This document shows, in pieces, positions 1 to 64,000 of a stretch of 64,000 bases of DNA. The stretch lies in contig JAVJQW010000070.1 in assembly GCA_040218735.1 (NCBI GenBank), positions 320,001 through 384,000 of the forward strand. The letters are read 5' to 3'. Each line of letters starts with the position of its first letter. Position 1 is the stretch's first letter. Source of the stretch: Deltaproteobacteria bacterium (lineage in GTDB: Bacteria; Myxococcota; Kuafuiibacteriia; Kuafuiibacteriales; Kuafuiibacteriaceae). A model generated the notes under the pieces. The model worked only from the letters and a program-made list of their open reading frames with translations, searched no databases and was not told the origin of the DNA. Both the position numbers and the translations under genes were made by a program.

Positions 1-718
1 CGCGACCGCGCTGGCGATGGTGGTCGGCGTGGCGAAGGTCCCCGAACAGATCGTCGCGATGCCGCCGTCGATGAGCGAGACGTTCCTCGCGATGGACCTG
101 AAGGCGGCGCTCGGCGTCGGTGTGTTGGAGCTGATCTTCGCGTTTGCGTTCGTGGATCTGTTCGACTCGATCGCCACGCTGATCGGCGTCGCGGATCAGG
201 GCGGCATGCTCGCGAAGAAGGAGGAGGGGACGACGTACCTCCCCGGCGCCACCCGCGCGCTCAGCGCAGACGCGGTCGGCACGATGGTCGGCGCTGCGTT
301 CGGGACTTCGACCGTAACCTCGTACGTGGAGAGCACGTCCGGCATCGCCGCCGGCGGCCGCACCGGGCTCACGGCCGTCGTGACGGGCCTCGGGTTCCTC
401 GCGATGTTGTTCGTCTCGCCGTTGATCGGCGTGGTGCCGTGGCAGGCGACGGCGCCCGTACTGATCATCGTCGCGGTGTTCATGCTGAAGAACCTCGTGA
501 AGATCGCGTTCGACGATCTCACGGAAGCCATCCCGGCGGTGGTCGCCTGCCTCGCCATCCCGCTGACGTTCTCGATCTCCGACGGGCTCGCGCTCGGGTT
601 CGTCACCTACCCGACGGTGAAGCTCCTCGCGGGGCGCCACCGCGACATTCACCCGATGATGGTCGTGCTCGCCCTCCTCTTCCTCGCCAAGTTCTTCTTC
701 CTGGGGCACGGCGGATGA
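1..718 (+). CDS. NCS2/AzgA-family purine (xanthine/guanine/adenine) permease, 5'-truncated by the window edge
   Basis: Polytopic hydrophobic protein with FVDLFDSIATL, ALSADAVGT and TSTVTSYVESTSGIAAGGRTGLT motifs typical of AzgA/PbuG. Confidence 0.9.
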   Translation, partial: ATALAMVVGVAKVPEQIVAMPPSMSETFLAMDLKAALGVGVLELIFAFAFVDLFDSIATLIGVADQGGMLAKKEEGTTYLPGATRALSADAVGTMVGAAFGTSTVTSYVESTSGIAAGGRTGLTAVVTGLGFLAMLFVSPLIGVVPWQATAPVLIIVAVFMLKNLVKIAFDDLTEAIPAVVACLAIPLTFSISDGLALGFVTYPTVKLLAGRHRDIHPMMVVLALLFLAKFFFLGHGG

Positions 719-722
719 CGGA

Positions 723-2075
723 TCAGTCCCAGCGCTCGACGACGACGCCGCGCTCCTGACACGCGCTGCACCGCACGACGTCGAGATCGATCCGGGGGGC
801 TTCGCCCAGCGCGGTGATCGCTTCCTTGAGCGCGCGGATCAGCGGGGTCACGCGTGCCGCGGTGCCGTCGGGGCAGCGCGGAGGGCCGGACATGTCCGCG
901 ATCTTGAACGCGAGGCGCAGGCTGATGGGGCGGTTGAGCTCGAGCTCGCCGAGCTGGGCACGGAGCTCCCGACGTTCCTCGGGCGGGTTGAGGCGCAAGA
1001 TCGAGACGATCTTCTGCTCGCTCGGCCACCAGTACGGTTGGTGCGACGCGATCACGCCGAGGTCGCCCTTCGCGGGCCCGAGGCGGAGGCTGCCGTACTC
1101 CGCTTCACACTTGTCACAGCGCACCGCGACCAGGAGCTCGCGCTCGGGCCCGAGCGAGGCCGTGATCGGTGTCTGCGGGTACGGCGAGGTGATGTCGCGG
1201 CTGAGGTTTTCTTCGGTGATCGGCGCGAGGTCGGTCGTGCCCTTGCGCACCTCGCCCAAGCCCGTCGTGTCGAAGTCGATGACGAGGTCGTCCTCGCTGA
1301 CATCACGCCACACGAACTGCGTGCTGTCTTCGAGCGCGCCCTCGTCGACGACGATGTCGATCGAGAGGTCCTCGGAGAGCGCCTCCTCCGTGGGGATCGA
1401 CGCGGGGATCGCTTCGGCGCTGGGCACACGCTCGGGGACGTCCGGACGGACCCCCGTCGTCACGTACTCGCGGAAGCCCGCGAGCGCGCTGTCCGACATG
1501 CGGTCGAGGTGGATCTCCATCCCCTTCGGCGTGTCCATGCAGACGCTCGCGATGTTGCCGGTGAGCACGAACTCCTCCTCGGAGTCGGGGTGGATCATGT
1601 TGAGCGCGACCTTCGTGCCCTGCTCCCGGAGCACCGGCGTCGTGAGGTACAGCGCGCCGGCGCGGACGTTCCGGTCGTAGAACTCGAGGAGGCGGTTCAC
1701 GTTCTTCAGCTTGATGAGGAACGTGGGGGTGTCGGGTGCGGTTCTCGACGGGGCGGGCGCGACCCCCGCGGCGTCGAGCCCGTAGACGAACTCGTCCCAG
1801 CGCGCCTTGGATGCGGACGAGAGCGCAAAGAGCTGCAGCCCGAGCCCCGGGGTCTGTCCGAGCTTTCGGTGGGAGACCACGGCCGTCGCGGGGAGCGGAC
1901 CGCTCGGGATGTCGATCGAGAGCTGGAGGAGCTGCCGTTCTTCGACGGAGGCGTCCGTCTTCACGAAGAGGCCGTGACGGCTGACGTCGAGGGTCTTGGC
2001 GTCGAGCTTGGTGCGCCCGACCGTGAGCTGCACCGGGAGCGACTGCGGGTACCGTTGGCTGCGCCGCTGCTCCAT
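723..2075 (-). CDS. Tandem PilZ-domain protein with acidic linker and C-terminal Cys-rich (Zn-ribbon-like) domain
   Basis: N-terminal QRRSQR (RxxxR) and DVSRHG (DxSxxG) c-di-GMP motifs; second PilZ-like segment NVRAGALYLTT; CDKC and CSAC pairs near the C-terminus. Confidence 0.75.
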   Translation of the reverse strand: MEQRRSQRYPQSLPVQLTVGRTKLDAKTLDVSRHGLFVKTDASVEERQLLQLSIDIPSGPLPATAVVSHRKLGQTPGLGLQLFALSSASKARWDEFVYGLDAAGVAPAPSRTAPDTPTFLIKLKNVNRLLEFYDRNVRAGALYLTTPVLREQGTKVALNMIHPDSEEEFVLTGNIASVCMDTPKGMEIHLDRMSDSALAGFREYVTTGVRPDVPERVPSAEAIPASIPTEEALSEDLSIDIVVDEGALEDSTQFVWRDVSEDDLVIDFDTTGLGEVRKGTTDLAPITEENLSRDITSPYPQTPITASLGPERELLVAVRCDKCEAEYGSLRLGPAKGDLGVIASHQPYWWPSEQKIVSILRLNPPEERRELRAQLGELELNRPISLRLAFKIADMSGPPRCPDGTAARVTPLIRALKEAITALGEAPRIDLDVVRCSACQERGVVVERWD

Positions 2076-2110
2076 CGGGGCGGATTAACACCCCGCCGCC
2101 ACGTTGACCA

Positions 2111-3541
2111 CTACTCCTGCTCGACGGGGGGCGTGACGTAGAACGAGCGCGCGCGGCGGTTTTCGTCGACCCGCAGCGGCATCAGCAGCGGCGGGAACGC
2201 GCGCTGCTCGCAGTCGGTGCGTTCGCACATTCGACACGCGACGCCGATCGGGACGGCGGCGGTGAGGCTCTCGAGATCGACACCGCGCGCGTAGACCAGC
2301 GCCTTCGCGAAGCGCACTTCGCAGCCGATGCCGACGGCGTGGAGGGCGTGGGGCGCGGTGAAGCCGCCGCTGTTGTCGCGGACGGTCCGGGCCACGGAGA
2401 AGTAGGCGGTGCCGTCGGGCATCTGGGAGATTTGCACGCGCACCATGCCCGGCGTGAGGAAGGCCTGGTGCTCGTTCCACCGTGGGCACGCGCCGGAGAA
2501 GCGGGCGAAGCGGAAGCCGGAGGCGGAGAAGCGCTTGGAGATGTTGCCCGCGACGTCGATGCGAACCATGTGCAGCGGGATGGCCTCCTGCCCGGGACGT
2601 CGCAGCGTGGTGAGGCGGTGACAGACCTGCTCAAAGCTGGAGCGAAAGCGGTGCCCGAGGAGCTCGACGTCGTAGGCGAGGTCCTTCGCGGCGTCGAGGA
2701 ACGGCTGGTACGGCATCAACACCGAACCGGCGAAGTAGTTCGCGAGCGCGACGCGGCACAGCGAACGAGATTCGGGCGACGTCAGGCCGTGGTCGCGGGA
2801 GATGCGGTTGAGGACGTCGGAGCTGTCGAGCAACCCGATCTGGTGCGCGAGCTGGAAGTTGCGCGAGCGCGGCGCGAGGATCTCGGAGAGGAGCAGCACG
2901 TGCTCCCGCGGTTGGAAGACGCGGACGTGCCCGCCCATGTTGGCTTCCTTCTCGACGCGAACCTGAATGCCGTGGACGGAGTCGAGGTACTCGACGAGGC
3001 CGCGGTACATGTCGTTGCCGTCGAGGCGGGCGATCCGCCAGAGCATCTCGGCGGCGTCCTCGAGATCCGGGAAGTAGTTGTGGTGGCGTTGGATGAGGTC
3101 GCTGACCTCCTCGCTCGGCATGCCCACCGGCTCGGAGCCTTCGTCGCTCACGCTCGACGCGAGCGCGGAGGCGGAGTCCTTGGCGGTGCGGTAGGCCTGG
3201 TAGAGCGTGGACGTCGCGCGCGCGAGGTTCGGGTAGTTGTTCGCGAACTCGCGGACGTCGCCCTGGACGAGCTCGAGGCTGTCGAACATCGGGTCCGCGA
3301 AGGCCTCCATGAGGTCGCCGACCATCTGCGCCTGGTCGTCGACGGTGAACGACTGCAGGTCGAGGTTGAACATCTGCGCGAGCTTGATCAGCAGGTGCGC
3401 GGAGAGCGGGCGGCGGTTGTGCTCGATGAGGTTGAGGTAGCTCGCGCTGATATCGAGGCGCTGCGCGAGCTGGACCTGCGTGAGGTTTTCGCGGCGGCGG
3501 AGGGCGCGGATCTTCGATCCCAGCTTCGGCGACTCGGCCAT
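2111..3541 (-). CDS. ramB: XRE-family short-chain fatty acyl-CoA regulator (ScfR/RamB type), glyoxylate shunt regulator
   Basis: N-terminal XRE HTH (ISASYLNLIEHNRRP), IrrE-like FQLAHQIG, RIDVAGNISKRFSA and C-terminal CRMCERTDCEQRAFP; divergent from aceB-aceA. Confidence 0.85.
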   Translation of the reverse strand: MAESPKLGSKIRALRRRENLTQVQLAQRLDISASYLNLIEHNRRPLSAHLLIKLAQMFNLDLQSFTVDDQAQMVGDLMEAFADPMFDSLELVQGDVREFANNYPNLARATSTLYQAYRTAKDSASALASSVSDEGSEPVGMPSEEVSDLIQRHHNYFPDLEDAAEMLWRIARLDGNDMYRGLVEYLDSVHGIQVRVEKEANMGGHVRVFQPREHVLLLSEILAPRSRNFQLAHQIGLLDSSDVLNRISRDHGLTSPESRSLCRVALANYFAGSVLMPYQPFLDAAKDLAYDVELLGHRFRSSFEQVCHRLTTLRRPGQEAIPLHMVRIDVAGNISKRFSASGFRFARFSGACPRWNEHQAFLTPGMVRVQISQMPDGTAYFSVARTVRDNSGGFTAPHALHAVGIGCEVRFAKALVYARGVDLESLTAAVPIGVACRMCERTDCEQRAFPPLLMPLRVDENRRARSFYVTPPVEQE

Positions 3542-3671
3542 GAGGCCAAAAGCTCAATGATTTCGCGGTGCGTTGTCAACTCTTCACAACGTTTACAGTT
3601 TTACAGCCAAACGTTGACTGATCACGAACAGATTAACTCACTGATTTTATTAGTTAATTGCGCTTTCTTGC
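3542..3671. promoter_or_regulatory. AT-rich divergent promoter region ramB / aceBA with TT(T/C)ACA direct repeats
   Basis: TTCACA 3583-3588, TTTACA 3592-3597 and 3600-3605; TTGACA on the minus strand at 3574-3579; markedly AT-rich versus flanks. Confidence 0.6.
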
Positions 3672-5291
<1,620 letters not shown>

Positions 5292-5368
5292 CGCGTCACA
5301 CCCCACGCTCAACAATCACCATTCAATGTAATCGTTCGAATAGAACGCGCCGAAAGGAAACCAAACCC

Positions 5369-6622
5369 ATGTCCGCAGCCACCACCGTCACCGCCGACCG
5401 CTTCGAAGGCATCACCCGCCCCTACTCCCCGCAGGACGTCGCGCGCCTCCGTGGCTCGATCGACATCAAGTACACCCTCGCCGACCTCGGCGCGCGCCGC
5501 CTCTGGCAGCTCATCAACGAGGAGCCCTTCGTGAACGCGCTTGGCGCGCTCACCGGCAACCAGGCGATGCAGCAGGTCCGCGCGGGCCTCAAGGCGATCT
5601 ACGTCTCCGGCTGGCAGTGCGCCGCGGACGCGAACCTCTCCGGCCAGATGTACCCGGACCAGAGCCTGTACCCCGCGAACTCGGTGCCGATGCTCGTCAA
5701 CCGCATCAACCAGGCGCTGCAGCGCGCCGACCAGATCGAGCACAGCGAAGGCACGATGGGCGACCGCTACTGGTTCGCGCCGATCGTCGCGGACGCCGAG
5801 GCCGGCTTCGGCGGCCCGCTCAACGCATTCGAGCTGATGAAGGGCATGATCGAAGCGGGCGCAGCGGGCGTTCACTTCGAGGACCAGCTCTCCAGCGAGA
5901 AGAAGTGCGGCCACCTCGGCGGCAAGGTCCTCGTCCCCACGAGCCAGTTCATCCGCAGCCTGATCGCCGCGCGCCTCGCGGCCGACGTCTGCAACGTCCC
6001 GACCGTCCTCATCGCCCGCACCGACGCCGACGCGGCGCGCCTCCTCACCAGCGACATCGACCCGCGCGACCGGAAGTTCTGCACGGGCGAGCGCACGCCG
6101 GAGGGCTTCTTCCGCATCAAGGGCGGCATCGAGATGGCGATCGACCGCGGCCTCTCCTACGCGCCCTACGCGGACCTCATTTGGTGCGAGACCTCGCACC
6201 CGGACCTCGACGAGGCCAAGCAGTTCGCAGAGGGCATCCGCGAGAAGTTCCCGAACAAGCTCCTCGCGTACAACTGCTCGCCGTCGTTCAACTGGAAGAA
6301 GAAGCTCGACGACGCCACGATCGCGAAGTTCCAGCGTGAGCTGGGCGCGATGGGCTACAAGTTCCAGTTCGTCACCCTCGCCGGCTTCCACGCGCTCAAC
6401 CACTCGATGTTCGAGCTGGCGCGCGAGTACAAGACCGAGGGCATGGCCGCCTACTCGCGGCTGCAGCAGGCCGAGTTCGCGAGCGAGACCAACGGCTACT
6501 CCGCCACGCGCCACCAGCGCGAGGTCGGCACGGGTTACTTCGACGAGGTCGCACAGGTCATCAGCGGCGGCACCGCGTCGACCCTCGCGCTGAAGGAGTC
6601 CACGGAAGCCGAGCAGTTCTGA
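5369..6622 (+). CDS. aceA: Isocitrate lyase (true start at ATG 5369, not the track's 4049)
   Basis: KKCGH catalytic motif, [27 protein letters not shown]; strong SD GAAAGGA upstream of the ATG. Confidence 0.97.
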
Positions 6623-6628
6623 GCGAGG

Positions 6629-6657
6629 CGGTCATCGCCCCGAAGGGGCGACGACCG
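6629..6657. terminator. GC-rich hairpin between convergent aceA and DUF4139 units
   Basis: CGGTCATCGCCCC-GAA-GGGGCGACGACCG; no U-tract. Confidence 0.5.
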
Positions 6658-6697
6658 TCCGAGCTCGTGCCCTGAAGAAGCGCGCCAAGCGCGCTTC

Positions 6698-6910
6698 CTA
6701 CTCCCGCTCCAACCGCCGGATCAGCTTCCGAGCGATCGCCCGCAACCGATCGTCCCGGCCCGCGCGCGCCGCTTTCCGCGCCCCACCGAGCTCCGTCTCT
6801 TCCTCGTGCGCCACGGCGCCCGCTTTCAGGATCTCCCCGCGCACCGTCGGGTCGTCCTCGTCGAGGGTCATGAGGCCGTCGTACTCGTCCATCGTCTCGT
6901 CTTCGTCCAT
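6698..6910 (-). CDS. Small hypothetical protein (70 aa; acidic N-terminus, basic C-terminus)
   Basis: ATG abuts the TAG of the upstream DUF4139 gene; genome-like codon usage. Confidence 0.5.
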   Translation of the reverse strand: MDEDETMDEYDGLMTLDEDDPTVRGEILKAGAVAHEEETELGGARKAARAGRDDRLRAIARKLIRRLERE

Positions 6911-8518
6911 CTAGAGGCCCTCCACGCCCGGGGCGACCGCGACCGACCAGGCGAGCTGGCGCGTCGCGCGGCCGTGCGGATCCAGGTCCAGCGTCCACCG
7001 CACGAAGCCGTCGTCGTCGACGGAAGAGCCGTGCGACGTGTCCTCCTCGAGCAGCGCCACGCGCACCTGCTCGACCTCCGAGACCGCGATGCGCTCCGTG
7101 ATCGCCAGCCGCTTCGGATCCCCGCCGAGGTTCGACAGAAAGATCTTCACGAGCCGCGCGTCCACGCGCCAGCCGTCCACGTGGTCGACCTCCGACGCCT
7201 CCTGCACCGTGCGCGTCACGCGCACCGCGTCGTCCGGTCCGAAGGACAGCGAGAACCGCTGCCCCGGCGCCACGAACAACGTCTCCGTCCAACCGACGAA
7301 CCCGTGCTCCCGCACCAGCGCCACCGGCCCGGCGAGGATCGGACGCGACCCGGTGTTCACCAGGACCGTCTCGAGGAACGCCTTCGTGTCGAGCTCGGCG
7401 ATCACGACCAGCCGCGCCTCACACGGCGCCTCGAACGCGTCGACCGGCACCGTCGTCGGCCGCCCGTCGGAGGGCACGTCGTGTCGCCCGTCCGCGCGCA
7501 GCACCTGGATGTCACCGCCGTCGTCCACGCCCGGCAGCTCCCGTGCCGAGGGCGCACCACCCGGCCCGCCGCCGCCCTTCACCTGCGCGCGCTGCACGCG
7601 GACCTGCCGCGCCTCGACCTCCACCTGCTCGGATCGCCGCCGCGCCGTGAGGCGATCGTCGGAGAGCAGCGGCGGCTCGGTGCCGAGTGAGGAGCGCGCG
7701 GTCGAGAACGCGAGCTCCACGTCCGACCAGTCCTCACCCGTCCGCTGCCACACCACCGCGGACATCTCGAAAGCCACCTTGCCGTCGACCAACCGCGCCC
7801 GGTGCATCGGGCGCCACAGCGCGCTCGGCACCACGTAGTCGACCTCCAGCCGCAGCTTGCCGGCCGCAGTGGCGTGTACGTCGATCTCCACCCACGCTAC
7901 GAACCGGCGCGTCGTCGTCGTCGCGGCTTGCCGCCGCAGCACGGCGTTGTCGAGCGCTTCACTCGTGTCGATCTGGTGGTGGTAGACGTCGAACGTCTCC
8001 TGCCGCATCGAGCGCATCCGCTCGAAGAGCCGCTCGAAGTTCTCGCGCCAGGCCTGCTGATTCACCATCCCCCACGCCGCGTCGACCGGGATCTCCTCCG
8101 CGCTCTTCATCGCGATGTCCGAGATCTGCTCGTAGCGATCCGCCAACCGCGTACGGTCCTCCGACAGGTGCCGCAGCGTCCGGCGGTGCCCCTCGATCTC
8201 CGTGTCGATCCGCGCGATGTCCTCGGGCTGGTCCTCGTGCCACACGCGCATCGCGCGCCGGCACCGCAGATCCGTCACCTTCGCTTCGCCGTCGATCGCG
8301 CCGGCCAGCGACACGTCCTGGAGCGTCGGCGCGACGTCGAGGACGACGAGCCGATTCGTCCCCTCGACCACGTCGACCTCCGCCCAGCGCCGCACCCGCG
8401 CGCGGTCCTCGAGCAGCGTCACCTCGCGCACGGGGACGGGCACCACGGTGCGCGACGTATCGATCGGCGGGAAGTGTCGAACCTCGCTCACCTCAGGCCT
8501 CCCTTCGGTTGCCGCCAA
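6911..8518 (-). CDS. DUF4139/DUF4140 (mucoidy inhibitor MuiA-like) protein
   Basis: VTLLEDRARVRR N-terminus, coiled coil, ALWRPMHRARL, WQRTGEDWSDVELAFSTARS, LSFGPD. Confidence 0.85.
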   Translation of the reverse strand: MAATEGRPEVSEVRHFPPIDTSRTVVPVPVREVTLLEDRARVRRWAEVDVVEGTNRLVVLDVAPTLQDVSLAGAIDGEAKVTDLRCRRAMRVWHEDQPEDIARIDTEIEGHRRTLRHLSEDRTRLADRYEQISDIAMKSAEEIPVDAAWGMVNQQAWRENFERLFERMRSMRQETFDVYHHQIDTSEALDNAVLRRQAATTTTRRFVAWVEIDVHATAAGKLRLEVDYVVPSALWRPMHRARLVDGKVAFEMSAVVWQRTGEDWSDVELAFSTARSSLGTEPPLLSDDRLTARRRSEQVEVEARQVRVQRAQVKGGGGPGGAPSARELPGVDDGGDIQVLRADGRHDVPSDGRPTTVPVDAFEAPCEARLVVIAELDTKAFLETVLVNTGSRPILAGPVALVREHGFVGWTETLFVAPGQRFSLSFGPDDAVRVTRTVQEASEVDHVDGWRVDARLVKIFLSNLGGDPKRLAITERIAVSEVEQVRVALLEEDTSHGSSVDDDGFVRWTLDLDPHGRATRQLAWSVAVAPGVEGL

Positions 8519-10661
8519 CGATCTCGTTGTTGGCGTAGATCTTCACGACGTAGCGCGCCGACAGCTTCACCTCGGAGCGCGCCGGGACGCTCACCGTCCA
8601 TGACCGCCCGCCCACCAGCGGCGCACCGCGCTCCTCCTGGTCGTACCGCGTCCACGCGGGCGCGACCTCGACCTCCTCCACCACGACCTCCGCGTCCGCG
8701 TCTGGCCAGGGGATGCGCTCCCGCACCTCGCAGCGCACGTCACGGCCGAGGTTGTTCACGAGCTCCACCGCGATGTCGTGCACGAGCTCGTTCGTCGCGA
8801 CCACCGCGTCGCTCGTGCGCTGCTCCGAGAAACGTGTGTTGCGTGCGCAACGGATCGCCTGCTCGACGCCCAACCCCAACGTGAGGCGCCCCTTCGGCGC
8901 GACGTTGTCGATCGAAGTCGTGAGCACGTACTCGTCACCGACGTACAGCTCCGCCGGCCCGGACAGCAGCGGCGCGAAGAGCGGGTTCTCGATCTCCGCG
9001 ATGCGGAAGACGTTCTCGTCCTCACGCGGCACCACCACGTAGTGGACGTCGCAAGCCGACTTGCGCGTCCCGAGCGGCACCGAGTGGAAGACCCCGTCGG
9101 AGTCCACGTCCACCGGCGCGTCCGCGTCGTAGGTGTAGTCGAACGCACCCGACGCTCGCCCGACGTCGATCGCGTCCCGCGGCAGCGCGACGTCCGACGC
9201 CGCGTGCGCGCGCCGCACCGCCTGTTCGACGACGCTCAGCACGTCCAGGTCCAACGCGCGCCCGTCCCGGCTCAGTGTCTCGAGGTACTGCGCGCGCCGG
9301 TCCACCGGGAGGAGGCGCTGTCGCCGCGCCCCGTCCGCCGGGGACTGCAGCACGAGCTGTGTATAGATCGTCGCCTCCAGCACCGTGGTCGGGATGCCTC
9401 CGCTCTCCTCGCGCAGCGCGGCCGAGCGCTTCTTCTCCTTGCGACGCGCGCGGACCGTCGGCGCCGGACGCGCCGGGGCCGGCGGCGCCGAACGCATCAG
9501 CTTCGCGCTCGGCGGCGGCATCTCCGTCATCGCCATCATCTCGTCGGCCTCTTCGTCGTAGCCCTCGTCTTCGAACGCGTCGGGCTCCGGCGCCGCACCA
9601 CCCACGGAAGACATCGCCGCCATCATCGAAGGATCCATGCCCCCGCCGTAGGCCGGGTGCTGCCGCTCCACGGTCACCGACGGCGCCACGATGTTCGTCG
9701 ACGGCGCCACGAAGGGCTCGGCCGGCGGCACCATGCGCGAAGTGGCCTGCAGCGCGCGGTCGTAGTCGGCGTACAGCTGCGATGCTCCCGCCGGCGGCGG
9801 CCTGAAGCCCCGCTTCGAGGACGGCGACGCCTGACGTTTGCCGATGCGCAGCGCCGACAGCTCGGGTAGCTCCGTCCACGTCATCGGGTTCGCGGTCGAT
9901 AGCGACAGGCGAACGCCCCGCCAGTCCTCCCCGCTCTGCTGACACACCAGCGCCCGCTGAACGATCTCCGCGGAGGTCGCGTCCTTCGCGAGGCGCACCT
10001 GGTAGGCCGGCGCCCAGCGCGCGCCGCCCACGTGGTAATCGAGCGCGAGCACCGCCCGGGTCGCCGAGCCGGAGAGCTTCGCGACCACGGTCTTGGTGAC
10101 CTCCTGCGTCGAGATTCGCCGTGCGGTCGACGCCTCCTCCCGCCGCATCCGCAGCTCGGTGAGGCGCTTCTTCAGCTGCGTGATCTCGTCTTCGATCGTG
10201 CGGCGCCGTTCCGAGCGCGTCGTCCGGGCGTCGTGCACGAACGACTCGAGCAGCTCACGCGCCGCGATCGGCGAGGCCGGGGGTGCCTTGCCCTCCTCCG
10301 GCTCGGGCCGCGCCGGCACCTCCATGTCGCCGAGCAGCGCATTCTCCAGCTCGAGATCTTCGCGCTCGACGTCGAGCTTCTCGATGCGTCGCTCCAGCTC
10401 GCGGATCTCGGCTTCGTCCGGCGGCTCGGGGAGCGAGCCCTTTGGCGCGACATACAGGCCGACGTGGACGCTTCGCACCACGAGGTCCGCGCCCCCTTCG
10501 GCCTCGATGACCGACACCCGGACGGTGCCGTCGGTCAACGCGAGCGGGAGGCCGGGTATCGAGACGGTGTCCTCGACGGGCGCGACCTCCACGCGGCGGC
10601 GGACCCGGGCGCCCTGACGGTAGACGGTGACTCGTTCGATCGAGGACTCGACTTCGCGCAT
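8493..10661 (-). CDS. DUF4139/DUF4140 domain protein (paralogue of the downstream gene)
   Basis: IERVTVYRQGARVRR, ARWAPAY, QQSGEDWRGVRLSLSTA, LGLGVEQ. Confidence 0.85.
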   Translation of the reverse strand: MREVESSIERVTVYRQGARVRRRVEVAPVEDTVSIPGLPLALTDGTVRVSVIEAEGGADLVVRSVHVGLYVAPKGSLPEPPDEAEIRELERRIEKLDVEREDLELENALLGDMEVPARPEPEEGKAPPASPIAARELLESFVHDARTTRSERRRTIEDEITQLKKRLTELRMRREEASTARRISTQEVTKTVVAKLSGSATRAVLALDYHVGGARWAPAYQVRLAKDATSAEIVQRALVCQQSGEDWRGVRLSLSTANPMTWTELPELSALRIGKRQASPSSKRGFRPPPAGASQLYADYDRALQATSRMVPPAEPFVAPSTNIVAPSVTVERQHPAYGGGMDPSMMAAMSSVGGAAPEPDAFEDEGYDEEADEMMAMTEMPPPSAKLMRSAPPAPARPAPTVRARRKEKKRSAALREESGGIPTTVLEATIYTQLVLQSPADGARRQRLLPVDRRAQYLETLSRDGRALDLDVLSVVEQAVRRAHAASDVALPRDAIDVGRASGAFDYTYDADAPVDVDSDGVFHSVPLGTRKSACDVHYVVVPREDENVFRIAEIENPLFAPLLSGPAELYVGDEYVLTTSIDNVAPKGRLTLGLGVEQAIRCARNTRFSEQRTSDAVVATNELVHDIAVELVNNLGRDVRCEVRERIPWPDADAEVVVEEVEVAPAWTRYDQEERGAPLVGGRSWTVSVPARSEVKLSARYVVKIYANNEIVGGNRREA

Positions 10662-10694
10662 GGCTGGCGAGCCCGAGTTACCACGAATCCGAGG

Positions 10695-11159
10695 TCACGG
10701 CGCCTGGTGCACCACCTTGCCGAACCCGTCGTTGAGCACGATGCGGGGGCGGCCCTTCGCGTCGATGCCCAGCTCGACCGCCGCTTTGCTCGTGGCCTGC
10801 ATGAATCGCACGTGGGCCGCGCCGTCCGGCGCGATCTCGATCGTTCCGGTGCGCTGGGTGTTCTTCAGTCGGAGCGCAACGCTGCCGTCCGACATCACCG
10901 TCATCCCCGCGTCGGAGCGGCCGCCGGGGCCCTGCATGAGGAAGCTCACGGCGCCGTCGTCGGTCAGCGCCAGCTGCGCGCGGCTGTTGCCGGACTCGTC
11001 GACCAGCACAAACGCCCGCGCGTCGACGACGGCCGGCGCCGTCCGCTTCGCAGCGACCAGCCCGACCGCGAGGACAGCCACCACCGCGAGCGCGATCGTG
11101 TGCCTCAGGCGACGTTCGAGGCGCCGCACGCGGGATTCAAGGTTCTCTTCGGGGTGCAT
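10695..11159 (-). CDS. Hypothetical membrane-anchored protein (coiled coil, one TM, beta-rich repeats)
   Basis: ATG at 11159 (MHPEENLESRVRRLERR); TM IALAVVAVLAVGLVAA; the long upstream extension in the track is an antisense shadow. Confidence 0.7.
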   Translation of the reverse strand: MHPEENLESRVRRLERRLRHTIALAVVAVLAVGLVAAKRTAPAVVDARAFVLVDESGNSRAQLALTDDGAVSFLMQGPGGRSDAGMTVMSDGSVALRLKNTQRTGTIEIAPDGAAHVRFMQATSKAAVELGIDAKGRPRIVLNDGFGKVVHQAP

Positions 11160-11225
11160 GGCCGACAGAGGACCATGAGCCGGGTGCGTTGATAAAGCGG
11201 TCGGGTTGTCCGAGACTGTGCGCCC

Positions 11226-13913
11226 CTGGCGGAGGCGACCTACCACGTCCGGAATCCCGATGGTTCGGAGCTCATAGGGCTCACGGAGACGGACGTGTGC
11301 GCCGCGATCGAGGCGGGACGCATCGACTTCGACGCCGTCGCCTCCACCGACGCGTCGCCCGGCTTCCTCCCCGTCGCGAACCTTCCGCGCTTTCGGCGCG
11401 CGTTCGAAGAGCGCCTTCGCGCGGGCGCGCTGAACCTCGACGACCGGCCGCTGGTCGGCGCGTTCGAGGGCCCCTTCGTCGAGGACGAGCCGACCCCGTC
11501 GAGCAGCGCACACCTCGTGGTGCCGGTGCCCGACGCGACCGGCGCCGCGCCGCCCGGGCTGGTGATGGTGCCCGGGCTCCTCGACGAGAGCGACGAGCAC
11601 GACCAGGACGCCACCTCCGACAACGCGAGCACCGGCCACATCACCGACCGCGACACGCTGATCGGCGGCGACGCCTCCGAGGGACACGACACGTTCATCC
11701 AGGGCGCAGCCCCGTCGGAGGCCACCGCGGACCTCGACGCCGAGCGCGCGGAGGCGGACGCGATCGCCGACCGGGCGGACGCGGCGGCGTTCGCCGTCGA
11801 TGGGTTCGGCGTCGGCGGGTTCGGCGCCGGCGAGGCGTTGGAGGGGGTCGCCGCGAACCCAGATACCGGCCGCGGCGACCCGGCGCTGGAGGCTGCGTTC
11901 GGCGCCCAGGACGATGCGGCTTCGAGGGCCGGCGCCGCCTTCGGGGCCGCCGGGAGCGAGGTGCCCCCGCTCGACAGCGATCCCAACCTCCGCACGGCGT
12001 TCGGCGCGCCGAGCCACAACACACCCAGCCCGCGCGCGCGGCCCGGCCACGACGTGCCGGCGCTCGACAGCGACTCCGGCCTCCGCACCGCCTTCGCCCC
12101 CGCCGGACACGACGTCCCGGCGGTCGACAGCGACGCCGGCCTCCGCACCGCCTTCACGCCCGCCGACCGAGGCGTGTCCCATCGCGGTGACGCCAGCCCA
12201 CGCACTCCGCTCGCCGGCCACGACGTCCCCGCGCTCGACAGCGACTCCGGCCTCCGCACCGCCTTCGCGCCCGCGGGACACGACGTTCCGCCGCCCGACC
12301 ATAACGCCGACGTGCTCGCGCCGGCCGGACACGACGTCCCGTCCCTCGACAGTGACGCCGCGCTCCGCAGCGCCTTCGCGCCGTCCGGACACGACGTCCC
12401 CGCACTCGACAGCGACCCGGGCCTTCGCACCGCGTTCGCTCCGGCCGGACACGACGTCCCCGCCCTCGACAGCGACACGGGCCTTCGCACCGCCTTTGCG
12501 CCCGCCGGACACGACGTCCCGCCGCTGGACAGCGACTCCGGCCTCCGTACCGCCTTCGGCGTGCTGTTGGATCCAGACACGCTGGGCCCCACGACGGATC
12601 CGGCGTCGCCCTCCGGGCGGATCGACGATCCCGAGGCGACCGACGACGCCGCGCTCCTCGCCCACCACGGCGGTGACGCGGCGCCGTCGAGGCCTCCGCC
12701 GAACGGGGGGCGCCTCGAGGACACCGACCACGACGTGGCGGCCGAGCCCGCGAGGGGCCGCGCGCCGGCTGCTTCGGACCTCCTCCGCGTTCCCCCCACG
12801 GGCGACGCGGCGACGGCACGCCTCTCCCGAGCGCGCGACCTCGAGGACACCGAGGACGACGCGGCGGGGCGCACGCTCCCGCGCGCCCGCGTCACGCCCA
12901 CGCCCGACCGAATCGACGGCCCGGACCCCTCCGACGGTGAGCCCCCCACGCTGCGCCCGGGCGACGCGACGGCGGTCGGCGTGCGCACCGTGGTCGGGAC
13001 GCCCGAAGATCGCGACCTCGACACCCTCGTCGGCGGCGGCCTCCCCGACGGCCTCGACATGCCCACCGACTCCGGCGTGCGCGTCACGGGCGCCGACATC
13101 GACGAGGTGCACCCGACCGACACGCAGGTCGCGGTGGTGCACCCGGACGAGGACTTCCAGCCGGAGGACCTTGCGCTCACCAGCCAGGACGATCCGATGC
13201 CCCCCGAGCACACGCCGCCGCCCGCGGACGCCGCGCCGATCGCACACGGCGCGATCGCGATGCCCACCCCGGCGGCACGCTCGATGACCCCGCTGTGGAT
13301 CGTGCTCGGCGCCTGGGTGCTCCTCACGGGGACGATGTTCTTTGCGTCGGTGGCCCGCGACGGCGGCGCGGCCGAGGCGGCCTGGCGCCCCGCGAGCGCC
13401 GTGCTCTGGCTCCGCATCGCCCTCACCGGCGGCGTCGGCGGCCTCCTCGCGTTGGCGCTGAAGCGCGCCCTCCCCGTCACGAAGCAGCTGCTGCGGCTGT
13501 CGTGGGAGTGGGCCGGCATCGCGATCCTCGCCGGCGCCTGCGTGGGTGCGATGGCGCCGTTTTCACGCCCGGAAGCCCCGCTCGCGATCGCGCTGATCCT
13601 CGCCGCGACCCTCGCCATCGCCGAGGAGGCCTTCTTCCGCGGGGTCCTCGGACGGGTCCTCGCGGTCAGCCCGCTGAAGAACCGTACGGCGATCGCGATC
13701 GCCGCGATCCTCTACGGCCTCTACTACGGCACGTACTTCGTCATCTGGCAGCACGACGACCCACTGCAGACCGCGCTCGCGCTCACGATGATCACCGTCG
13801 GCGCCGCGCTGCCCTACGCGATCCTGCAGGACCTCACCAAGGGCGTCCTCGCACCGCTGCTCTGCCACGTCTCGGTCAACGTCGCGGGTGTCCTGGTGCG
13901 CACCTACTTCTGA
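11226..13913 (+). CDS. CPBP (Abi/Rce1) intramembrane metalloprotease with long acidic repeat-rich N-terminal region
   Basis: C-terminal TM bundle with AEEAFFRG and LLCHVSVN; frame is open from 11196, start uncertain (CTG 11226 or GTG 11295); N-terminal YHVRNPDG...IEAGRI resembles a GYF_2-like domain. Confidence 0.75.
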   Translation: MAEATYHVRNPDGSELIGLTETDVCAAIEAGRIDFDAVASTDASPGFLPVANLPRFRRAFEERLRAGALNLDDRPLVGAFEGPFVEDEPTPSSSAHLVVPVPDATGAAPPGLVMVPGLLDESDEHDQDATSDNASTGHITDRDTLIGGDASEGHDTFIQGAAPSEATADLDAERAEADAIADRADAAAFAVDGFGVGGFGAGEALEGVAANPDTGRGDPALEAAFGAQDDAASRAGAAFGAAGSEVPPLDSDPNLRTAFGAPSHNTPSPRARPGHDVPALDSDSGLRTAFAPAGHDVPAVDSDAGLRTAFTPADRGVSHRGDASPRTPLAGHDVPALDSDSGLRTAFAPAGHDVPPPDHNADVLAPAGHDVPSLDSDAALRSAFAPSGHDVPALDSDPGLRTAFAPAGHDVPALDSDTGLRTAFAPAGHDVPPLDSDSGLRTAFGVLLDPDTLGPTTDPASPSGRIDDPEATDDAALLAHHGGDAAPSRPPPNGGRLEDTDHDVAAEPARGRAPAASDLLRVPPTGDAATARLSRARDLEDTEDDAAGRTLPRARVTPTPDRIDGPDPSDGEPPTLRPGDATAVGVRTVVGTPEDRDLDTLVGGGLPDGLDMPTDSGVRVTGADIDEVHPTDTQVAVVHPDEDFQPEDLALTSQDDPMPPEHTPPPADAAPIAHGAIAMPTPAARSMTPLWIVLGAWVLLTGTMFFASVARDGGAAEAAWRPASAVLWLRIALTGGVGGLLALALKRALPVTKQLLRLSWEWAGIAILAGACVGAMAPFSRPEAPLAIALILAATLAIAEEAFFRGVLGRVLAVSPLKNRTAIAIAAILYGLYYGTYFVIWQHDDPLQTALALTMITVGAALPYAILQDLTKGVLAPLLCHVSVNVAGVLVRTYF
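11952..12560 (+). repeat. Coding tandem repeat, about 60 nt / 20 aa (PAGHDVPALDSDSGLRTAFA), 8 full copies plus 1 partial
   Basis: Repeated cacgacgtccc...ctcgacagcgac...ggcctccgcaccgccttc with in-frame variation. Confidence 0.9.
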
Positions 13914-13919
13914 CGCAGG

Positions 13920-15005
13920 TCAGTCCTCTTCGGGGTTGATCGCCAGCTCGTTACCGCGCGCGTCGACGACGCGGATCTCGCAGCGCCGGTTCTTGGCGCG
14001 ACCCTCACGGGTCGCGTTCGACTCGACCGGGTGCCACTCACCGAAGCCCCGCACGGAGAGGCGCTCGGACCCGACCCCGGCGTTCACGAGGTAGTCGACG
14101 ACCGCCCGCGCGCGCCGCGTGGAGAGCGCGAGGTTGAACGCATCCGGGCCCGTCGAGTCGGCGTGTCCGCCGACCTGCACCCGAAGCTCGAGGTGCTCCT
14201 TCAACAGCGACACCGCTCGGTCGAGCGCCGGGTAGTTGTTGGGACGGAGCTTCGCGATGCCCCACGGGAAGAACACGCGTCCGAGCTCCTCGACCACCAT
14301 CTGCGCCGGCACCTGAAGGCGCTGCACGACCTCGATCGGATCCGGCTCAACGGGCTCGGGCTCCGGTTCGGGCTGAGGCTCGGGCGCCGCCAACGCGTCG
14401 GCCACGAAGACCACCGGCGGCGGCTCCTCGTCCTGACGCCACAGCGTGAACGTCAGCCCGGCCGTCACCTCGAAGTGACTCGTGTTGCCCGCGCCCGGCC
14501 CCTCGGCCGCGGTCCAGATCTGCCGTCCGTCGGCGCGCACCGAGAGCCACTCCGCGGCGTAGAACTTCAGGCCCGCACCCCAGTGCAACGAGCGGTCGAC
14601 GTCGTTGCCGACCTCGCTGCGCGAACCGAGGTACCCGCCACCGGCCACCACGAACGGCGTCACGCGCCAGGGGAGCTGGAAGACACCGTGCGCACGCGCC
14701 GTGAAGAGGTTCACCGACTCGTTGCGCGCGTTCTTCTGCGGCATCACGCCGCCCTCGAGCTCGGCGCCCACCCACGCGAGCGGGAAGTACGCCGCGCGGA
14801 GCGAGAGCGTCGGACCGAGGCGATTCAGCGGAGACGGGAAGGACTGCGTCGAGTCGTACAGCTCGTGGTTCTGGGACGGGACGAACGCACCGCTGAAGAT
14901 GCCCAGCTCCAGCATGTTGTCGGTCGGAAACAGGCGCTCCTCGGCCGAGGCCGAGGTGGCCGAGAGCAGGAACAGCGCGGCGAGGCTCGCACGGAGAAAC
15001 AACAT
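13920..15005 (-). CDS. OmpA-family outer membrane protein (beta-barrel, Pro-Glu linker, OmpA_C)
   Basis: Signal peptide MLFLRASLAALFLLSATSASA; GHADSTG, NLALSTRRA and GRAKNRR OmpA_C motifs. Confidence 0.9.
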   Translation of the reverse strand: MLFLRASLAALFLLSATSASAEERLFPTDNMLELGIFSGAFVPSQNHELYDSTQSFPSPLNRLGPTLSLRAAYFPLAWVGAELEGGVMPQKNARNESVNLFTARAHGVFQLPWRVTPFVVAGGGYLGSRSEVGNDVDRSLHWGAGLKFYAAEWLSVRADGRQIWTAAEGPGAGNTSHFEVTAGLTFTLWRQDEEPPPVVFVADALAAPEPQPEPEPEPVEPDPIEVVQRLQVPAQMVVEELGRVFFPWGIAKLRPNNYPALDRAVSLLKEHLELRVQVGGHADSTGPDAFNLALSTRRARAVVDYLVNAGVGSERLSVRGFGEWHPVESNATREGRAKNRRCEIRVVDARGNELAINPEED

Positions 15006-15105
15006 GACCTCCCCGTGTCGATCGGCCCGCCGGGGGCGGCGTTGAAACAGGTGTATCGAAGCGAGCCGTTGCCGTCCGAGACGAAAGCCCGTACCACCTC
15101 GGGCC

Positions 15106-15867
15106 ATGGACAGCCCCCTGAAGGACAAGGTCGCGATCGTCACCGGCGCCAGCCGCGGAATCGGGGAGGCCATCGCGCGCACGATGGCCGCCCAGGGGGC
15201 CCGCGTGGTCCTCGCCTCGCGCAAACAGCCGGGCCTCGACGCCGTGAAGGCGCAGATCGAAGCGGACGGCGGCGAGGCAATCGCGGTCGCGTGTCACACC
15301 GGCGACCCGGAGCAAATCCGCGCGCTCGTCGCGAAGACCGTCGAGACGTACGGGCAGGTCGACGCCCTCGTGAACAACGCGGCGACCAACCCCTACTTCG
15401 GCCCGATGCTCGGGGTCGAGACGGCGGCCTGGGACAAGACGTTCGACGTCAACGTGCGCGGGTACTTCGAAGCGAGCCGCGCCGTCGCCGAGCACCTGAT
15501 GGAGGCCAAACGCCCCGGCGCAATCGTCAACGTGTCGAGCATCCTCGGCCTCCGCGGCGGACGCTTCCAGGGGGTCTACGCGATGACGAAGGCCGCGGTG
15601 ATCTCGATGACGAAGACCCTCGCGATCGAGCTCGGCCCGGAGCAGATCCGCGTCAACGCCGTCGCGCCCGGGTTCATCGAGACCAAGTTCTCGCAGGCGC
15701 TCGTCGACAACCCGCAGATCAAGGAGATGATCCTGACGCGCACCCCGCTCGGTCGCATCGGAGCGCCGGAGGACATCGCGCCGCTGGTGAGCTTCCTCGC
15801 GAGCGACGCGTCGTCGTTCATCACCGGCGCGACGTTCACCGCCGACGGCGGCCTCACCGTGGAGTGA
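15106..15867 (+). CDS. SDR oxidoreductase (DHRS4/glucose 1-dehydrogenase-like)
   Basis: TGASRGIG, NNAATNP, YAMTK. Confidence 0.9.
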   Translation: MDSPLKDKVAIVTGASRGIGEAIARTMAAQGARVVLASRKQPGLDAVKAQIEADGGEAIAVACHTGDPEQIRALVAKTVETYGQVDALVNNAATNPYFGPMLGVETAAWDKTFDVNVRGYFEASRAVAEHLMEAKRPGAIVNVSSILGLRGGRFQGVYAMTKAAVISMTKTLAIELGPEQIRVNAVAPGFIETKFSQALVDNPQIKEMILTRTPLGRIGAPEDIAPLVSFLASDASSFITGATFTADGGLTVE

Positions 15868-17650
15868 GGAGCGCTTCGAGGTTTCGGCGGGCGAGCGTCG
15901 ACGCCGACGGGGCGCGTTCGACCTTCGGCCGGCGCGGCACCTCCCCGAGCTTCACCTCGATCGTCCGCAGCTTCCGACGCCGCGACAGCAACACCTGCAC
16001 CTTCGTGCCCGGCTCGCGGCCCGTGAGATCGCGACCGGCCCCCTCGATGCGATCGCCGTCGTAGGCGATCAGCTCGTCGCCGACCTCGATGCCCGCGACG
16101 TACGCCGGCGTCCCGCGGAGGACCTCCGTCACCACGTTGTCCTTCGAGTGTTCGACGCCGAGGTACGCGGACTCGCTCTTGTCGTTCTTCGCGAAGCGGA
16201 GCCCGTAGAAGTCGAACGCGTCGTCGTAGTCGAACGGCCGGGTGGTCCGCACCATCGACATGACGAGGTCCCGCACCGCGGGGCCGCCGACCGCTTCGAA
16301 GACGTCGAACAACGCTTCGCTCGAGAACCCGACCTCCCCCGCGTACTGCCGGTAGGCCTCGCGCATCACGTCGTCGAGCGATCGTCGACCGCGCGTCGCG
16401 TCGCGGATGGCGGCGTCCGCGAGGAACGCGACCACCGCCCCCTGCGAATAGTAGCTGACCGAAGTGTTGTGGGCGTTTTCGTCGGGCCGGTAGAACTTGA
16501 TCCACGCGTCGTACGACGCCTCCGCCAACGACTGGTGGTGACGCCCCGGCCGCGTCTGGACGCGCTCGATGTTCTTCGACAGCGCCCCGAGCCACTGCGC
16601 TTCCGTCATCAAGCCGGCGCGCGCGAGGAGGAGGTCGTCGTAGTACGACGTGAAGCCTTCCACGAACCACAGGTCCTCCGTGTAGACCTCGTTTTCGTAG
16701 TCGAACGGTCCGAGCGCCCGTGGTCGCAGCCGTTTGCCGTTCCAGGCGTGGAAGAGCTCGTGGCTCATCACGCCGAGCCAGCCGCGATACGCGTCGTCGT
16801 CGCGGGTTGCGAAGCGGGTCCCCATCACGACGGTCGAAGCGCCGTGCTCGAGCCCCCCGCCCGTCTCCACGAGGACGTTCATGAACACGTAGCGATCGAA
16901 CGGCGTGCCGGGCCAGAACGCCTGCTGCGTCGCGGCGAGCTTGGCGACGTCCGTCGCTGCGCGCTCCGTGTCGAAGTCGTCGTCGCCGCCGACCGTCGCA
17001 AGGACGTACTTGGTGCCGTCGATGTCGAACGTCTGCGTGTCGGGCTGGCCGAGCAGGATGGGCGCGTCGACGAGCGCGTCGAAGTCCTTCGCGACGAACC
17101 ACGCGTCCGCGCGGGGGAGCGCCGCCAACGCCTCCGGGTACGGGTGCTCGAGCCGCACGCGGTGTTGGCGATCGAGGTGGTCGACGTCCGTCACGAACAC
17201 CGACGCGCCGTTCAGCATCGCGAAGTCCGCACCGATGAAGCTCCCCCGCACGCTGAGGTCGCGCCCGTAGACGCGGTACGTCAGCTTCACGCCCGCGCGC
17301 CCGGAGGCGTCGACGCGCCAGCGGTTCTTCCGGACCTTTTCGACGGACAGGGGCGCACCGCTGTCGTCGAACGCGCGCACGCCTTCCACGTGCCGCGCGT
17401 ACTCGCGAACCAGGTACGAGCCCGGGGTCCACGTCGGCATCATGAACGTCACGGCGTCGCGACCGTCGGTGGGGACCGCGACCTGCACGTCGACGACGTG
17501 CTGGCGGTGGCCGTCGAACGTGAGGCGATACGTCGTCGCGTCCGGGTCGAGCTCGACGGCGGGGGCCTCGCGCACGCCCGCGTCATGGGGGACGCGGGAC
17601 TTCGCGGGGCACCCGGCGAGCAGAAGCGCGAAGATTGCGAACCGCTTCAT
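15854..17650 (-). CDS. M61-family glycyl aminopeptidase lipoprotein with C-terminal PDZ domain
   Basis: Lipobox LAGC after ATG 17650; WTPGSY, GGLEH, HELFH zinc motif, EGFTSYY. Confidence 0.9.
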   Translation of the reverse strand: MKRFAIFALLLAGCPAKSRVPHDAGVREAPAVELDPDATTYRLTFDGHRQHVVDVQVAVPTDGRDAVTFMMPTWTPGSYLVREYARHVEGVRAFDDSGAPLSVEKVRKNRWRVDASGRAGVKLTYRVYGRDLSVRGSFIGADFAMLNGASVFVTDVDHLDRQHRVRLEHPYPEALAALPRADAWFVAKDFDALVDAPILLGQPDTQTFDIDGTKYVLATVGGDDDFDTERAATDVAKLAATQQAFWPGTPFDRYVFMNVLVETGGGLEHGASTVVMGTRFATRDDDAYRGWLGVMSHELFHAWNGKRLRPRALGPFDYENEVYTEDLWFVEGFTSYYDDLLLARAGLMTEAQWLGALSKNIERVQTRPGRHHQSLAEASYDAWIKFYRPDENAHNTSVSYYSQGAVVAFLADAAIRDATRGRRSLDDVMREAYRQYAGEVGFSSEALFDVFEAVGGPAVRDLVMSMVRTTRPFDYDDAFDFYGLRFAKNDKSESAYLGVEHSKDNVVTEVLRGTPAYVAGIEVGDELIAYDGDRIEGAGRDLTGREPGTKVQVLLSRRRKLRTIEVKLGEVPRRPKVERAPSASTLARRNLEALLTPR

Positions 17651-18282
17651 CCGCCGCTCTTCACCGCGGCTTCGATGCGCTCGAACAGGTCGAGGCGGTC
17701 GACGAGGTCTTCGAGGTAGTCCAGCTCGTCGGTGTCGATCACCAGGGTCTCGGAGAGGTCGTAGCGATCGAACCAGTCCTCGTAGAGCGACTGCAGCCGT
17801 TCGAGGTAGCGGCGCGGGATGTCCTGCTCCTCGGGGCGACCGCGTTGTTTGATGCGGCGACGCACCGTCCGCAGCCCGCACCGCAGGTAGATCATCAAGG
17901 TCGGTGGACGGAGCTCCTGGATGATCGCTTCGTAGAGCGAGCGATACGTGAGGTAGTCGCGCTTCGACATCTTGCGCTGGCGGTACAGGTTCTCCGCGAA
18001 GATCTCTGCGTCCTCGTAGATCGTGCGGTCCTGGATGACCGCCTCGTCGATCGACGAGAGCTGCTGGTGGATCCGAAACTTCGTCGACAGGAAGTACAGC
18101 TGCGAGTGGAATGCCCACTGCTTCATGTCGGCGTAGAAGTCCTCCAGGTACGGGTTCGTCTCGTTCGGCTCGTAGTAGGGGCGCAGCCCGTAGGTCTTGC
18201 TCAGGAACGCGACGAGCGTGGACTTTCCGGCGCCGATGTTGCCGGCGACCGCGATGAAGCGACGGGGTCCGAGGGTCCGCAA
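17647..18282 (-). CDS. Deoxynucleoside kinase (dAK/dGK/dCK family)
   Basis: GNIGAGKST, DRTIYED, RIKQRGRPEE lid. Confidence 0.92.
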   Translation of the reverse strand: MRTLGPRRFIAVAGNIGAGKSTLVAFLSKTYGLRPYYEPNETNPYLEDFYADMKQWAFHSQLYFLSTKFRIHQQLSSIDEAVIQDRTIYEDAEIFAENLYRQRKMSKRDYLTYRSLYEAIIQELRPPTLMIYLRCGLRTVRRRIKQRGRPEEQDIPRRYLERLQSLYEDWFDRYDLSETLVIDTDELDYLEDLVDRLDLFERIEAAVKSGG

Positions 18283-18386
18283 GGTCGGCCGGGACCATAG
18301 CGCAGGCGCGCGCCCGGAACGCCCTTTCGCGGCAGGTGAGACATTGTAGGCAACTCGGACACTTTCAAAACCGATAAGGAACGTAC

Positions 18387-19922
18387 ATGGGGTCGAAGGT
18401 CACGCGCGGCACCGGGACTTCCCTCCTCCAAGTCGACGCCCCAGACGGGTCGAAGGAGGTTCAGGGGAACGAGGCGAACCCCGCTGCGACCGCGCCCGAC
18501 CTGCGGCCCTCGGACCCGGCCACCCGCCCCTCGACGCAGCGCGCCATGACGTCATCGACCGCGTTCGGCCGCTTCGCCAAGCCCGTCGCGGCGGTGATGA
18601 TGGCGGCGACGCTGGGGATGGGGTGCGCCGCGCACGGCCAGACCCTAGAAGACGCGGGCGCGCGTCAGCCGCCCGAGGTCGTCCGCCCGGCCGACTTCGA
18701 CATCACGTCCCCCGACCATCTGGAACCGCCGAACGCCAACACCCGCGACTTCACGTGGGCGCTCAACCGGCTCCAGGAGCGCCGCGACCGCGGGCAGATC
18801 ACGATGGCCCAGTACGTCCGGGCGGAGTCGCTCCTCAGGAGCGCGCTCCTCGGCAACAGCACGGTGACGTTGGCCCGCGACCACAAGGGCCGCGTCGACA
18901 TCGATGCGCTCGTCGCCGTCGGTGACCTCGGCCCCGACGCCGCCAACCTCACGCGCGGTCAGCTCCGCATGCGCCAGCTCGCGGAGACGCTCGAGTTCCG
19001 GATGCGCATCACCGCGCGCGAGATGGCCACCGGCAATTACACGCAGCTCGACGGCGCGCCCGGCTACAAGGAGCTTTCGCAGGACGAGATGCAGGACCTG
19101 CTCACCGACGCGCTCCAGGACATCCCGCTGAACGAGCTCGCTGGCGGGCGCCACCTCGCGGCGCTGGTGAAGAACCTCCCGCTCACCGACGACATCGACG
19201 CGGAGAACATGTCGATCCGCGAGCTGGGCTCGAGGCTCGGCGACGAGTACGGAGACTGGCTGGAGGACAAGGCCAAGCCGCTGATCGAAGGGCGCGAGCT
19301 CGAGGTCGGCTTGGTCGCGTTCGGCGCCGTGACCGCGCTGCGCGCTTCGAGCCCCGACGCCGCGAAGCTGATCGACGGCCTCTCGCCGCGGTCGACGATC
19401 TACTCGTACCACTCGGACGATCGGAACACCGACCTCCGCGCGCGCCTCGCCTACCGCGACCAGCACGTGTTCCCGGACCTCGATCTCGAAGCGCGCACCC
19501 GCTACATCCACGGCGACACGACGTACCGCGCGAGCGTCGGCGGGACGCTGTCGTTCGAAAACGACGACATCCTCACCGGCACCGCCTCGGTCGGCGCACG
19601 CCACGAGTTCTCGAACTTCTCGTACCTCGACGCGTCCGGGACCTACATGACGCAGAACGATCTGTGGCGCGCGAACATCACGTACGGCCGCTACGATCCG
19701 GTCGACGGTTGGAACCTCTCGACCGGGCTGACCGGCGTGTTCGGCGAGGACGTCGCGATCGGCGACGCCAACGGACGCATCCGCTGGGAGACCGACATCA
19801 CGCGCGACATAGAGATCGGTCGCGCGCGGGGTGACTTCGGCTTCTACCTCGGCGTCGGCGCCGACAGCGACTTCGAGAACGACGAAGTGATGGCCGGCGC
19901 GGTGTTCCGGCTCAAGTTCTGA
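18387..19922 (+). CDS. Hypothetical protein; helical middle, probable C-terminal outer-membrane beta-barrel
   Basis: Clean codon usage; internal signal-like segment AAVMMAATLGMGC; amphipathic beta-strands ending in VFRLKF. Confidence 0.65.
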   Translation: MGSKVTRGTGTSLLQVDAPDGSKEVQGNEANPAATAPDLRPSDPATRPSTQRAMTSSTAFGRFAKPVAAVMMAATLGMGCAAHGQTLEDAGARQPPEVVRPADFDITSPDHLEPPNANTRDFTWALNRLQERRDRGQITMAQYVRAESLLRSALLGNSTVTLARDHKGRVDIDALVAVGDLGPDAANLTRGQLRMRQLAETLEFRMRITAREMATGNYTQLDGAPGYKELSQDEMQDLLTDALQDIPLNELAGGRHLAALVKNLPLTDDIDAENMSIRELGSRLGDEYGDWLEDKAKPLIEGRELEVGLVAFGAVTALRASSPDAAKLIDGLSPRSTIYSYHSDDRNTDLRARLAYRDQHVFPDLDLEARTRYIHGDTTYRASVGGTLSFENDDILTGTASVGARHEFSNFSYLDASGTYMTQNDLWRANITYGRYDPVDGWNLSTGLTGVFGEDVAIGDANGRIRWETDITRDIEIGRARGDFGFYLGVGADSDFENDEVMAGAVFRLKF

Positions 19923-22827
19923 CGACGCGCCCTTCGGCGACGTCGATCCTCCGATCGAACATCGACGCGAGCTCGGCGTGGGCCGTGGCGACGATCGTCG
20001 TCCGCCCCGCCCGCACCGCCCGAATCGCGTGCGCGAGGTGCTCGGCCGTCGCGTCGTCGAACGTGTCGAGCGTCCCCGCCACCACGAGCACCGGCGCATC
20101 CACGTACAGCGCGCGTGCCAACGCGATCCTCAGCTCGTCGGCGACCGACATCGTCGGGCCTTCACGCCCGAGGGGGGTCTCGAACCCCAGCTCGAAGCGC
20201 GCGACGACCGGCTCGAGGCCGACCGCGATCGCGATCGCGCGCGCACGCTCGATGTCGGGCGACGCGCTGAGCGTGACGTTCTCGAGCACGGTGCCGTCGA
20301 ACACCCGCGGCACGTCGCCGACCATCGCGACGCGCTGGGCGAGCGCCGCGGTCCCGAGCGCGGCTATCGGCGTGTCGTCGTAGACGACCTCCCCGGTGCT
20401 GACCGGGCGCGCCCCCGCGATCACCGCGGCGAGCGCGTCGTGCCCCGAGCCGGTCGCACCCACGATCGCGACGTGCTCGCCGGCCCGCACGAGGAGCTCC
20501 GAGATCTCCAGGCCGGGCGCGGCGACGCGGCTGAGGCGAACGAGGCCCCGCAGGCTGGACACGTCGGCGGTCGGTGGCACCTCACCGCCGCGCCCCACGA
20601 GGCTCGACGCGAGGACCCCCACCATCTGGCGCGCGTAGCCGAGCGCGACGAACAGCTCGAACGCGCGCAGCACCGGCACCACCGTCAACAGGACCAGCGC
20701 GGACGCGCCGACGAGGGTGCCCATCGTGATCGCACCGCCACCGGAGAGCCGCGCGCCCAAGCCGAGCGCGACGACGAGGCCGACGGCGCCGATCGAGGTG
20801 ATGAGGCCGCGCCCCAGCGCCCGCAGCCCGGCTGCCCGCGCGAGCGCCTTCGCGCGAGCCTCGCGGGCGGCCTCCAACCGGAAAGCGAGGTGCGCGACGC
20901 GGCCGGTGGCAGCGAACTGCTCGCGCCCGGCGAGGAGGAGCTGCCGGCCGTGGCGCGCGAGGTCGGCCAGATCCTCGGCTTCGTCGACCCGGCGTGCGAG
21001 GCGTCGCCCCACGACGGCGGCGGTCGCGGCGTACGCGACGAACATCAGCGCCGCGAGGCCGGCGAACCGAAGGTCGAGGTAGGCGAGGCCCGCGAGGATC
21101 GCGAGCGAGTGCACGGCCCCCCCGACGCCCACCGTCAGCGCCGCCGACCACAGCTGCGTCACCCGCTGCGACTGCCCGAGCACGGGCGCGACGCGCGAGG
21201 TGTCTTGGAAGAACCGCGCGACGAGGAGCGCCTGCGTGAGGGTGTCTTCCAGCGTCGCCGCCGCCTCCGCTGCGGCGCGGGACTCAAGCGCGTGGGAAGC
21301 AAACGAGGCGACGACGAACGCCACCGTTGCGCCGAGCAGCGCGACGGTCACCGGCACGAGCAGCGCCTGCGTGCCCTCGACGACGACGCCGTCGATCAAC
21401 ACCGGAACGACCACACCGGGCACGACGGAGAGCAACCCCGCGACCAGCGCGAAGAGCACCGCGAGTCCGAGGCGCGCGCGCTGCGCGACGAAGCCGATGC
21501 GCGCCCACGACAGCAACGCGCCGTCCGGCGGGAGCTGCGCGGAGAGCAGCGCGCCGGGGCCCGGATCGCTGAGCGGCGGAATCGCGCCGAGCTTCGGTCG
21601 GGGGCGCGACGGTGGCGCCGGGTCCGTGCTCGGCGCGACGGGCTGCTGGCCGACCGTCGGATCCTCGGACGGCGCCGGCGCCGGGGGATCGGATGCGGGT
21701 CCTGGCTTCTGGGTCTGCTTGGCGATCGCGCGCAGAACGCCGGCGGGGATCGTGAGCACGCGCGCGTCGGTGACCGCGACGGCCGTGGCGCCGCGCGGTC
21801 GATCGTGGACGGCGCTGGTGACGCCGAGGACGTCGCCGGTGGTGGGCGCGGCGGAGCCCTGCGACGCGTCCGCGACGCTCATCCGGAAGCGCCCCTCGAC
21901 GACGACGTAGGCGGGTCCCGAAGGATCACCTTCGCGGAACAGGGCGTCGCCCTCGCCCACCGGCTGCTCGGTGCACTCGTCGGCCTGCTGGGCGAGGACA
22001 TCGCGTGGGATGCGCCGGAGCGCCTTCGCCGACAGGAGGATCTTCGCACGTGCGGCGCGCTGCGTGAGCTGCTCGAGCCAGTGCAGCCCCGAGCCGTACC
22101 GGCCGGCCCACGCCTTTACGGCGTCGAGCGGAACCACGAGGACGTCGGCGGACTCCACCACGACGTACGTCGCGGCGTACTTGCCGTCGGTCACCATCGT
22201 CGCGCCGACCACGTCGCCGGGGCCGAGGACGTCCACGACCAGGTCGCCCTCCAACGCGCGTACCGCGCCGCGGACGAGCACCACCAAGGTGCCCGCGGGC
22301 GACGACTGGTTCGCGATCGGCGTCCCGGCGTCGACCGTGCGGCGCTGCCCGGCCGCGAAGAGATCCTTGCGCGCCTTGACCTCGAGCCGAGCGAGCAGAC
22401 CGACGCTGGGCACCGCGTCGATCGGCGCGCCCGCGACCGTCTCGTCGTCCGGCATGTCGCTCTCGCCGGTGTTCTCGTGCTCGCCGAGGTGAACGGCCTG
22501 CAGGGCCATCGTCGGATCGGGTCGCCCGGTGATCGGACCGGAGGGGCCCGAGAGCGCCTCGGCGATCGGACCGGAGCCCGAGGGGGCCTCGGCGACCGGC
22601 TCGGCGCCGGAGGACAGGTTCACCGCCGGCATCCCCACGGTCGCGCCGTCGTCGTCGGGGAGCGCGCTCTCGTCGGTGGTGTCGTCGGTGAGCGCCCCGG
22701 CGATCATCTCGTCGGTGTGCCCTTCGCGAACGTCGAGCAGCGAGGACAGCTCACGAACGACGTCCACGACGTCGACGGCCTCGGTGGCGTCGACCGCTTT
22801 CTCGGCGTCTTCGTCGCCGTGGGCCAA
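19912..22827 (-). CDS. Two cyclic-nucleotide-binding domains fused to an ABC exporter TMD and a degenerate NBD
   Basis: LGPGDVVG and LFREGDPSGPAYVVVEG...PRGATAVA cNMP motifs; TM bundle; NBD landmarks GATGSGH, FDGTVLENV, IALARALY. Confidence 0.75.
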   Translation of the reverse strand: MAHGDEDAEKAVDATEAVDVVDVVRELSSLLDVREGHTDEMIAGALTDDTTDESALPDDDGATVGMPAVNLSSGAEPVAEAPSGSGPIAEALSGPSGPITGRPDPTMALQAVHLGEHENTGESDMPDDETVAGAPIDAVPSVGLLARLEVKARKDLFAAGQRRTVDAGTPIANQSSPAGTLVVLVRGAVRALEGDLVVDVLGPGDVVGATMVTDGKYAATYVVVESADVLVVPLDAVKAWAGRYGSGLHWLEQLTQRAARAKILLSAKALRRIPRDVLAQQADECTEQPVGEGDALFREGDPSGPAYVVVEGRFRMSVADASQGSAAPTTGDVLGVTSAVHDRPRGATAVAVTDARVLTIPAGVLRAIAKQTQKPGPASDPPAPAPSEDPTVGQQPVAPSTDPAPPSRPRPKLGAIPPLSDPGPGALLSAQLPPDGALLSWARIGFVAQRARLGLAVLFALVAGLLSVVPGVVVPVLIDGVVVEGTQALLVPVTVALLGATVAFVVASFASHALESRAAAEAAATLEDTLTQALLVARFFQDTSRVAPVLGQSQRVTQLWSAALTVGVGGAVHSLAILAGLAYLDLRFAGLAALMFVAYAATAAVVGRRLARRVDEAEDLADLARHGRQLLLAGREQFAATGRVAHLAFRLEAAREARAKALARAAGLRALGRGLITSIGAVGLVVALGLGARLSGGGAITMGTLVGASALVLLTVVPVLRAFELFVALGYARQMVGVLASSLVGRGGEVPPTADVSSLRGLVRLSRVAAPGLEISELLVRAGEHVAIVGATGSGHDALAAVIAGARPVSTGEVVYDDTPIAALGTAALAQRVAMVGDVPRVFDGTVLENVTLSASPDIERARAIAIAVGLEPVVARFELGFETPLGREGPTMSVADELRIALARALYVDAPVLVVAGTLDTFDDATAEHLAHAIRAVRAGRTTIVATAHAELASMFDRRIDVAEGRVVRT

Positions 22828-22886
22828 GACGCGCGCAGGATAGCCGTCCTCTGGGCGGCAGGCCAGCTTGGCACCGGGCCCGCGAG

Positions 22887-25800
22887 GTGTTTCAACGTAG
22901 ACGAACGGTGCGGTGTGTCTTCGTCAGTCGGGACCACGCCGCGCGCCTCGACGCCGCACGCCGGTACCTCGTGGAGCGCGAGGGACCGATCCTCGTGCTC
23001 GGCGCGACCAAGCGCGCCGCGGACGACTTCGTCAAAACCGCCGGTCCTGGCCCGGGAGCGGACGGTCTCGCGCTCCTCGGCGTTCACCGCCTGACCCTCG
23101 ATCTGCTGGCCCGCGAGCTCGCGCTGCTGCCGTTCGCACGCTCCAAGATCGCGCGCCTCACGGGGCTCGGGGCGTCCGCGCTCGCCGCGCGGGTCGTCCA
23201 CGCCACGCGACAGAACGGGGCGCTTCGATACTTCGAGCCGGTCGCGGACACACCCGGGTTCGGGTCGGCCGTCGCGCGGACGATCCGTGACGTCCGCGAA
23301 GCCGAGATCGAAGCCGCGGCGATCGAGGCGCTCGGCTCCGGGGGGGTCGACCTGCGGCGCCTCCTCGCGACCTACGAACGCGAGCTGTGGTCCCTCGGGC
23401 TCGCGGACCGGGCGCAGCTGCTCCGCGTCGCGGCGGATGTCGCGGGCCAACGCGAGCACCCGCTCGTGCGGCTGCCGGTAGTCATGCTCGACGTGTGGCC
23501 CGAGACCGTGGCCGAGACGCGGCTGATGAAGGCGCTGGCGCCCGACGAGGTCGTCGCGACGGCGCCGGTGCACGACCGCGATCGCGTCGAGCGCCTCGCG
23601 GCGCTGCTCGGCGCCGAGGTGGAGGACGTCGACACGCCCGCGAACGACCGCGCGTTGGATCGCGCGCGGCGCTACGTGTTCCTCGAGGAGCACCCGGCCG
23701 CCGCGTCGCCCGACGACTCCCTCACGTTCTTCTCCGCCCCCGGCGAAGCGCGCGAGTGCATCGAGATCGTCCGCCGCATCGAACGCCTCGCCGCGCGCGG
23801 GGTGCCGTTCGATCGCATGGCGGTGCTCCTCCGCAACGAGCGCACGTACACGCCGTTGTTGATGGACGCGCTCGGTCGCGCGCGCATCCCCGGCTTCTTC
23901 ACACGCGGCGTGCGCCGGCCGGATCCGTCGGGGCGCGCGTTGCTCGCGCTGTTGTCGTGCGCCGCGGAGGGCCTGTCGGCGTCGCGCTTCGCGGAGTACC
24001 TCTCGCTCGGTCGCACGCCCGAGGTCGACGCCGCCGGGGCGCCGGTCGAGCAGCCGACGCCGTGGGTACCGCCCAAGGAGGACGGCCAGCTCGTCTTCTT
24101 CACGTCGGTGGCGCCCCCGCCCGCTCCGACGCCGCCCGTGGAGCGCCGCCCGATCGACGTCCCGGTGTACTGGGAGAAGTTGCTCGTCGACGCCGCGGTG
24201 ATCGGCGGGCGTGACCGCTGGGCGCGGCGCCTCGGCGGTCTCGCGCGGGAGCTGAAGCTCCAGATCCAACGCCTCGGCGAGGACGCCGGGACACGTCGAC
24301 GCAAGAAGGAGCAGGACCTCGAGCAGGTCGAAAACCTCACCGCGTTCGCGCTGCCGCTGATCGATCTGCTCGACCAGCTCCCGGAGGCGGCGACCTGGCG
24401 CGTGTGGCTCGAGAAGCTCGGGGCCCTCGCGACGCGCGCGCTCGACGATCCCGAGCCGGTCCTCACGCTCCTCGCCGAGCTGCGGCCGATGGGCGACGTC
24501 GGCCCGGTCGGGCTCGACGAGGTGCGGCTCGTGCTCGACGAACGGCTCGGTTTCCTCCGCGAGGAGCCGACCGGGTCGCGCTTCTCGAAGGTCTTCGTCG
24601 CACCGATCGAGGAGGCGCGCGGGCGCTCCTTCGACGTGGTGTTCCTCCCCGGCCTCGCGGAGGGCATCTTCCCGCGCCGCGTCTACGAGGACCCGCTCCT
24701 CCTCGACGGCGACCGTCGGCGCATCGATCCCGACTTCGTCGTGCAGGCGCGCGAGCTCGCGCGCGAGCGCGACCGCCTCCACACCGCGCTCGGCGCGGCG
24801 GAGCATGCGGTGTTCGTCTCCTACCCGCGGATGAACGTCATCCAGGGCCGCCCGCGTGTGCCCTCCTTCTACGCGGTCGACGTGCTGCGCGCCGCGGAGG
24901 GGCGTGTGCTGGGGCTCGACGAGCTCTTCGAGCGCGGCACGAGCGCCGCCGATGCGCGCCTCGGGTGGCCAGCGCCGCGTCGCGCCGAGGAAGCGATCGA
25001 CGAAGCCGAGTACGACCTCGCGATACTCGGCCCGCTCGTGTTCGAAGCGCCGGAGGCGGTAAAGAGCCGCGGTCGCTACCTGGTCGAGGGCGACGATCGC
25101 GAAGTCGCCAACCAACACCTCGTGCGCGGGCTGCGCTGGTACGCGTCGCGGTCGCGCTCGGCGTGGCGCCCGGGCGACGGCCTCGTCGCGCCCGACGACC
25201 GCACCCACGAAGTCCTCGGGCGTCACCGCCTCGGGCACCGCAGCTACTCACCGACCGCGCTGCAGTCGTACGCGACGTGCCCGTACCGCTTCCTCCTCCA
25301 CGCGGTGCACTACCTTCGGCCGCGCGAGGAGGCGGTGCCGCTGGAGGACGTCGATCCGCTGACGCGGGGCTCGCTGTTCCACCACGTGCAGTACGAGCTG
25401 TTCTTGAAGCTGCGCGCGGCCGAGCTGTTGCCCGTCGACGAAGACGGCCTCGACCCCGCGCTCGCGATCCTCGAGGAGACGTTCGCGGAGGCGTCGAAGC
25501 AGTTCGAAGAGGACCTCGCGCCGGCCATCCCGCGGGTGTGGTCGCGCCACATGGACGCGCTGCGCACCGAGCTGCGCGCGTGGCTGCGGTCGATCGCCGC
25601 GAAGCAGACGGCGTGGCGGCCCATCCACGCCGAGCTCGCGTTCGGGCTGAAGCCGGGGCCCGGGCGCGACCCGCAGAGCACACCTCGCCCTGCGAAGATC
25701 CTCGACGCCTACGAGGTGCGGGGCGCGATCGATCTAGTGGAGGAAAACGTCGAGACCGGCGCGGTGCGCGTGACCGACCACAAGACCGGACGGACGCCGA

Positions 25801-26159
25801 GCCCCTGGCCAGCGACCGTCGGCGGCGGGCGCCACCTGCAGCCGCTCGTCTACGGCCTCGCGGCGGAGCACGTCCTCGGCCGGGACGTGCAGGAGGGGCG
25901 CCTGTTCTACTGCACGACGCGCGAGAACTTCTCCGAGGTCGTCATCCCCGTGAACGACGCGACGAAAGACAAGTTGCGCGAGGTGCTGGAGACGATCGAC
26001 GGCGCGCTCGAGAAGGGCTTCCTCCCCGTCGCGCCCGACCGCGGCGCGTGCCGCTACTGCGACTACCGCGCGGTGTGCGGACCGGGTGAGGAGGAGCGCC
26101 TGCGCCGCAAGCGCCCCGACGACCTCGAACCGTTGGTGAAGCTGAGGGGGATGTCGTGA
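22887..26159 (+). CDS. addB: AddB-like helicase-nuclease subunit with PD-(D/E)XK nuclease and Fe-S Cys motif (start may be GTG 22908)
   Basis: SPTALQSYATCPY, RGAIDLVE...DHKTG, CRYCDYRAVC; overlaps the addA start. Confidence 0.85.
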   Translation: MFQRRRTVRCVFVSRDHAARLDAARRYLVEREGPILVLGATKRAADDFVKTAGPGPGADGLALLGVHRLTLDLLARELALLPFARSKIARLTGLGASALAARVVHATRQNGALRYFEPVADTPGFGSAVARTIRDVREAEIEAAAIEALGSGGVDLRRLLATYERELWSLGLADRAQLLRVAADVAGQREHPLVRLPVVMLDVWPETVAETRLMKALAPDEVVATAPVHDRDRVERLAALLGAEVEDVDTPANDRALDRARRYVFLEEHPAAASPDDSLTFFSAPGEARECIEIVRRIERLAARGVPFDRMAVLLRNERTYTPLLMDALGRARIPGFFTRGVRRPDPSGRALLALLSCAAEGLSASRFAEYLSLGRTPEVDAAGAPVEQPTPWVPPKEDGQLVFFTSVAPPPAPTPPVERRPIDVPVYWEKLLVDAAVIGGRDRWARRLGGLARELKLQIQRLGEDAGTRRRKKEQDLEQVENLTAFALPLIDLLDQLPEAATWRVWLEKLGALATRALDDPEPVLTLLAELRPMGDVGPVGLDEVRLVLDERLGFLREEPTGSRFSKVFVAPIEEARGRSFDVVFLPGLAEGIFPRRVYEDPLLLDGDRRRIDPDFVVQARELARERDRLHTALGAAEHAVFVSYPRMNVIQGRPRVPSFYAVDVLRAAEGRVLGLDELFERGTSAADARLGWPAPRRAEEAIDEAEYDLAILGPLVFEAPEAVKSRGRYLVEGDDREVANQHLVRGLRWYASRSRSAWRPGDGLVAPDDRTHEVLGRHRLGHRSYSPTALQSYATCPYRFLLHAVHYLRPREEAVPLEDVDPLTRGSLFHHVQYELFLKLRAAELLPVDEDGLDPALAILEETFAEASKQFEEDLAPAIPRVWSRHMDALRTELRAWLRSIAAKQTAWRPIHAELAFGLKPGPGRDPQSTPRPAKILDAYEVRGAIDLVEENVETGAVRVTDHKTGRTPSPWPATVGGGRHLQPLVYGLAAEHVLGRDVQEGRLFYCTTRENFSEVVIPVNDATKDKLREVLETIDGALEKGFLPVAPDRGACRYCDYRAVCGPGEEERLRRKRPDDLEPLVKLRGMS

Positions 26160-29100
26160 TCGACGGCGAAGCACGCGACCTCATCCGGCAGGGGCTCGAC
26201 GAGAGCCTCCTCGTCGAGGCGTCGGCGGGCACCGGCAAGACCTACGAGCTCGTGGAGCGGCTGGTGGAGCTGCTCGCGTCAGGTGTCGACGTGGACGCGG
26301 TGGTGTGTGTGACGTTCACGCGCAAGGCAGCGGGTGAGCTGAAGCTGCGCCTGCGCGAAGCGTTGGACCGAAAACGACGCGAGGCGATCGGCGTCCGCAA
26401 GGGGCACCTCGAGCGCGCCGTGTCGCGGCTAGAAGCGGCGCACATCGGCACGATTCACGCATTCTGTACGGAGATCCTCCGCGAGCGCCCGGTGGAGGCG
26501 CGCGTGGATCCGACGTTCACGGAGGTCGCCGAGGGTGAAGCCGACGCGATCTTCGCGCGCGCGTTCGACGGGTGGCTCCAGGAGAACCTCGGGACGATGC
26601 CGCCGGGGCTACAGCGTGTGCTGAGCCGACGCCCGCCGTGGAACTCGGACGAGTCGCCGGCGCAGCGGCTCGCGGGTGCGGCCAAGACACTCGTCACGTG
26701 GCGTGACTTCCCCACGCGCTGGCGACGCGAGCCCTTCGACCTCGCGCGCAACCTCGACGCGTTCGTCGCGCGCGTCGCGGAGGTCGCGGACGCGAGCGAG
26801 GCTTGCCAGGACGACCGCGACGCGCTGCGCTTCGGCACCGAGCCGGCGCGCGACTTCATGCGCTGGTACGAACGCGTGGAGCTCGACGGTCCGCGCGACG
26901 ACGCTGCGCTCGAAGCGCGCCTGATCGATCTGCGCACGCAGATGAACCGCGGCAACCGCAAGAAACCGGGGTACGGACCGTACGGCGAAGGGGTCAGTCG
27001 GGCGTCGCTCATCGGTGCGCGGGACAAGCTCCTCCAGGACCTGGAGGGCTTCGCGCGCCGCGCCAACGCGGACCTCGCAGCGGCGCTGCAGGGGGAGCTG
27101 TGGGACGTCGTCGAGCGCTACGAGGCGCTCAAGGCTCGCGTCGGCAAGCTCGACTTCGACGACCTCCTGCTGCGCGCGCGCGACCTCGTGCGCGAGGACC
27201 AGGGCGTCCGCACCTACCTGCAGCAGCGCTTCACCCACCTGCTCGTCGACGAGTTCCAGGACACGGACCCGGTGCAGGCGGAGATCCTGTTCTTGCTCGC
27301 GGCGGACGACCCGGCCGAGTCGAACTGGCGGCGCGTGAACATCGTCCCGGGGAAGCTGTTCCTCGTCGGGGATCCGAAGCAGTCGATCTACCGCTTCCGG
27401 CGCGCGGACACCGCGGTGTACCGCGCCGTGAAGACGCAGCTCGAGAAACAGGGCGTCGGCATCGTGCGCCTCTCTCACAGCTTCCGAGCGACGGCGCCGC
27501 TGCAGGCCGCGATCAACGTCGCCTTCGAGGACCGCATGGCGGACGACGCCGACTCCGGTCAGGCCGGCTACGTCCCGCTCGACGGTGGCCCCGAGCCACC
27601 GCCCGGGCAGCCTTCCCTCGTCGCCCTCCCCGTCCCGCACGTACACGGGAAGTACTCACCGTACGCGGAGGAGATCCGAAAGTCGCTCCCGGACGCGGTG
27701 GGCGCGTACATCGGGTGGCTCCTCGAACACAGCGGTTGGACGGTGCGCGAAGGCGGCGAGCGCGTCCCGCTCGACGCCAAACACATCGCGGTGCTCTTCC
27801 GACGGTTCGTCGCGTCGGGCCACGACGTCACGGCGCCCTACGTGCGTGCGTTGGAGCGGCGGACGATCCGCCACGTGGTCGTCGGCGCACGTTCGCTGCA
27901 CGACCGCGAGGAGGTCGAGGCGCTCTTGTCCGCGGCGCAGGCGATCGAGTGGCCGAGCGACGAGCTCGCGGTCTTCGCGACGCTGCGCGGCCCGCTGTTC
28001 GGGCTGCCCGACGAGCTCCTCCTCGACTACCGCTCGCGTTACCACCACCTCGACCCGTTCAAGTTGCCGAAGAAGGCGCCCTCCGAGGTGCTCACGCCGG
28101 TGGTGACCGCGCTGACGATACTCCACGACCTCTCCGCCGAGCGGAACGACCGGCCGTTCGTCGACACGATGCAGTCGCTGCTCGCGCAGACCCGCGCCGT
28201 GGCGGGCTTCGCGCTGCGGCCCGGCGGCAACCAGGTCCTCGCGAACGTGCAGGAGGTGCTGAACCTCGCGCGGAGCTTCGAGCTGTCCGGCGGCATCAGC
28301 TTCCGCGGGTTCGTCGAGCGATTGAAACAAGCCACCGAGGACGCGCGAGCGAGCGACACGGCGGCGTACGAGGAAGGCACCTCGGGCGTGCGCATGATGA
28401 CGGTGCACAGCGCGAAGGGCCTCGAGTTCCCGGTGGTGATCCTCGCGGACACCACCGCCTCGCTGTTCTTCTCCACGCCGAACCGCACCATCGATCCGGA
28501 GCGCCGCCTCTGTGCGACCACGCTGATGGGCTGCGCGCCGTGGGAGCTGCTCGACCACCAGGACCGCGAGAAGAACTTCGACGAGGCGGAGGGGGTGCGC
28601 CTCGCGTACGTCGCGGCGACGCGCGCGCGGGATTTGTTGGTGGTGCCGACGATCGGCGAAGGCGCGGACCACATGGTGTACCGCGGGCAGAGCTGGGTCT
28701 CGCCGCTCGACGGCGTGGTGTACCCGGCGCTTCAGAACTACCGAAAGTCGGAGCCGTTCCCCGGCGTTCCGGTGAAGGGCGAGCGCTCGGTGCTGAGCTA
28801 CCCGACCGAGCCCGGCGCGAAGACGCGCCCCAATGTTCGCCCGGGGTGGACGACCGGGCGCGCCGGAGGGCCCGGCGTGTTGTGGTGGGATCCGGCGACG
28901 CTCACGCTCGACCCGCCGGCGACGTTCGGGTTGCGGCACGAGCACTTCCTCGCGCCGGGGGACGAAGCCGCGCAGAGCCTCGCCCGCCACGCGGACTGGA
29001 AGGCGCAGCGGAACAAGGCGCTGGAGGAAGGGGAGATCGCGACCGTCGAGACGATGCGCGCGACGGAAGCGATCGAGGCGCCGCACGGCTACGACGCGAT

Positions 29101-29569
29101 CCTCGACGAGGTCGTCCTCGACAAGGAGCCGGACCGCCCCGCCGGCAAACGCTTCGGCACGCTGGTGCACCAGGTCCTGCGCGACGTCGCGTTCGATGCT
29201 CCGCCCGAGGACATCCGTGCGCTCGCCGAGATGCACGCGCGGGTGCTCGGCTGCGACGGCGACGAGGTCGCGGCGGCGACCGCGGCGGTGCAGACCGCGT
29301 TGGGCAGCGAGATCATCGAGCGCGCGCGCGGCGCGACGAACGTGCAGCGTGAGTACCCGGTGGTGTTCGAGACCGACTTCGGCGAAGTGCTCGACGGCGT
29401 GATCGACCTGATCTTCGAGGAAGGCGACGACTGGGTCGTCGTCGACTACAAGACCGACCGCGATCCCTTCGAACGCACGGACGCCTACCGCCGGCAGATG
29501 GCGTGGTACCTCTTCGCGATCGAGCGCATCACGAAGCGCGGCGCCCGCGGCGTGTTGTTGTCGATTTAG
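26156..29569 (+). CDS. addA: AddA-like UvrD/SF1 helicase-nuclease
   Basis: ASAGTGKT, VTFTRKAA, VDEFQDT, VGDPKQSIYRFR, MTVHSAKGLEF, YVAATRA, GVIDL...DYKTD. Confidence 0.9.
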   Translation: MIDGEARDLIRQGLDESLLVEASAGTGKTYELVERLVELLASGVDVDAVVCVTFTRKAAGELKLRLREALDRKRREAIGVRKGHLERAVSRLEAAHIGTIHAFCTEILRERPVEARVDPTFTEVAEGEADAIFARAFDGWLQENLGTMPPGLQRVLSRRPPWNSDESPAQRLAGAAKTLVTWRDFPTRWRREPFDLARNLDAFVARVAEVADASEACQDDRDALRFGTEPARDFMRWYERVELDGPRDDAALEARLIDLRTQMNRGNRKKPGYGPYGEGVSRASLIGARDKLLQDLEGFARRANADLAAALQGELWDVVERYEALKARVGKLDFDDLLLRARDLVREDQGVRTYLQQRFTHLLVDEFQDTDPVQAEILFLLAADDPAESNWRRVNIVPGKLFLVGDPKQSIYRFRRADTAVYRAVKTQLEKQGVGIVRLSHSFRATAPLQAAINVAFEDRMADDADSGQAGYVPLDGGPEPPPGQPSLVALPVPHVHGKYSPYAEEIRKSLPDAVGAYIGWLLEHSGWTVREGGERVPLDAKHIAVLFRRFVASGHDVTAPYVRALERRTIRHVVVGARSLHDREEVEALLSAAQAIEWPSDELAVFATLRGPLFGLPDELLLDYRSRYHHLDPFKLPKKAPSEVLTPVVTALTILHDLSAERNDRPFVDTMQSLLAQTRAVAGFALRPGGNQVLANVQEVLNLARSFELSGGISFRGFVERLKQATEDARASDTAAYEEGTSGVRMMTVHSAKGLEFPVVILADTTASLFFSTPNRTIDPERRLCATTLMGCAPWELLDHQDREKNFDEAEGVRLAYVAATRARDLLVVPTIGEGADHMVYRGQSWVSPLDGVVYPALQNYRKSEPFPGVPVKGERSVLSYPTEPGAKTRPNVRPGWTTGRAGGPGVLWWDPATLTLDPPATFGLRHEHFLAPGDEAAQSLARHADWKAQRNKALEEGEIATVETMRATEAIEAPHGYDAILDEVVLDKEPDRPAGKRFGTLVHQVLRDVAFDAPPEDIRALAEMHARVLGCDGDEVAAATAAVQTALGSEIIERARGATNVQREYPVVFETDFGEVLDGVIDLIFEEGDDWVVVDYKTDRDPFERTDAYRRQMAWYLFAIERITKRGARGVLLSI

Positions 29570-30297
29570 GCGCGGGCGTAGAGGAACGCGTCGGCGAACA
29601 GGAAGCCCTGGACGAAGTCGACGCCGAGGCCGCGGGCGATCGAGAGGTGGCGGCGGCTCTCCACGCCTTCGAGCACGGTGCCGACGCCGCGTGCGCGCGC
29701 GAACTCGATCATGCCGCCGAGGAGGCTGCGGTACGCGGGGTCGCGGTCGAGGCGCTCGAACCAGCGGCGGTCGAGCTTGAGGTAGCGGACGTCTTCGAGG
29801 AGGTCGAACGAGAACAGGTTGTTCGTCCCGCCGATGTCGTCGAGCGCGACGTTCACGCCGGAGCCGTCGAGGCGCTGCGTGAAGCGTCGGACGTTGTCGA
29901 GGTTCGTGACCGAGGTGTTCTCGATGATCTCCACGACGAGGTCGTCCGCGCCGCCGAGCTCCGTGACCCAGTGGTCGAGCGCGGCGCCTTCGCAGACGTC
30001 GGGGTCGAGGTTCACGAACAGCGGGTGTTTCGCGGGGCGGTTCTCGAGCTGGAAGCGCTTGGCGCGGGTCTCGAGCGCGAGGAAACGCGCGCGTTGCTCG
30101 TGCAGCGCGTGGAAGACGTCGTCGGGCGCGTAGGTCGTGCCACCGACGGAGAAGCGCGCGAGCGCCTCGTAGCCCCAGATCGTCTCCTCGTCCGCGCGGA
30201 CGATCGGCTGGTACTCACACGCCGACGGGCTCGCCTCGATGGCTTCGAGCACGTCGCGCTGCGAAGGCGCGCTGCGGGGGACAGCCGACAACGGCAT
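29566..30297 (-). CDS. Stand-alone EAL-domain c-di-GMP phosphodiesterase (start uncertain, up to 30390)
   Basis: YQPI, YEALARF, FVNL, VEIIE, ALDDIG, LKLDR, EGVE, QGFLF. Confidence 0.88.
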   Translation of the reverse strand: MPLSAVPRSAPSQRDVLEAIEASPSACEYQPIVRADEETIWGYEALARFSVGGTTYAPDDVFHALHEQRARFLALETRAKRFQLENRPAKHPLFVNLDPDVCEGAALDHWVTELGGADDLVVEIIENTSVTNLDNVRRFTQRLDGSGVNVALDDIGGTNNLFSFDLLEDVRYLKLDRRWFERLDRDPAYRSLLGGMIEFARARGVGTVLEGVESRRHLSIARGLGVDFVQGFLFADAFLYARA

Positions 30298-30473
30298 CGG
30301 AGCGCTGATGTTAGTGACGCTCGACACGTCGAACAATCGAGAGAAGCCCTGCGGTCCGTTCGTTCTGCACTGCGCTCGTTGCAGTGCCAACGTGACACCG
30401 ACGCTCTAAACGCACGCGTAGCGCCCATTCGAAGCCGGCCCGTCCGTTGCACTGGGATCCGGACGTCACGACC

Positions 30474-31130
30474 ATGTTACGCAGCGCAGAACGAATTCTC
30501 GAAGTATTCGACACGACCACGCGCACGAGCGCGCTCCCTTCGGTGTTGGGGGTGCGACCGTTCACGAAGTGCCGGCCCGTCGCGACAGCGAACGGCGTGC
30601 TCCGGCTCGAAGCGCCCAACGCCGCCGCGCGTCTGTTCGACGCCGACGGGGTGCGCATCTTCCGCGGACACTCCGTCGGACGCTGCGTCGCGGTCGAGGG
30701 TCGGTACCGGCGTGAGAACGGTGCGTGGGTCGAGATCGAGACGCTCGTGTTCGAGTACGCCGACCCCGACGCGCTCGCGCGCCGCGCGATGCCGATGCGC
30801 AGGCTGTCGACGGTGACGCGCGCCGACGGCTCGACGCTCACGTCGACCGTCGTGCGGACGGCGTGCCCCGAGCAAGACGAAGAGCGCCTCGTGCGTCAGA
30901 CGTGTTTGCGCGGCGTCGACCGCTCGCGCGTCGAGGAGGAGGAGTCGATCCTCCGGGTGCAGGATCGCTCGCGCTACGACCTGCTGCGGCACGAGTTCGA
31001 CCCGGCGAAGAACGCGAAGAAGTCGCTCGAGTATCGCTACCCCTGGCTACCCCACGCGTTCTACGAGCGCGTCTACGCGAAGCTCGTCGATTTCGCGATG
31101 TCGACGGACGCGTGGGCCACGGCCGTGTGA
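30474..31130 (+). CDS. Hypothetical protein
   Basis: 218-aa ORF filling the gap between the EAL gene and udk; no motif recognised. Confidence 0.55.
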   Translation: MLRSAERILEVFDTTTRTSALPSVLGVRPFTKCRPVATANGVLRLEAPNAAARLFDADGVRIFRGHSVGRCVAVEGRYRRENGAWVEIETLVFEYADPDALARRAMPMRRLSTVTRADGSTLTSTVVRTACPEQDEERLVRQTCLRGVDRSRVEEEESILRVQDRSRYDLLRHEFDPAKNAKKSLEYRYPWLPHAFYERVYAKLVDFAMSTDAWATAV

Positions 31131-31146
31131 TAGACCAGCCGGCGTC

Positions 31147-31776
31147 TTGAGCAAGCCGCTGCTGTTGGGAATCGCCGGTGGGACCGGCTCGGGCAAGACG
31201 ACGATCGCCACCGCGATCGTCGAAGCCATCGCACCGCGGTGCGTGCGCCTCGACCACGACTCGTACTACGCGGACCTGTCGCACCTCCCGTTCGAGGAGC
31301 GCACGCAGGTCAACTTCGACCACCCCGACGCGCTCGACAACGACCTCCTCGTCGAACACATCCAGGCGCTGGCCGACTACCGGCGCGTCGAAAAGCCGAT
31401 CTACGACTTCACGAAACACGTCCGCACGGAGGAGACGACGCCGATCGAGCCGGCGCCCGTGGTCGTCGTGGAGGGCATCCTCACGCTCGCGATCCCGAAG
31501 CTACGCGAGCTGTTCGACGTCCGCATCTTCGTCGACACCGACGCCGACATCCGGCTCATCCGAAGGATCCGCCGCGACATCGAGCAGCGCGGAAGATCGT
31601 TCTCCGACGTGCGCCAGCAGTACTACGGCACCGTGCGCCCGATGCACTTGGCGTTCGTGGAGCCGTCGAAGCGGTACGCGGACATCATCATCCCGGAGGG
31701 CGGGGAGAACCGGATCGCGATCGACTTCGTGGTGGGGAGGATTCGGCACTTCCTGTCCGAGACGGTGGACCTGTAG
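31147..31776 (+). CDS. udk: Uridine kinase
   Basis: GIAGGTGSGKTT, DSYY, NFDHPDA, RRIRRDIEQRGRS, FVEPSKRYAD. Confidence 0.95.
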   Translation: MSKPLLLGIAGGTGSGKTTIATAIVEAIAPRCVRLDHDSYYADLSHLPFEERTQVNFDHPDALDNDLLVEHIQALADYRRVEKPIYDFTKHVRTEETTPIEPAPVVVVEGILTLAIPKLRELFDVRIFVDTDADIRLIRRIRRDIEQRGRSFSDVRQQYYGTVRPMHLAFVEPSKRYADIIIPEGGENRIAIDFVVGRIRHFLSETVDL

Positions 31777-31786
31777 CCGGCCTCAG

Positions 31787-31975
31787 ACCCTTGAACTTGA
31801 ACTTGCCCGTTCCCTTGCCCTGATTGCAGGGCCGAATTCATGGCGGTGCGAGGCGAACCGGGGCAACGGATCGGTTCGGGCAAGGGTTCGCCGTTGCCCA
31901 GGGCCCGTTAGGGATGCGCCAGGAACCCTTGCCCTGCAAGAGGGCAAGGGAACGGGCAAGTTCAAGTTCAAGGGT
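31787..31975. repeat. Intergenic inverted-repeat element with perfect 35-bp terminal arms made of hexamer repeats
   Basis: ACCCTTGAACTTGAACTTGCCCGTTCCCTTGCCCT (31787-31821) is the exact reverse complement of 31941-31975. Confidence 0.92.
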
Positions 31976-31999
31976 TGGCCGGGGTGGTGCGGGAATCTT

Positions 32000-32764
32000 C
32001 TAGAACGCGAGCCCGCCATCCACATCGATCGTGCGGCAGTTGAAGTACTCGCACTCGATGATGAACTGCACCGCGCGCCAGATATCCTCCGGCTCGCCGA
32101 TGCGGCCCACCGGGATCGCGGCGACGAGCGCGTCGCGCGCCTTCTGGTTCATGCCCTGGGTCATCGGCGTCTCGATCATGCCGGGTGCGACGGCGCCGCA
32201 GCGGATGCCGTAGCGCGCGAACTCGTGGCCCCACGTCTTGGTGTTGGCGGCGAGCGCGGCCTTCGCGGCGGAGTAGTTCGACTGGCCGCGGTTCCCGTAG
32301 CGGGCGACCGAGGACATGTTCACGAGCACGCCCTTCTCGCCCTTGTCGATCATCTTCGCGACGACGTCGCGCGCCATGAAGGTGGCGCCCGTCAGGTTGA
32401 CGTCGATGACCGCCTGCCACTGCGCGGCGCTCATCTTGGTGATCTCCCCGCTGTTGCGATCCTTCCGCACGAGGAGGCCGTCGCGGAGGATCCCTGCGTT
32501 GTTCACGAGGCCGGTGAGGCCGCCCATCGTCTCGTGCGCCCAGTCGACGAACGCGCCGACGTCTTCTTCGTTCGAGACGTCGAGGCGACGCGTGTGGATC
32601 GTGCCCGCGAACGCTTCGCTCTCGGACTGCAGAGAGGCGAGGCCCTCTTCGTTCACGTCGCCCACGGCGACGGTTCCGCCGGCTTCGGCGATGCGGACGG
32701 CGAAGTGGCGGCCCATGCCCTGCGCGCCGCCCGTGACGATCATCTTCGTATCAGATAGCTTCAT
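32000..32764 (-). CDS. SDR oxidoreductase, FabG-like 3-oxoacyl-ACP reductase
   Basis: TGGAQGMG, NNAGILRD, GQSNYSAAK. Confidence 0.88.
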   Translation of the reverse strand: MKLSDTKMIVTGGAQGMGRHFAVRIAEAGGTVAVGDVNEEGLASLQSESEAFAGTIHTRRLDVSNEEDVGAFVDWAHETMGGLTGLVNNAGILRDGLLVRKDRNSGEITKMSAAQWQAVIDVNLTGATFMARDVVAKMIDKGEKGVLVNMSSVARYGNRGQSNYSAAKAALAANTKTWGHEFARYGIRCGAVAPGMIETPMTQGMNQKARDALVAAIPVGRIGEPEDIWRAVQFIIECEYFNCRTIDVDGGLAF

Positions 32765-32809
32765 GGCGCCTCGCTCTTAGGCAGCGTCGAGGTCGCGAGC
32801 AAGCTCTAT

Positions 32810-33979
32810 ATGACGGACGAGAAGAAATTCGATCTGATCCCCGAGGCGGCCACCGTCGTCGAGATCAAGAAGTCGATTCCGCCCGACGCTGCGACCGTCC
32901 TGGAGAATCAGACCCCCGCACCGTCGAAACCCCCGGGCGTCATCACGGGCGTCCTGCAGCACGCGACGGAGGCGTTGCCGTCGATCGACGTCCCGCCGCA
33001 CGCCGCGCGCCAGCTCGAGCGCAGCCCCACGCCGACGCCCTCGCCCACCGAGACCACCGCGCCGCGCATCGGCGAGTACGCGCTCATCGCCCGCTTCCCC
33101 TCCAGCTCCGCGGCCGACGTGTTCCTCGGCTACAAGGTCGCGCAGTTCGGCTACATCCGCCGCGCCGTCGTGAAGTGGACGGGCTCGGACCGCGAAGACT
33201 TCCGAATGCGGCGCCAGTCGCTCCTCGACGAAGCGCGCGCGATCTCCTTCGTCGACCACCCGAACATCGTCACGCTGCTCGACGTCGCGGACACCTCGAG
33301 TGGGACTTACTTCGCAGTCGAGTACGTCGCCGGCACCGACCTGCGGCGGGTGCTCACGACGCTCGCCGAGCGCGAGGAGCGGTTGCCGTTCGAGCTGTCG
33401 TGTTTCCTCGCGTGTGAAGTGCTCCGCGGGCTCGAGTACGTGCACACCGCGCGCGGCGCCGACGGCCAGCCGCTCGACATCGTGCACCGCGACGTGAACC
33501 CGTCGAACGTCCTCGTGTCCGAGGACGGGCACGTGAAGCTCACCGACTTCGGCACGGTGCTGATGCAAGGCCGCATGCAGGACGCCACCGCACCCGGGAT
33601 GGTGAAGGGCAAGGTCCGCTACCTCGCGCCGGAGTACATCGCCGACCAGACGTGCACGAAGAGCGTCGACCTCTACAGCGTCGGCGCGATGCTCTTCGAG
33701 ATGGTCACGGGACGACCGTGTTTCTCCGGGAACACCAACGCGTCGATCATGATGCGGATCGTCCGCGACGGGCTGCCGTACCAGGAGCTCGTGGACGCCA
33801 ACGTCCCGGAGGGGCTCGCCTCGATCGTCATGCGCGCGACGGCGCGCCACGCGGATGAGCGATACCCCACCGCCACGGACCTCGTGCACGCACTGGAATC
33901 GTATCTTTTGGAGTCATCCGCGTTCGTCAGTCCCTCGACCCTCGGGACGTACATGCACGCGCACGCACTCTTCGTGTGA
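32810..33979 (+). CDS. Eukaryote-like Ser/Thr protein kinase (cytoplasmic, atypical P-loop)
   Basis: VVK, DEARAI...HPNIV, HRDVNPSN, DFG, GKVRYLAPE, DLYSVG. Confidence 0.9.
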   Translation: MTDEKKFDLIPEAATVVEIKKSIPPDAATVLENQTPAPSKPPGVITGVLQHATEALPSIDVPPHAARQLERSPTPTPSPTETTAPRIGEYALIARFPSSSAADVFLGYKVAQFGYIRRAVVKWTGSDREDFRMRRQSLLDEARAISFVDHPNIVTLLDVADTSSGTYFAVEYVAGTDLRRVLTTLAEREERLPFELSCFLACEVLRGLEYVHTARGADGQPLDIVHRDVNPSNVLVSEDGHVKLTDFGTVLMQGRMQDATAPGMVKGKVRYLAPEYIADQTCTKSVDLYSVGAMLFEMVTGRPCFSGNTNASIMMRIVRDGLPYQELVDANVPEGLASIVMRATARHADERYPTATDLVHALESYLLESSAFVSPSTLGTYMHAHALFV

Positions 33980-34014
33980 CGCCCCGGTGCGTATTAAGGT
34001 ACGTACCGCAACGG

Positions 34015-34785
34015 ATGTTCGGTTTTCTCAACAGCGTGATCCGACTGTCGGTCGGGCTGGTGTTCACCGGAGTGGTGGTGCTCACGGGCGTCATCGCGCT
34101 GATCCCGATCATCCCGTGGCACGACAAGCGCATCCGTCTGTCGAACCACCTCGGCACCGTCCTCGGCAGCGGCATCATGTGGATCTCCGGCTGCAAGGTG
34201 ACGGTGCACGGGCAGGAGAACATCGTGCCCGGTCAGCCCGCGATCTTCGCCGGCAACCACACCTCGATCTTCGACGCCTTCACGTCGATCTGGCTGTCGC
34301 CGCAGGGCACGGTCGGCGTCGCGAAGAAGCAGATCATCTACTACCCATTCTACGGCGCGGCGTGGCTCCTCGCCGGTCACCTCACCGTCGACCGCAGCAA
34401 CACCGCCAACGCGAAGGCGTCCATGAAACGCATGGGTGAGTTCGTGCGCGCGAAAGGCCTGAGCCTCTTCATGTGGCCGGAGGGCACGCGCTCCCGCAAC
34501 GGACGCCTGCTCCCCTTCAAGAAGGGCGTCGTCCACCTCGCGCTGCAGACCGGCCTGCCGATCGTCCCGATGGTCACCGCCGGCGCGCACCGCGCGTGGA
34601 AGAAGGCGACGCTGTTCACGCTGCGGAGTGTCCCGATCGACATCACGTTCCTGCCCGCGATCGACACGTCGGGGTGGACCGAGGAGCGGATGGAGGAGCA
34701 CCTCGAAGAGCTGCGCGCGGTGATCGCCGCGGCGCTTCCGAGCGAGCAGCGCCCCGCGGACCCGGTCGAGCTCGCCGCGGCATAG
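34015..34785 (+). CDS. plsC: 1-acyl-sn-glycerol-3-phosphate acyltransferase
   Basis: NHTSIFD (HX4D), WPEGTRS, LPFKKG. Confidence 0.85.
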   Translation: MFGFLNSVIRLSVGLVFTGVVVLTGVIALIPIIPWHDKRIRLSNHLGTVLGSGIMWISGCKVTVHGQENIVPGQPAIFAGNHTSIFDAFTSIWLSPQGTVGVAKKQIIYYPFYGAAWLLAGHLTVDRSNTANAKASMKRMGEFVRAKGLSLFMWPEGTRSRNGRLLPFKKGVVHLALQTGLPIVPMVTAGAHRAWKKATLFTLRSVPIDITFLPAIDTSGWTEERMEEHLEELRAVIAAALPSEQRPADPVELAAA

Positions 34786-34792
34786 CTCTTCG

Positions 34793-35686
34793 TCAGGCCA
34801 CCGGCCACGCCACCTGCGTCTTCCAATCCTTCGGATCCGGCACCTCGCCGGGGTCCGTCAGGTAGACCTCGCGCGGCGGGCCGTTCGGCTCGAGGCCTTG
34901 CTCGTGGACGTACGTCTCGAGCGCGGCGTGGGCGTCGGCGAGGCCGTCGTAGGGGCCCGTGTGGATCGTCACCGCGAGCCGTCCGGCGGGGAGCACCTCG
35001 GCCTTGGTGTCACCGTCGCCCTTCGATCCGGGAGCGACCGCGAGCCCCCCGCGCATCGTGACGAGGCCGGGGCCCCAGTGGGTGTAGAGCGTCATCGGCG
35101 GCCCCATCATCGCGATGCCGTTCTGCGTGACGTACCCGAAGACGGCCGGGAGCAGCCGGCCGAGGGTCTCGGCGATCGCCGCGTGCGGGCACGACGCCTC
35201 CTGGTAGAGGACGGTCATCTCGGGCGCGTCCTGCAGCGTGATGTCGTAGTTCATGGTTCGTTCCTTTCGAGGTTCTAGGGGGGTGCGGAAGAGTCCGATG
35301 CACGGTCCGACGTGCAGGAGGAGCTCGGCGTGACGGACGGCGTCGGCGAGGCCGGACCGCACGGCGTCGCGGCGGAACGCGCTCGGTGACTTGTCGAAGT
35401 GCGCGGCGAAGGCGCGCGTGAATCCTTCGTGACTCTCGAACCCGGATTCGAGCGCGACGTCGAGCACCGAGTCCTCACGCGTCAGGAGCAGGACCGCAGC
35501 ACACTCGAGCTGAAGCCGGCGCGTGTACTGCTTCGGGCTCTCCTTCACGACGCGCGCGAACGCACGTTGTGTGTAAGAAGCCGAGCGCCCGACCTGGTCC
35601 GCGATCGACGCCAAAGAGCGCCGCTCGCCCCGCGCGTGACTCAGCTCGGCGAGCAGCGGCAGCCAGGTCTCGATCGTGTCCGCCAC
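34793..35686 (-). CDS. AraC-family regulator with C-terminal GyrI-like effector-binding domain
   Basis: VALESGFESHEGFTRAF HTH; HTGPYDGL and PREVYLTDP GyrI-like motifs. Confidence 0.9.
   Translation of the reverse strand: MADTIETWLPLLAELSHARGERRSLASIADQVGRSASYTQRAFARVVKESPKQYTRRLQLECAAVLLLTREDSVLDVALESGFESHEGFTRAFAAHFDKSPSAFRRDAVRSGLADAVRHAELLLHVGPCIGLFRTPLEPRKERTMNYDITLQDAPEMTVLYQEASCPHAAIAETLGRLLPAVFGYVTQNGIAMMGPPMTLYTHWGPGLVTMRGGLAVAPGSKGDGDTKAEVLPAGRLAVTIHTGPYDGLADAHAALETYVHEQGLEPNGPPREVYLTDPGEVPDPKDWKTQVAWPVA
35252..35267 (-). promoter_or_regulatory. Putative internal Shine-Dalgarno plus in-frame ATG inside the AraC-GyrI gene
   Basis: Minus strand AAAGGA-ACGAACC-ATG at the domain boundary, near-identical to the aceA RBS. 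Confidence 0.65.
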
Positions 35687-35743
35687 GAAAAAGACGCTAG
35701 CAGAGCCCGTCGGTCGCTTCTTGACCGAACTTGCACGGACCGC

Positions 35744-36772
35744 TCAACGGGGCTCGTCACGCCCGCCCCGATAGATTCGCCACAGCGCGTACAGCGCGAG
35801 GGGCACCAACACCACCGACACCGTCTGCGTCGTGGAGAACATACGCGGGTCGTCGGCGGGCCAGCGGATGAACGGGAACTCGCGCTCCGGGTCGTCGCGA
35901 ACCAGCTCGATCAGGAAGCGCACGACCGAGTACGCGAGGAAGTAACCCGCGACGATCGTGCCCGGGCGCGGCTTCTTCTTCAGGTAGATGAACAAGAGCA
36001 CGAAGCCGATCGCGAACGTGAGGAGCGACTCGTACAGCTGCGTCGGGTGGAGGTGCGGCGTCGGGTCCGTGGGGCCGATCTGCCCGAGGTACGCCATCGT
36101 GAACTGCGCGAGCGAGCCGACGGGGAAGCTCACCGCCCACGGCAGATCCGTGGGGCGCCCGTAGCAGCAGCCCGCCATGAAGCAGCCGATGCGCCCGAAG
36201 CCGTGCGTGAGCGCGACGCCCAGCGTCAGCGCGTCGAGCGCCGCGAGGCCGAGGCCGATCCGGCGGAGGTAGATGAACGCAAACGCCAACGCGCCGAGCG
36301 CGCCGCCGACGAAGGCCATGCCGCCGTCCCAGAACGTCAGCGCCGAGACCGGGTTCGCCGCGTAGTCCGACCAGTTCACGGACACGTGCAGGCCGCGCGC
36401 GCCGATCAACGCGCAGATGCCGCCGTAGACCCAGAGCGTGAGGATCTGCTCGCCGGTGAGGCCCGCACCGCGGCCGAAGTGACGCTGGATCAGAAAACAC
36501 GTCGTCATGCCGACGACGACCATCAGCCCCCACGAGCGCAGGTCGATCACCACCTCGGGCGGCAGCCGCTCGGGTGTCAGGAAGACGAGCGCCACGCCCA
36601 TCGACACGATGAAGAAACCCACCGCCTGCAGCAGCGTGACGGTGAGCTTCGCGCGGCCGTGGGTCTTCAGGCCGTCGTAGACGATGTAACCCGACAGGAC
36701 GAAGACGGCGACGAAGCCCAGCACACGCGCGGTGCCGGGGGACATCTCGAGGGTCGCGAAGACCGGATACAC
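35744..36772 (-). CDS. lgt: Prolipoprotein diacylglyceryl transferase
   Basis: GARGLHV, GGMAFVGG, GRIGCFMAGCCYG, HPTQLYE, RFLIELVRDD. Confidence 0.92.
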   Translation of the reverse strand: MYPVFATLEMSPGTARVLGFVAVFVLSGYIVYDGLKTHGRAKLTVTLLQAVGFFIVSMGVALVFLTPERLPPEVVIDLRSWGLMVVVGMTTCFLIQRHFGRGAGLTGEQILTLWVYGGICALIGARGLHVSVNWSDYAANPVSALTFWDGGMAFVGGALGALAFAFIYLRRIGLGLAALDALTLGVALTHGFGRIGCFMAGCCYGRPTDLPWAVSFPVGSLAQFTMAYLGQIGPTDPTPHLHPTQLYESLLTFAIGFVLLFIYLKKKPRPGTIVAGYFLAYSVVRFLIELVRDDPEREFPFIRWPADDPRMFSTTQTVSVVLVPLALYALWRIYRGGRDEPR

Positions 36773-36784
36773 GGGCGCGGTTTA

Positions 36785-37252
36785 TCAGGTCACGGTGCCG
36801 GCAAGTCCACCCCAGTTTGGGACCCAGCCGTTGCGCTGCGCATCGACCAGCCACCCGCCCTTCGTGTACGGCATGTAGCCGCCCTTGCCGGTCGCGTTGT
36901 GTGCGGCCGCGATCCACGTGGGGTACTTGAACCCGCCCGCAAAGCGCTGGGCCAGCGCGCCGCCGAACATCGACATCGCCATCGTCTTGTAATAACGCGG
37001 GATGTCCGCGGCGTCGGAGCGGCGGAACGGCCGCGACCCCAGCGCAAACAGGTCGTTGGAGTCGACCTCCTGCTGCCACCCGCCGCGGGTGTAGCGCGAC
37101 TCGGAGTAGGCGCGATCCATGTCGTTGGCGTTGCCCTTGAACAGGCCGTACAGCAGCCCGCCGAGCGCGCCCTGACGGCCCGTGAGCTGCGGGAACAGCA
37201 TGTCGGCCAAGAGGCCGAGCCCGCCAAACATCATTCCGCTACTGACCTGCAT
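36785..37252 (-). CDS. Hypothetical Gly-rich protein (155 aa)
   Basis: ATG 37252 (MQVSSGMMFGG); genome-like codon usage; Gly-zipper-like segments. Confidence 0.6.
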   Translation of the reverse strand: MQVSSGMMFGGLGLLADMLFPQLTGRQGALGGLLYGLFKGNANDMDRAYSESRYTRGGWQQEVDSNDLFALGSRPFRRSDAADIPRYYKTMAMSMFGGALAQRFAGGFKYPTWIAAAHNATGKGGYMPYTKGGWLVDAQRNGWVPNWGGLAGTVT

Positions 37253-37340
37253 GGAATGGTTCCCGTCGTGGGTTATCGGTGATCCTACCGAACCGTTTCG
37301 CTTTTCTCCAAACCCGCGGGCTTGGTAAGGATTTGCGTAC

Positions 37341-37844
37341 GTGATTCGCCTGATCGCCCTCGCCTCCTGCCTCCTGTTCGCGGCCCCCGCGCTCGCCGAC
37401 ACCACCGTCTACGTCGTCCGGCACGCCGAGAAGGTGAAGAAGGAGGGCGAGAAGGACCCGAACCTCACCGCCGCCGGCCAGGCCCGCGCGAAGGCCCTCG
37501 CGGGCGCCCTGCGCTCCGTGCCGCTCGCCGCGATCTACACCACCAAGTACAAGCGCAACCGCCAGACCGTCGCGCCGACCGAGGCCCGGCAGAGCAAGAA
37601 GGCCGTCGTCTACGAAGCGCACGACACCGAAGGGCTCGCGAAGCGCATCGTCGAGCAGCACCGCGGAAAGGCGGTCCTCGTGGCGGGGCACTCCAACACG
37701 GTGCCGGGGATGCTGAAGAGCCTGGGCGTGAAGACGAAGCTCACCCTCGACGAGGACGACTACGACAACCTCTTCGTCGTGCGCGTCGACGACGCCGGCC
37801 GGGTGCACCTCGTGCACCTGCACTTCGGCGTCATGACGCCGTAG
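37341..37844 (+). CDS. Secreted histidine phosphatase superfamily protein (SixA/PGM-like)
   Basis: Signal peptide ending ALA; VRHAEK, VAGHSNT. Confidence 0.88.
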   Translation: MIRLIALASCLLFAAPALADTTVYVVRHAEKVKKEGEKDPNLTAAGQARAKALAGALRSVPLAAIYTTKYKRNRQTVAPTEARQSKKAVVYEAHDTEGLAKRIVEQHRGKAVLVAGHSNTVPGMLKSLGVKTKLTLDEDDYDNLFVVRVDDAGRVHLVHLHFGVMTP

Positions 37845-37847
37845 CGA

Positions 37848-38855
37848 TCAGAACTTCGGCTCGGGCAGCGTGAACGACTCGAAGCGCGCCTTGTTGCCGC
37901 GGACCTCGACCCACAGCGCCATGCCGTAGCCGGTCTTGCCGTTCAGCATCATCCACGGGTCCGGGTTCGCGGTGCCCGCGTTCACGAAGAGCTGCTTCGC
38001 CCACTTGCCCGGCTTCACGCGACGCTTGCCGTTCAGGTTCGAGCCGCGGCCGCCGGCCTCGAGGATGTGTCCGAAGATTCCGAACTGCACCTTCGTCGCC
38101 GTGAGGAGGTCCGTCATCTGCTGGTCGCCGACGTGGTCACCGTCCGTGACGATGTCGATGCCGTGTTTGCCTTTCATCTTCGGCGGGCCGTGCGAGATGA
38201 GGATCTTCGGGCCGGGGCCCGCCTTGATCATGTCCTTGAGGACTTGGAGGTCCTTCGGCTTGTACTTCTCCGCGCCGCCGGTGTGGGCGAACGCGCGATC
38301 GTAATAGCCGGGGAGCGTGTAGAGGACGCCGTCGTCCAGCTCGATCTGCCGCACCCAGTTCCCGTTCACGAAGTTCGGGTGCTTCTGGAAGACCGCCGTC
38401 GCCGCCTGGTTGAAGAGCCCGCACGACTCGGTGTTGCCGATGGTGACGATCGTCAGGACGCCGAGGCTCGCGAGCTTCGGGAACAGCGTCTCGTCCGGGT
38501 TGATCTCCTGCGACGCGAGGTCCCCGTTCACGACGAGGACGTCGACGCCCTTCTTCTTCACCTTCGCGAACAGGCGATCGATCGCGTCGAGCGTCTCCTT
38601 GCGATCGTCCTTCGTCGCCGAGAGCACCGCGATGCGCAGGTGATCGTCCTTGTCCTTGTCGACCTGCACCAGCCGGTGCCCCTCGAGCCGGTACTTGTGG
38701 CCGCCTGCGTCGATCGAGATCGGCATGTCGAGTCGACCGGGTTTGCCCTCGCACTCGCCGCGGCGCTTCTCCGCGAACTCTTCGTAGGTCCCCTCACCCG
38801 CCCAAGCGGTCGAGGTCAGGAGGAGGAGCGCGGTGCAGGCGCTGGCGATTTTCAT
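37848..38855 (-). CDS. Secreted metallophosphoesterase-fold protein
   Basis: Signal peptide from ATG 38855; VNGDL, IGNTE, SHGPP, FGHILE (partly degenerate calcineurin-like motifs). Confidence 0.7.
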   Translation of the reverse strand: MKIASACTALLLLTSTAWAGEGTYEEFAEKRRGECEGKPGRLDMPISIDAGGHKYRLEGHRLVQVDKDKDDHLRIAVLSATKDDRKETLDAIDRLFAKVKKKGVDVLVVNGDLASQEINPDETLFPKLASLGVLTIVTIGNTESCGLFNQAATAVFQKHPNFVNGNWVRQIELDDGVLYTLPGYYDRAFAHTGGAEKYKPKDLQVLKDMIKAGPGPKILISHGPPKMKGKHGIDIVTDGDHVGDQQMTDLLTATKVQFGIFGHILEAGGRGSNLNGKRRVKPGKWAKQLFVNAGTANPDPWMMLNGKTGYGMALWVEVRGNKARFESFTLPEPKF

Positions 38856-39006
38856 CGGTGGGGAGGCTATCACTTTTGAGTCCACGGCCCATCGGGCCCG
38901 CGACGCGCGAGGCGTCGTCGATGGAAACGGACGTCGGCGGCGGACCTTGAGCGACATTCGCTCCTCGGACGGTACACGCGGCCGGCGCATTCACGCGCGG
39001 TCTCCT

Positions 39007-40098
39007 TCACGCGCGGGTCCGAAGCAGCCGCAGCAACCCGCCGCCCAGGCCGGGCACCCCACCGACCGTCGCGACCAGCCTCGACGCCCAGCGCGGCGAC
39101 AGCAGCGCGGTCTGGAGCCGGCGCGCGAGCGCCATCCGTACGCCGAACCGACGGCGCCAACGCCGATCCCAGCTCCGACCGTCGCCGCCCTCCAACACCA
39201 GGTCCGCCAACAGCACCGCCGACTCGATCGCCATGGCCTGCCCGTCGCCCGCCAGCGGCGCGATCATCGCGGCGGCGTCCCCGACGAAGAGCACGCCGTC
39301 CTCGTGCCGTGTCTTGTCGACGAACGGGACCTGCGCCACCGCGAGCGGTTCCCCGGCCGGTTCCAGCGTGGCCAACCGCCGCGCCAGGGGTGCGCTCGCT
39401 TCGTTCAGGTGCGCCGCGACCCGGGACCACTCCGCCCCGCCGATCGAACGCACCACGCGCTCCTCCAGGAGCATGCACACGTTCACGATGCCCCCCTCGA
39501 CGTGGCTCATCCCGCAGTACCCCCCGTCGAACGTGTGAATCTCCACGCCGCCCGCGAGATCGTCCGCACCCCGGTGGTGGCGCTTGAGGCCGACGAACGG
39601 GTGACGCCGTTCGAGGAATGTTCGGTCGAGCTGTTTGTCGATCCGCGACCGCCGGCCCTGCGCCCCGATTACGAGGTCCGCCGCGTACGACGTGCCCCCG
39701 CCGTGCACGATCCACCCCGCCCCCGTCCGCTCGATGCGCTCCACCTCGCAGCCCTCGACGCCGGTCGCACCACTCGCGACGGCGTGAGCGAACAGCCGCT
39801 GGTCCAGGGTCCGCCGGCTCACGCCGATCGCGGGCGTCGGCAGATCGATGTGCGCCTCCGCGCCGTCCGCCGCGGTGAAACGTGCGCCAAAGATCCGCGG
39901 CGGCGACACCTCGTCGATCGCCGCCATCACCTCGAGCTCCGAGAGCCACGAGACGACGTCGCCGGAGAGGAACTCACCGCAGAGTTTGTCGCGCGGGAAC
40001 GTGTCGCGTTCGAGGATCGTGACGTCGCGTCCGGCGCGCGCGAGCCGCGCGGCGACCGTCGCGCCCGCGGGTCCGCCGCCGATCACCACGACGTTCAT
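39007..40098 (-). CDS. FAD-dependent oxidoreductase (geranylgeranyl reductase/flavin hydroxylase-like)
   Basis: VVVIGGGPAG, FPRDKLCGE, VGDAAAMIAPLAGDGQAMA; ATGA overlap with the PKS gene. Confidence 0.88.
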   Translation of the reverse strand: MNVVVIGGGPAGATVAARLARAGRDVTILERDTFPRDKLCGEFLSGDVVSWLSELEVMAAIDEVSPPRIFGARFTAADGAEAHIDLPTPAIGVSRRTLDQRLFAHAVASGATGVEGCEVERIERTGAGWIVHGGGTSYAADLVIGAQGRRSRIDKQLDRTFLERRHPFVGLKRHHRGADDLAGGVEIHTFDGGYCGMSHVEGGIVNVCMLLEERVVRSIGGAEWSRVAAHLNEASAPLARRLATLEPAGEPLAVAQVPFVDKTRHEDGVLFVGDAAAMIAPLAGDGQAMAIESAVLLADLVLEGGDGRSWDRRWRRRFGVRMALARRLQTALLSPRWASRLVATVGGVPGLGGGLLRLLRTRA

Positions 40099-41216
40099 CG
40101 AAGGACGTCGATCGTCGCGCCTTCCATCGTGAGCCCCGGGCCGAAGCCGAGCACACAGACGCGGTCCCCCGCCGAACGGCGCGCGAGCGCGCGGTCGAGC
40201 ACGAAGAGGATGGTGGCGCTGGAGAGGTTGCCGTGTTCGCGGAGCACGTCGAACGATGCGAACAGATCGTCCTTCGTCAGATCGAGCGCGTTGGCGACCG
40301 CTTCGACGATGCGTCGACCGCCGGGGTGCACCGCCCATCCGAGCGCGCCGGGAGCGTCATCGACGAGCGCCTCCACGAAGGCACGCGCGTGCTGCTCGAT
40401 CGTCTTCGGAACGGACGGGTCGAGGTGCATCACGAACCCGTGGTCGCCGATGTCCCAGCGCATCTGATCCGCGCTGTCGGCGGTAACCTCGGAGCGCGTC
40501 GCGCGCACACGCGCGCGGCCCGGCCCTTCGCTCGAATAGACCGCGGACGATGCGCCGTCCCCGAAGAGGAGGTTCGCGACCTGCAGCGAGGCGTCCGGCG
40601 TGCGTTGGTAGTGGAGCGAGCAGAGCTCCACCGCGACCTGGAGCACGACGGCCTTCGGGTCCGCGCGCACGATCTGATCCGCGAGGCGAAGCGCGTTGAT
40701 GCCGGCGTAACAACCCATGAAGCCGACGACCGTGCGCTGCACGTCCGGCCGCAGGCCGAGCCGACGGATGAGCTGGATGTCGGGCCCCGGCGCAAAGAAG
40801 CCGGTGCAGGTGCTCAGGACCAGGTGGGTGACGGACGCCGGATCCACGTCGCCGTCCGCGAGCGCGCGCCGCGCCGCTTCTTCGGCGAGGACGGGCGCCG
40901 CCTCGGTGTACCGCGCCATGCGCTGCGCGGTGGTGGGGAACGGGTCGAGCGACCACGACGCCGGGAAGAACTCGAAGCGCGCGGGCTCCTTCTCCAGGAA
41001 GTCCGGCAACACCGTCGCCCGCTGCTCGACGCCGGAGCGCTGCGCCATCGACGCCACCATCCGCACCAAGCGAGGTGTGCAGTCCGGCTGCGCCTCGAGC
41101 GCGCGGGTCAGGAACTCGACGGTGTCCTCGGTGCGCGCGGCGTGCGGCGGCACGGCGGTGCCGATGCCCCGCAGGATCGCCCCGCCTTGATCTGCGCGAC
41201 CGTTGGGCCTCAGCAT
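40095..41216 (-). CDS. Type III polyketide synthase (chalcone/stilbene synthase family)
   Basis: Cys-His-Asn triad in FMGCYAG, AVHPGG and GNLSS; VELCSLH, FGPGLTME. Confidence 0.93.
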   Translation of the reverse strand: MLRPNGRADQGGAILRGIGTAVPPHAARTEDTVEFLTRALEAQPDCTPRLVRMVASMAQRSGVEQRATVLPDFLEKEPARFEFFPASWSLDPFPTTAQRMARYTEAAPVLAEEAARRALADGDVDPASVTHLVLSTCTGFFAPGPDIQLIRRLGLRPDVQRTVVGFMGCYAGINALRLADQIVRADPKAVVLQVAVELCSLHYQRTPDASLQVANLLFGDGASSAVYSSEGPGRARVRATRSEVTADSADQMRWDIGDHGFVMHLDPSVPKTIEQHARAFVEALVDDAPGALGWAVHPGGRRIVEAVANALDLTKDDLFASFDVLREHGNLSSATILFVLDRALARRSAGDRVCVLGFGPGLTMEGATIDVLR

Positions 41217-41237
41217 GGTCGGGTGACGCTCCGTCTC

Positions 41238-41828
41238 ATGGTGTACGACAAAACGTGTACCGGGCGGGGGCTGCTCCCGGGGCTCACGCACTCCTGGATG
41301 GCGGGCGCACGGCTGTACGGGGCGCTGGGCCGACTCGACGCGTCGTTCGGCGCGACGAGCTGGTCCGAAGCCCTAGACTTCTGCGCGACCTACCGACCGG
41401 AGGCGACGATACGCGAAATTCAGTTCTGGGGGCACGGAAACTGGGGCACCGCCAAGATCGACGGCGAGGTCCTGAGCGTCGATTCACTCCAGACGAACCA
41501 TCCGCACCGCCCGCTCCTCGAGCGCGTACGCGACCGCTTCGAGCCCGACGGCCTTTGGTGGTTCCGCACCTGTGAGACGTTCGGGACCGAACGCGGTCAG
41601 ACGTTCGCGGCCGCTTTCGCCGATTTCATGCGCGTCCGCATCGCCGGGCACACCTTCGTGATCTGGTGCGCCCAGAGCGGCCTGCACACGCTCCGCCCCG
41701 GCGAGACGCCCGACTGGCCCGTCGACGAGGGGCTGTCGCCGAAGACCGACCTGCGCGCCCGCTGGTCGACCGTCGGTGCACCGAACACCATCAGCTTCCT
41801 CACCGGGACGATCCCCGAGGGCTACTGA
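41238..41828 (+). CDS. Hypothetical protein with possible His-Cys (caspase/DUF4347-like) dyad
   Basis: IQFWGHGNWG...WWFRTCETFG...FAAAFADF pattern. Confidence 0.55.
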   Translation: MVYDKTCTGRGLLPGLTHSWMAGARLYGALGRLDASFGATSWSEALDFCATYRPEATIREIQFWGHGNWGTAKIDGEVLSVDSLQTNHPHRPLLERVRDRFEPDGLWWFRTCETFGTERGQTFAAAFADFMRVRIAGHTFVIWCAQSGLHTLRPGETPDWPVDEGLSPKTDLRARWSTVGAPNTISFLTGTIPEGY

Positions 41829-41862
41829 TCGCGGCCGAGCCGCCGAAGGATCTCGTAGAGTG

Positions 41863-43002
41863 ATGGTGAGTCTCGGCGTCCTGACGCTAACCCTCGCGCT
41901 CGGCGCGAGCCCGGCCCCCGAGCCCACGACCCTCCGCGTCCTCACCTACAACATCTGGGGCATCCCGCTCATCACGCCGGCGCGCGCCGAACGTGTCGAG
42001 GCGATCGGCCGCGCGATCGCGGAGGTCGAGCCGGACCTCGTCGCGCTACAGGAGGTGTGGATGGAGCGCGACGCGATGGAGCTGACGCGCGCGCTCGAAC
42101 GCGCCGGGCTCCCGCACGTTCGACACTTCGCGACCACGTTCCCCGGCGGGAGCGGCCTGCTCGTCGCGTCGCGTTACCCGATCGAGCGCGACCACTTCCG
42201 CAAGTACTCGCAGGGTCAGGTGCCGCACACGCCGTGGCACCTCGACTGGATCGCCGGCAAGGGCGCAGCGGTCGTCGAGGTGCGGACACCGACCGGCCCG
42301 GTTCGCTTCTCCGCGACGCATCTGCAGGCCGGCTACGGCTCCGATGAGTACGTGCCGGTGCAGCTGTCGCAGATGCTGGAGGCGTCGGCGTTCCTCACGA
42401 AGCTCCCGAAGCGCGACGACGTCCCGCTGATCCTCGCGGGGGACCTCAACGCCGACTGGAGCGCGCTCCCCTTCCGCGTCCTCGCGGCGCGCGCGGGGCT
42501 GGTGCCGACCGACGCGCGGTGTGGGATCGACGCGATCTTGTATCGACCGGGGCGCCGCGTGGACGTGAAGACGGTAGCGGTGACGAAGGTCTTCGAAGCG
42601 CCGCGCGACGTGGACGGCGAGCGCATTCGCCTCTCGGACCACGGTGGCGTGTTGGCCCAGCTCGCGCTGGTGCCGGTGGAGCGCCCGGTCACGATGCTGG
42701 GCATGGCGCAGGATCGCTGGCGTACGATCGTCGAGGAGTCGAGCCTGCTCGTGGTCGCGCGGCTTCGTCGCGCGGAGGACGACCTCTTCCGCCACCGCGT
42801 GCTGGCGGCGGCGGGGTTCTTCTTGATGGTCGTCGCGCTCGTGTCGCGGCGCCGCTACGGCAAGGCCCGGCGGGTGATGGGGTGGACGTCGTTCGTGCTC
42901 GCATTCGTCGCGTCGTGGTATCTGTACCTCGGCGTTGCCTACGGCCCCTCCGAAATCGCGAGCCTCACGGATCTCTCGGCGCAGCTGTCGAGTCCGCCCT
43001 GA
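41863..43002 (+). CDS. EEP-superfamily phosphodiesterase resembling neutral sphingomyelinase (SMPD2/ISC1 type) with two C-terminal TM helices
   Basis: TYNIWG, LQEVW, GSGL, DWIAGKG, THLQAGY, AGDLN, LSDH; C-terminal hydrophobic pair. Confidence 0.75.
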   Translation: MVSLGVLTLTLALGASPAPEPTTLRVLTYNIWGIPLITPARAERVEAIGRAIAEVEPDLVALQEVWMERDAMELTRALERAGLPHVRHFATTFPGGSGLLVASRYPIERDHFRKYSQGQVPHTPWHLDWIAGKGAAVVEVRTPTGPVRFSATHLQAGYGSDEYVPVQLSQMLEASAFLTKLPKRDDVPLILAGDLNADWSALPFRVLAARAGLVPTDARCGIDAILYRPGRRVDVKTVAVTKVFEAPRDVDGERIRLSDHGGVLAQLALVPVERPVTMLGMAQDRWRTIVEESSLLVVARLRRAEDDLFRHRVLAAAGFFLMVVALVSRRRYGKARRVMGWTSFVLAFVASWYLYLGVAYGPSEIASLTDLSAQLSSPP

Positions 43003-43942
43003 GATCTTCCTGCTCCTCACCGGCTGCGTGACGCAGCTGCCGCAGGTCACTTCGACGGAGCGTGTGCGCGGGCCACGAGACTTCGTGGCGCCGGTCGGTG
43101 ATGCGTTCACGCAGCGTCCGCTCGAAGCCGAGGACCCGCGGTGGCGCACCTTCCGGGTCGTCTACCCCGCGCACCGCCCCGACCGCGAGGAGAACAAGAA
43201 CTACGCGGCGACGGTGCGTTTGCCGGTGGGGATGCCGCGCGGGTTGATCGTCGTACTGCCGATCCTCGGCGGTGACTACGGTCCGAGCGAAGCGTTCGCG
43301 ACGCACCTCGCGGGCGCGGGGTTCACGACGATGCGGTTCGATCGCAAGGCGGAGATCTTCGACGCGTCGAAGGACTTTCGGCACGTCGCGATGATGATGA
43401 CGCAGGGGGTGATCGACGTCCGGCGCGGGCTCGCGTGGGCGCGTCGGTCGCGCCTCGCCGGGCGCGGTCGCATCGGCGTGTTGGGGATCAGCATGGGCTC
43501 GTTCGTCGGCACGCTCGTGGCGGCGACGGACCCGGATGTCGACGCCGCGGCGCTCGCGTTGGGGGGCGCCGGCTTGCCGAAGATCCTGTTCGCGGCGCAG
43601 AGCGAGAAAGAGATCGGCGCGTTGTTCGCCGGGCTGCGCGCTCGGGGCTACGACGACGACCGCATCCGCGCCGAGATGGTGCGCGACCTGTCGAGCGTGG
43701 ACCCGATTCACTACGCGAAGGCGCTGGACCCGACGCGGACGCTGCTCGTGCACGCGCGCCTCGACGGCGTAGTGCCGTTCGAGAACGGGCAGCAGATCTA
43801 CGAAGCGATGGGCCGGCCGCGCCGGCTGGTCACGATGACCGGGCACTACACGGCGGCGCTGCTGTTGCCGGTGATCCTCGCCGAGGTGGAGGCGCACTTT
43901 TCGCGGCAGCTCGATCCGGTGCCGACTTGGAGGGCGCCGTGA
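42935..43942 (+). CDS. Alpha/beta hydrolase, probable lipoprotein (start uncertain)
   Basis: GISMG nucleophile elbow, LDGVVP, GHY; LLTGC lipobox-like motif. Confidence 0.75.
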   Translation: MPTAPPKSRASRISRRSCRVRPEIFLLLTGCVTQLPQVTSTERVRGPRDFVAPVGDAFTQRPLEAEDPRWRTFRVVYPAHRPDREENKNYAATVRLPVGMPRGLIVVLPILGGDYGPSEAFATHLAGAGFTTMRFDRKAEIFDASKDFRHVAMMMTQGVIDVRRGLAWARRSRLAGRGRIGVLGISMGSFVGTLVAATDPDVDAAALALGGAGLPKILFAAQSEKEIGALFAGLRARGYDDDRIRAEMVRDLSSVDPIHYAKALDPTRTLLVHARLDGVVPFENGQQIYEAMGRPRRLVTMTGHYTAALLLPVILAEVEAHFSRQLDPVPTWRAP

Positions 43943-44373
43943 TCGAGCTCTACACGCCGGCCACGCTCACCGACGAAGCGCTCGCGGCGTGCCACGCGAT
44001 CCGGCGCGAGGTGTTCATCGAGGGGCAAGACGTCCCGGCGTCGATCGAGGTCGACGGCCGCGACGCCACGTGCGCGCACGTGTTGTTGCGGGTGGACGGT
44101 GCACCCGTCGCGACGGCGCGTCTTCGCGTCGCGGACGGCCACGCGAAGGCGGAGCGCGTCGCGGTGCTCGCGGCCCACCGGGGTCGGGGGTACGGGCACG
44201 ACCTGATGGAAGCGCTGGAGAGACACGCGGCGTCCGAGGGGCACGCCGAGATCATCCTCGGCGCGCAGGTGCAGGTGGTGTCGTTCTACGAAGCGCGCGG
44301 GTACGTCGCGTACGGTGAGCCGTACGAGGAGGCGGGCATCCAGCACCGCATGATGCGAAGGGCCCTGCCGTGA
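43939..44373 (+). CDS. GNAT acetyltransferase (ElaA/YjcF-like)
   Basis: IRREVFIEGQ, RVAVLAAHRGRGYG, FYEARGY, EAGIQH; GTG overlaps the upstream stop. Confidence 0.9.
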   Translation: MIELYTPATLTDEALAACHAIRREVFIEGQDVPASIEVDGRDATCAHVLLRVDGAPVATARLRVADGHAKAERVAVLAAHRGRGYGHDLMEALERHAASEGHAEIILGAQVQVVSFYEARGYVAYGEPYEEAGIQHRMMRRALP

Positions 44374-44843
44374 AGACCAACGCGTGCCGCGTGCTCGAAA
44401 AACACGGCGTCGACTACGAGCTGATCACCTACGAGGGCGACCCCACGACGATGGAGCCGGACGTGCTCGCGGCGGCGATCGGCCACCCGGCGGAGCAGAT
44501 CTTCAAGACGTTGATCGTCGAGGGCGACAAGACGGGCATCTTCATCGCGGTGGTCTCGATCGCGGAGTCGATCGACCTGCGCGCCCTCGCGCGCGCGACC
44601 AAGAACAAGAAGGTGCAGCTCGCGCCCATCTCTCGCCTGCGCGCGCTGACGGGTTACATGCGTGGCGCGGTGACGGCGCTGGCGACGACGCGCCCGTGGC
44701 CGGTGTGGGTCGACGAGAAGGTGATCCTCTACGATCGCTTCGGTGTGTCGGCCGGTGAGAAGGGGCTCGAGCTGTGGCTGGCGCCCGACGACTACCTGCG
44801 TGTGCTCGACGCGAAGACCGCGGAGTTCGGGGTCATCGCTTGA
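44370..44843 (+). CDS. ybaK: Cys-tRNA(Pro) deacylase / aminoacyl-tRNA editing protein
   Basis: MKTNACRVL, QIFKTL, LTGYMRG, VSAGEKG. Confidence 0.9.
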   Translation: MKTNACRVLEKHGVDYELITYEGDPTTMEPDVLAAAIGHPAEQIFKTLIVEGDKTGIFIAVVSIAESIDLRALARATKNKKVQLAPISRLRALTGYMRGAVTALATTRPWPVWVDEKVILYDRFGVSAGEKGLELWLAPDDYLRVLDAKTAEFGVIA

Positions 44844-45591
44844 GATCCGCGATGCCGTCCTGCGGGCCGTCCAGGAACGCGAAGGCGGCCTCCCGGCGTG
44901 CCGACTCGCTCTGGATCGCATCGAGGTAGGCGTCGATCTCTTCGAGGCGCTTGCGCAGCGGTCCGAAGCTCGCCGCCGGGCCGATGCGCTCCGAGAGCTC
45001 GTGTTTCTCGGCGTCGAACGCCTCGATCTCGGCGCGAAGCGCCTTCGTCCGGCCCTCCACGAGTGCCGGCGCGGGCAGCGGTGGCGGCGTCGGCGCCTGG
45101 GGCGGCTTAGCCAGCTTCTGCGCGACGGGGTCCACCGAGAACGCCAGAGCGTAGTGCTCCGCCGTGACTTGGAGGTCGATGATGCGCAGCATCGGCGCCT
45201 CGTCACGGAGCACGCGGAGGACACGCCGAGCACCGTCACGACCGTCCCGGCCCTGAAGGATGATCGCCAGCGTCCCGCCCTCCGTCGTCTCCTCGGTGAC
45301 CTCGCACCCGGTCTTCCGCTGCAACCAACGAACCCGATCGACGTCTGGCGCGAGCGGCCCGAGCCGCGCGGCCACGCCGGCCTCGAGCTCGGCCATGTGG
45401 CGCCGGTACTTGTCGATGTTCGCGGGGTGCCCGATCGCTCGCAGATCCAAGAGCTCGAACTCGAGCTCGCGGTGCCGCCGGACGATCACGTCTTCGTCCG
45501 CCGCGGTGGGGAGCGCTGATGCGTAGAGCCCGACGCCCACGAGGGCGGTCACGATGGCGACGAGGACCAGGCGTCCGGCGGAGAGCTTCAC
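44833..45591 (-). CDS. Hypothetical bitopic membrane protein (TM plus coiled coils; weak PilO/GspM-like resemblance)
   Basis: GTG 45591 just downstream of the tRNA; TM LVLVAIVTALVGVGLYA; the track's extension to 46209 runs through the tRNA and is spurious. Confidence 0.6.
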   Translation of the reverse strand: MKLSAGRLVLVAIVTALVGVGLYASALPTAADEDVIVRRHRELEFELLDLRAIGHPANIDKYRRHMAELEAGVAARLGPLAPDVDRVRWLQRKTGCEVTEETTEGGTLAIILQGRDGRDGARRVLRVLRDEAPMLRIIDLQVTAEHYALAFSVDPVAQKLAKPPQAPTPPPLPAPALVEGRTKALRAEIEAFDAEKHELSERIGPAASFGPLRKRLEEIDAYLDAIQSESARREAAFAFLDGPQDGIADLKR

Positions 45592-45637
45592 CTCTTCCGA
45601 ACGTAACCACGGAGGGCCCGCGGTCCATCGCGGGGAG

Positions 45638-45711
45638 CACACCCAGAGGGACTCGAACCCCCAACCCCTGGATTCGAAGTCCAGTGCTCTATCCAATTGA
45701 GCTATGGGTGC
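45638..45711 (-). tRNA. tRNA-Arg, anticodon UCG; CCA not encoded
   Basis: GCACCCA/TGGGTGT acceptor stem, TAGCTCAATTGGATAGAGC D-arm, CTGGA-CTTCGAA-TCCAG anticodon arm, GGTTCGAGTCC T-arm. Confidence 0.95.
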
Positions 45712-45758
45712 GTAGCGGTCGCGGACCGTAGCAAACCGCGCCGAAAAAAACACCCCAA

Positions 45759-47066
45759 TCAGCGCAGGGCGAGGCGGGTCTGGAAGCGGGCGAAGTCGGC
45801 GTCGAAGGCCTCGATGCCCGCGCGCATCAGGGCGCGCAGCTCGACGCGCTCGGCGTCGGAGAAGCGGAGGCGCTGGGCGAGCCGGAGCAGGAAGGTGACG
45901 AAGTCCTGCTGCTCGAGCTCGACGTCCGCGCCGAAGGCAATCGCGCCGTTCGGCTGCGTGGGGAACGCGCTCCACCAGCGGGCGCCGACGCCGTTGCTCT
46001 GCGTCAGCACGCGGAAGAAGTCGCCGACGAGCGTCTCGAGGTCGGAGGGGATCAGGACGTCGACGAGCGTCGCGTCCACCGCGACGCGCGGCATGCGCTT
46101 CAGCGTGGAGACCAGCCGCACCTCGTCGTCGGTGCGAACCACGTCGGTCGTCACCGAGAGGTCGGCGATGTGCATCGACACGCCGGGGGAGTCGGAGTCG
46201 AGCTCCCACGTGGTCTGGTAGCGGCTCTTCTGCAGGCGCGCGAGGTTCAGCGGGAACGTCGCCACCGACTCACGGCGCGCGCTGTCGACCTTGGCGATCA
46301 GCACGGTCTTTTTGTCCGCTCCTTGGATGCGGAACCGCGAGCTCGCGAGGCCCGCGCCGCGCTCGAGCGTCGCGGCGACACCTGGGTAGTCCTTCGCGAG
46401 CGCCTCCAGCTTCAGCCGCGTGGAGATCCGCGCACGCACCCCCCCGCCGTCCGCGGCGACGAGATCCCTGAACTCGATGTACTTCTCGACGAGCGACGTC
46501 GTCGCCGGGAACGCGGAGCGCAGCTCGGCGCGCAGCTTCTCGTCGCAGGCGTCGAGGCCCTTCTTCGCCGTGCACCCGCGCGTCACCGCGTTGACCCAAT
46601 CGATGAGCCCGGCGCCCACCGCGACCAGCTCGTCCGCGGTGAGGCCGACGTGCATGCGAGCGTCCGATTGGAGGCGATACGGTTTGCCGTCGGTCGGGGA
46701 CAGCTTCAGCGTCAGGCGCCCGTCACCGGCGCGCCCGTCGACGCGTGGCCTCGACGTCTCGACGTCGTAGCGCCCGACCGGGTGAAGGCTGCCGAACACC
46801 TCGAACGTCCGGACCTTCGACTCGGTGTCGGGCAGCTCGGCGTACAGGCCTTCGAGATCGAACGCCCCGAGGTGCGAGCGCACGCCGTCGAGGCGCTTGC
46901 GTGCGTCGGGCGTGACGGCGCGCTGCTGCGTGAACGCGTTCGTGAGGCGCACGAGATCCGCGACGCGCACCACGACTGCCTGGTCGTCACCGAGCGCCGA
47001 CGTGCAGGACCACGCACCGAGCTCGGGGGGCAGCGCGAGTGCAACGAACAGTGCCCACCACCCCAT
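45759..47066 (-). CDS. Hypothetical secreted protein
   Basis: ATG 47066 with signal-like WWALFVALAL; 435-aa ORF. Confidence 0.6.
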   Translation of the reverse strand: MGWWALFVALALPPELGAWSCTSALGDDQAVVVRVADLVRLTNAFTQQRAVTPDARKRLDGVRSHLGAFDLEGLYAELPDTESKVRTFEVFGSLHPVGRYDVETSRPRVDGRAGDGRLTLKLSPTDGKPYRLQSDARMHVGLTADELVAVGAGLIDWVNAVTRGCTAKKGLDACDEKLRAELRSAFPATTSLVEKYIEFRDLVAADGGGVRARISTRLKLEALAKDYPGVAATLERGAGLASSRFRIQGADKKTVLIAKVDSARRESVATFPLNLARLQKSRYQTTWELDSDSPGVSMHIADLSVTTDVVRTDDEVRLVSTLKRMPRVAVDATLVDVLIPSDLETLVGDFFRVLTQSNGVGARWWSAFPTQPNGAIAFGADVELEQQDFVTFLLRLAQRLRFSDAERVELRALMRAGIEAFDADFARFQTRLALR

Positions 47067-47161
47067 GCGCCCTACTCTACCCGATTGTCGCGCAGCCGGG
47101 CGCGACCCGATGTCGCACGGTTGCCGAGCGCGACACGCTGCGTTCACAGTGCGCGGCGATC

Positions 47162-48181
47162 ATGCTCCTCGGTCTCACCCCCGACGCGCTCGCGGCGCGC
47201 CTCGAGTCCGCGACGCGGGCGCGGATGGTGACGCGCGTGCTCGCCGAGGGCCGCGACCCGTGGACGGCCGAGGACGTCCCGGAGGGGGTGCGCCGACGCC
47301 TCGCTGCCACCTGCGCGCGCACGCCGCACCGCATCACGAACCGCACCGAGGCCGACGACGGCACCGAAAAGCTCCTCGTCGACCTGTCGACCGACGCACC
47401 CGGGCGCGAGGTCGAGACCGTCCTCATCCCCACCGCGAGCCGCAACACGGTGTGTGTCTCCAGCCAGGTCGGCTGCAAGCGGCGTTGTCACTTCTGCCTC
47501 ACGGGTACGATGGGGCTCGTGCACGACCTGCGCGCGGACGAGATCGTTCTGCAGGTGTGGCTCGCGCTCCAGCGGCGGCCGGTGCGGAACGTCGTGTTCA
47601 TGGGGATGGGGGAGCCGCTCGACAACTTCGACGCGGTCGCGGACGCCGTCACCGTGCTCACCCACGACCGGGGCTTCGGTCTGGCGCCGCGGCACGTGAC
47701 GGTGTCGACGGTCGGCCCGTCGCCGGAGGCGGTGCGCCGGCTGCGCGACCTCGACACCCGGGTCGCGTGGTCGCTGCACGCCGCGGACGACGACGTCCGG
47801 GCGCGGATCATCGGCACGCACCGGCACCCGGTCGCGGCGCTGCGCGATGCGTTCTTCGAGGTGGTGGGGAAGCAGCCGCTGTTCGTCGAGGTCACGCTCA
47901 TCGCCGAACACAACGACCGTGACGAGGACGCCGACGCGCTCGTCCAGCTCTTCGCCGACGCGCCGACCGAAGTCCGACTCAACCTCCTCCCGATGAACCC
48001 GATCGGCAACGCGCTCCGCCCCAGCGTCCGGGTCGACGCCTTCGCCGCGCGTCTGAAGGCGGCCGGGTTCTTCACGTCGGTCCGCCGCGCGCGCGGCGAC
48101 GATCAGCGCTCGGCCTGCGGGCAGCTGTACGCGACACCCCGGCGACGCGGCGCCCTTCGTTCGGGCGAGCGGTCCGTGTAG
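47162..48181 (+). CDS. rlmN: RlmN/Cfr-family radical SAM RNA methyltransferase
   Basis: CVSSQVGCKRRCHFC, VFMGMGEP, SACGQL; short divergent N-terminus, so possibly a paralogue. Confidence 0.8.
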   Translation: MLLGLTPDALAARLESATRARMVTRVLAEGRDPWTAEDVPEGVRRRLAATCARTPHRITNRTEADDGTEKLLVDLSTDAPGREVETVLIPTASRNTVCVSSQVGCKRRCHFCLTGTMGLVHDLRADEIVLQVWLALQRRPVRNVVFMGMGEPLDNFDAVADAVTVLTHDRGFGLAPRHVTVSTVGPSPEAVRRLRDLDTRVAWSLHAADDDVRARIIGTHRHPVAALRDAFFEVVGKQPLFVEVTLIAEHNDRDEDADALVQLFADAPTEVRLNLLPMNPIGNALRPSVRVDAFAARLKAAGFFTSVRRARGDDQRSACGQLYATPRRRGALRSGERSV

Positions 48182-48191
48182 GCTCCGCGGC

Positions 48192-49280
48192 GTGCGGGTC
48201 GAGCGCGTCGAGTCGATCGTCGAGTTCGAAGCGCTCGCCGAAGCGTGGTCCGACCTCGCCGACCGATCCGACACCGCGCACCTGTTCAACACCCACGCCT
48301 GGCTGAGCGCATGGTGGGAGGCGTTCGGGCGCGGCACCCCGCGGGTGTACGCGGTGTACGACGACCGGCTCGTCGCCGCGCTCCCGCTGCGCCTGGACGA
48401 CCGCGGGCTCACGGCGTGGTTCAACCACTACCTCGGGCGCAGTGACGTCCTCGTGGATCGCGACCGGCCCGACGCCTACCCAGCGCTCTTCGCTGCGCTG
48501 GGCGACGACCGCGCCGACTGGGACCACGTCGAGCTGACGCAGGTTCCGGAGGACTCCCCGACGATCGCCGCCCTCGCCCGCGGCGACGCGGATCCGTTGC
48601 GCATCCACGCGGTGCGCAACATCTGCTCGCCCTACCTGCTCTGCCGGGGCACTTACGACGCCTGGTACAAGTCCCGCTTCTCCGGTCGGAAGCGTCAGCA
48701 GGACCGCCGCAAGCTCCGGCAGGCGGAGAAACGCGGCGCGACGGAGCTCGTCTGGCACACCGACGTCGAGGCCGTGCAGGCCGCCTTCGAGCGCGGCGCG
48801 ATCGCGGAGGACAAGAGTTGGAAGGGCGAGGAGGCGAGCGCGATGCTGAAGAGCCCCGACGCCCTCGCCTTCATGCGCGACGTCATCGTTCGGTTCGCCA
48901 AGCTCGGTGCGGTGCGGCTGGTCGAGCAGACCGTCGGCGGCGAGACGGCGGCGTTCCTGCTCGGCTTCGTGCACGGCGACACCTTCTACTTCCACAAGAC
49001 CGGCTACGACCCCGAGTTCGCCGACGTGAGCCCCGGCCGCACCGTGCTGCTCGCGGCGATCGAGCGGTGCTTCGAGGAGGGGCTCGCGCGCTTCGACTTC
49101 CTCGGCGCGGACGACCCCTACAAGCTCGAGTGCTCCCCCCTCGTTCGCCCGCACGTCATCGCGTTTGTGTACCACCGCGGTCTGCGCTCGCGGATGCTGC
49201 GCGAGCAGAAGCGCCTCGTCCCGAAGGTCCGCGCCCTGCGCGGCGAGCCGATCGCGTTCCCCGTGCGACTGGACAGATGA
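48192..49280 (+). CDS. CelD/BcsL-type GNAT acetyltransferase
   Basis: LFNTHAWLSAWWEAF, KTGYDPEFADVSPG, FDFLGADDPYK. Confidence 0.85.
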   Translation: MRVERVESIVEFEALAEAWSDLADRSDTAHLFNTHAWLSAWWEAFGRGTPRVYAVYDDRLVAALPLRLDDRGLTAWFNHYLGRSDVLVDRDRPDAYPALFAALGDDRADWDHVELTQVPEDSPTIAALARGDADPLRIHAVRNICSPYLLCRGTYDAWYKSRFSGRKRQQDRRKLRQAEKRGATELVWHTDVEAVQAAFERGAIAEDKSWKGEEASAMLKSPDALAFMRDVIVRFAKLGAVRLVEQTVGGETAAFLLGFVHGDTFYFHKTGYDPEFADVSPGRTVLLAAIERCFEEGLARFDFLGADDPYKLECSPLVRPHVIAFVYHRGLRSRMLREQKRLVPKVRALRGEPIAFPVRLDR

Positions 49281-49306
49281 CTCGGGCGGGGCGATCGTAG
49301 GGGCGG

Positions 49307-50353
49307 ATGCCGCGCGGGCTCGAAGTCCACCCGATCGCCGACGAAGCCGATCCGCCTTGGCGCGCCCTCCTCGATCGTCACGTGATGGCGCGTTCGATCG
49401 TGCCGGCGTGGGAGGTTCTGGCGGGCTGGGAGAACGCGCCGTACGGCCTCTACGATCACGGTGAGCTCGTCGGCGGCTTCCTGCTCTCCACGCAGCGCAT
49501 CCCGTTCACGCCGCTGAAGTTCTCACGCATCAACTGCTTGATGGTCGGACCCCAGCGTCCGGTCGAAGGCTTGGACGCGTTGCTCGCGGCGTTGGATCGC
49601 ATCGCGATCAAGCGAGGCCTGATCGAGACGGAGCTGCGGCTTCGCATCCCGACCGTCGACGACATCCCCGGCTTCGAAGCCCACGCCCCGCTCCGCGCGA
49701 CGTTCGAGCGGCACGGCTACAACCCGCTCGGTAAGGTCGACACGACCTACTTCGTCCGCGTCGACCGCGACGACGACACGATGCTCGCGTCCTTCGACCG
49801 CAGCGCGCGAAACAAGATCCGCAAAGCGCAGCGCAGCGAGGTCCAGGTCGAAGTCTCGAGCGACTTCACGCTGCTCGACGACTTCTACGACGCGTACATC
49901 GACATGTGCCACCGCAAGAGCGCGCCGGTGCAGCCCGAGGCGCTCGTCGGTTACGGGCTCAAGCCGCTGATCGAGCGCGGCCACGCGCTGTTCGTCACGG
50001 AACGTTACGGCGAGCACGTCTCGAACATGGTCATCGTCGATACACTCGGCGTGCCCTGCTACGTGCTCGGCGCACGCGCCCCCGCGAACGTTCGCGGCAT
50101 CGTCCCCGGCGCGGCGCAGGTCGTTCAGTTCGAGATCATGCGCACCATGCGCGAGCGCGGCCACGTCTGGTACGACCTCGGCGGCTGTGAAGGCCCCGTG
50201 CCGATCGACCGCCACGAAAACTTCGGCGTGTGGCGCTTCAAGTACGGCTTCGGCGGGCGCTTCATCCGCTTCCTCCCCTACTTCCGCAAGATCCGCGGCC
50301 CGCTCCCGCGCGTCGTGCAGCTCACCCACGAGCTCCGCGGCGACTTCGTCTAG
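49307..50353 (+). CDS. FemAB/FemX-like GNAT (tRNA-dependent aminoacyl transferase fold)
   Basis: ARNKIRKAQR, YDLGG, GVWRFKYGFGG. Confidence 0.8.
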   Translation: MPRGLEVHPIADEADPPWRALLDRHVMARSIVPAWEVLAGWENAPYGLYDHGELVGGFLLSTQRIPFTPLKFSRINCLMVGPQRPVEGLDALLAALDRIAIKRGLIETELRLRIPTVDDIPGFEAHAPLRATFERHGYNPLGKVDTTYFVRVDRDDDTMLASFDRSARNKIRKAQRSEVQVEVSSDFTLLDDFYDAYIDMCHRKSAPVQPEALVGYGLKPLIERGHALFVTERYGEHVSNMVIVDTLGVPCYVLGARAPANVRGIVPGAAQVVQFEIMRTMRERGHVWYDLGGCEGPVPIDRHENFGVWRFKYGFGGRFIRFLPYFRKIRGPLPRVVQLTHELRGDFV

Positions 50354-50359
50354 GTGCGC

Positions 50360-52294
50360 TCACGCGGCCTCGACCACTCGCGTCACCAGGTTCGCCTCGC
50401 CACCCGCCGGTTCGACCTCGAACTCCAGACGCCCCTCGTACGCGAAGCTCTTGGAGAGCTCACGCGCATAAGGCACACCCGAGCGCGCCAATCGCTCGAT
50501 GATCAGGTCCTGCGATGGACTCGACCTCGACCGGTGCAGCATCCCAAGGAGCGCGCGCGCCGCATGGAAGTCCTCCGCTCTCGGCGCCGCACCACGCGCC
50601 ACCGTCGACCAGACACTGCGCCGACGCGAGGAGGCGCGCCCATCGACGATGCGCCACTCGCTGGTGAGCCGTTCGAGTGCTCCCACCGCAGCGTCGCACG
50701 CGCCTATAACGCTCTCTGCGCTCGCCACGAGAGACTGCTCGAGCCCTCGCACCAGGAGCACAGCACGTTCGAGCTCCGAGAGCTTCGCATTCATCGCGAC
50801 GTCCAACAGCTCCGTTGCATCGTTGGTCAAACCACACGAATGAACGAAGACGTCACGAAGCCTGGCCTCATGAAGTCGCCCCGCAAACATCGACGACGCA
50901 CTTCGCGTGCTCTCGACGAACCCGTGCGCGGCCCAAAACGTAAGCCAGGTGGGATCGCAAGGGTGCCACCGCCGCGAGCTCTCCTGCACCACGAGGCCCG
51001 TTAGCTCGGCCACGTACGACAAGACCTCCCTCGCGATGGGGGGCGTAGGCCGAACCGAAGCCTCGTCGAGCCACGCCTCCTCCAGCGCGTCGCAACCCGT
51101 GTCGACGGCACGCAGCGCCATCCAGTGAAGCCAGTAGCGCACACGTGATGCCTTCGCCCAGGGCGCCGCGCGCCGGACATGACGACGTCGCGAATCACGC
51201 TCCGCGAACTCGGCGAGGCACGCATCTAGGACTTCGGTCTGTCGAAACCACGTCGAAGCACCGTCCGATCGCCCAGCCTTCAACGCGCCCTCGATGAGGA
51301 GTGGACGATTGAGGACGTCCGCGAGCTCGTCACGCTCCCAGAGTCGCCCGATGAACTCCGTTCGGACATCATCGGCGCGTCGACACAGAAGCCGCCAAGA
51401 CTCGCTCCGCGTGAGCGACTTCGCCTCGACTCGAACGAAGTCCTCGAGCCGGTCCAGCTCCGCTACCGGCCGCGACGTCACGATGGTCGGCCGACCGACA
51501 CTCCATCGCGAGATCGCCTCCGCCGCCAAGCTACGCTCATCGACCGCGATCTGATCGAACCCATCCGCAAACATCGGAACGGGGTCCTCGGACTCGGACC
51601 AGCTCGTCGACTCACACCACGCCCCCTCCGGCACTTGGCCAAGGTCGACGCGCCGCACCGTCCGACCGAAGTACTCCGCGAGCACGTTCGCGACGCTGCT
51701 CGACTTCCCCGTGCCGGCCTCTCCGAACACGATGACCCGTGGCGAGGAGCTAAGAGCCTCGACGAGATCGTCGCGGAGCGTTCCCACACAGGACGCATCG
51801 AGCCTCGTCTTCCGAGGCACCGGCTCCCGCCAATACGCGCCTGGCTTCGCGTCTTGGGCGATGGACGCCGACGCATCACCGCTCGAGATCTCCGCCGGCA
51901 TCGGCCGGGTCCCGCTGCGAAGCGCTTCCACCTGCTCCGAAATGGGTCGACCGCGTAGCTCTAGCATCGCGGCCTCGTAGGTCGTCTCCTCGAGGTACCG
52001 CGCCACGGAAGGGGCCATCCGTTCGCCGTGCGGCGACACCTGAGACGCTGGCCGCTCCGCCATCGCCCGGAAGGACTCCAAGGGCGCGCTCGGCGCCGAT
52101 GCGCTTCGCTCGACGACGTCGACGATGCGCCGAAGAACATCCGCTCTCGGGATCGTCCGATCGTTCACCCACTGCGAGATCGCCGAGGCGCTCACGCCCA
52201 GGTAGGTTGCCCACTCCGAGCGCTTGAACACGCCCGCTTCATCCAAGAGCCCGACGAGCGCTCGGGCGAACTTGCTCTGCCTTCGCTCGCTCAT
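50360..52294 (-). CDS. XRE helix-turn-helix fused to a NACHT-like STAND NTPase
   Basis: LGVSASAISQWVNDRTIP HTH; Walker A GEAGTGKS; Walker B MFADGFDQ; IVTSRP; NRPLL; WHD-like PTWLTFWAA; atypical codon usage. Confidence 0.75.
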   Translation of the reverse strand: MSERRQSKFARALVGLLDEAGVFKRSEWATYLGVSASAISQWVNDRTIPRADVLRRIVDVVERSASAPSAPLESFRAMAERPASQVSPHGERMAPSVARYLEETTYEAAMLELRGRPISEQVEALRSGTRPMPAEISSGDASASIAQDAKPGAYWREPVPRKTRLDASCVGTLRDDLVEALSSSPRVIVFGEAGTGKSSSVANVLAEYFGRTVRRVDLGQVPEGAWCESTSWSESEDPVPMFADGFDQIAVDERSLAAEAISRWSVGRPTIVTSRPVAELDRLEDFVRVEAKSLTRSESWRLLCRRADDVRTEFIGRLWERDELADVLNRPLLIEGALKAGRSDGASTWFRQTEVLDACLAEFAERDSRRRHVRRAAPWAKASRVRYWLHWMALRAVDTGCDALEEAWLDEASVRPTPPIAREVLSYVAELTGLVVQESSRRWHPCDPTWLTFWAAHGFVESTRSASSMFAGRLHEARLRDVFVHSCGLTNDATELLDVAMNAKLSELERAVLLVRGLEQSLVASAESVIGACDAAVGALERLTSEWRIVDGRASSRRRSVWSTVARGAAPRAEDFHAARALLGMLHRSRSSPSQDLIIERLARSGVPYARELSKSFAYEGRLEFEVEPAGGEANLVTRVVEAA

Positions 52295-53009
52295 GATTCA
52301 CCTCTCTGCGCCCGATCGTCGAACGCGTACGCATCGTCGAAGTGCATGTGAATGCCTTCGTCCCAGTCCATATCCGGCGCACAGACGCCGGTGCTCCGCA
52401 GCCCCTTCGCGCGCGCCTCGCCGAGTTGCTGGAGCGCCTGGAGAGTGACTTCGCGCGCCGCCTCGAGCGTCATCGTCGCCCGCCCTGGCGACGCAAATAC
52501 GATCCCGTCACGGACCTCGATCCAAGGCTCCACAGCCTCGAGTCCCGTCGAGTCCCCCGGAATCACTTCGCGCCCCGCCGTGAACACTCCACCCCCGGCG
52601 CCTTGGCGCATTTCAGGCGGCAATGCCGCGAAGAACTCCGCTTCGTCCGCTGGCGTCACGATGCGGTCGTCGGGAGGCACGTAGTCGACGTACTTCGTCT
52701 TCACGCGTGTCCCCAGGACGGAGCGGCGGTGAGCGCGCCCTCGTATCGGCGCGTGTGAGGTCACGCTCCACCCCTTGACGAGGTCCACGTAGACCTCGAC
52801 GTCGAGTCCGTCGGGCGTGTCGATCACCCACAGCGGTGTCTGCTGCAACCACCCGTCCAGCGTGATGCCGATGGTCTTCGCCAACCACATCGTCGCCGCC
52901 CCGGCCGCGACGACAAGGACCGCCGGCTTCAGCTCGACGCCGCCGCGGTCCCCAGCAGCCCTCCGCCGAGGATGACCACGTCGCACGCGAACGCCTCCGT
53001 CCCGCTCAC
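52291..53009 (-). pseudogene. Disrupted FAD-dependent oxidoreductase (DAO/glycine-oxidase-like)
   Basis: GTG 53009 gives MSGTEAFACDVVILGGGLLGTAAASS* (stop at 52929-52931); a different frame continues VELKPAVLVVAAGAAT...PGRATM to 52291. Confidence 0.65.
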
Positions 53010-53015
53010 CGAAAC

Positions 53016-53044
53016 AAGATAGGGGAGCGAAGGCACGTCGTCAA
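53016..53044 (-). promoter_or_regulatory. Sigma70-type promoter TTGACG-N17-TATCTT, leaderless to GTG 53009
   Basis: -35 at 53044-53039, -10 at 53021-53016, 6 nt to the start codon. Confidence 0.75.
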
Positions 53045-53067
53045 GTCACTTCATGAAGTGACTTCAT
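53041..53067. promoter_or_regulatory. Tandem palindromic operator
   Basis: Perfect 22-bp palindrome AAGTCACTTCATGAAGTGACTT (53043-53064); overlapping boxes TCAAGT-C-ACTTCA and ATGAAGT-G-ACTTCAT. Confidence 0.75.
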
Positions 53068-53080
53068 TAGAATCGAAGGC

Positions 53081-53833
53081 CTATTGGGCAGCGCCTACGC
53101 CCTCGTCCTTCAGGTCGTCGAGCGGCAGCCCCTTCGCCGTGGCGAGGAGGTCCTTCATCGGCACCTTCCGGCCCTGGACCTCGACCATGAAGCGGTCGGC
53201 GAGGATCAGCTTCACCTCGCCGCGCATCGTCTTCGAGTTCCACTTCTCGTAGGACTTGTGGCCGTCGATCTTCGACGTGCGCTCGTAGCCGTCGTCCGAC
53301 TCGCGATCGATCTCCGCCATCGCCCAGCCCGCCGCCGCCATCGCCGCGAAGCCCTTCATCGAGCCCATGTCGATGATCTTCACGGTGAGCCGCTTGCCGT
53401 CCGCCTCGTACTTGCCCTCTGCGTTGGAGATCTTCATCCCCATCGCGCCCGCCTTCTCGCCCTTCGCGTTCGTACGCTTCAGGCCGGCCGCCTCGTCCGG
53501 GAGCATCTTCTTCAGCTCGCGGAAGTTCACCGGCTCCACGTTCGACGTGTTCTTCGCGATGGCCTTCTGCATCTCGGCCATCGCCTCCTGGAGGTTCTTC
53601 GGATCCGCGGCGTCGGTCGCGTCGTCCGCGGCCCCCTCGCCGTCGTCCGCCGCCTCCTTCGCGACCTTCGCCGCCTCCTTGGCGGCCTGCTCGGCGACCT
53701 TCGCCGCCTCCAGCGCCTGTTTCTTCGCGGCCTCGGCGTTCGCCATGGCCTCCTTCACCTTCGCCTGCTCGTCCTTGCAGCCGACGGCCACGATGAAGGA
53801 GACGAACAACCCGACAATCCAGACCTTCTTCAT
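53081..53833 (-). CDS. Hypothetical lipoprotein with Ala/Lys/Glu coiled coil
   Basis: MKKVWIVGLFVSFIVAVGC lipobox; strongly biased codon usage. Confidence 0.8.
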   Translation of the reverse strand: MKKVWIVGLFVSFIVAVGCKDEQAKVKEAMANAEAAKKQALEAAKVAEQAAKEAAKVAKEAADDGEGAADDATDAADPKNLQEAMAEMQKAIAKNTSNVEPVNFRELKKMLPDEAAGLKRTNAKGEKAGAMGMKISNAEGKYEADGKRLTVKIIDMGSMKGFAAMAAAGWAMAEIDRESDDGYERTSKIDGHKSYEKWNSKTMRGEVKLILADRFMVEVQGRKVPMKDLLATAKGLPLDDLKDEGVGAAQ

Positions 53834-53934
53834 GGGCTGGGACCGTAACCGGATCCCCGGGGTGGGATCCACGCGTGGCACGACCGCGCCAGAAAAACCG
53901 ACGAATCGACGAAGCACCGTGCACTGCCCAGATC

Positions 53935-55206
53935 ATGCGTACAATCTCGGTGCTCCTCGTCTCGTCGCTGTTCGCGTGCGGCACGGAGCGGATGGCGTCG
54001 ACGCCCGGCGACCGCGACGTCGGCGCCTCGGCCCCGGACGCCGGCTCAGGACGGACCGATGCAGGCCCCCGGGACGGAGGAGAGGTGACCGACGGGGGCG
54101 ACCCACACCGCGACGGGGGCGACGTCCCGCGCGACGGAGGCGATCCAGGCGGCTGTGTCCCGCTCCCCGCGACCCCGATTACGGAGGTCGCGGACGCCGC
54201 GTTCGGCATCCGTGGGCTCGTCGAGGTCGACGGGGGCTTCCTCGTCGCTTGGATCCGCAACCGGTCGATGGAGCCCTTCAACGCGATCGTGACCCACGTC
54301 GACGCGCAGCTGAACCGGGTCTCCTACGGCGAGGACCTGGGCCCCCTCCCCGACCGCGACGGACAACTCCTCCCCGCCGAGGACGGTGCCTGGTTCCAGG
54401 GCGTGCGCCCCTCGCTCGGCATGCAGAGGATCGAGCTCACCAAGCTCGGGCCGTCGGGCTCCATCGAGGGGCGGCACACGATCACCTCCACCACGATCGT
54501 GGGCTCCGACTTCGTCCGCACCGACGATGGGTACGCGGTCTCCTACAACGTCGGTCGGCGCGGGCACCCCTACGACCGCGCCGTGCTCCAGCGCCTCGAC
54601 ACCGACGGACGCCCGGTCGGCGACCCCGTCACCCTCATCGAAGGCCGGGGGGTCGATCAGCTCGTGTGGACGGGGTCCCAGCTCGGTGCGGTGGTGTTGT
54701 CCGGGGGGACGGAGTTCGGGCTCGTTCGGCTCGACGCGAACGGCACCACGCCCGAACCCGTGATGCCCCTCGTCTTCGACGAAGCGGTGGCAGGCCCGTT
54801 CTCCCTCGCCGCACACCCCGACGGCTTCCTGTTCGGCACGCGGCTGCAGGGCGACGAACGAAGCCTCTTTCGCTTCTTCGACGCCGCCGGGGCCCCGGTG
54901 GGGCGCGCTCAGCTGTTCGGGCTCTGGCCGGTCGAGGCGGTATACGACGGCGAGGTCTTCGGCCTGGCCGCCGAGGACTTCTTTTCTCGAGGGACGGCGA
55001 TGCAGTTCGCCGTCGCCGCGCCCGGACAGATCCGCGACGTTCGCGAGAGCGCGCTCTCCATCAACCCGACCAACCCGGCCGCGGCCAACGCACAGATCGT
55101 CGCCGTGGACGGCGGCTTCGTCCTGGCGTGGCTCGAGTGGACGTTCAACGTGAACCCGCTCACCGAGCCGGACTACCGCGTGGTCATGGCACGCGTGTGC
55201 CTCTGA
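53935..55206 (+). CDS. Hypothetical lipoprotein (DAG/DGG-rich linker plus beta-propeller-like domain)
   Basis: MRTISVLLVSSLFAC lipobox; RDGG repeats; beta-rich blades such as LVWTGSQLGAV. Confidence 0.75.
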   Translation: MRTISVLLVSSLFACGTERMASTPGDRDVGASAPDAGSGRTDAGPRDGGEVTDGGDPHRDGGDVPRDGGDPGGCVPLPATPITEVADAAFGIRGLVEVDGGFLVAWIRNRSMEPFNAIVTHVDAQLNRVSYGEDLGPLPDRDGQLLPAEDGAWFQGVRPSLGMQRIELTKLGPSGSIEGRHTITSTTIVGSDFVRTDDGYAVSYNVGRRGHPYDRAVLQRLDTDGRPVGDPVTLIEGRGVDQLVWTGSQLGAVVLSGGTEFGLVRLDANGTTPEPVMPLVFDEAVAGPFSLAAHPDGFLFGTRLQGDERSLFRFFDAAGAPVGRAQLFGLWPVEAVYDGEVFGLAAEDFFSRGTAMQFAVAAPGQIRDVRESALSINPTNPAAANAQIVAVDGGFVLAWLEWTFNVNPLTEPDYRVVMARVCL

Positions 55207-55213
55207 CGCCCGT

Positions 55214-57736
55214 CTACTTGGCGATGAGGTTCAGGATCTTGCCGGGTTTGTAGATCACGCGGACGAGGTTCTTGCCCTCCAGCTGCCGCGCCACCGACTC
55301 GTTCGCCTTTGCGGCGGCTACGGCCGTCGCCTCGTCGGCGTCGACCGGGATCTCGATCTCCCCGCGCGTCTTCCCCATCACCTGGACGCCCATCTTCATG
55401 GTGTCCTCGACGAGGTACTTTTCGTCCGCCTCGGGCCACGCGGCGTAGCTGATCCCGCCCTCGTGACCGAGCCCCTTCGCCCACAGCTCCTCCGCGATGT
55501 GCGGCGCGAGCGGCTGGATGAGCTGCGCGAGCGGGCCGAGGATCGCCTTCGACGTCGTCTTCAGCTGGGTGAGATCGCGCGTCGCGATGTGCAGCGCGGA
55601 GACCGCCGTGTTGAGCGCGAGCTTTTCGTAGTCTTCGCTCACCTTCGCGATCGCCTTGTGGAGGATCTTCAGCTCCTCCGCCGTCGGCTCCGCGTCCGTC
55701 GCGCGCGGCGTGTCGTCGTCGCCCTCGAAGTACAGACGCCACACCCGCTCCAGCCACTTGAACTGCGCCTGGATGCCGCCCGGCGCCCACGGCTTGTCCT
55801 GGTCGAGCGGCCCGAGGAACGCGATGTAGACGCGCATCGCGTCGGCGCCATAGTCGCGGATGACGTCGTCCGGGTTCACGACGTTCCCCTTCCGCTTCGA
55901 CATCTTCTCGATGCGCTGCGTGAGCACCTCACCGGTGCCCTTCTCGACGTACGTGCCGTCCTTCTCCTCGACGTCGTTCCACGCGACGATCCGCTTGTCG
56001 TCGCGGTAGTACGTGAACGCCTGCACCATCCCCTGGTGGAACAGCTTCGTCGCGAACTCCGCGTCGCGCACGAGCCCCTCGTCGTGCAGGAACCGCTGCC
56101 ACATCCGCGAGTACATCAGGTGCCCCACGGCATGCTCCGGGCCGCCGACGTACAGGTCGACGGGCATCCAGTAGTCCGACTTCTCCCGCGCGCAGAACGC
56201 CTCGTCGTTGTGCGGGTCGCAGTAGCGCAGGAAGTACCAGCTCGACCCCGCCGAGCCCGGCATCGTCTGCGTCTCGCGCAGGAGCTTCTCGCCGGTCTTC
56301 GGATCGTCGACCTCCACCCACGCGCGCGCGAGCGACAGCGGCGACTCACCGGTGCCCGTCGGCGCGTACTGCTCGACCGCCGGGAGCTCGAGCGGAAGCT
56401 CGTCCACGTCCAACGCGCGCACCACCTCGCCCGCCGCGTTCTTCAGCACCGGGATCGGCTCGCCCCAGTAGCGCTGCCGCGCGAACGTCCAGTCGCGGAG
56501 CTTGTAGTTGATCGTGCCCTCGCCGAAGCCCTGCTCCGCGAGCCACGCCGTGACCTTCTTCTTCGCCTCGCCGTCCGCGGTCGGCGTGCCGTCGAAGTCG
56601 CCGCTGTTGATCATCTCGCCTTCGCCGACGTGCGCGCCTTCGGACACGTCGCCGCCCGAGATCACCGGCACGATCGACAGCTCCATCGCCTTCGCAAACG
56701 CCCAGTCGCGCTCGTCGTGTCCGGGCACGGCCATAATCGCGCCGGTGCCGTAGCCGTAGATCACGTAGTCGGAGATCCAGATCGGGATCTGCGCCCCCGT
56801 CGCCGGGTTCGTCGCACGCGCACCGGTGTCCGCGCCGGTCTTCTCCTTCGTGGTCTGCCGGTCGATCTCACTCATCGCCGCCGTGCGCGCCTGGTACGCC
56901 TCGACGGCCTCCCGCTGCGCGTCCGTGGTGATCTCGGCGACGATCGGGTGCTCGGGCGCCACGACCATGTACGTCGCGCCGAACACGGTGTCGGGGCGCG
57001 TCGTGAACACGCGGAGCTTCTCGTCGGAGCCTTCGATCAAGAAGTCGATGTGCGCGCCCTCCGAGCGCCCGATGCGCTCACGCTGCGCAAGTTTGGTTGC
57101 GTCGGCCCAGTCGATCGTCTCGAGCCCCTCGAGCAGCTTCTCGGCGTAGTCGGTGATGCGAATCATCCACTGCCGCATCCGCTTGCGCTCGACCGGGTGG
57201 CCGCCGCGCTCCGACTTGCCGTCGATGACCTCGTCGTTCGCGAGCACCGTCCCGAGCGCCGGGCACCAGTTCACGAAGGTGTCGGCCTCGTACGCCAGCC
57301 CCTTCTCGAGCAGCTTCGTGAAGATCCACTGCGTCCACTTGTAGAAGTCCGGCGACGCCGTCGAGACCTCGCGCGTCCAGTCGTACGAGAAGCCGCACAT
57401 CTTGAGCTGGCGGCGGAACGTCTCGATCGACTCCGCCGTCGACTGCTGCGGGGGGACGCCCTCGTCGATCGCCTTCTGTTCGGCGGGGAGCCCGAAGGCG
57501 TCGTAGCCCATCGGGTGGAGGACGTTGAAGCCCTGCGCGCGGCGCTTGCGGGAGACGACGTCCGCGCCGATGTAACTCGCCGGGTGGCCGACGTGCAGCC
57601 CCTTGCCCGACGGGTACGGGAACATGTCGAGCGCATAGAACTTGGGGAGGGAGAAGTCGTCCTTGGCGACGAAGGTCCCTTCGTCATCCCAGAACTTCTG
57701 CCAACGGGGCTCGATCTCGGTCGGGCGGTACGGCAT
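55214..57736 (-). CDS. leuS: Leucine--tRNA ligase
   Basis: MFPYPSGKGLHVGH, FTTRPDT, GAIMAVPGHDERD, RQRYWGEP, KMSKR. Confidence 0.97.
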   Translation of the reverse strand: MPYRPTEIEPRWQKFWDDEGTFVAKDDFSLPKFYALDMFPYPSGKGLHVGHPASYIGADVVSRKRRAQGFNVLHPMGYDAFGLPAEQKAIDEGVPPQQSTAESIETFRRQLKMCGFSYDWTREVSTASPDFYKWTQWIFTKLLEKGLAYEADTFVNWCPALGTVLANDEVIDGKSERGGHPVERKRMRQWMIRITDYAEKLLEGLETIDWADATKLAQRERIGRSEGAHIDFLIEGSDEKLRVFTTRPDTVFGATYMVVAPEHPIVAEITTDAQREAVEAYQARTAAMSEIDRQTTKEKTGADTGARATNPATGAQIPIWISDYVIYGYGTGAIMAVPGHDERDWAFAKAMELSIVPVISGGDVSEGAHVGEGEMINSGDFDGTPTADGEAKKKVTAWLAEQGFGEGTINYKLRDWTFARQRYWGEPIPVLKNAAGEVVRALDVDELPLELPAVEQYAPTGTGESPLSLARAWVEVDDPKTGEKLLRETQTMPGSAGSSWYFLRYCDPHNDEAFCAREKSDYWMPVDLYVGGPEHAVGHLMYSRMWQRFLHDEGLVRDAEFATKLFHQGMVQAFTYYRDDKRIVAWNDVEEKDGTYVEKGTGEVLTQRIEKMSKRKGNVVNPDDVIRDYGADAMRVYIAFLGPLDQDKPWAPGGIQAQFKWLERVWRLYFEGDDDTPRATDAEPTAEELKILHKAIAKVSEDYEKLALNTAVSALHIATRDLTQLKTTSKAILGPLAQLIQPLAPHIAEELWAKGLGHEGGISYAAWPEADEKYLVEDTMKMGVQVMGKTRGEIEIPVDADEATAVAAAKANESVARQLEGKNLVRVIYKPGKILNLIAK

Positions 57737-57908
57737 CGCGACCGCGTTCCTAACACCGGCGCGCGAGCGAATCGACCATTCGTCGGCCTGCGTCATCGTC
57801 CCCGCCGCGCCGGTGAGCGCCCTCACGATCGGCGCTCGGGATGAATTCGACTCGACGGTCGGTCCTTACCGCGCCGCTTCTGGATCCGAAGCGGTAGAGG
57901 GAGGGCTC

Positions 57909-60095
57909 ATGCACCGAAATCACTACGCGCTGCTCTGCGTCTTCGCGGTCGGCTGCCAGTGCGGCGACGGCGCGACCGAAGCGCTGTACGACCCGGACTG
58001 CTCGGGGTGCCGCGGCGAAGGGGAGTCGTGCACGTTCCCCATCAACTGCCGAGGCGGAACCGTCTGCAACAACGAGCGCTACGAGTACTACGACGCCGAA
58101 CAGCCCGCCGACATCTGCGTCACCTACGTCTGCCGCACCGACGACGACTGCATCCTGGACCGGGTCTGCACCCTCGAAAACCTCTGCCGCGCCCCCGTGT
58201 GCCAGACGGACGCGGACTGCGACGGCGCCGCCTGCGTCGGGGGCGTCTGCGGTGACACGCCCAACGCCAGCGCCGCCGTGCGCTGCGTGATCGTCTCGCC
58301 CCACCCCACGCTCGCGGTCGGCGACTCCGCGATGCTCGAAGCCATCGCGCTGGACGCCGACGGCCGCGTGCTCCCGCGGGCGGCGTTCAACTGGTCCTCG
58401 GCGGCGACCACCGCCGCGACGGTCGACGGCGCGATCGTCACCGGCGTCGGCGCGGGCGCCGCGCCGATCTCCGCGAGCATCCGCGACGCCCCCAACGTGC
58501 GATGCAGCGGACGCGTGGCCCAGGTCTTCGCGCCGATCGCGCCGACCGGGGAAGGCGCGCGGGTCGTCGTGGTCGACGCGGCCGACGGCGCCCCGATCGA
58601 AGACGCGGAAGTCACGCTCCTCGCCGACACGTCGCTGGTCCTCCGCACCGACGGCCGGGGTCACGTCGTCACCGCCTCGACCGCGACCATCACGGCGGTC
58701 ACCGTGACGAAACCGGGCTGGCGGTCCGTGTCGATCCTCGAGCCGGGCACGAACGACCTCTTCGTGACGCTCCCCCGCGCGCCGGACATCACGCGGGCTG
58801 GCGGGATCCGTGGGGGCATCGACGTTTCGGCCAACCCAACGATCGGCGACCTCGACGCCCTCGTCGTCTACCACGCGCGCTCGCCGGACCTGTTCGAGTA
58901 CCGCGCGCTGCCGGCCGTCGACATCGTGCCCACGCGCATCAACCTCGAAGGGCTGGACTTCGACGAGACACTCCCGCTCCCCGGCAACATGGTGCTCAGC
59001 TTCGGCTCCCGCGAGTTCACACGCGACGAGCGCCGCTGCGTCGGCACCAACCCCGAAGGCCTCGGCTGCTTCGCGACGCGCGCCCCCGTCGGCATGGGCG
59101 CCGCGTGGGTCATGGGCGGGCGCTACAAGCTCTCGACGATCACCATCCTGCAGGACCAGCTTCGGGGCTTCGAGCCCAAGCCCTACGACGCCGCGGCACG
59201 CGCGGAGCTGATACGTGCGTTCGTCGGGCTCACCACGGGCGGCTGGTTCGGCGCGCTGCCCTTCGTGGAGATCGAGGACGCTCCGCGGGTCCCGATCGGG
59301 CAGGGTGCCGACTGCAGCGATCCGGCGCAGGCGATTCGGTGTCGCGGGGACTTCAACACGTACACGTCGTCCAAGATCGCGCTCGACCAGCGCGCCGGTC
59401 TGCAGAGCGTGATCCGTGCACCGTCACAACCCGCGAGGCCCGACGGCGGCTGCGACGACACGCTCGTGGTGTCGCTCTACTCGGCGCTGACCGGCCGCGG
59501 GCTGGTGCTCACCGGGTTCGGCTCCGCAGAGGACCTGGACGACAACTGCATCGTCGACGGCACGCCGTACGCGTTCAGCCTGTGGTCGGATCCGATCCCG
59601 AACGGGACCCTCCCGCTCACGACGACCCCACAGCACTCGGGGCTCGAGGGAAGCGAACAGCTCGCGGTGCTCGTCGCGGTGGACCGCGGAGAGGACGCGG
59701 CGCCGCTCGACCTCGCGCTCGTGGCGGCGCCGGTGGACCGGGTCGACGGGGCGATGGACCTGTCGGGCCAGCCGTTCCTTTCGTACCCGGAGGCGACGAT
59801 CGATCGCGCCCGCGGAACGGCGACGGTCGTGGACGGAGAAGGAACGGGGCTCAGGTTCACCTTCGATGGCGTGGACGGCGGGTGGATCGTGTTTGCGCCG
59901 CGGGATGTCGGGGCGGTGATGCTGCCGGATTCGGACGTAGTGCGAGAGGCGGCCGTGGTGACGGTGCAGGCTTTTGCTGGTGGGGAGTATGCGCAGACTT
60001 GGGCGCTTGCCTCGCCGACGCGGTACGGGCGTACGCAGCCGGTGGCCGTGACGACGACGCAGTGCGGAGAAGACCGCCCGTGCACGCTCCGCTGA
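57909..60095 (+). CDS. Cys-rich myxobacterial lipoprotein with Ig-like and carboxypeptidase-regulatory-like domains
   Basis: SD GGAGGG; AVGCQCG lipobox; CxTDxDC repeats; FNWSSAATTAATVDG (Big_2-like); GAPIEDAEV. Confidence 0.75.
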   Translation: MHRNHYALLCVFAVGCQCGDGATEALYDPDCSGCRGEGESCTFPINCRGGTVCNNERYEYYDAEQPADICVTYVCRTDDDCILDRVCTLENLCRAPVCQTDADCDGAACVGGVCGDTPNASAAVRCVIVSPHPTLAVGDSAMLEAIALDADGRVLPRAAFNWSSAATTAATVDGAIVTGVGAGAAPISASIRDAPNVRCSGRVAQVFAPIAPTGEGARVVVVDAADGAPIEDAEVTLLADTSLVLRTDGRGHVVTASTATITAVTVTKPGWRSVSILEPGTNDLFVTLPRAPDITRAGGIRGGIDVSANPTIGDLDALVVYHARSPDLFEYRALPAVDIVPTRINLEGLDFDETLPLPGNMVLSFGSREFTRDERRCVGTNPEGLGCFATRAPVGMGAAWVMGGRYKLSTITILQDQLRGFEPKPYDAAARAELIRAFVGLTTGGWFGALPFVEIEDAPRVPIGQGADCSDPAQAIRCRGDFNTYTSSKIALDQRAGLQSVIRAPSQPARPDGGCDDTLVVSLYSALTGRGLVLTGFGSAEDLDDNCIVDGTPYAFSLWSDPIPNGTLPLTTTPQHSGLEGSEQLAVLVAVDRGEDAAPLDLALVAAPVDRVDGAMDLSGQPFLSYPEATIDRARGTATVVDGEGTGLRFTFDGVDGGWIVFAPRDVGAVMLPDSDVVREAAVVTVQAFAGGEYAQTWALASPTRYGRTQPVAVTTTQCGEDRPCTLR

Positions 60096-60116
60096 CCTGA
60101 GGCACGCTAAAGAGCG

Positions 60117-60914
60117 ATGCTCCGCTCCGCCCGCGCGCACCCTGCCCTCGCGGGTGACGTCGTCGGTTACCGCCTCGTCGAGGACTGGGCGGGCGTGCAC
60201 GCGGGACGCCCGATCCGGACCGTCCCGATCCCCGGCGCCGTCCTGAGCGTGAACTTCGGGCGCCCGAACCAGCTCGTGGGCGGACCGCTCGCGCCGCGGG
60301 TGTCGCTGCTCGGCGTGCAGTCCGAGTCGCGCGCGTGGCGGTCGTGGGAGCGCACGTCATTTGTCATGGCGATCCTCACCCTGCGCGGGCTCGTGCGTTT
60401 GTTCCCCAACGCCGGTGACGCTTCGGCGGGGCAGCTCGTGGAGCTCGGTGCCCTCGTCGGCGACGCGGTGACCCACGCGCTGGCCGATGTGTGTGACGCG
60501 GCCGAGCGGTTCGACCGCATCGTGAACGCGCTCGACCGGTGGTTGCTGGCTCGCCTCCAGACCGTGCAGGCGCCGGCGGAACGGATCGTCGCTGCGCTGG
60601 ACGCGCTCGCGAGGCACCCCGTCGACGCCGTCGCTCAGGAGCTCGGTGTGTCGCGGCGACAGCTCCACCGCTGGAGCACCCGACACACGGGCGCTGCGCC
60701 GAAGGCCCTCGCGGATCTCTACCGCCTGGAGGCCAGCCTTCGCGCGGTGCAGACCGGCGTCGGCGATGCGCTCGCGGGCTTCGCGGATCAACCGCATCAG
60801 ATCCGCGCCTGGCGAAGACGCCTCGGCGTCACGCCGGGGCGCTACGTGCGCACGACGGGGTCCGAGATGGCGCGCGCCTTCGCGGCCCCCGACGCGCTTT
60901 CGTTTTATCTGTGA
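60117..60914 (+). CDS. AraC-family transcriptional regulator (C-terminal HTH)
   Basis: VAQELGVSRRQLHRW, GFADQPHQIRAWRRRLGVTPGRY. Confidence 0.8.
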   Translation: MLRSARAHPALAGDVVGYRLVEDWAGVHAGRPIRTVPIPGAVLSVNFGRPNQLVGGPLAPRVSLLGVQSESRAWRSWERTSFVMAILTLRGLVRLFPNAGDASAGQLVELGALVGDAVTHALADVCDAAERFDRIVNALDRWLLARLQTVQAPAERIVAALDALARHPVDAVAQELGVSRRQLHRWSTRHTGAAPKALADLYRLEASLRAVQTGVGDALAGFADQPHQIRAWRRRLGVTPGRYVRTTGSEMARAFAAPDALSFYL

Positions 60915-60966
60915 GCGCGTCTCATTCGTTCAATACCAAAGCCGCGCGCTCCACGATCCTCGGCCC

Positions 60967-61674
60967 ATGAGCCACCAGGTCTACCCGGGCCCCGACGGGC
61001 GCCCGTACGAAGGATTCCTCGCGACCCCCGCCACCGACGAACCCCGGCCGCTGGTCGTGCTCGGCCACGACTGGAGCGGAATCAACGCGGCCACACGAGC
61101 GGTCGCCCGACGCGTCGCGAGCTACGGCTACGCCTGCTTCGCGATCGACGCCTACGGCCAAGGCGTACGCGGCGACGAACGCGGCGACAACGCACACCTG
61201 ATGGACCCCGTGCTCGCAGACCGCGACGACCTTCGTGCGCGCCTCCTCGCCGGTTATGGGTTTGGTCGCTCCCTCCCCAGCGTGCGGTCGGATCGCGTGG
61301 CGACGCTCGGCTTCTGCTTCGGGGGCATCTGCGCGCTGGACCTCGCACGCGCGCGAGCGCCCGGGCTCCTCGGAACCATCAGCGTACACGGCGGGCTCCG
61401 CACCCCGACGTCCGCGCCCCGTATCGACGGCCGGGTCCTGCTGCTGCACGGCTGGGCCGATCCGATCGCACCGCCCGAGGACGTCGTGGCGATCGCGCGT
61501 GAGCTGACGGACGCGGGCGCGGACTGGGAGCTACGCGCCTACGGACACGCGATGCATGCCTTCACATTCGAAGGAGCGAACCAGCCCGAGGCCGGGATCG
61601 CGTTCCACCCGACGGCCGCGACGCGCGCCTGGGATGCCATCGAAGCGTTCCTCGGCGAGGTCCTCGGCCCCTGA
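60967..61674 (+). CDS. Dienelactone hydrolase family protein
   Basis: GFCFGG, HGWADP, HAMHAFT. Confidence 0.92.
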   Translation: MSHQVYPGPDGRPYEGFLATPATDEPRPLVVLGHDWSGINAATRAVARRVASYGYACFAIDAYGQGVRGDERGDNAHLMDPVLADRDDLRARLLAGYGFGRSLPSVRSDRVATLGFCFGGICALDLARARAPGLLGTISVHGGLRTPTSAPRIDGRVLLLHGWADPIAPPEDVVAIARELTDAGADWELRAYGHAMHAFTFEGANQPEAGIAFHPTAATRAWDAIEAFLGEVLGP

Positions 61675-61677
61675 CGC

Positions 61678-63807
<2,130 letters not shown>

Positions 63808-63811
<4 letters not shown>

Positions 63812-64000
63812 GTGCTGCTCCGCAGCCGCGGGTCGGCCCAGCGGTACAGCGTGTCGGCGAGCGCCATCGCGATCATCGTCGCGGCGGCGTAGACGAGGAA
63901 CACGACCATCGCGACGAGGAGGTCCTGCGCGTGCACACTCTCGAAGAGCAGCAGCCCGACGCCGGGGTGCGCGAAGACCTGCTCCACGATCACCGCGCCG
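63808..64000 (-). CDS. Peptide ABC transporter permease (OppB/DppB), C-terminal part only
   Basis: VEQVFAHPGVG, ADTLYRWADPR; runs off the window end. Confidence 0.85.

Follow-up and report, generated by a model that had tools for sequence, protein, structure and literature searches.

A rare two-gene operon, probably acquired and partly decayed, joining a flavoenzyme remnant to an intact XRE-HTH/NACHT protein

The locus lies on the minus strand of the window, by which we mean the whole stretch of 64,000 nucleotides analyzed here, and consists of two genes preceded by a double operator (Table 1). The intact gene encodes a large STAND protein and is joined to a shorter ORF upstream by the sequence ATGA (52294-52291), confirming the overlap of an oxidoreductase stop and a STAND start described in the initial annotation. 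The locus was also said to lie between unrelated genes. On the left side this stands, the neighbor being a FemAB/GNAT-like gene (PF02388, 43.8 bits). The right neighbor is a 278-aa ORF with an N-terminus that is lipobox-like by eye only, and its reading as a lipoprotein is putative. Housekeeping-type genes surround the locus in the window. The GC3 values are 0.781 for the STAND gene and 0.797 for the upstream ORF compared to 0.885-0.955 for seven flanking genes of the window, in agreement with the earlier remark that the locus uses more A/T-containing codons than its flanks. Flanking direct repeats of the locus were not found, nor were Rfam matches between 49500 and 54000, and the nearest tRNA is 4.6 kb away.

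Table 1. Features of the locus, in coordinates of the window
Feature	Position	Strand	Description
XRE-HTH + NACHT-type STAND NTPase	50360..52294	minus	intact, 644 aa; small C-terminal alpha/beta domain
Walker B / NACHT signature DGFDQ	51551..51565	minus	residues 244-248
Walker A GEAGTGKS	51701..51724	minus	residues 191-198
HTH_3 match	52115..52210	minus	residues 29-60; part of the N-terminal DNA-binding domain (~128 aa, conserved)
C-terminal flavoenzyme ORF	52291..52986	minus	231 codons, GTG start, GGAGG 7 nt upstream
Flavoenzyme 5' stub	52929..53009	minus	GTG + 25 codons, TGA stop; GxGxxG Rossmann motif (DVVILGGGLLGTAAA)
Deletion junction	52930..52950	minus	~170 codons (~0.5 kb) gone, reading frame changes; position approximate
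Promoter-like site	53016..53044	minus	consensus match, 9/12
Double operator	53041..53066	minus	two adjacent 13-bp palindromes

The 644-aa protein belongs to a family for which 34 full-length representatives were found at E<=1e-30. Its HTH_3 domain (PF01381) passes the Pfam cutoff of 23 marginally with 24.0 bits, and in its recognition helix S40, Q41, and W42 show little or no variation across the family; a significant PDB relative of the HTH domain was not found by sequence. The AF2 model of the protein (pLDDT 84.3) shows a helical N-terminal domain with values above 90 at residues 10-100. The Walker A sequence conforms to GxxGxGK[ST], and G194, G196, and K197 are invariant in an alignment of 32 sequences. 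The NACHT signature is DGLDE in the family consensus, which fits D[GAS]hDE; the copy in the window has exchanged the E for Q248, and P0033 likewise carries a Q at this position. The Pfam NACHT family (PF05729) gave no match in the window's protein and nSTAND1 reached 20.7 bits against a cutoff of 27.1. For the homologues the NACHT scores, at a cutoff of 26.7, are 27.8 (above) in locus L020, 24.6 in L019, and 18.3 in L018. A Foldseek search with the AF2 model placed NLRC4, NLRP3, and NOD2 at the top (E 5e-8); ranks 1-41 are made up of NLRC4, NLRP3, NOD2, NAIP, and NLRP-family structures, with MalT (8bob) at rank 42 and Apaf-1 at rank 45, and the TM scores are low (0.2-0.36) since the whole multidomain model was compared. 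The predicted arrangement of nucleotide-binding, helical, and winged-helix domains resembles that of NLR NACHT modules. A profile search of PDB sequences returned mostly generic P-loop proteins, NLRC4 giving the longest aligned stretch among the matches inspected. The initial assignment as an XRE-HTH/NACHT protein holds up, with the HTH_3 match, the Walker A motif, and the NLR-like fold in agreement, and with Pfam NACHT missed and the NACHT signature deviating in this copy. We regard the protein as a putative autoregulator and sensor.

The upstream gene had been taken for a flavoenzyme gene. It is not an intact one: the 231-codon ORF represents the C-terminal half only, and the GxGxxG motif lies in another frame ahead of a stop codon. 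Residues 15-226 of the ORF are homologous to DAO-family flavoenzymes with 35-41% identity to intact homologues, and in the family alignment A4 it covers columns 198-406 of 414 only (hhalign probability 100%, E 7e-44). Profile columns 1-197 are missing, including 15 of the 36 invariant family residues, and the invariant RNQGWLQSG motif has been lost with the deletion. In the ORF neither DAO (PF01266), absent even at E<=10, nor any FAD family of Pfam was detected, and there is no N-terminal GxGxxG in frame. At 30 highly conserved positions the ORF deviates three times, the maximum in the family being five. The stub (reading frame 53009-52932, with GxGxxG) is out of frame with the downstream ORF, and its counterpart in the intact L020 flavoenzyme is residues 2-26; by itself it reaches no significant Pfam match, the weak ones being AlaDh_PNT_C (E 0.045) and FAD_oxidored (E 0.42, profile positions 1-16). 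The GC3 of the stub region is 0.96 in the stub frame versus 0.61 in the other frame, and the frame switches near the junction. Phmmer searches of the six-frame ORFs of the same genome, with the ORF and with a read-through bridged by X at the break as queries, revealed no paralogue (best non-self E 0.014).

The same flavoenzyme deletion is present in a second, independent metagenome assembly (X2). This contig of 29,452 nt stems from a different study, spans 50200-53300, has 18 substitutions and no indel at the junction. The ORF differs from X2 by three synonymous and two non-synonymous substitutions and the STAND gene by three synonymous and five non-synonymous changes. Together with the E to Q exchange in the NACHT signature the latter ratio suggests that the STAND gene may itself be drifting.

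We conclude that the 231-codon ORF is most likely a non-functional fragment without the FAD-binding N-terminal part. Its good Shine–Dalgarno sequence and only modest decay mean that some residual role for the fragment may remain. The initial annotation, taken literally, had proposed a functional sense-and-respond cassette with the flavoenzyme as its active output. The ORF is indeed open, has a Shine–Dalgarno sequence and a coding-type GC3 of 0.80, and operator and STAND gene are intact; against this stand the missing columns and invariant residues, the lack of an in-frame GxGxxG and of any Pfam DAO or FAD family, and an ESM Atlas model which is unfolded (pLDDT 0.36), the Atlas having given no usable match for the ORF. 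With about 170 codons lost, the frame shifted, and RNQGWLQSG gone, a working flavoenzyme output in this copy is extremely improbable. Because the enzyme gene is broken, this relic copy should not be annotated as an oxidoreductase, and it is not the copy to test.

Intact homologous operons occur in Alphaproteobacteria, Gammaproteobacteria, and metagenomes. The gene order is the same in all 10 assessable loci, with the family flavoenzyme gene directly upstream of the HTH gene, tightly coupled in eight of them; in the seven loci checked for it the distance from stop to start is -4 to +2 nt, to which the ATGA of the window can be added. The upstream gene is a DAO gene in L018, L019, and L020 (55.7-63.7 bits, cutoff 27.9), a family flavoenzyme gene in L021, L022, L025, and L026, and a divergent family member in L024 (hhalign E 2.7e-30). 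There are also variants (L021, L024, and L027) in which a KaiC-like ATPase takes the place of the NTPase module or a radical SAM enzyme is added. The intact flavoenzyme has about 405 aa, and 82 family members (E<=1e-10) range from about 333 to 463 aa, mostly about 400-430. An intact homologue is predicted with high confidence to adopt a two-domain fold (AF2 pLDDT 91.9) which matches amine and amino-acid oxidases in Foldseek (E 1.4e-18 to 1e-15, TM 0.6-0.74). NCBIfam equivalogs score at most 26 bits with the family against cutoffs of 250-600. A complex prediction for the NACHT and C-terminal part of the L020 protein (residues 165-650) with its flavoenzyme (score 0.00, mark 0.32) counts neither way.

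On the coding strand the two operator boxes read TGAAGT-C-ACTTCA and then TGAAGT-G-ACTTGA. They contain a perfect 22-bp palindrome (53043-53064) with 11-nt arms (53043-53053 and 53054-53064) that are 100% complementary with a gap of 0. Allowing at most one mismatch, TGAAGTNACTTCA is found at two sites in the window (53041-53053 and 53054-53066), the expected count being 0.03 and at least two matches occurring in 0 of 100 shuffles. The whole genome of 11.6 Mb has 13 AAGTNACTT sites, among which the operator is the only pair within 30 nt; the only perfect 13-mer of the genome is also located here. A promoter scan from 50000 to 53500 gave one site compared to 0.2 +/- 0.4 in shuffles: the -35 element TTGACG (53044-53039), which overlaps the last operator half-site, is separated by 17 nt from the -10 element TATCTT (53021-53016). 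These promoter positions are consensus guesses, and the homologous loci are ambiguous in this respect (7-9/12). The perfect palindrome over a single promoter-like site upstream of both genes is in line with the promoter and operator that had been ascribed to the unit, and the operator is free of substitutions in the 99.4%-identical X2 contig.

In the homologous loci the core AAGTNACTT is kept at the same position. It is present exactly once per locus of about 12 kb in each of the four genome loci (L018, L019, L020, and L021), always 20-55 nt ahead of the flavoenzyme start, and L025 has a form with one mismatch. The shuffle controls covered L018-L020, with expected counts of 0.06-0.13 per locus, and the per-locus statistics are partly post hoc because the pattern was shortened to the core after the homologues had been seen. 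By eye, a TAATTA junction between half-sites could serve as -10 element in L019, L020, L021, and L025; the scoring script was not clearly supportive, and we note this as a weak lead. An inverted-repeat operator over its own promoter, common to the homologues, is what XRE-type autoregulation would look like at the sequence level, and it is likely that the HTH domain autoregulates the operon through this operator. One could also suspect that the palindrome is the terminator or hairpin of the upstream lipoprotein gene and no operator at all: it lies just 3' of this ORF with the stop codon 15 nt away and folds as a 9-bp hairpin (-12.4 kcal/mol, z -2.27). However, there is no U-run after it, the terminator scan did not flag it, and the same core motif precedes homologous operons whose upstream genes differ greatly, and we give this explanation hardly any credence.

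The STAND gene was found in 0 of 40 relatives, and among 401 genomes of the same phylum G000 alone has a full-length match. In the same-genus genome G001 the site is empty, the FemAB-like and lipoprotein genes being about 0.4 kb apart with unrelated filler in between. Around the L020 genome, 401 genomes were sampled from its class and 401 from its order, with two candidates scored per genome, and the seed alone has a full-length member. A tblastn search with two STAND proteins against plasmids and a scan of viral contigs gave no match, and word-indexed protein searches returned only the window's own proteins. A weak match of the relative G015 to the 231-aa ORF (E 6.1e-4) was rejected as chance, its frame being filled with stops and the overlapping ORF having a hhalign probability of 0.1%. 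The absence from relatives, the empty site, and a GC3 below that of the flanks speak for acquisition, as had been supposed, and we hold with high confidence that the locus has been acquired and carries a flavoenzyme remnant. As homologues are co-located, the operator core is conserved, and relatives do not carry the genes, the initial view of an acquired, self-regulated two-gene module with an XRE-HTH/NACHT protein and without a name holds, the regulation being judged from the sequences.

For the name, PADLOC, NCBIfam, and the papers searched give none. The proteins of the window and 10 homologous or partner proteins had as their best match in PADLOC-DB v2 an E value of 2.6e-4, restricted to P-loop stretches, so that neither protein family has a match there. 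The antiphage NACHT families EruA and HyoA of NCBIfam gave no match, EruA scoring 21.2 bits against a cutoff of 1000, and the literature search on EruA/HyoA led to unrelated papers only. Full-text searches brought up no relevant paper joining NACHT, NLR, or STAND proteins to a FAD-dependent oxidoreductase or D-amino acid oxidase. The main text of Kaur et al. 2020 (PMC7159879) does not mention FAD, flavin, oxidoreductase, or amine oxidase, while its supplementary tables may list the architecture.

To sum up, the region 50360-53066 on the minus strand seems on balance to carry an operon of two genes, rare and conserved, that was acquired horizontally and has partly decayed. The first gene of this operon encodes an amine- or amino-acid-oxidase-like flavoenzyme of the DAO superfamily, the second and translationally coupled gene an XRE-HTH protein with a NACHT (NLR-like STAND) NTPase. 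The HTH domain would bind an array of alternating T(G/T)AAGT and ACTT(C/A)A half-sites over the promoter and thereby autoregulate the operon, most likely by repression, and nucleotide- and ligand-driven switching or oligomerization of the NACHT module might alter DNA binding. In intact systems the co-translated oxidase would be the functional partner, and the whole is probably a mobile conflict or defense module. Here the out-of-frame internal deletion of about 0.5 kb has taken most of the FAD- and substrate-binding core of the flavoenzyme, and with the enzymatic arm gone this copy could at most still repress itself.

A defense role becomes plausible from two of the four homologous genome loci, which lie beside integrases and known defense genes: L019 is preceded by an RdrB-like gene (E 1.3e-21) and followed by a P4-type integrase, while L021 is preceded by SoFic (E 5.7e-119) and an integrase and followed by a type II methyltransferase. 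Judged from such neighborhoods of distant homologues, a defense function of the intact family is possible but somewhat doubtful. The intact operon could instead be metabolic, without any link to phage or conflict: a MalT-like STAND transcription factor would control an inducible amine oxidase serving catabolism or detoxification, and the C-terminal domain of the NACHT protein would sense substrate or product. STAND transcription factors are known as metabolic regulators. Such small-molecule-sensing factors form a known class, MalT appears in the Foldseek list, the partner folds like iminodiacetate, sarcosine, N-methyltryptophan, and glycine oxidases, PADLOC has no match, and the neighbors in L018 and L020 are ordinary metabolic genes (GH115, PfkB, glycosyltransferase, solute-binding protein). 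On the other hand the pair has no conserved transporter or additional catabolic gene beside it, the neighbors differ at every locus, and the distribution is extremely sporadic, the L020 seed genome standing alone in its class and order samples. The adjoining integrases and defense genes at two loci also argue against it, and the KaiC-like swap and the radical SAM addition are a kind of modularity more typical of conflict systems. We consider a purely metabolic regulon unlikely.

Still less probable, in our opinion, is an addiction-type module with reverse toxin–antitoxin order, in which the oxidase would be the toxin, for instance as H2O2 producer or metabolite depleter, and the HTH-NACHT protein its repressor and neutralizer; on this view the oxidase gene lost its core here as transferred toxin genes usually do. 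The enzyme gene comes before the XRE-HTH gene, the two are tightly coupled in translation, and a palindromic operator covers the promoter, a layout that resembles HigBA- and MqsRA-type modules. Moreover, the enzyme gene is destroyed here and the HTH gene intact, and about 115 of the 150 listed matches are short proteins with nothing but the N-terminal HTH domain in common (40-57% identity). Nevertheless, no DAO-family enzyme is known as a toxin of a toxin–antitoxin system; an NTPase of 644 aa is also far bigger than an antitoxin needs to be, and a single deletion event is no proof of selection.

NLR-like NACHT proteins of bacteria are known as phage sensors that are encoded by one gene and carry a nuclease, protease, or NAD-degrading head. 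The present family combines features of these proteins and of the STAND transcription factors: its NACHT module is of NLR type and bears an XRE head for DNA binding, the operator is conserved across phyla, and an oxidase is strictly linked. We put forward, tentatively and as a rather unlikely proposition, that the intact family represents a new type of immune or conflict system related to NLRs, in which an operator-binding NACHT sensor works with an obligate, co-translated flavoenzyme of amine-oxidase type. The flavoenzyme might be the effector, acting for example by oxidative killing or metabolite depletion, or it might generate the ligand read by the NACHT module, and flavoenzyme plus HTH would form a portable core which can also be combined with KaiC-like ATPases and radical SAM enzymes. 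Should the intact operon turn out to serve defense, the effectors or signals of bacterial NLRs would come to include a flavin oxidase, and there would be a tractable case of an NLR reading out by transcription.

Several known systems share parts of this design. In MalT-like STAND factors an NTPase is fused to a DNA-binding domain, and ligand- and ATP-controlled oligomerization governs promoter binding. The family has the same kind of fusion, and by analogy a similar control of promoter binding would be expected; in contrast to MalT with its C-terminal LuxR-type HTH, however, the family carries an N-terminal XRE-type HTH, its NTPase is closer to NLR-type NACHT modules according to Foldseek, a repeat-type sensor domain is lacking, and the apparent target is its own operon. 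With the DAO-superfamily oxidases (iminodiacetate oxidase 6pxs, sarcosine oxidase, N-methyltryptophan oxidase 2uzz, NikD, and the glycine oxidase ThiO) the flavoenzyme shares the two-domain fold, and intact homologues score above the Pfam DAO threshold, whereas the sequences are no more than 12-19% identical, RNQGWLQSG is an invariant motif peculiar to the family, and the copy in the window keeps the C-terminal half only. The C proteins of restriction–modification systems and the HigA/MqsA-type antitoxins are XRE-family repressors of defense or addiction operons. CdxB represses the CARD-NLR-like lypABC operon (PMC13236601). All of these resemble the family in that an XRE-type HTH acts, or would act, on palindromic promoter sites of a mobile and potentially harmful operon; in the family, however, the XRE domain is fused to an NLR-like NTPase instead of being a separate small protein, and the controlled partner is a flavoenzyme. 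A further related group is the antiphage bNACHT proteins of Kibby et al. (bioRxiv 10.1101/2022.07.19.500537), where the NACHT clade is given a D[GAS]hDE signature that follows the Walker B aspartate. The terms "oxidoreductase" and "FAD" do not occur in the main text of that preprint; the supplementary tables may list the clade. With the bNACHT proteins the family shares the central NACHT-type STAND NTPase with the fitting consensus signature, the tripartite build of N-terminal domain, NACHT module, and C-terminal domain, and the sporadic, mobile distribution, and it differs from them in the deviating DGFDQ of the window's copy and in having its NACHT gene tightly and consistently coupled to a gene for a DAO-family flavoenzyme.

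The cassette comprises two genes on the minus strand of the window, and its features are collected in the table together with those of the homologous loci. The end of the 231-codon ORF and the start of the 644-codon ORF share the sequence ATGA. The 22-bp palindrome upstream is perfect, with gap-free and 100% complementary arms, and can alternatively be read as two adjoining 13-bp boxes. The motif TGAAGTNACTTCA (at most one mismatch) matches twice in the 64 kb, where 0.03 matches are expected, and at least two matches occurred in 0 of 100 shuffles. The 11.6-Mb genome contains 13 sites of the core AAGTNACTT. Only in the window do two of them lie closer than 30 nt, and no other site is a perfect 13-mer. 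A single sigma-70-like site is present between 50000 and 53500 (shuffles: 0.2 sites), and its -35 element overlaps the last operator half-site. The hairpin which the palindrome could form (-12.4 kcal/mol, z -2.27) has no U-run and was not called by the terminator scan. The sequence observations of the initial annotation (double operator, promoter, ATGA overlap and A/T-richer codon use) were largely right.

Features of the cassette in the window (plain coordinates) and of homologous loci (L handles; DAO scores refer to the upstream flavoenzyme)
Feature	Position	Strand	Description
Upstream lipoprotein ORF	53917-53081		278 aa; stop 15 nt before palindrome
Palindrome arms	53043-53053 / 53054-53064		22 bp
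Sigma-70-like site	53044-53016		TTGACG, 17-nt spacer, TATCTT
5' stub of flavoenzyme gene	GTG at 53009 to TGA at 52931-52929	minus	25 codons, other frame than remnant ORF
Remnant flavoenzyme ORF	52986-52291	minus	231 codons; GTG start, GGAGG 7 nt upstream
HTH-NACHT (STAND) ORF	52294-50360	minus	644 codons
tRNA-Arg (TCG)	45637-45711		sole tRNA in window, 4.6 kb from cassette
L018, Steroidobacter gossypii			full-length locus; fused NACHT module; DAO 56.4 bits (cutoff 27.9)
L019, alphaproteobacterial MAG			full-length locus; fused NACHT module; DAO 63.7 bits (cutoff 27.9)
L020, Devosiaceae MAG			full-length locus; fused NACHT module; DAO 56.6 bits (cutoff 27.9)
L021, Hellea balneolensis	L021:3764-8722		HTH domain only; KaiC-like variant; DAO 55.7 bits
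L022			fused NACHT module; flavoenzyme C-terminal motifs match
L025, L026			flavoenzyme C-terminal motifs match
L023			flavoenzyme N-terminal sequence same as L024, judged by eye
L024, metagenome contig	L024:2653-7206		radical SAM variant; divergent flavoenzyme
L027, metagenome contig	L027:195-3565		radical SAM variant

The initial annotation had regarded the flavoenzyme as the output of the cassette. A working enzyme is almost certainly not encoded by the window copy. Pfam detects neither DAO nor FAD families in the 231-aa ORF, even at E<=10; a word search returned no relatives, and its Atlas model is not foldable. We read it as a flavoenzyme remnant because homologous loci carry a DAO-family gene of about 405 aa in its position. 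A short 5' stub in another frame contains a textbook Rossmann motif (DVVILGGGLLGTAAA). Over 26 codons GC3 is 0.96 in the stub frame versus 0.61 in the frame of the ORF on the same stretch, and the stub frame is therefore the coding one there; downstream the coding signal moves into the frame of the ORF (GC3 0.82). The stub aligns with residues 2-26 of the intact flavoenzyme of L020, and residues 15-226 of the ORF align with columns 198-406 of the 414 columns of the family profile (hhalign probability 100%, E 7e-44). The gene has therefore lost about 170 codons, with a change of frame. The missing part holds 15 of the 36 invariant family positions, the RNQGWLQSG motif among them.

An assembly error as the cause of the deletion is ruled out by a 29,452-nt contig from a different study (run X2), which spans 50200-53300 and shows no indel at the deletion junction; over this range 18 substitutions and an insertion of 9 nt at 53111 separate it from the window. 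This insertion, present in runs X2 and X5 (related strain), keeps the frame and falls close to the end of the lipoprotein gene. The contig of run X1 is identical to the window and may itself be the source of the window DNA, and those of X3 and X5 stop short of bridging the junction. Compared with the X2 strain the remnant ORF has 2 non-synonymous and 3 synonymous changes and the STAND gene 5 and 3, counts which are too few for a selection call. We regard the window copy of the cassette as a relic whose enzyme gene is almost certainly dead.

For the STAND protein Pfam reports HTH_3 at residues 29-60 (24.0 bits, cutoff 23); its STAND and AAA matches are below threshold, and PADLOC and NCBIfam gave no match. 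An exhaustive HMMER search returned 419 representatives at E<=1e-3 and 34 at E<=1e-30, named in their sources merely "helix-turn-helix domain-containing" or "hypothetical". The best homologues are full-length (646-744 aa, 27-35% identity), and about 115 of the 150 matches listed are shorter or different proteins with only the first 105-150 or so residues in common (40-57% identity). An alignment of 32 sequences has four conserved parts: an N-terminal HTH domain of about 110 aa, a linker of variable sequence, the Walker A motif together with a Walker B of the DGLDE type, and a C-terminal region. G194, G196 and K197 of Walker A are invariant, and the recognition-helix residues S40, Q41, W42, T47, P49 and R50 are invariant or nearly so. 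In the AF2 model (pLDDT 84.3) the linker 130-169 is disordered and the C-terminus (about residues 545-644) forms a small alpha/beta domain with no repeat array. Foldseek ranked NLRC4, NLRP3 and NOD2 best (E 5e-8), with MalT at rank 42 and Apaf-1 at rank 45. The window copy has DGFDQ in place of DGLDE and departs from the family at 5 of the 59 most conserved columns (family median 3.5, maximum 8), which makes it divergent, though no outlier.

A scan with one genome per species yielded three full-length loci and one with a match to the HTH domain only, and a metagenome scan added six further loci. In all ten loci with upstream DNA, the window included and L027 left out of the count, the gene immediately upstream, in the same orientation, encodes a flavoenzyme of this family. 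This and the operator core in L018-L021 support the earlier idea of a two-gene module. In all 7 loci checked, flavoenzyme stop and HTH start either overlap, as they do in the window, or are separated by 1-2 nt; the distance is larger, 233-438 nt, in L023 and L024. The last flavoenzyme codons (..NDAEV/..DDAER, stop) in L018 (4945-4965), L019, L021 and L022 contain GGAGG/GGAG 5-9 nt before the HTH ATG, and the conserved C-terminus is therefore also the Shine-Dalgarno sequence of the HTH gene. The longest contigs of three flavoenzyme and three STAND clusters agree in size (5456, 11417 and 13957 nt), which suggests three more contigs with both genes.

L018, L019 and L020 (about 12 kb each; 0.06-0.13 sites expected per locus) each contain a single copy of the core AAGTNACTT, and so does L021 (about 10 kb, a count without shuffle control); the 13-mer of the initial annotation was cut to this core after the homologues had been inspected, so that these per-locus statistics are partly post hoc. 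Each of the four sites sits 20-55 nt before the flavoenzyme start, in L021 at 3739, and L025 has the one-mismatch form TTAAGTCGCTTAA. Three or four alternating T(T/G)AAGT and ACTT(A/C)A hexamers in steps of 6-7 nt are found between -57 and -17 from the start codon in the window, L019, L020, L021 and L025. L018 has one palindrome and two loose half-sites, and the divergent, radical-SAM-linked L023 and L024 have scattered TTAAG half-sites only. Promoter assignments in the homologous loci are ambiguous. Even so, chance would hardly place the motif at the same position in four loci that are phylogenetically far apart and have unrelated genes upstream, and the invariant or nearly invariant recognition-helix residues fit a common DNA target. 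We regard the proposed autoregulation of the operon, in which the HTH-NACHT protein would bind its own operator, as well supported.

The flavoenzyme family comprises 82 clusters at E<=1e-10, nearly all of about 400-430 aa, which carry generic names alone in their sources. The L020 enzyme, modelled with AF2 (pLDDT 91.9), has structural matches to iminodiacetate, sarcosine, N-methyltryptophan and glycine oxidases and to NikD (E 1.4e-18 to 1e-15, TM 0.6-0.74, identity 12-19%). All NCBIfam equivalogs score far under cutoff.

The cassette had also been described as acquired. The STAND gene was found in 0 of 40 relatives. The family profile has NACHT-region matches in 74 of 401 genomes of the phylum, and a full-length match only in the genome carrying the window (positions 5-675; next best 193-513). 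In G001, of the same genus, only about 0.4 kb separates the FemAB-like gene (86% identity) from the lipoprotein gene (79%), versus 2.7 kb in the window, and the DNA between them (L009:929-1320) is unrelated, with a possible ORF of about 65 codons. In G004 the same interval (L017:1430-9690) measures 8.3 kb and holds MatE, DUF4781 and OYE-type flavin reductase genes. The site is therefore variable. GC3 of the cassette genes is 0.78-0.80 versus 0.885-0.955 in seven neighbouring genes; the genome median is about 0.88 in a crude ORF set. Searches around the window cassette turned up neither an integrase nor flanking repeats nor a neighbouring tRNA. Beside the tRNA-Arg (TCG) no integrase was seen among the ORFs examined (47000-57000).

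The partner of the flavoenzyme-HTH core varies across loci. Besides the fused NACHT module there is a KaiC-like variant, which shares the operator core and consists of the flavoenzyme, a 292-aa HTH protein and, as a gene of its own, a KaiC-like ATPase of 953 aa (PF06745, E 5e-11). The radical SAM variant begins with a divergent flavoenzyme (hhalign E 2.7e-30 versus the family). Next, 233 nt further on, comes a protein of 592-642 aa that has the same HTH head but another body, and last a radical SAM enzyme (PF04055, E 4e-18 to 8e-19). Upstream of the L024 cassette lies a gene for an ankyrin-repeat protein.

Two of the four genome loci have island-like settings. In L019 an 810-aa RdrB-like adenosine-deaminase protein (L019:834-3266; PADLOC RdrB, E 1.3e-21) is encoded directly upstream, and a P4-type integrase and then a HerA-like gene lie downstream; the L021 cassette is preceded by SoFic (E 5.7e-119) and an integrase and followed by a type II cytosine methylase. 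Around the remaining two loci the genes are ordinary or unknown, and neither the flavoenzyme nor the HTH-NACHT family matches PADLOC. The modularity of the partners and the sporadic distribution speak, on thin grounds, more for a module of conflict or defence than for a catabolic regulon. We consider a defence role of the intact family possible rather than probable, and keep as rivals a MalT-like metabolic regulator, MalT itself being among the lower-ranked structural matches, and an addiction module in reverse order.

The family, rather than the window locus, is the point of interest. Our literature searches on NACHT, NLR or STAND proteins combined with an FAD-dependent oxidoreductase or defence returned nothing relevant, supplementary tables aside; FAD, flavin and oxidoreductase are absent from the main text of Kaur et al. 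2020 (PMC7159879), and the main text of the preprint by Kibby et al. (bioRxiv 10.1101/2022.07.19.500537) does not mention oxidoreductases, the supplements of both aside. The main text of this preprint, from which the NACHT signature definition was taken, includes both HTH heads and an alpha/beta domain at the C-terminus in the bacterial NACHT architectures it describes. We therefore regard the flavoenzyme and HTH-NACHT family as a variant on the known NACHT theme and no separate category. According to the same main text bNACHT genes are rarely in operons and such operons are poorly conserved, whereas the HTH-NACHT family described here is tightly paired with a flavoenzyme.
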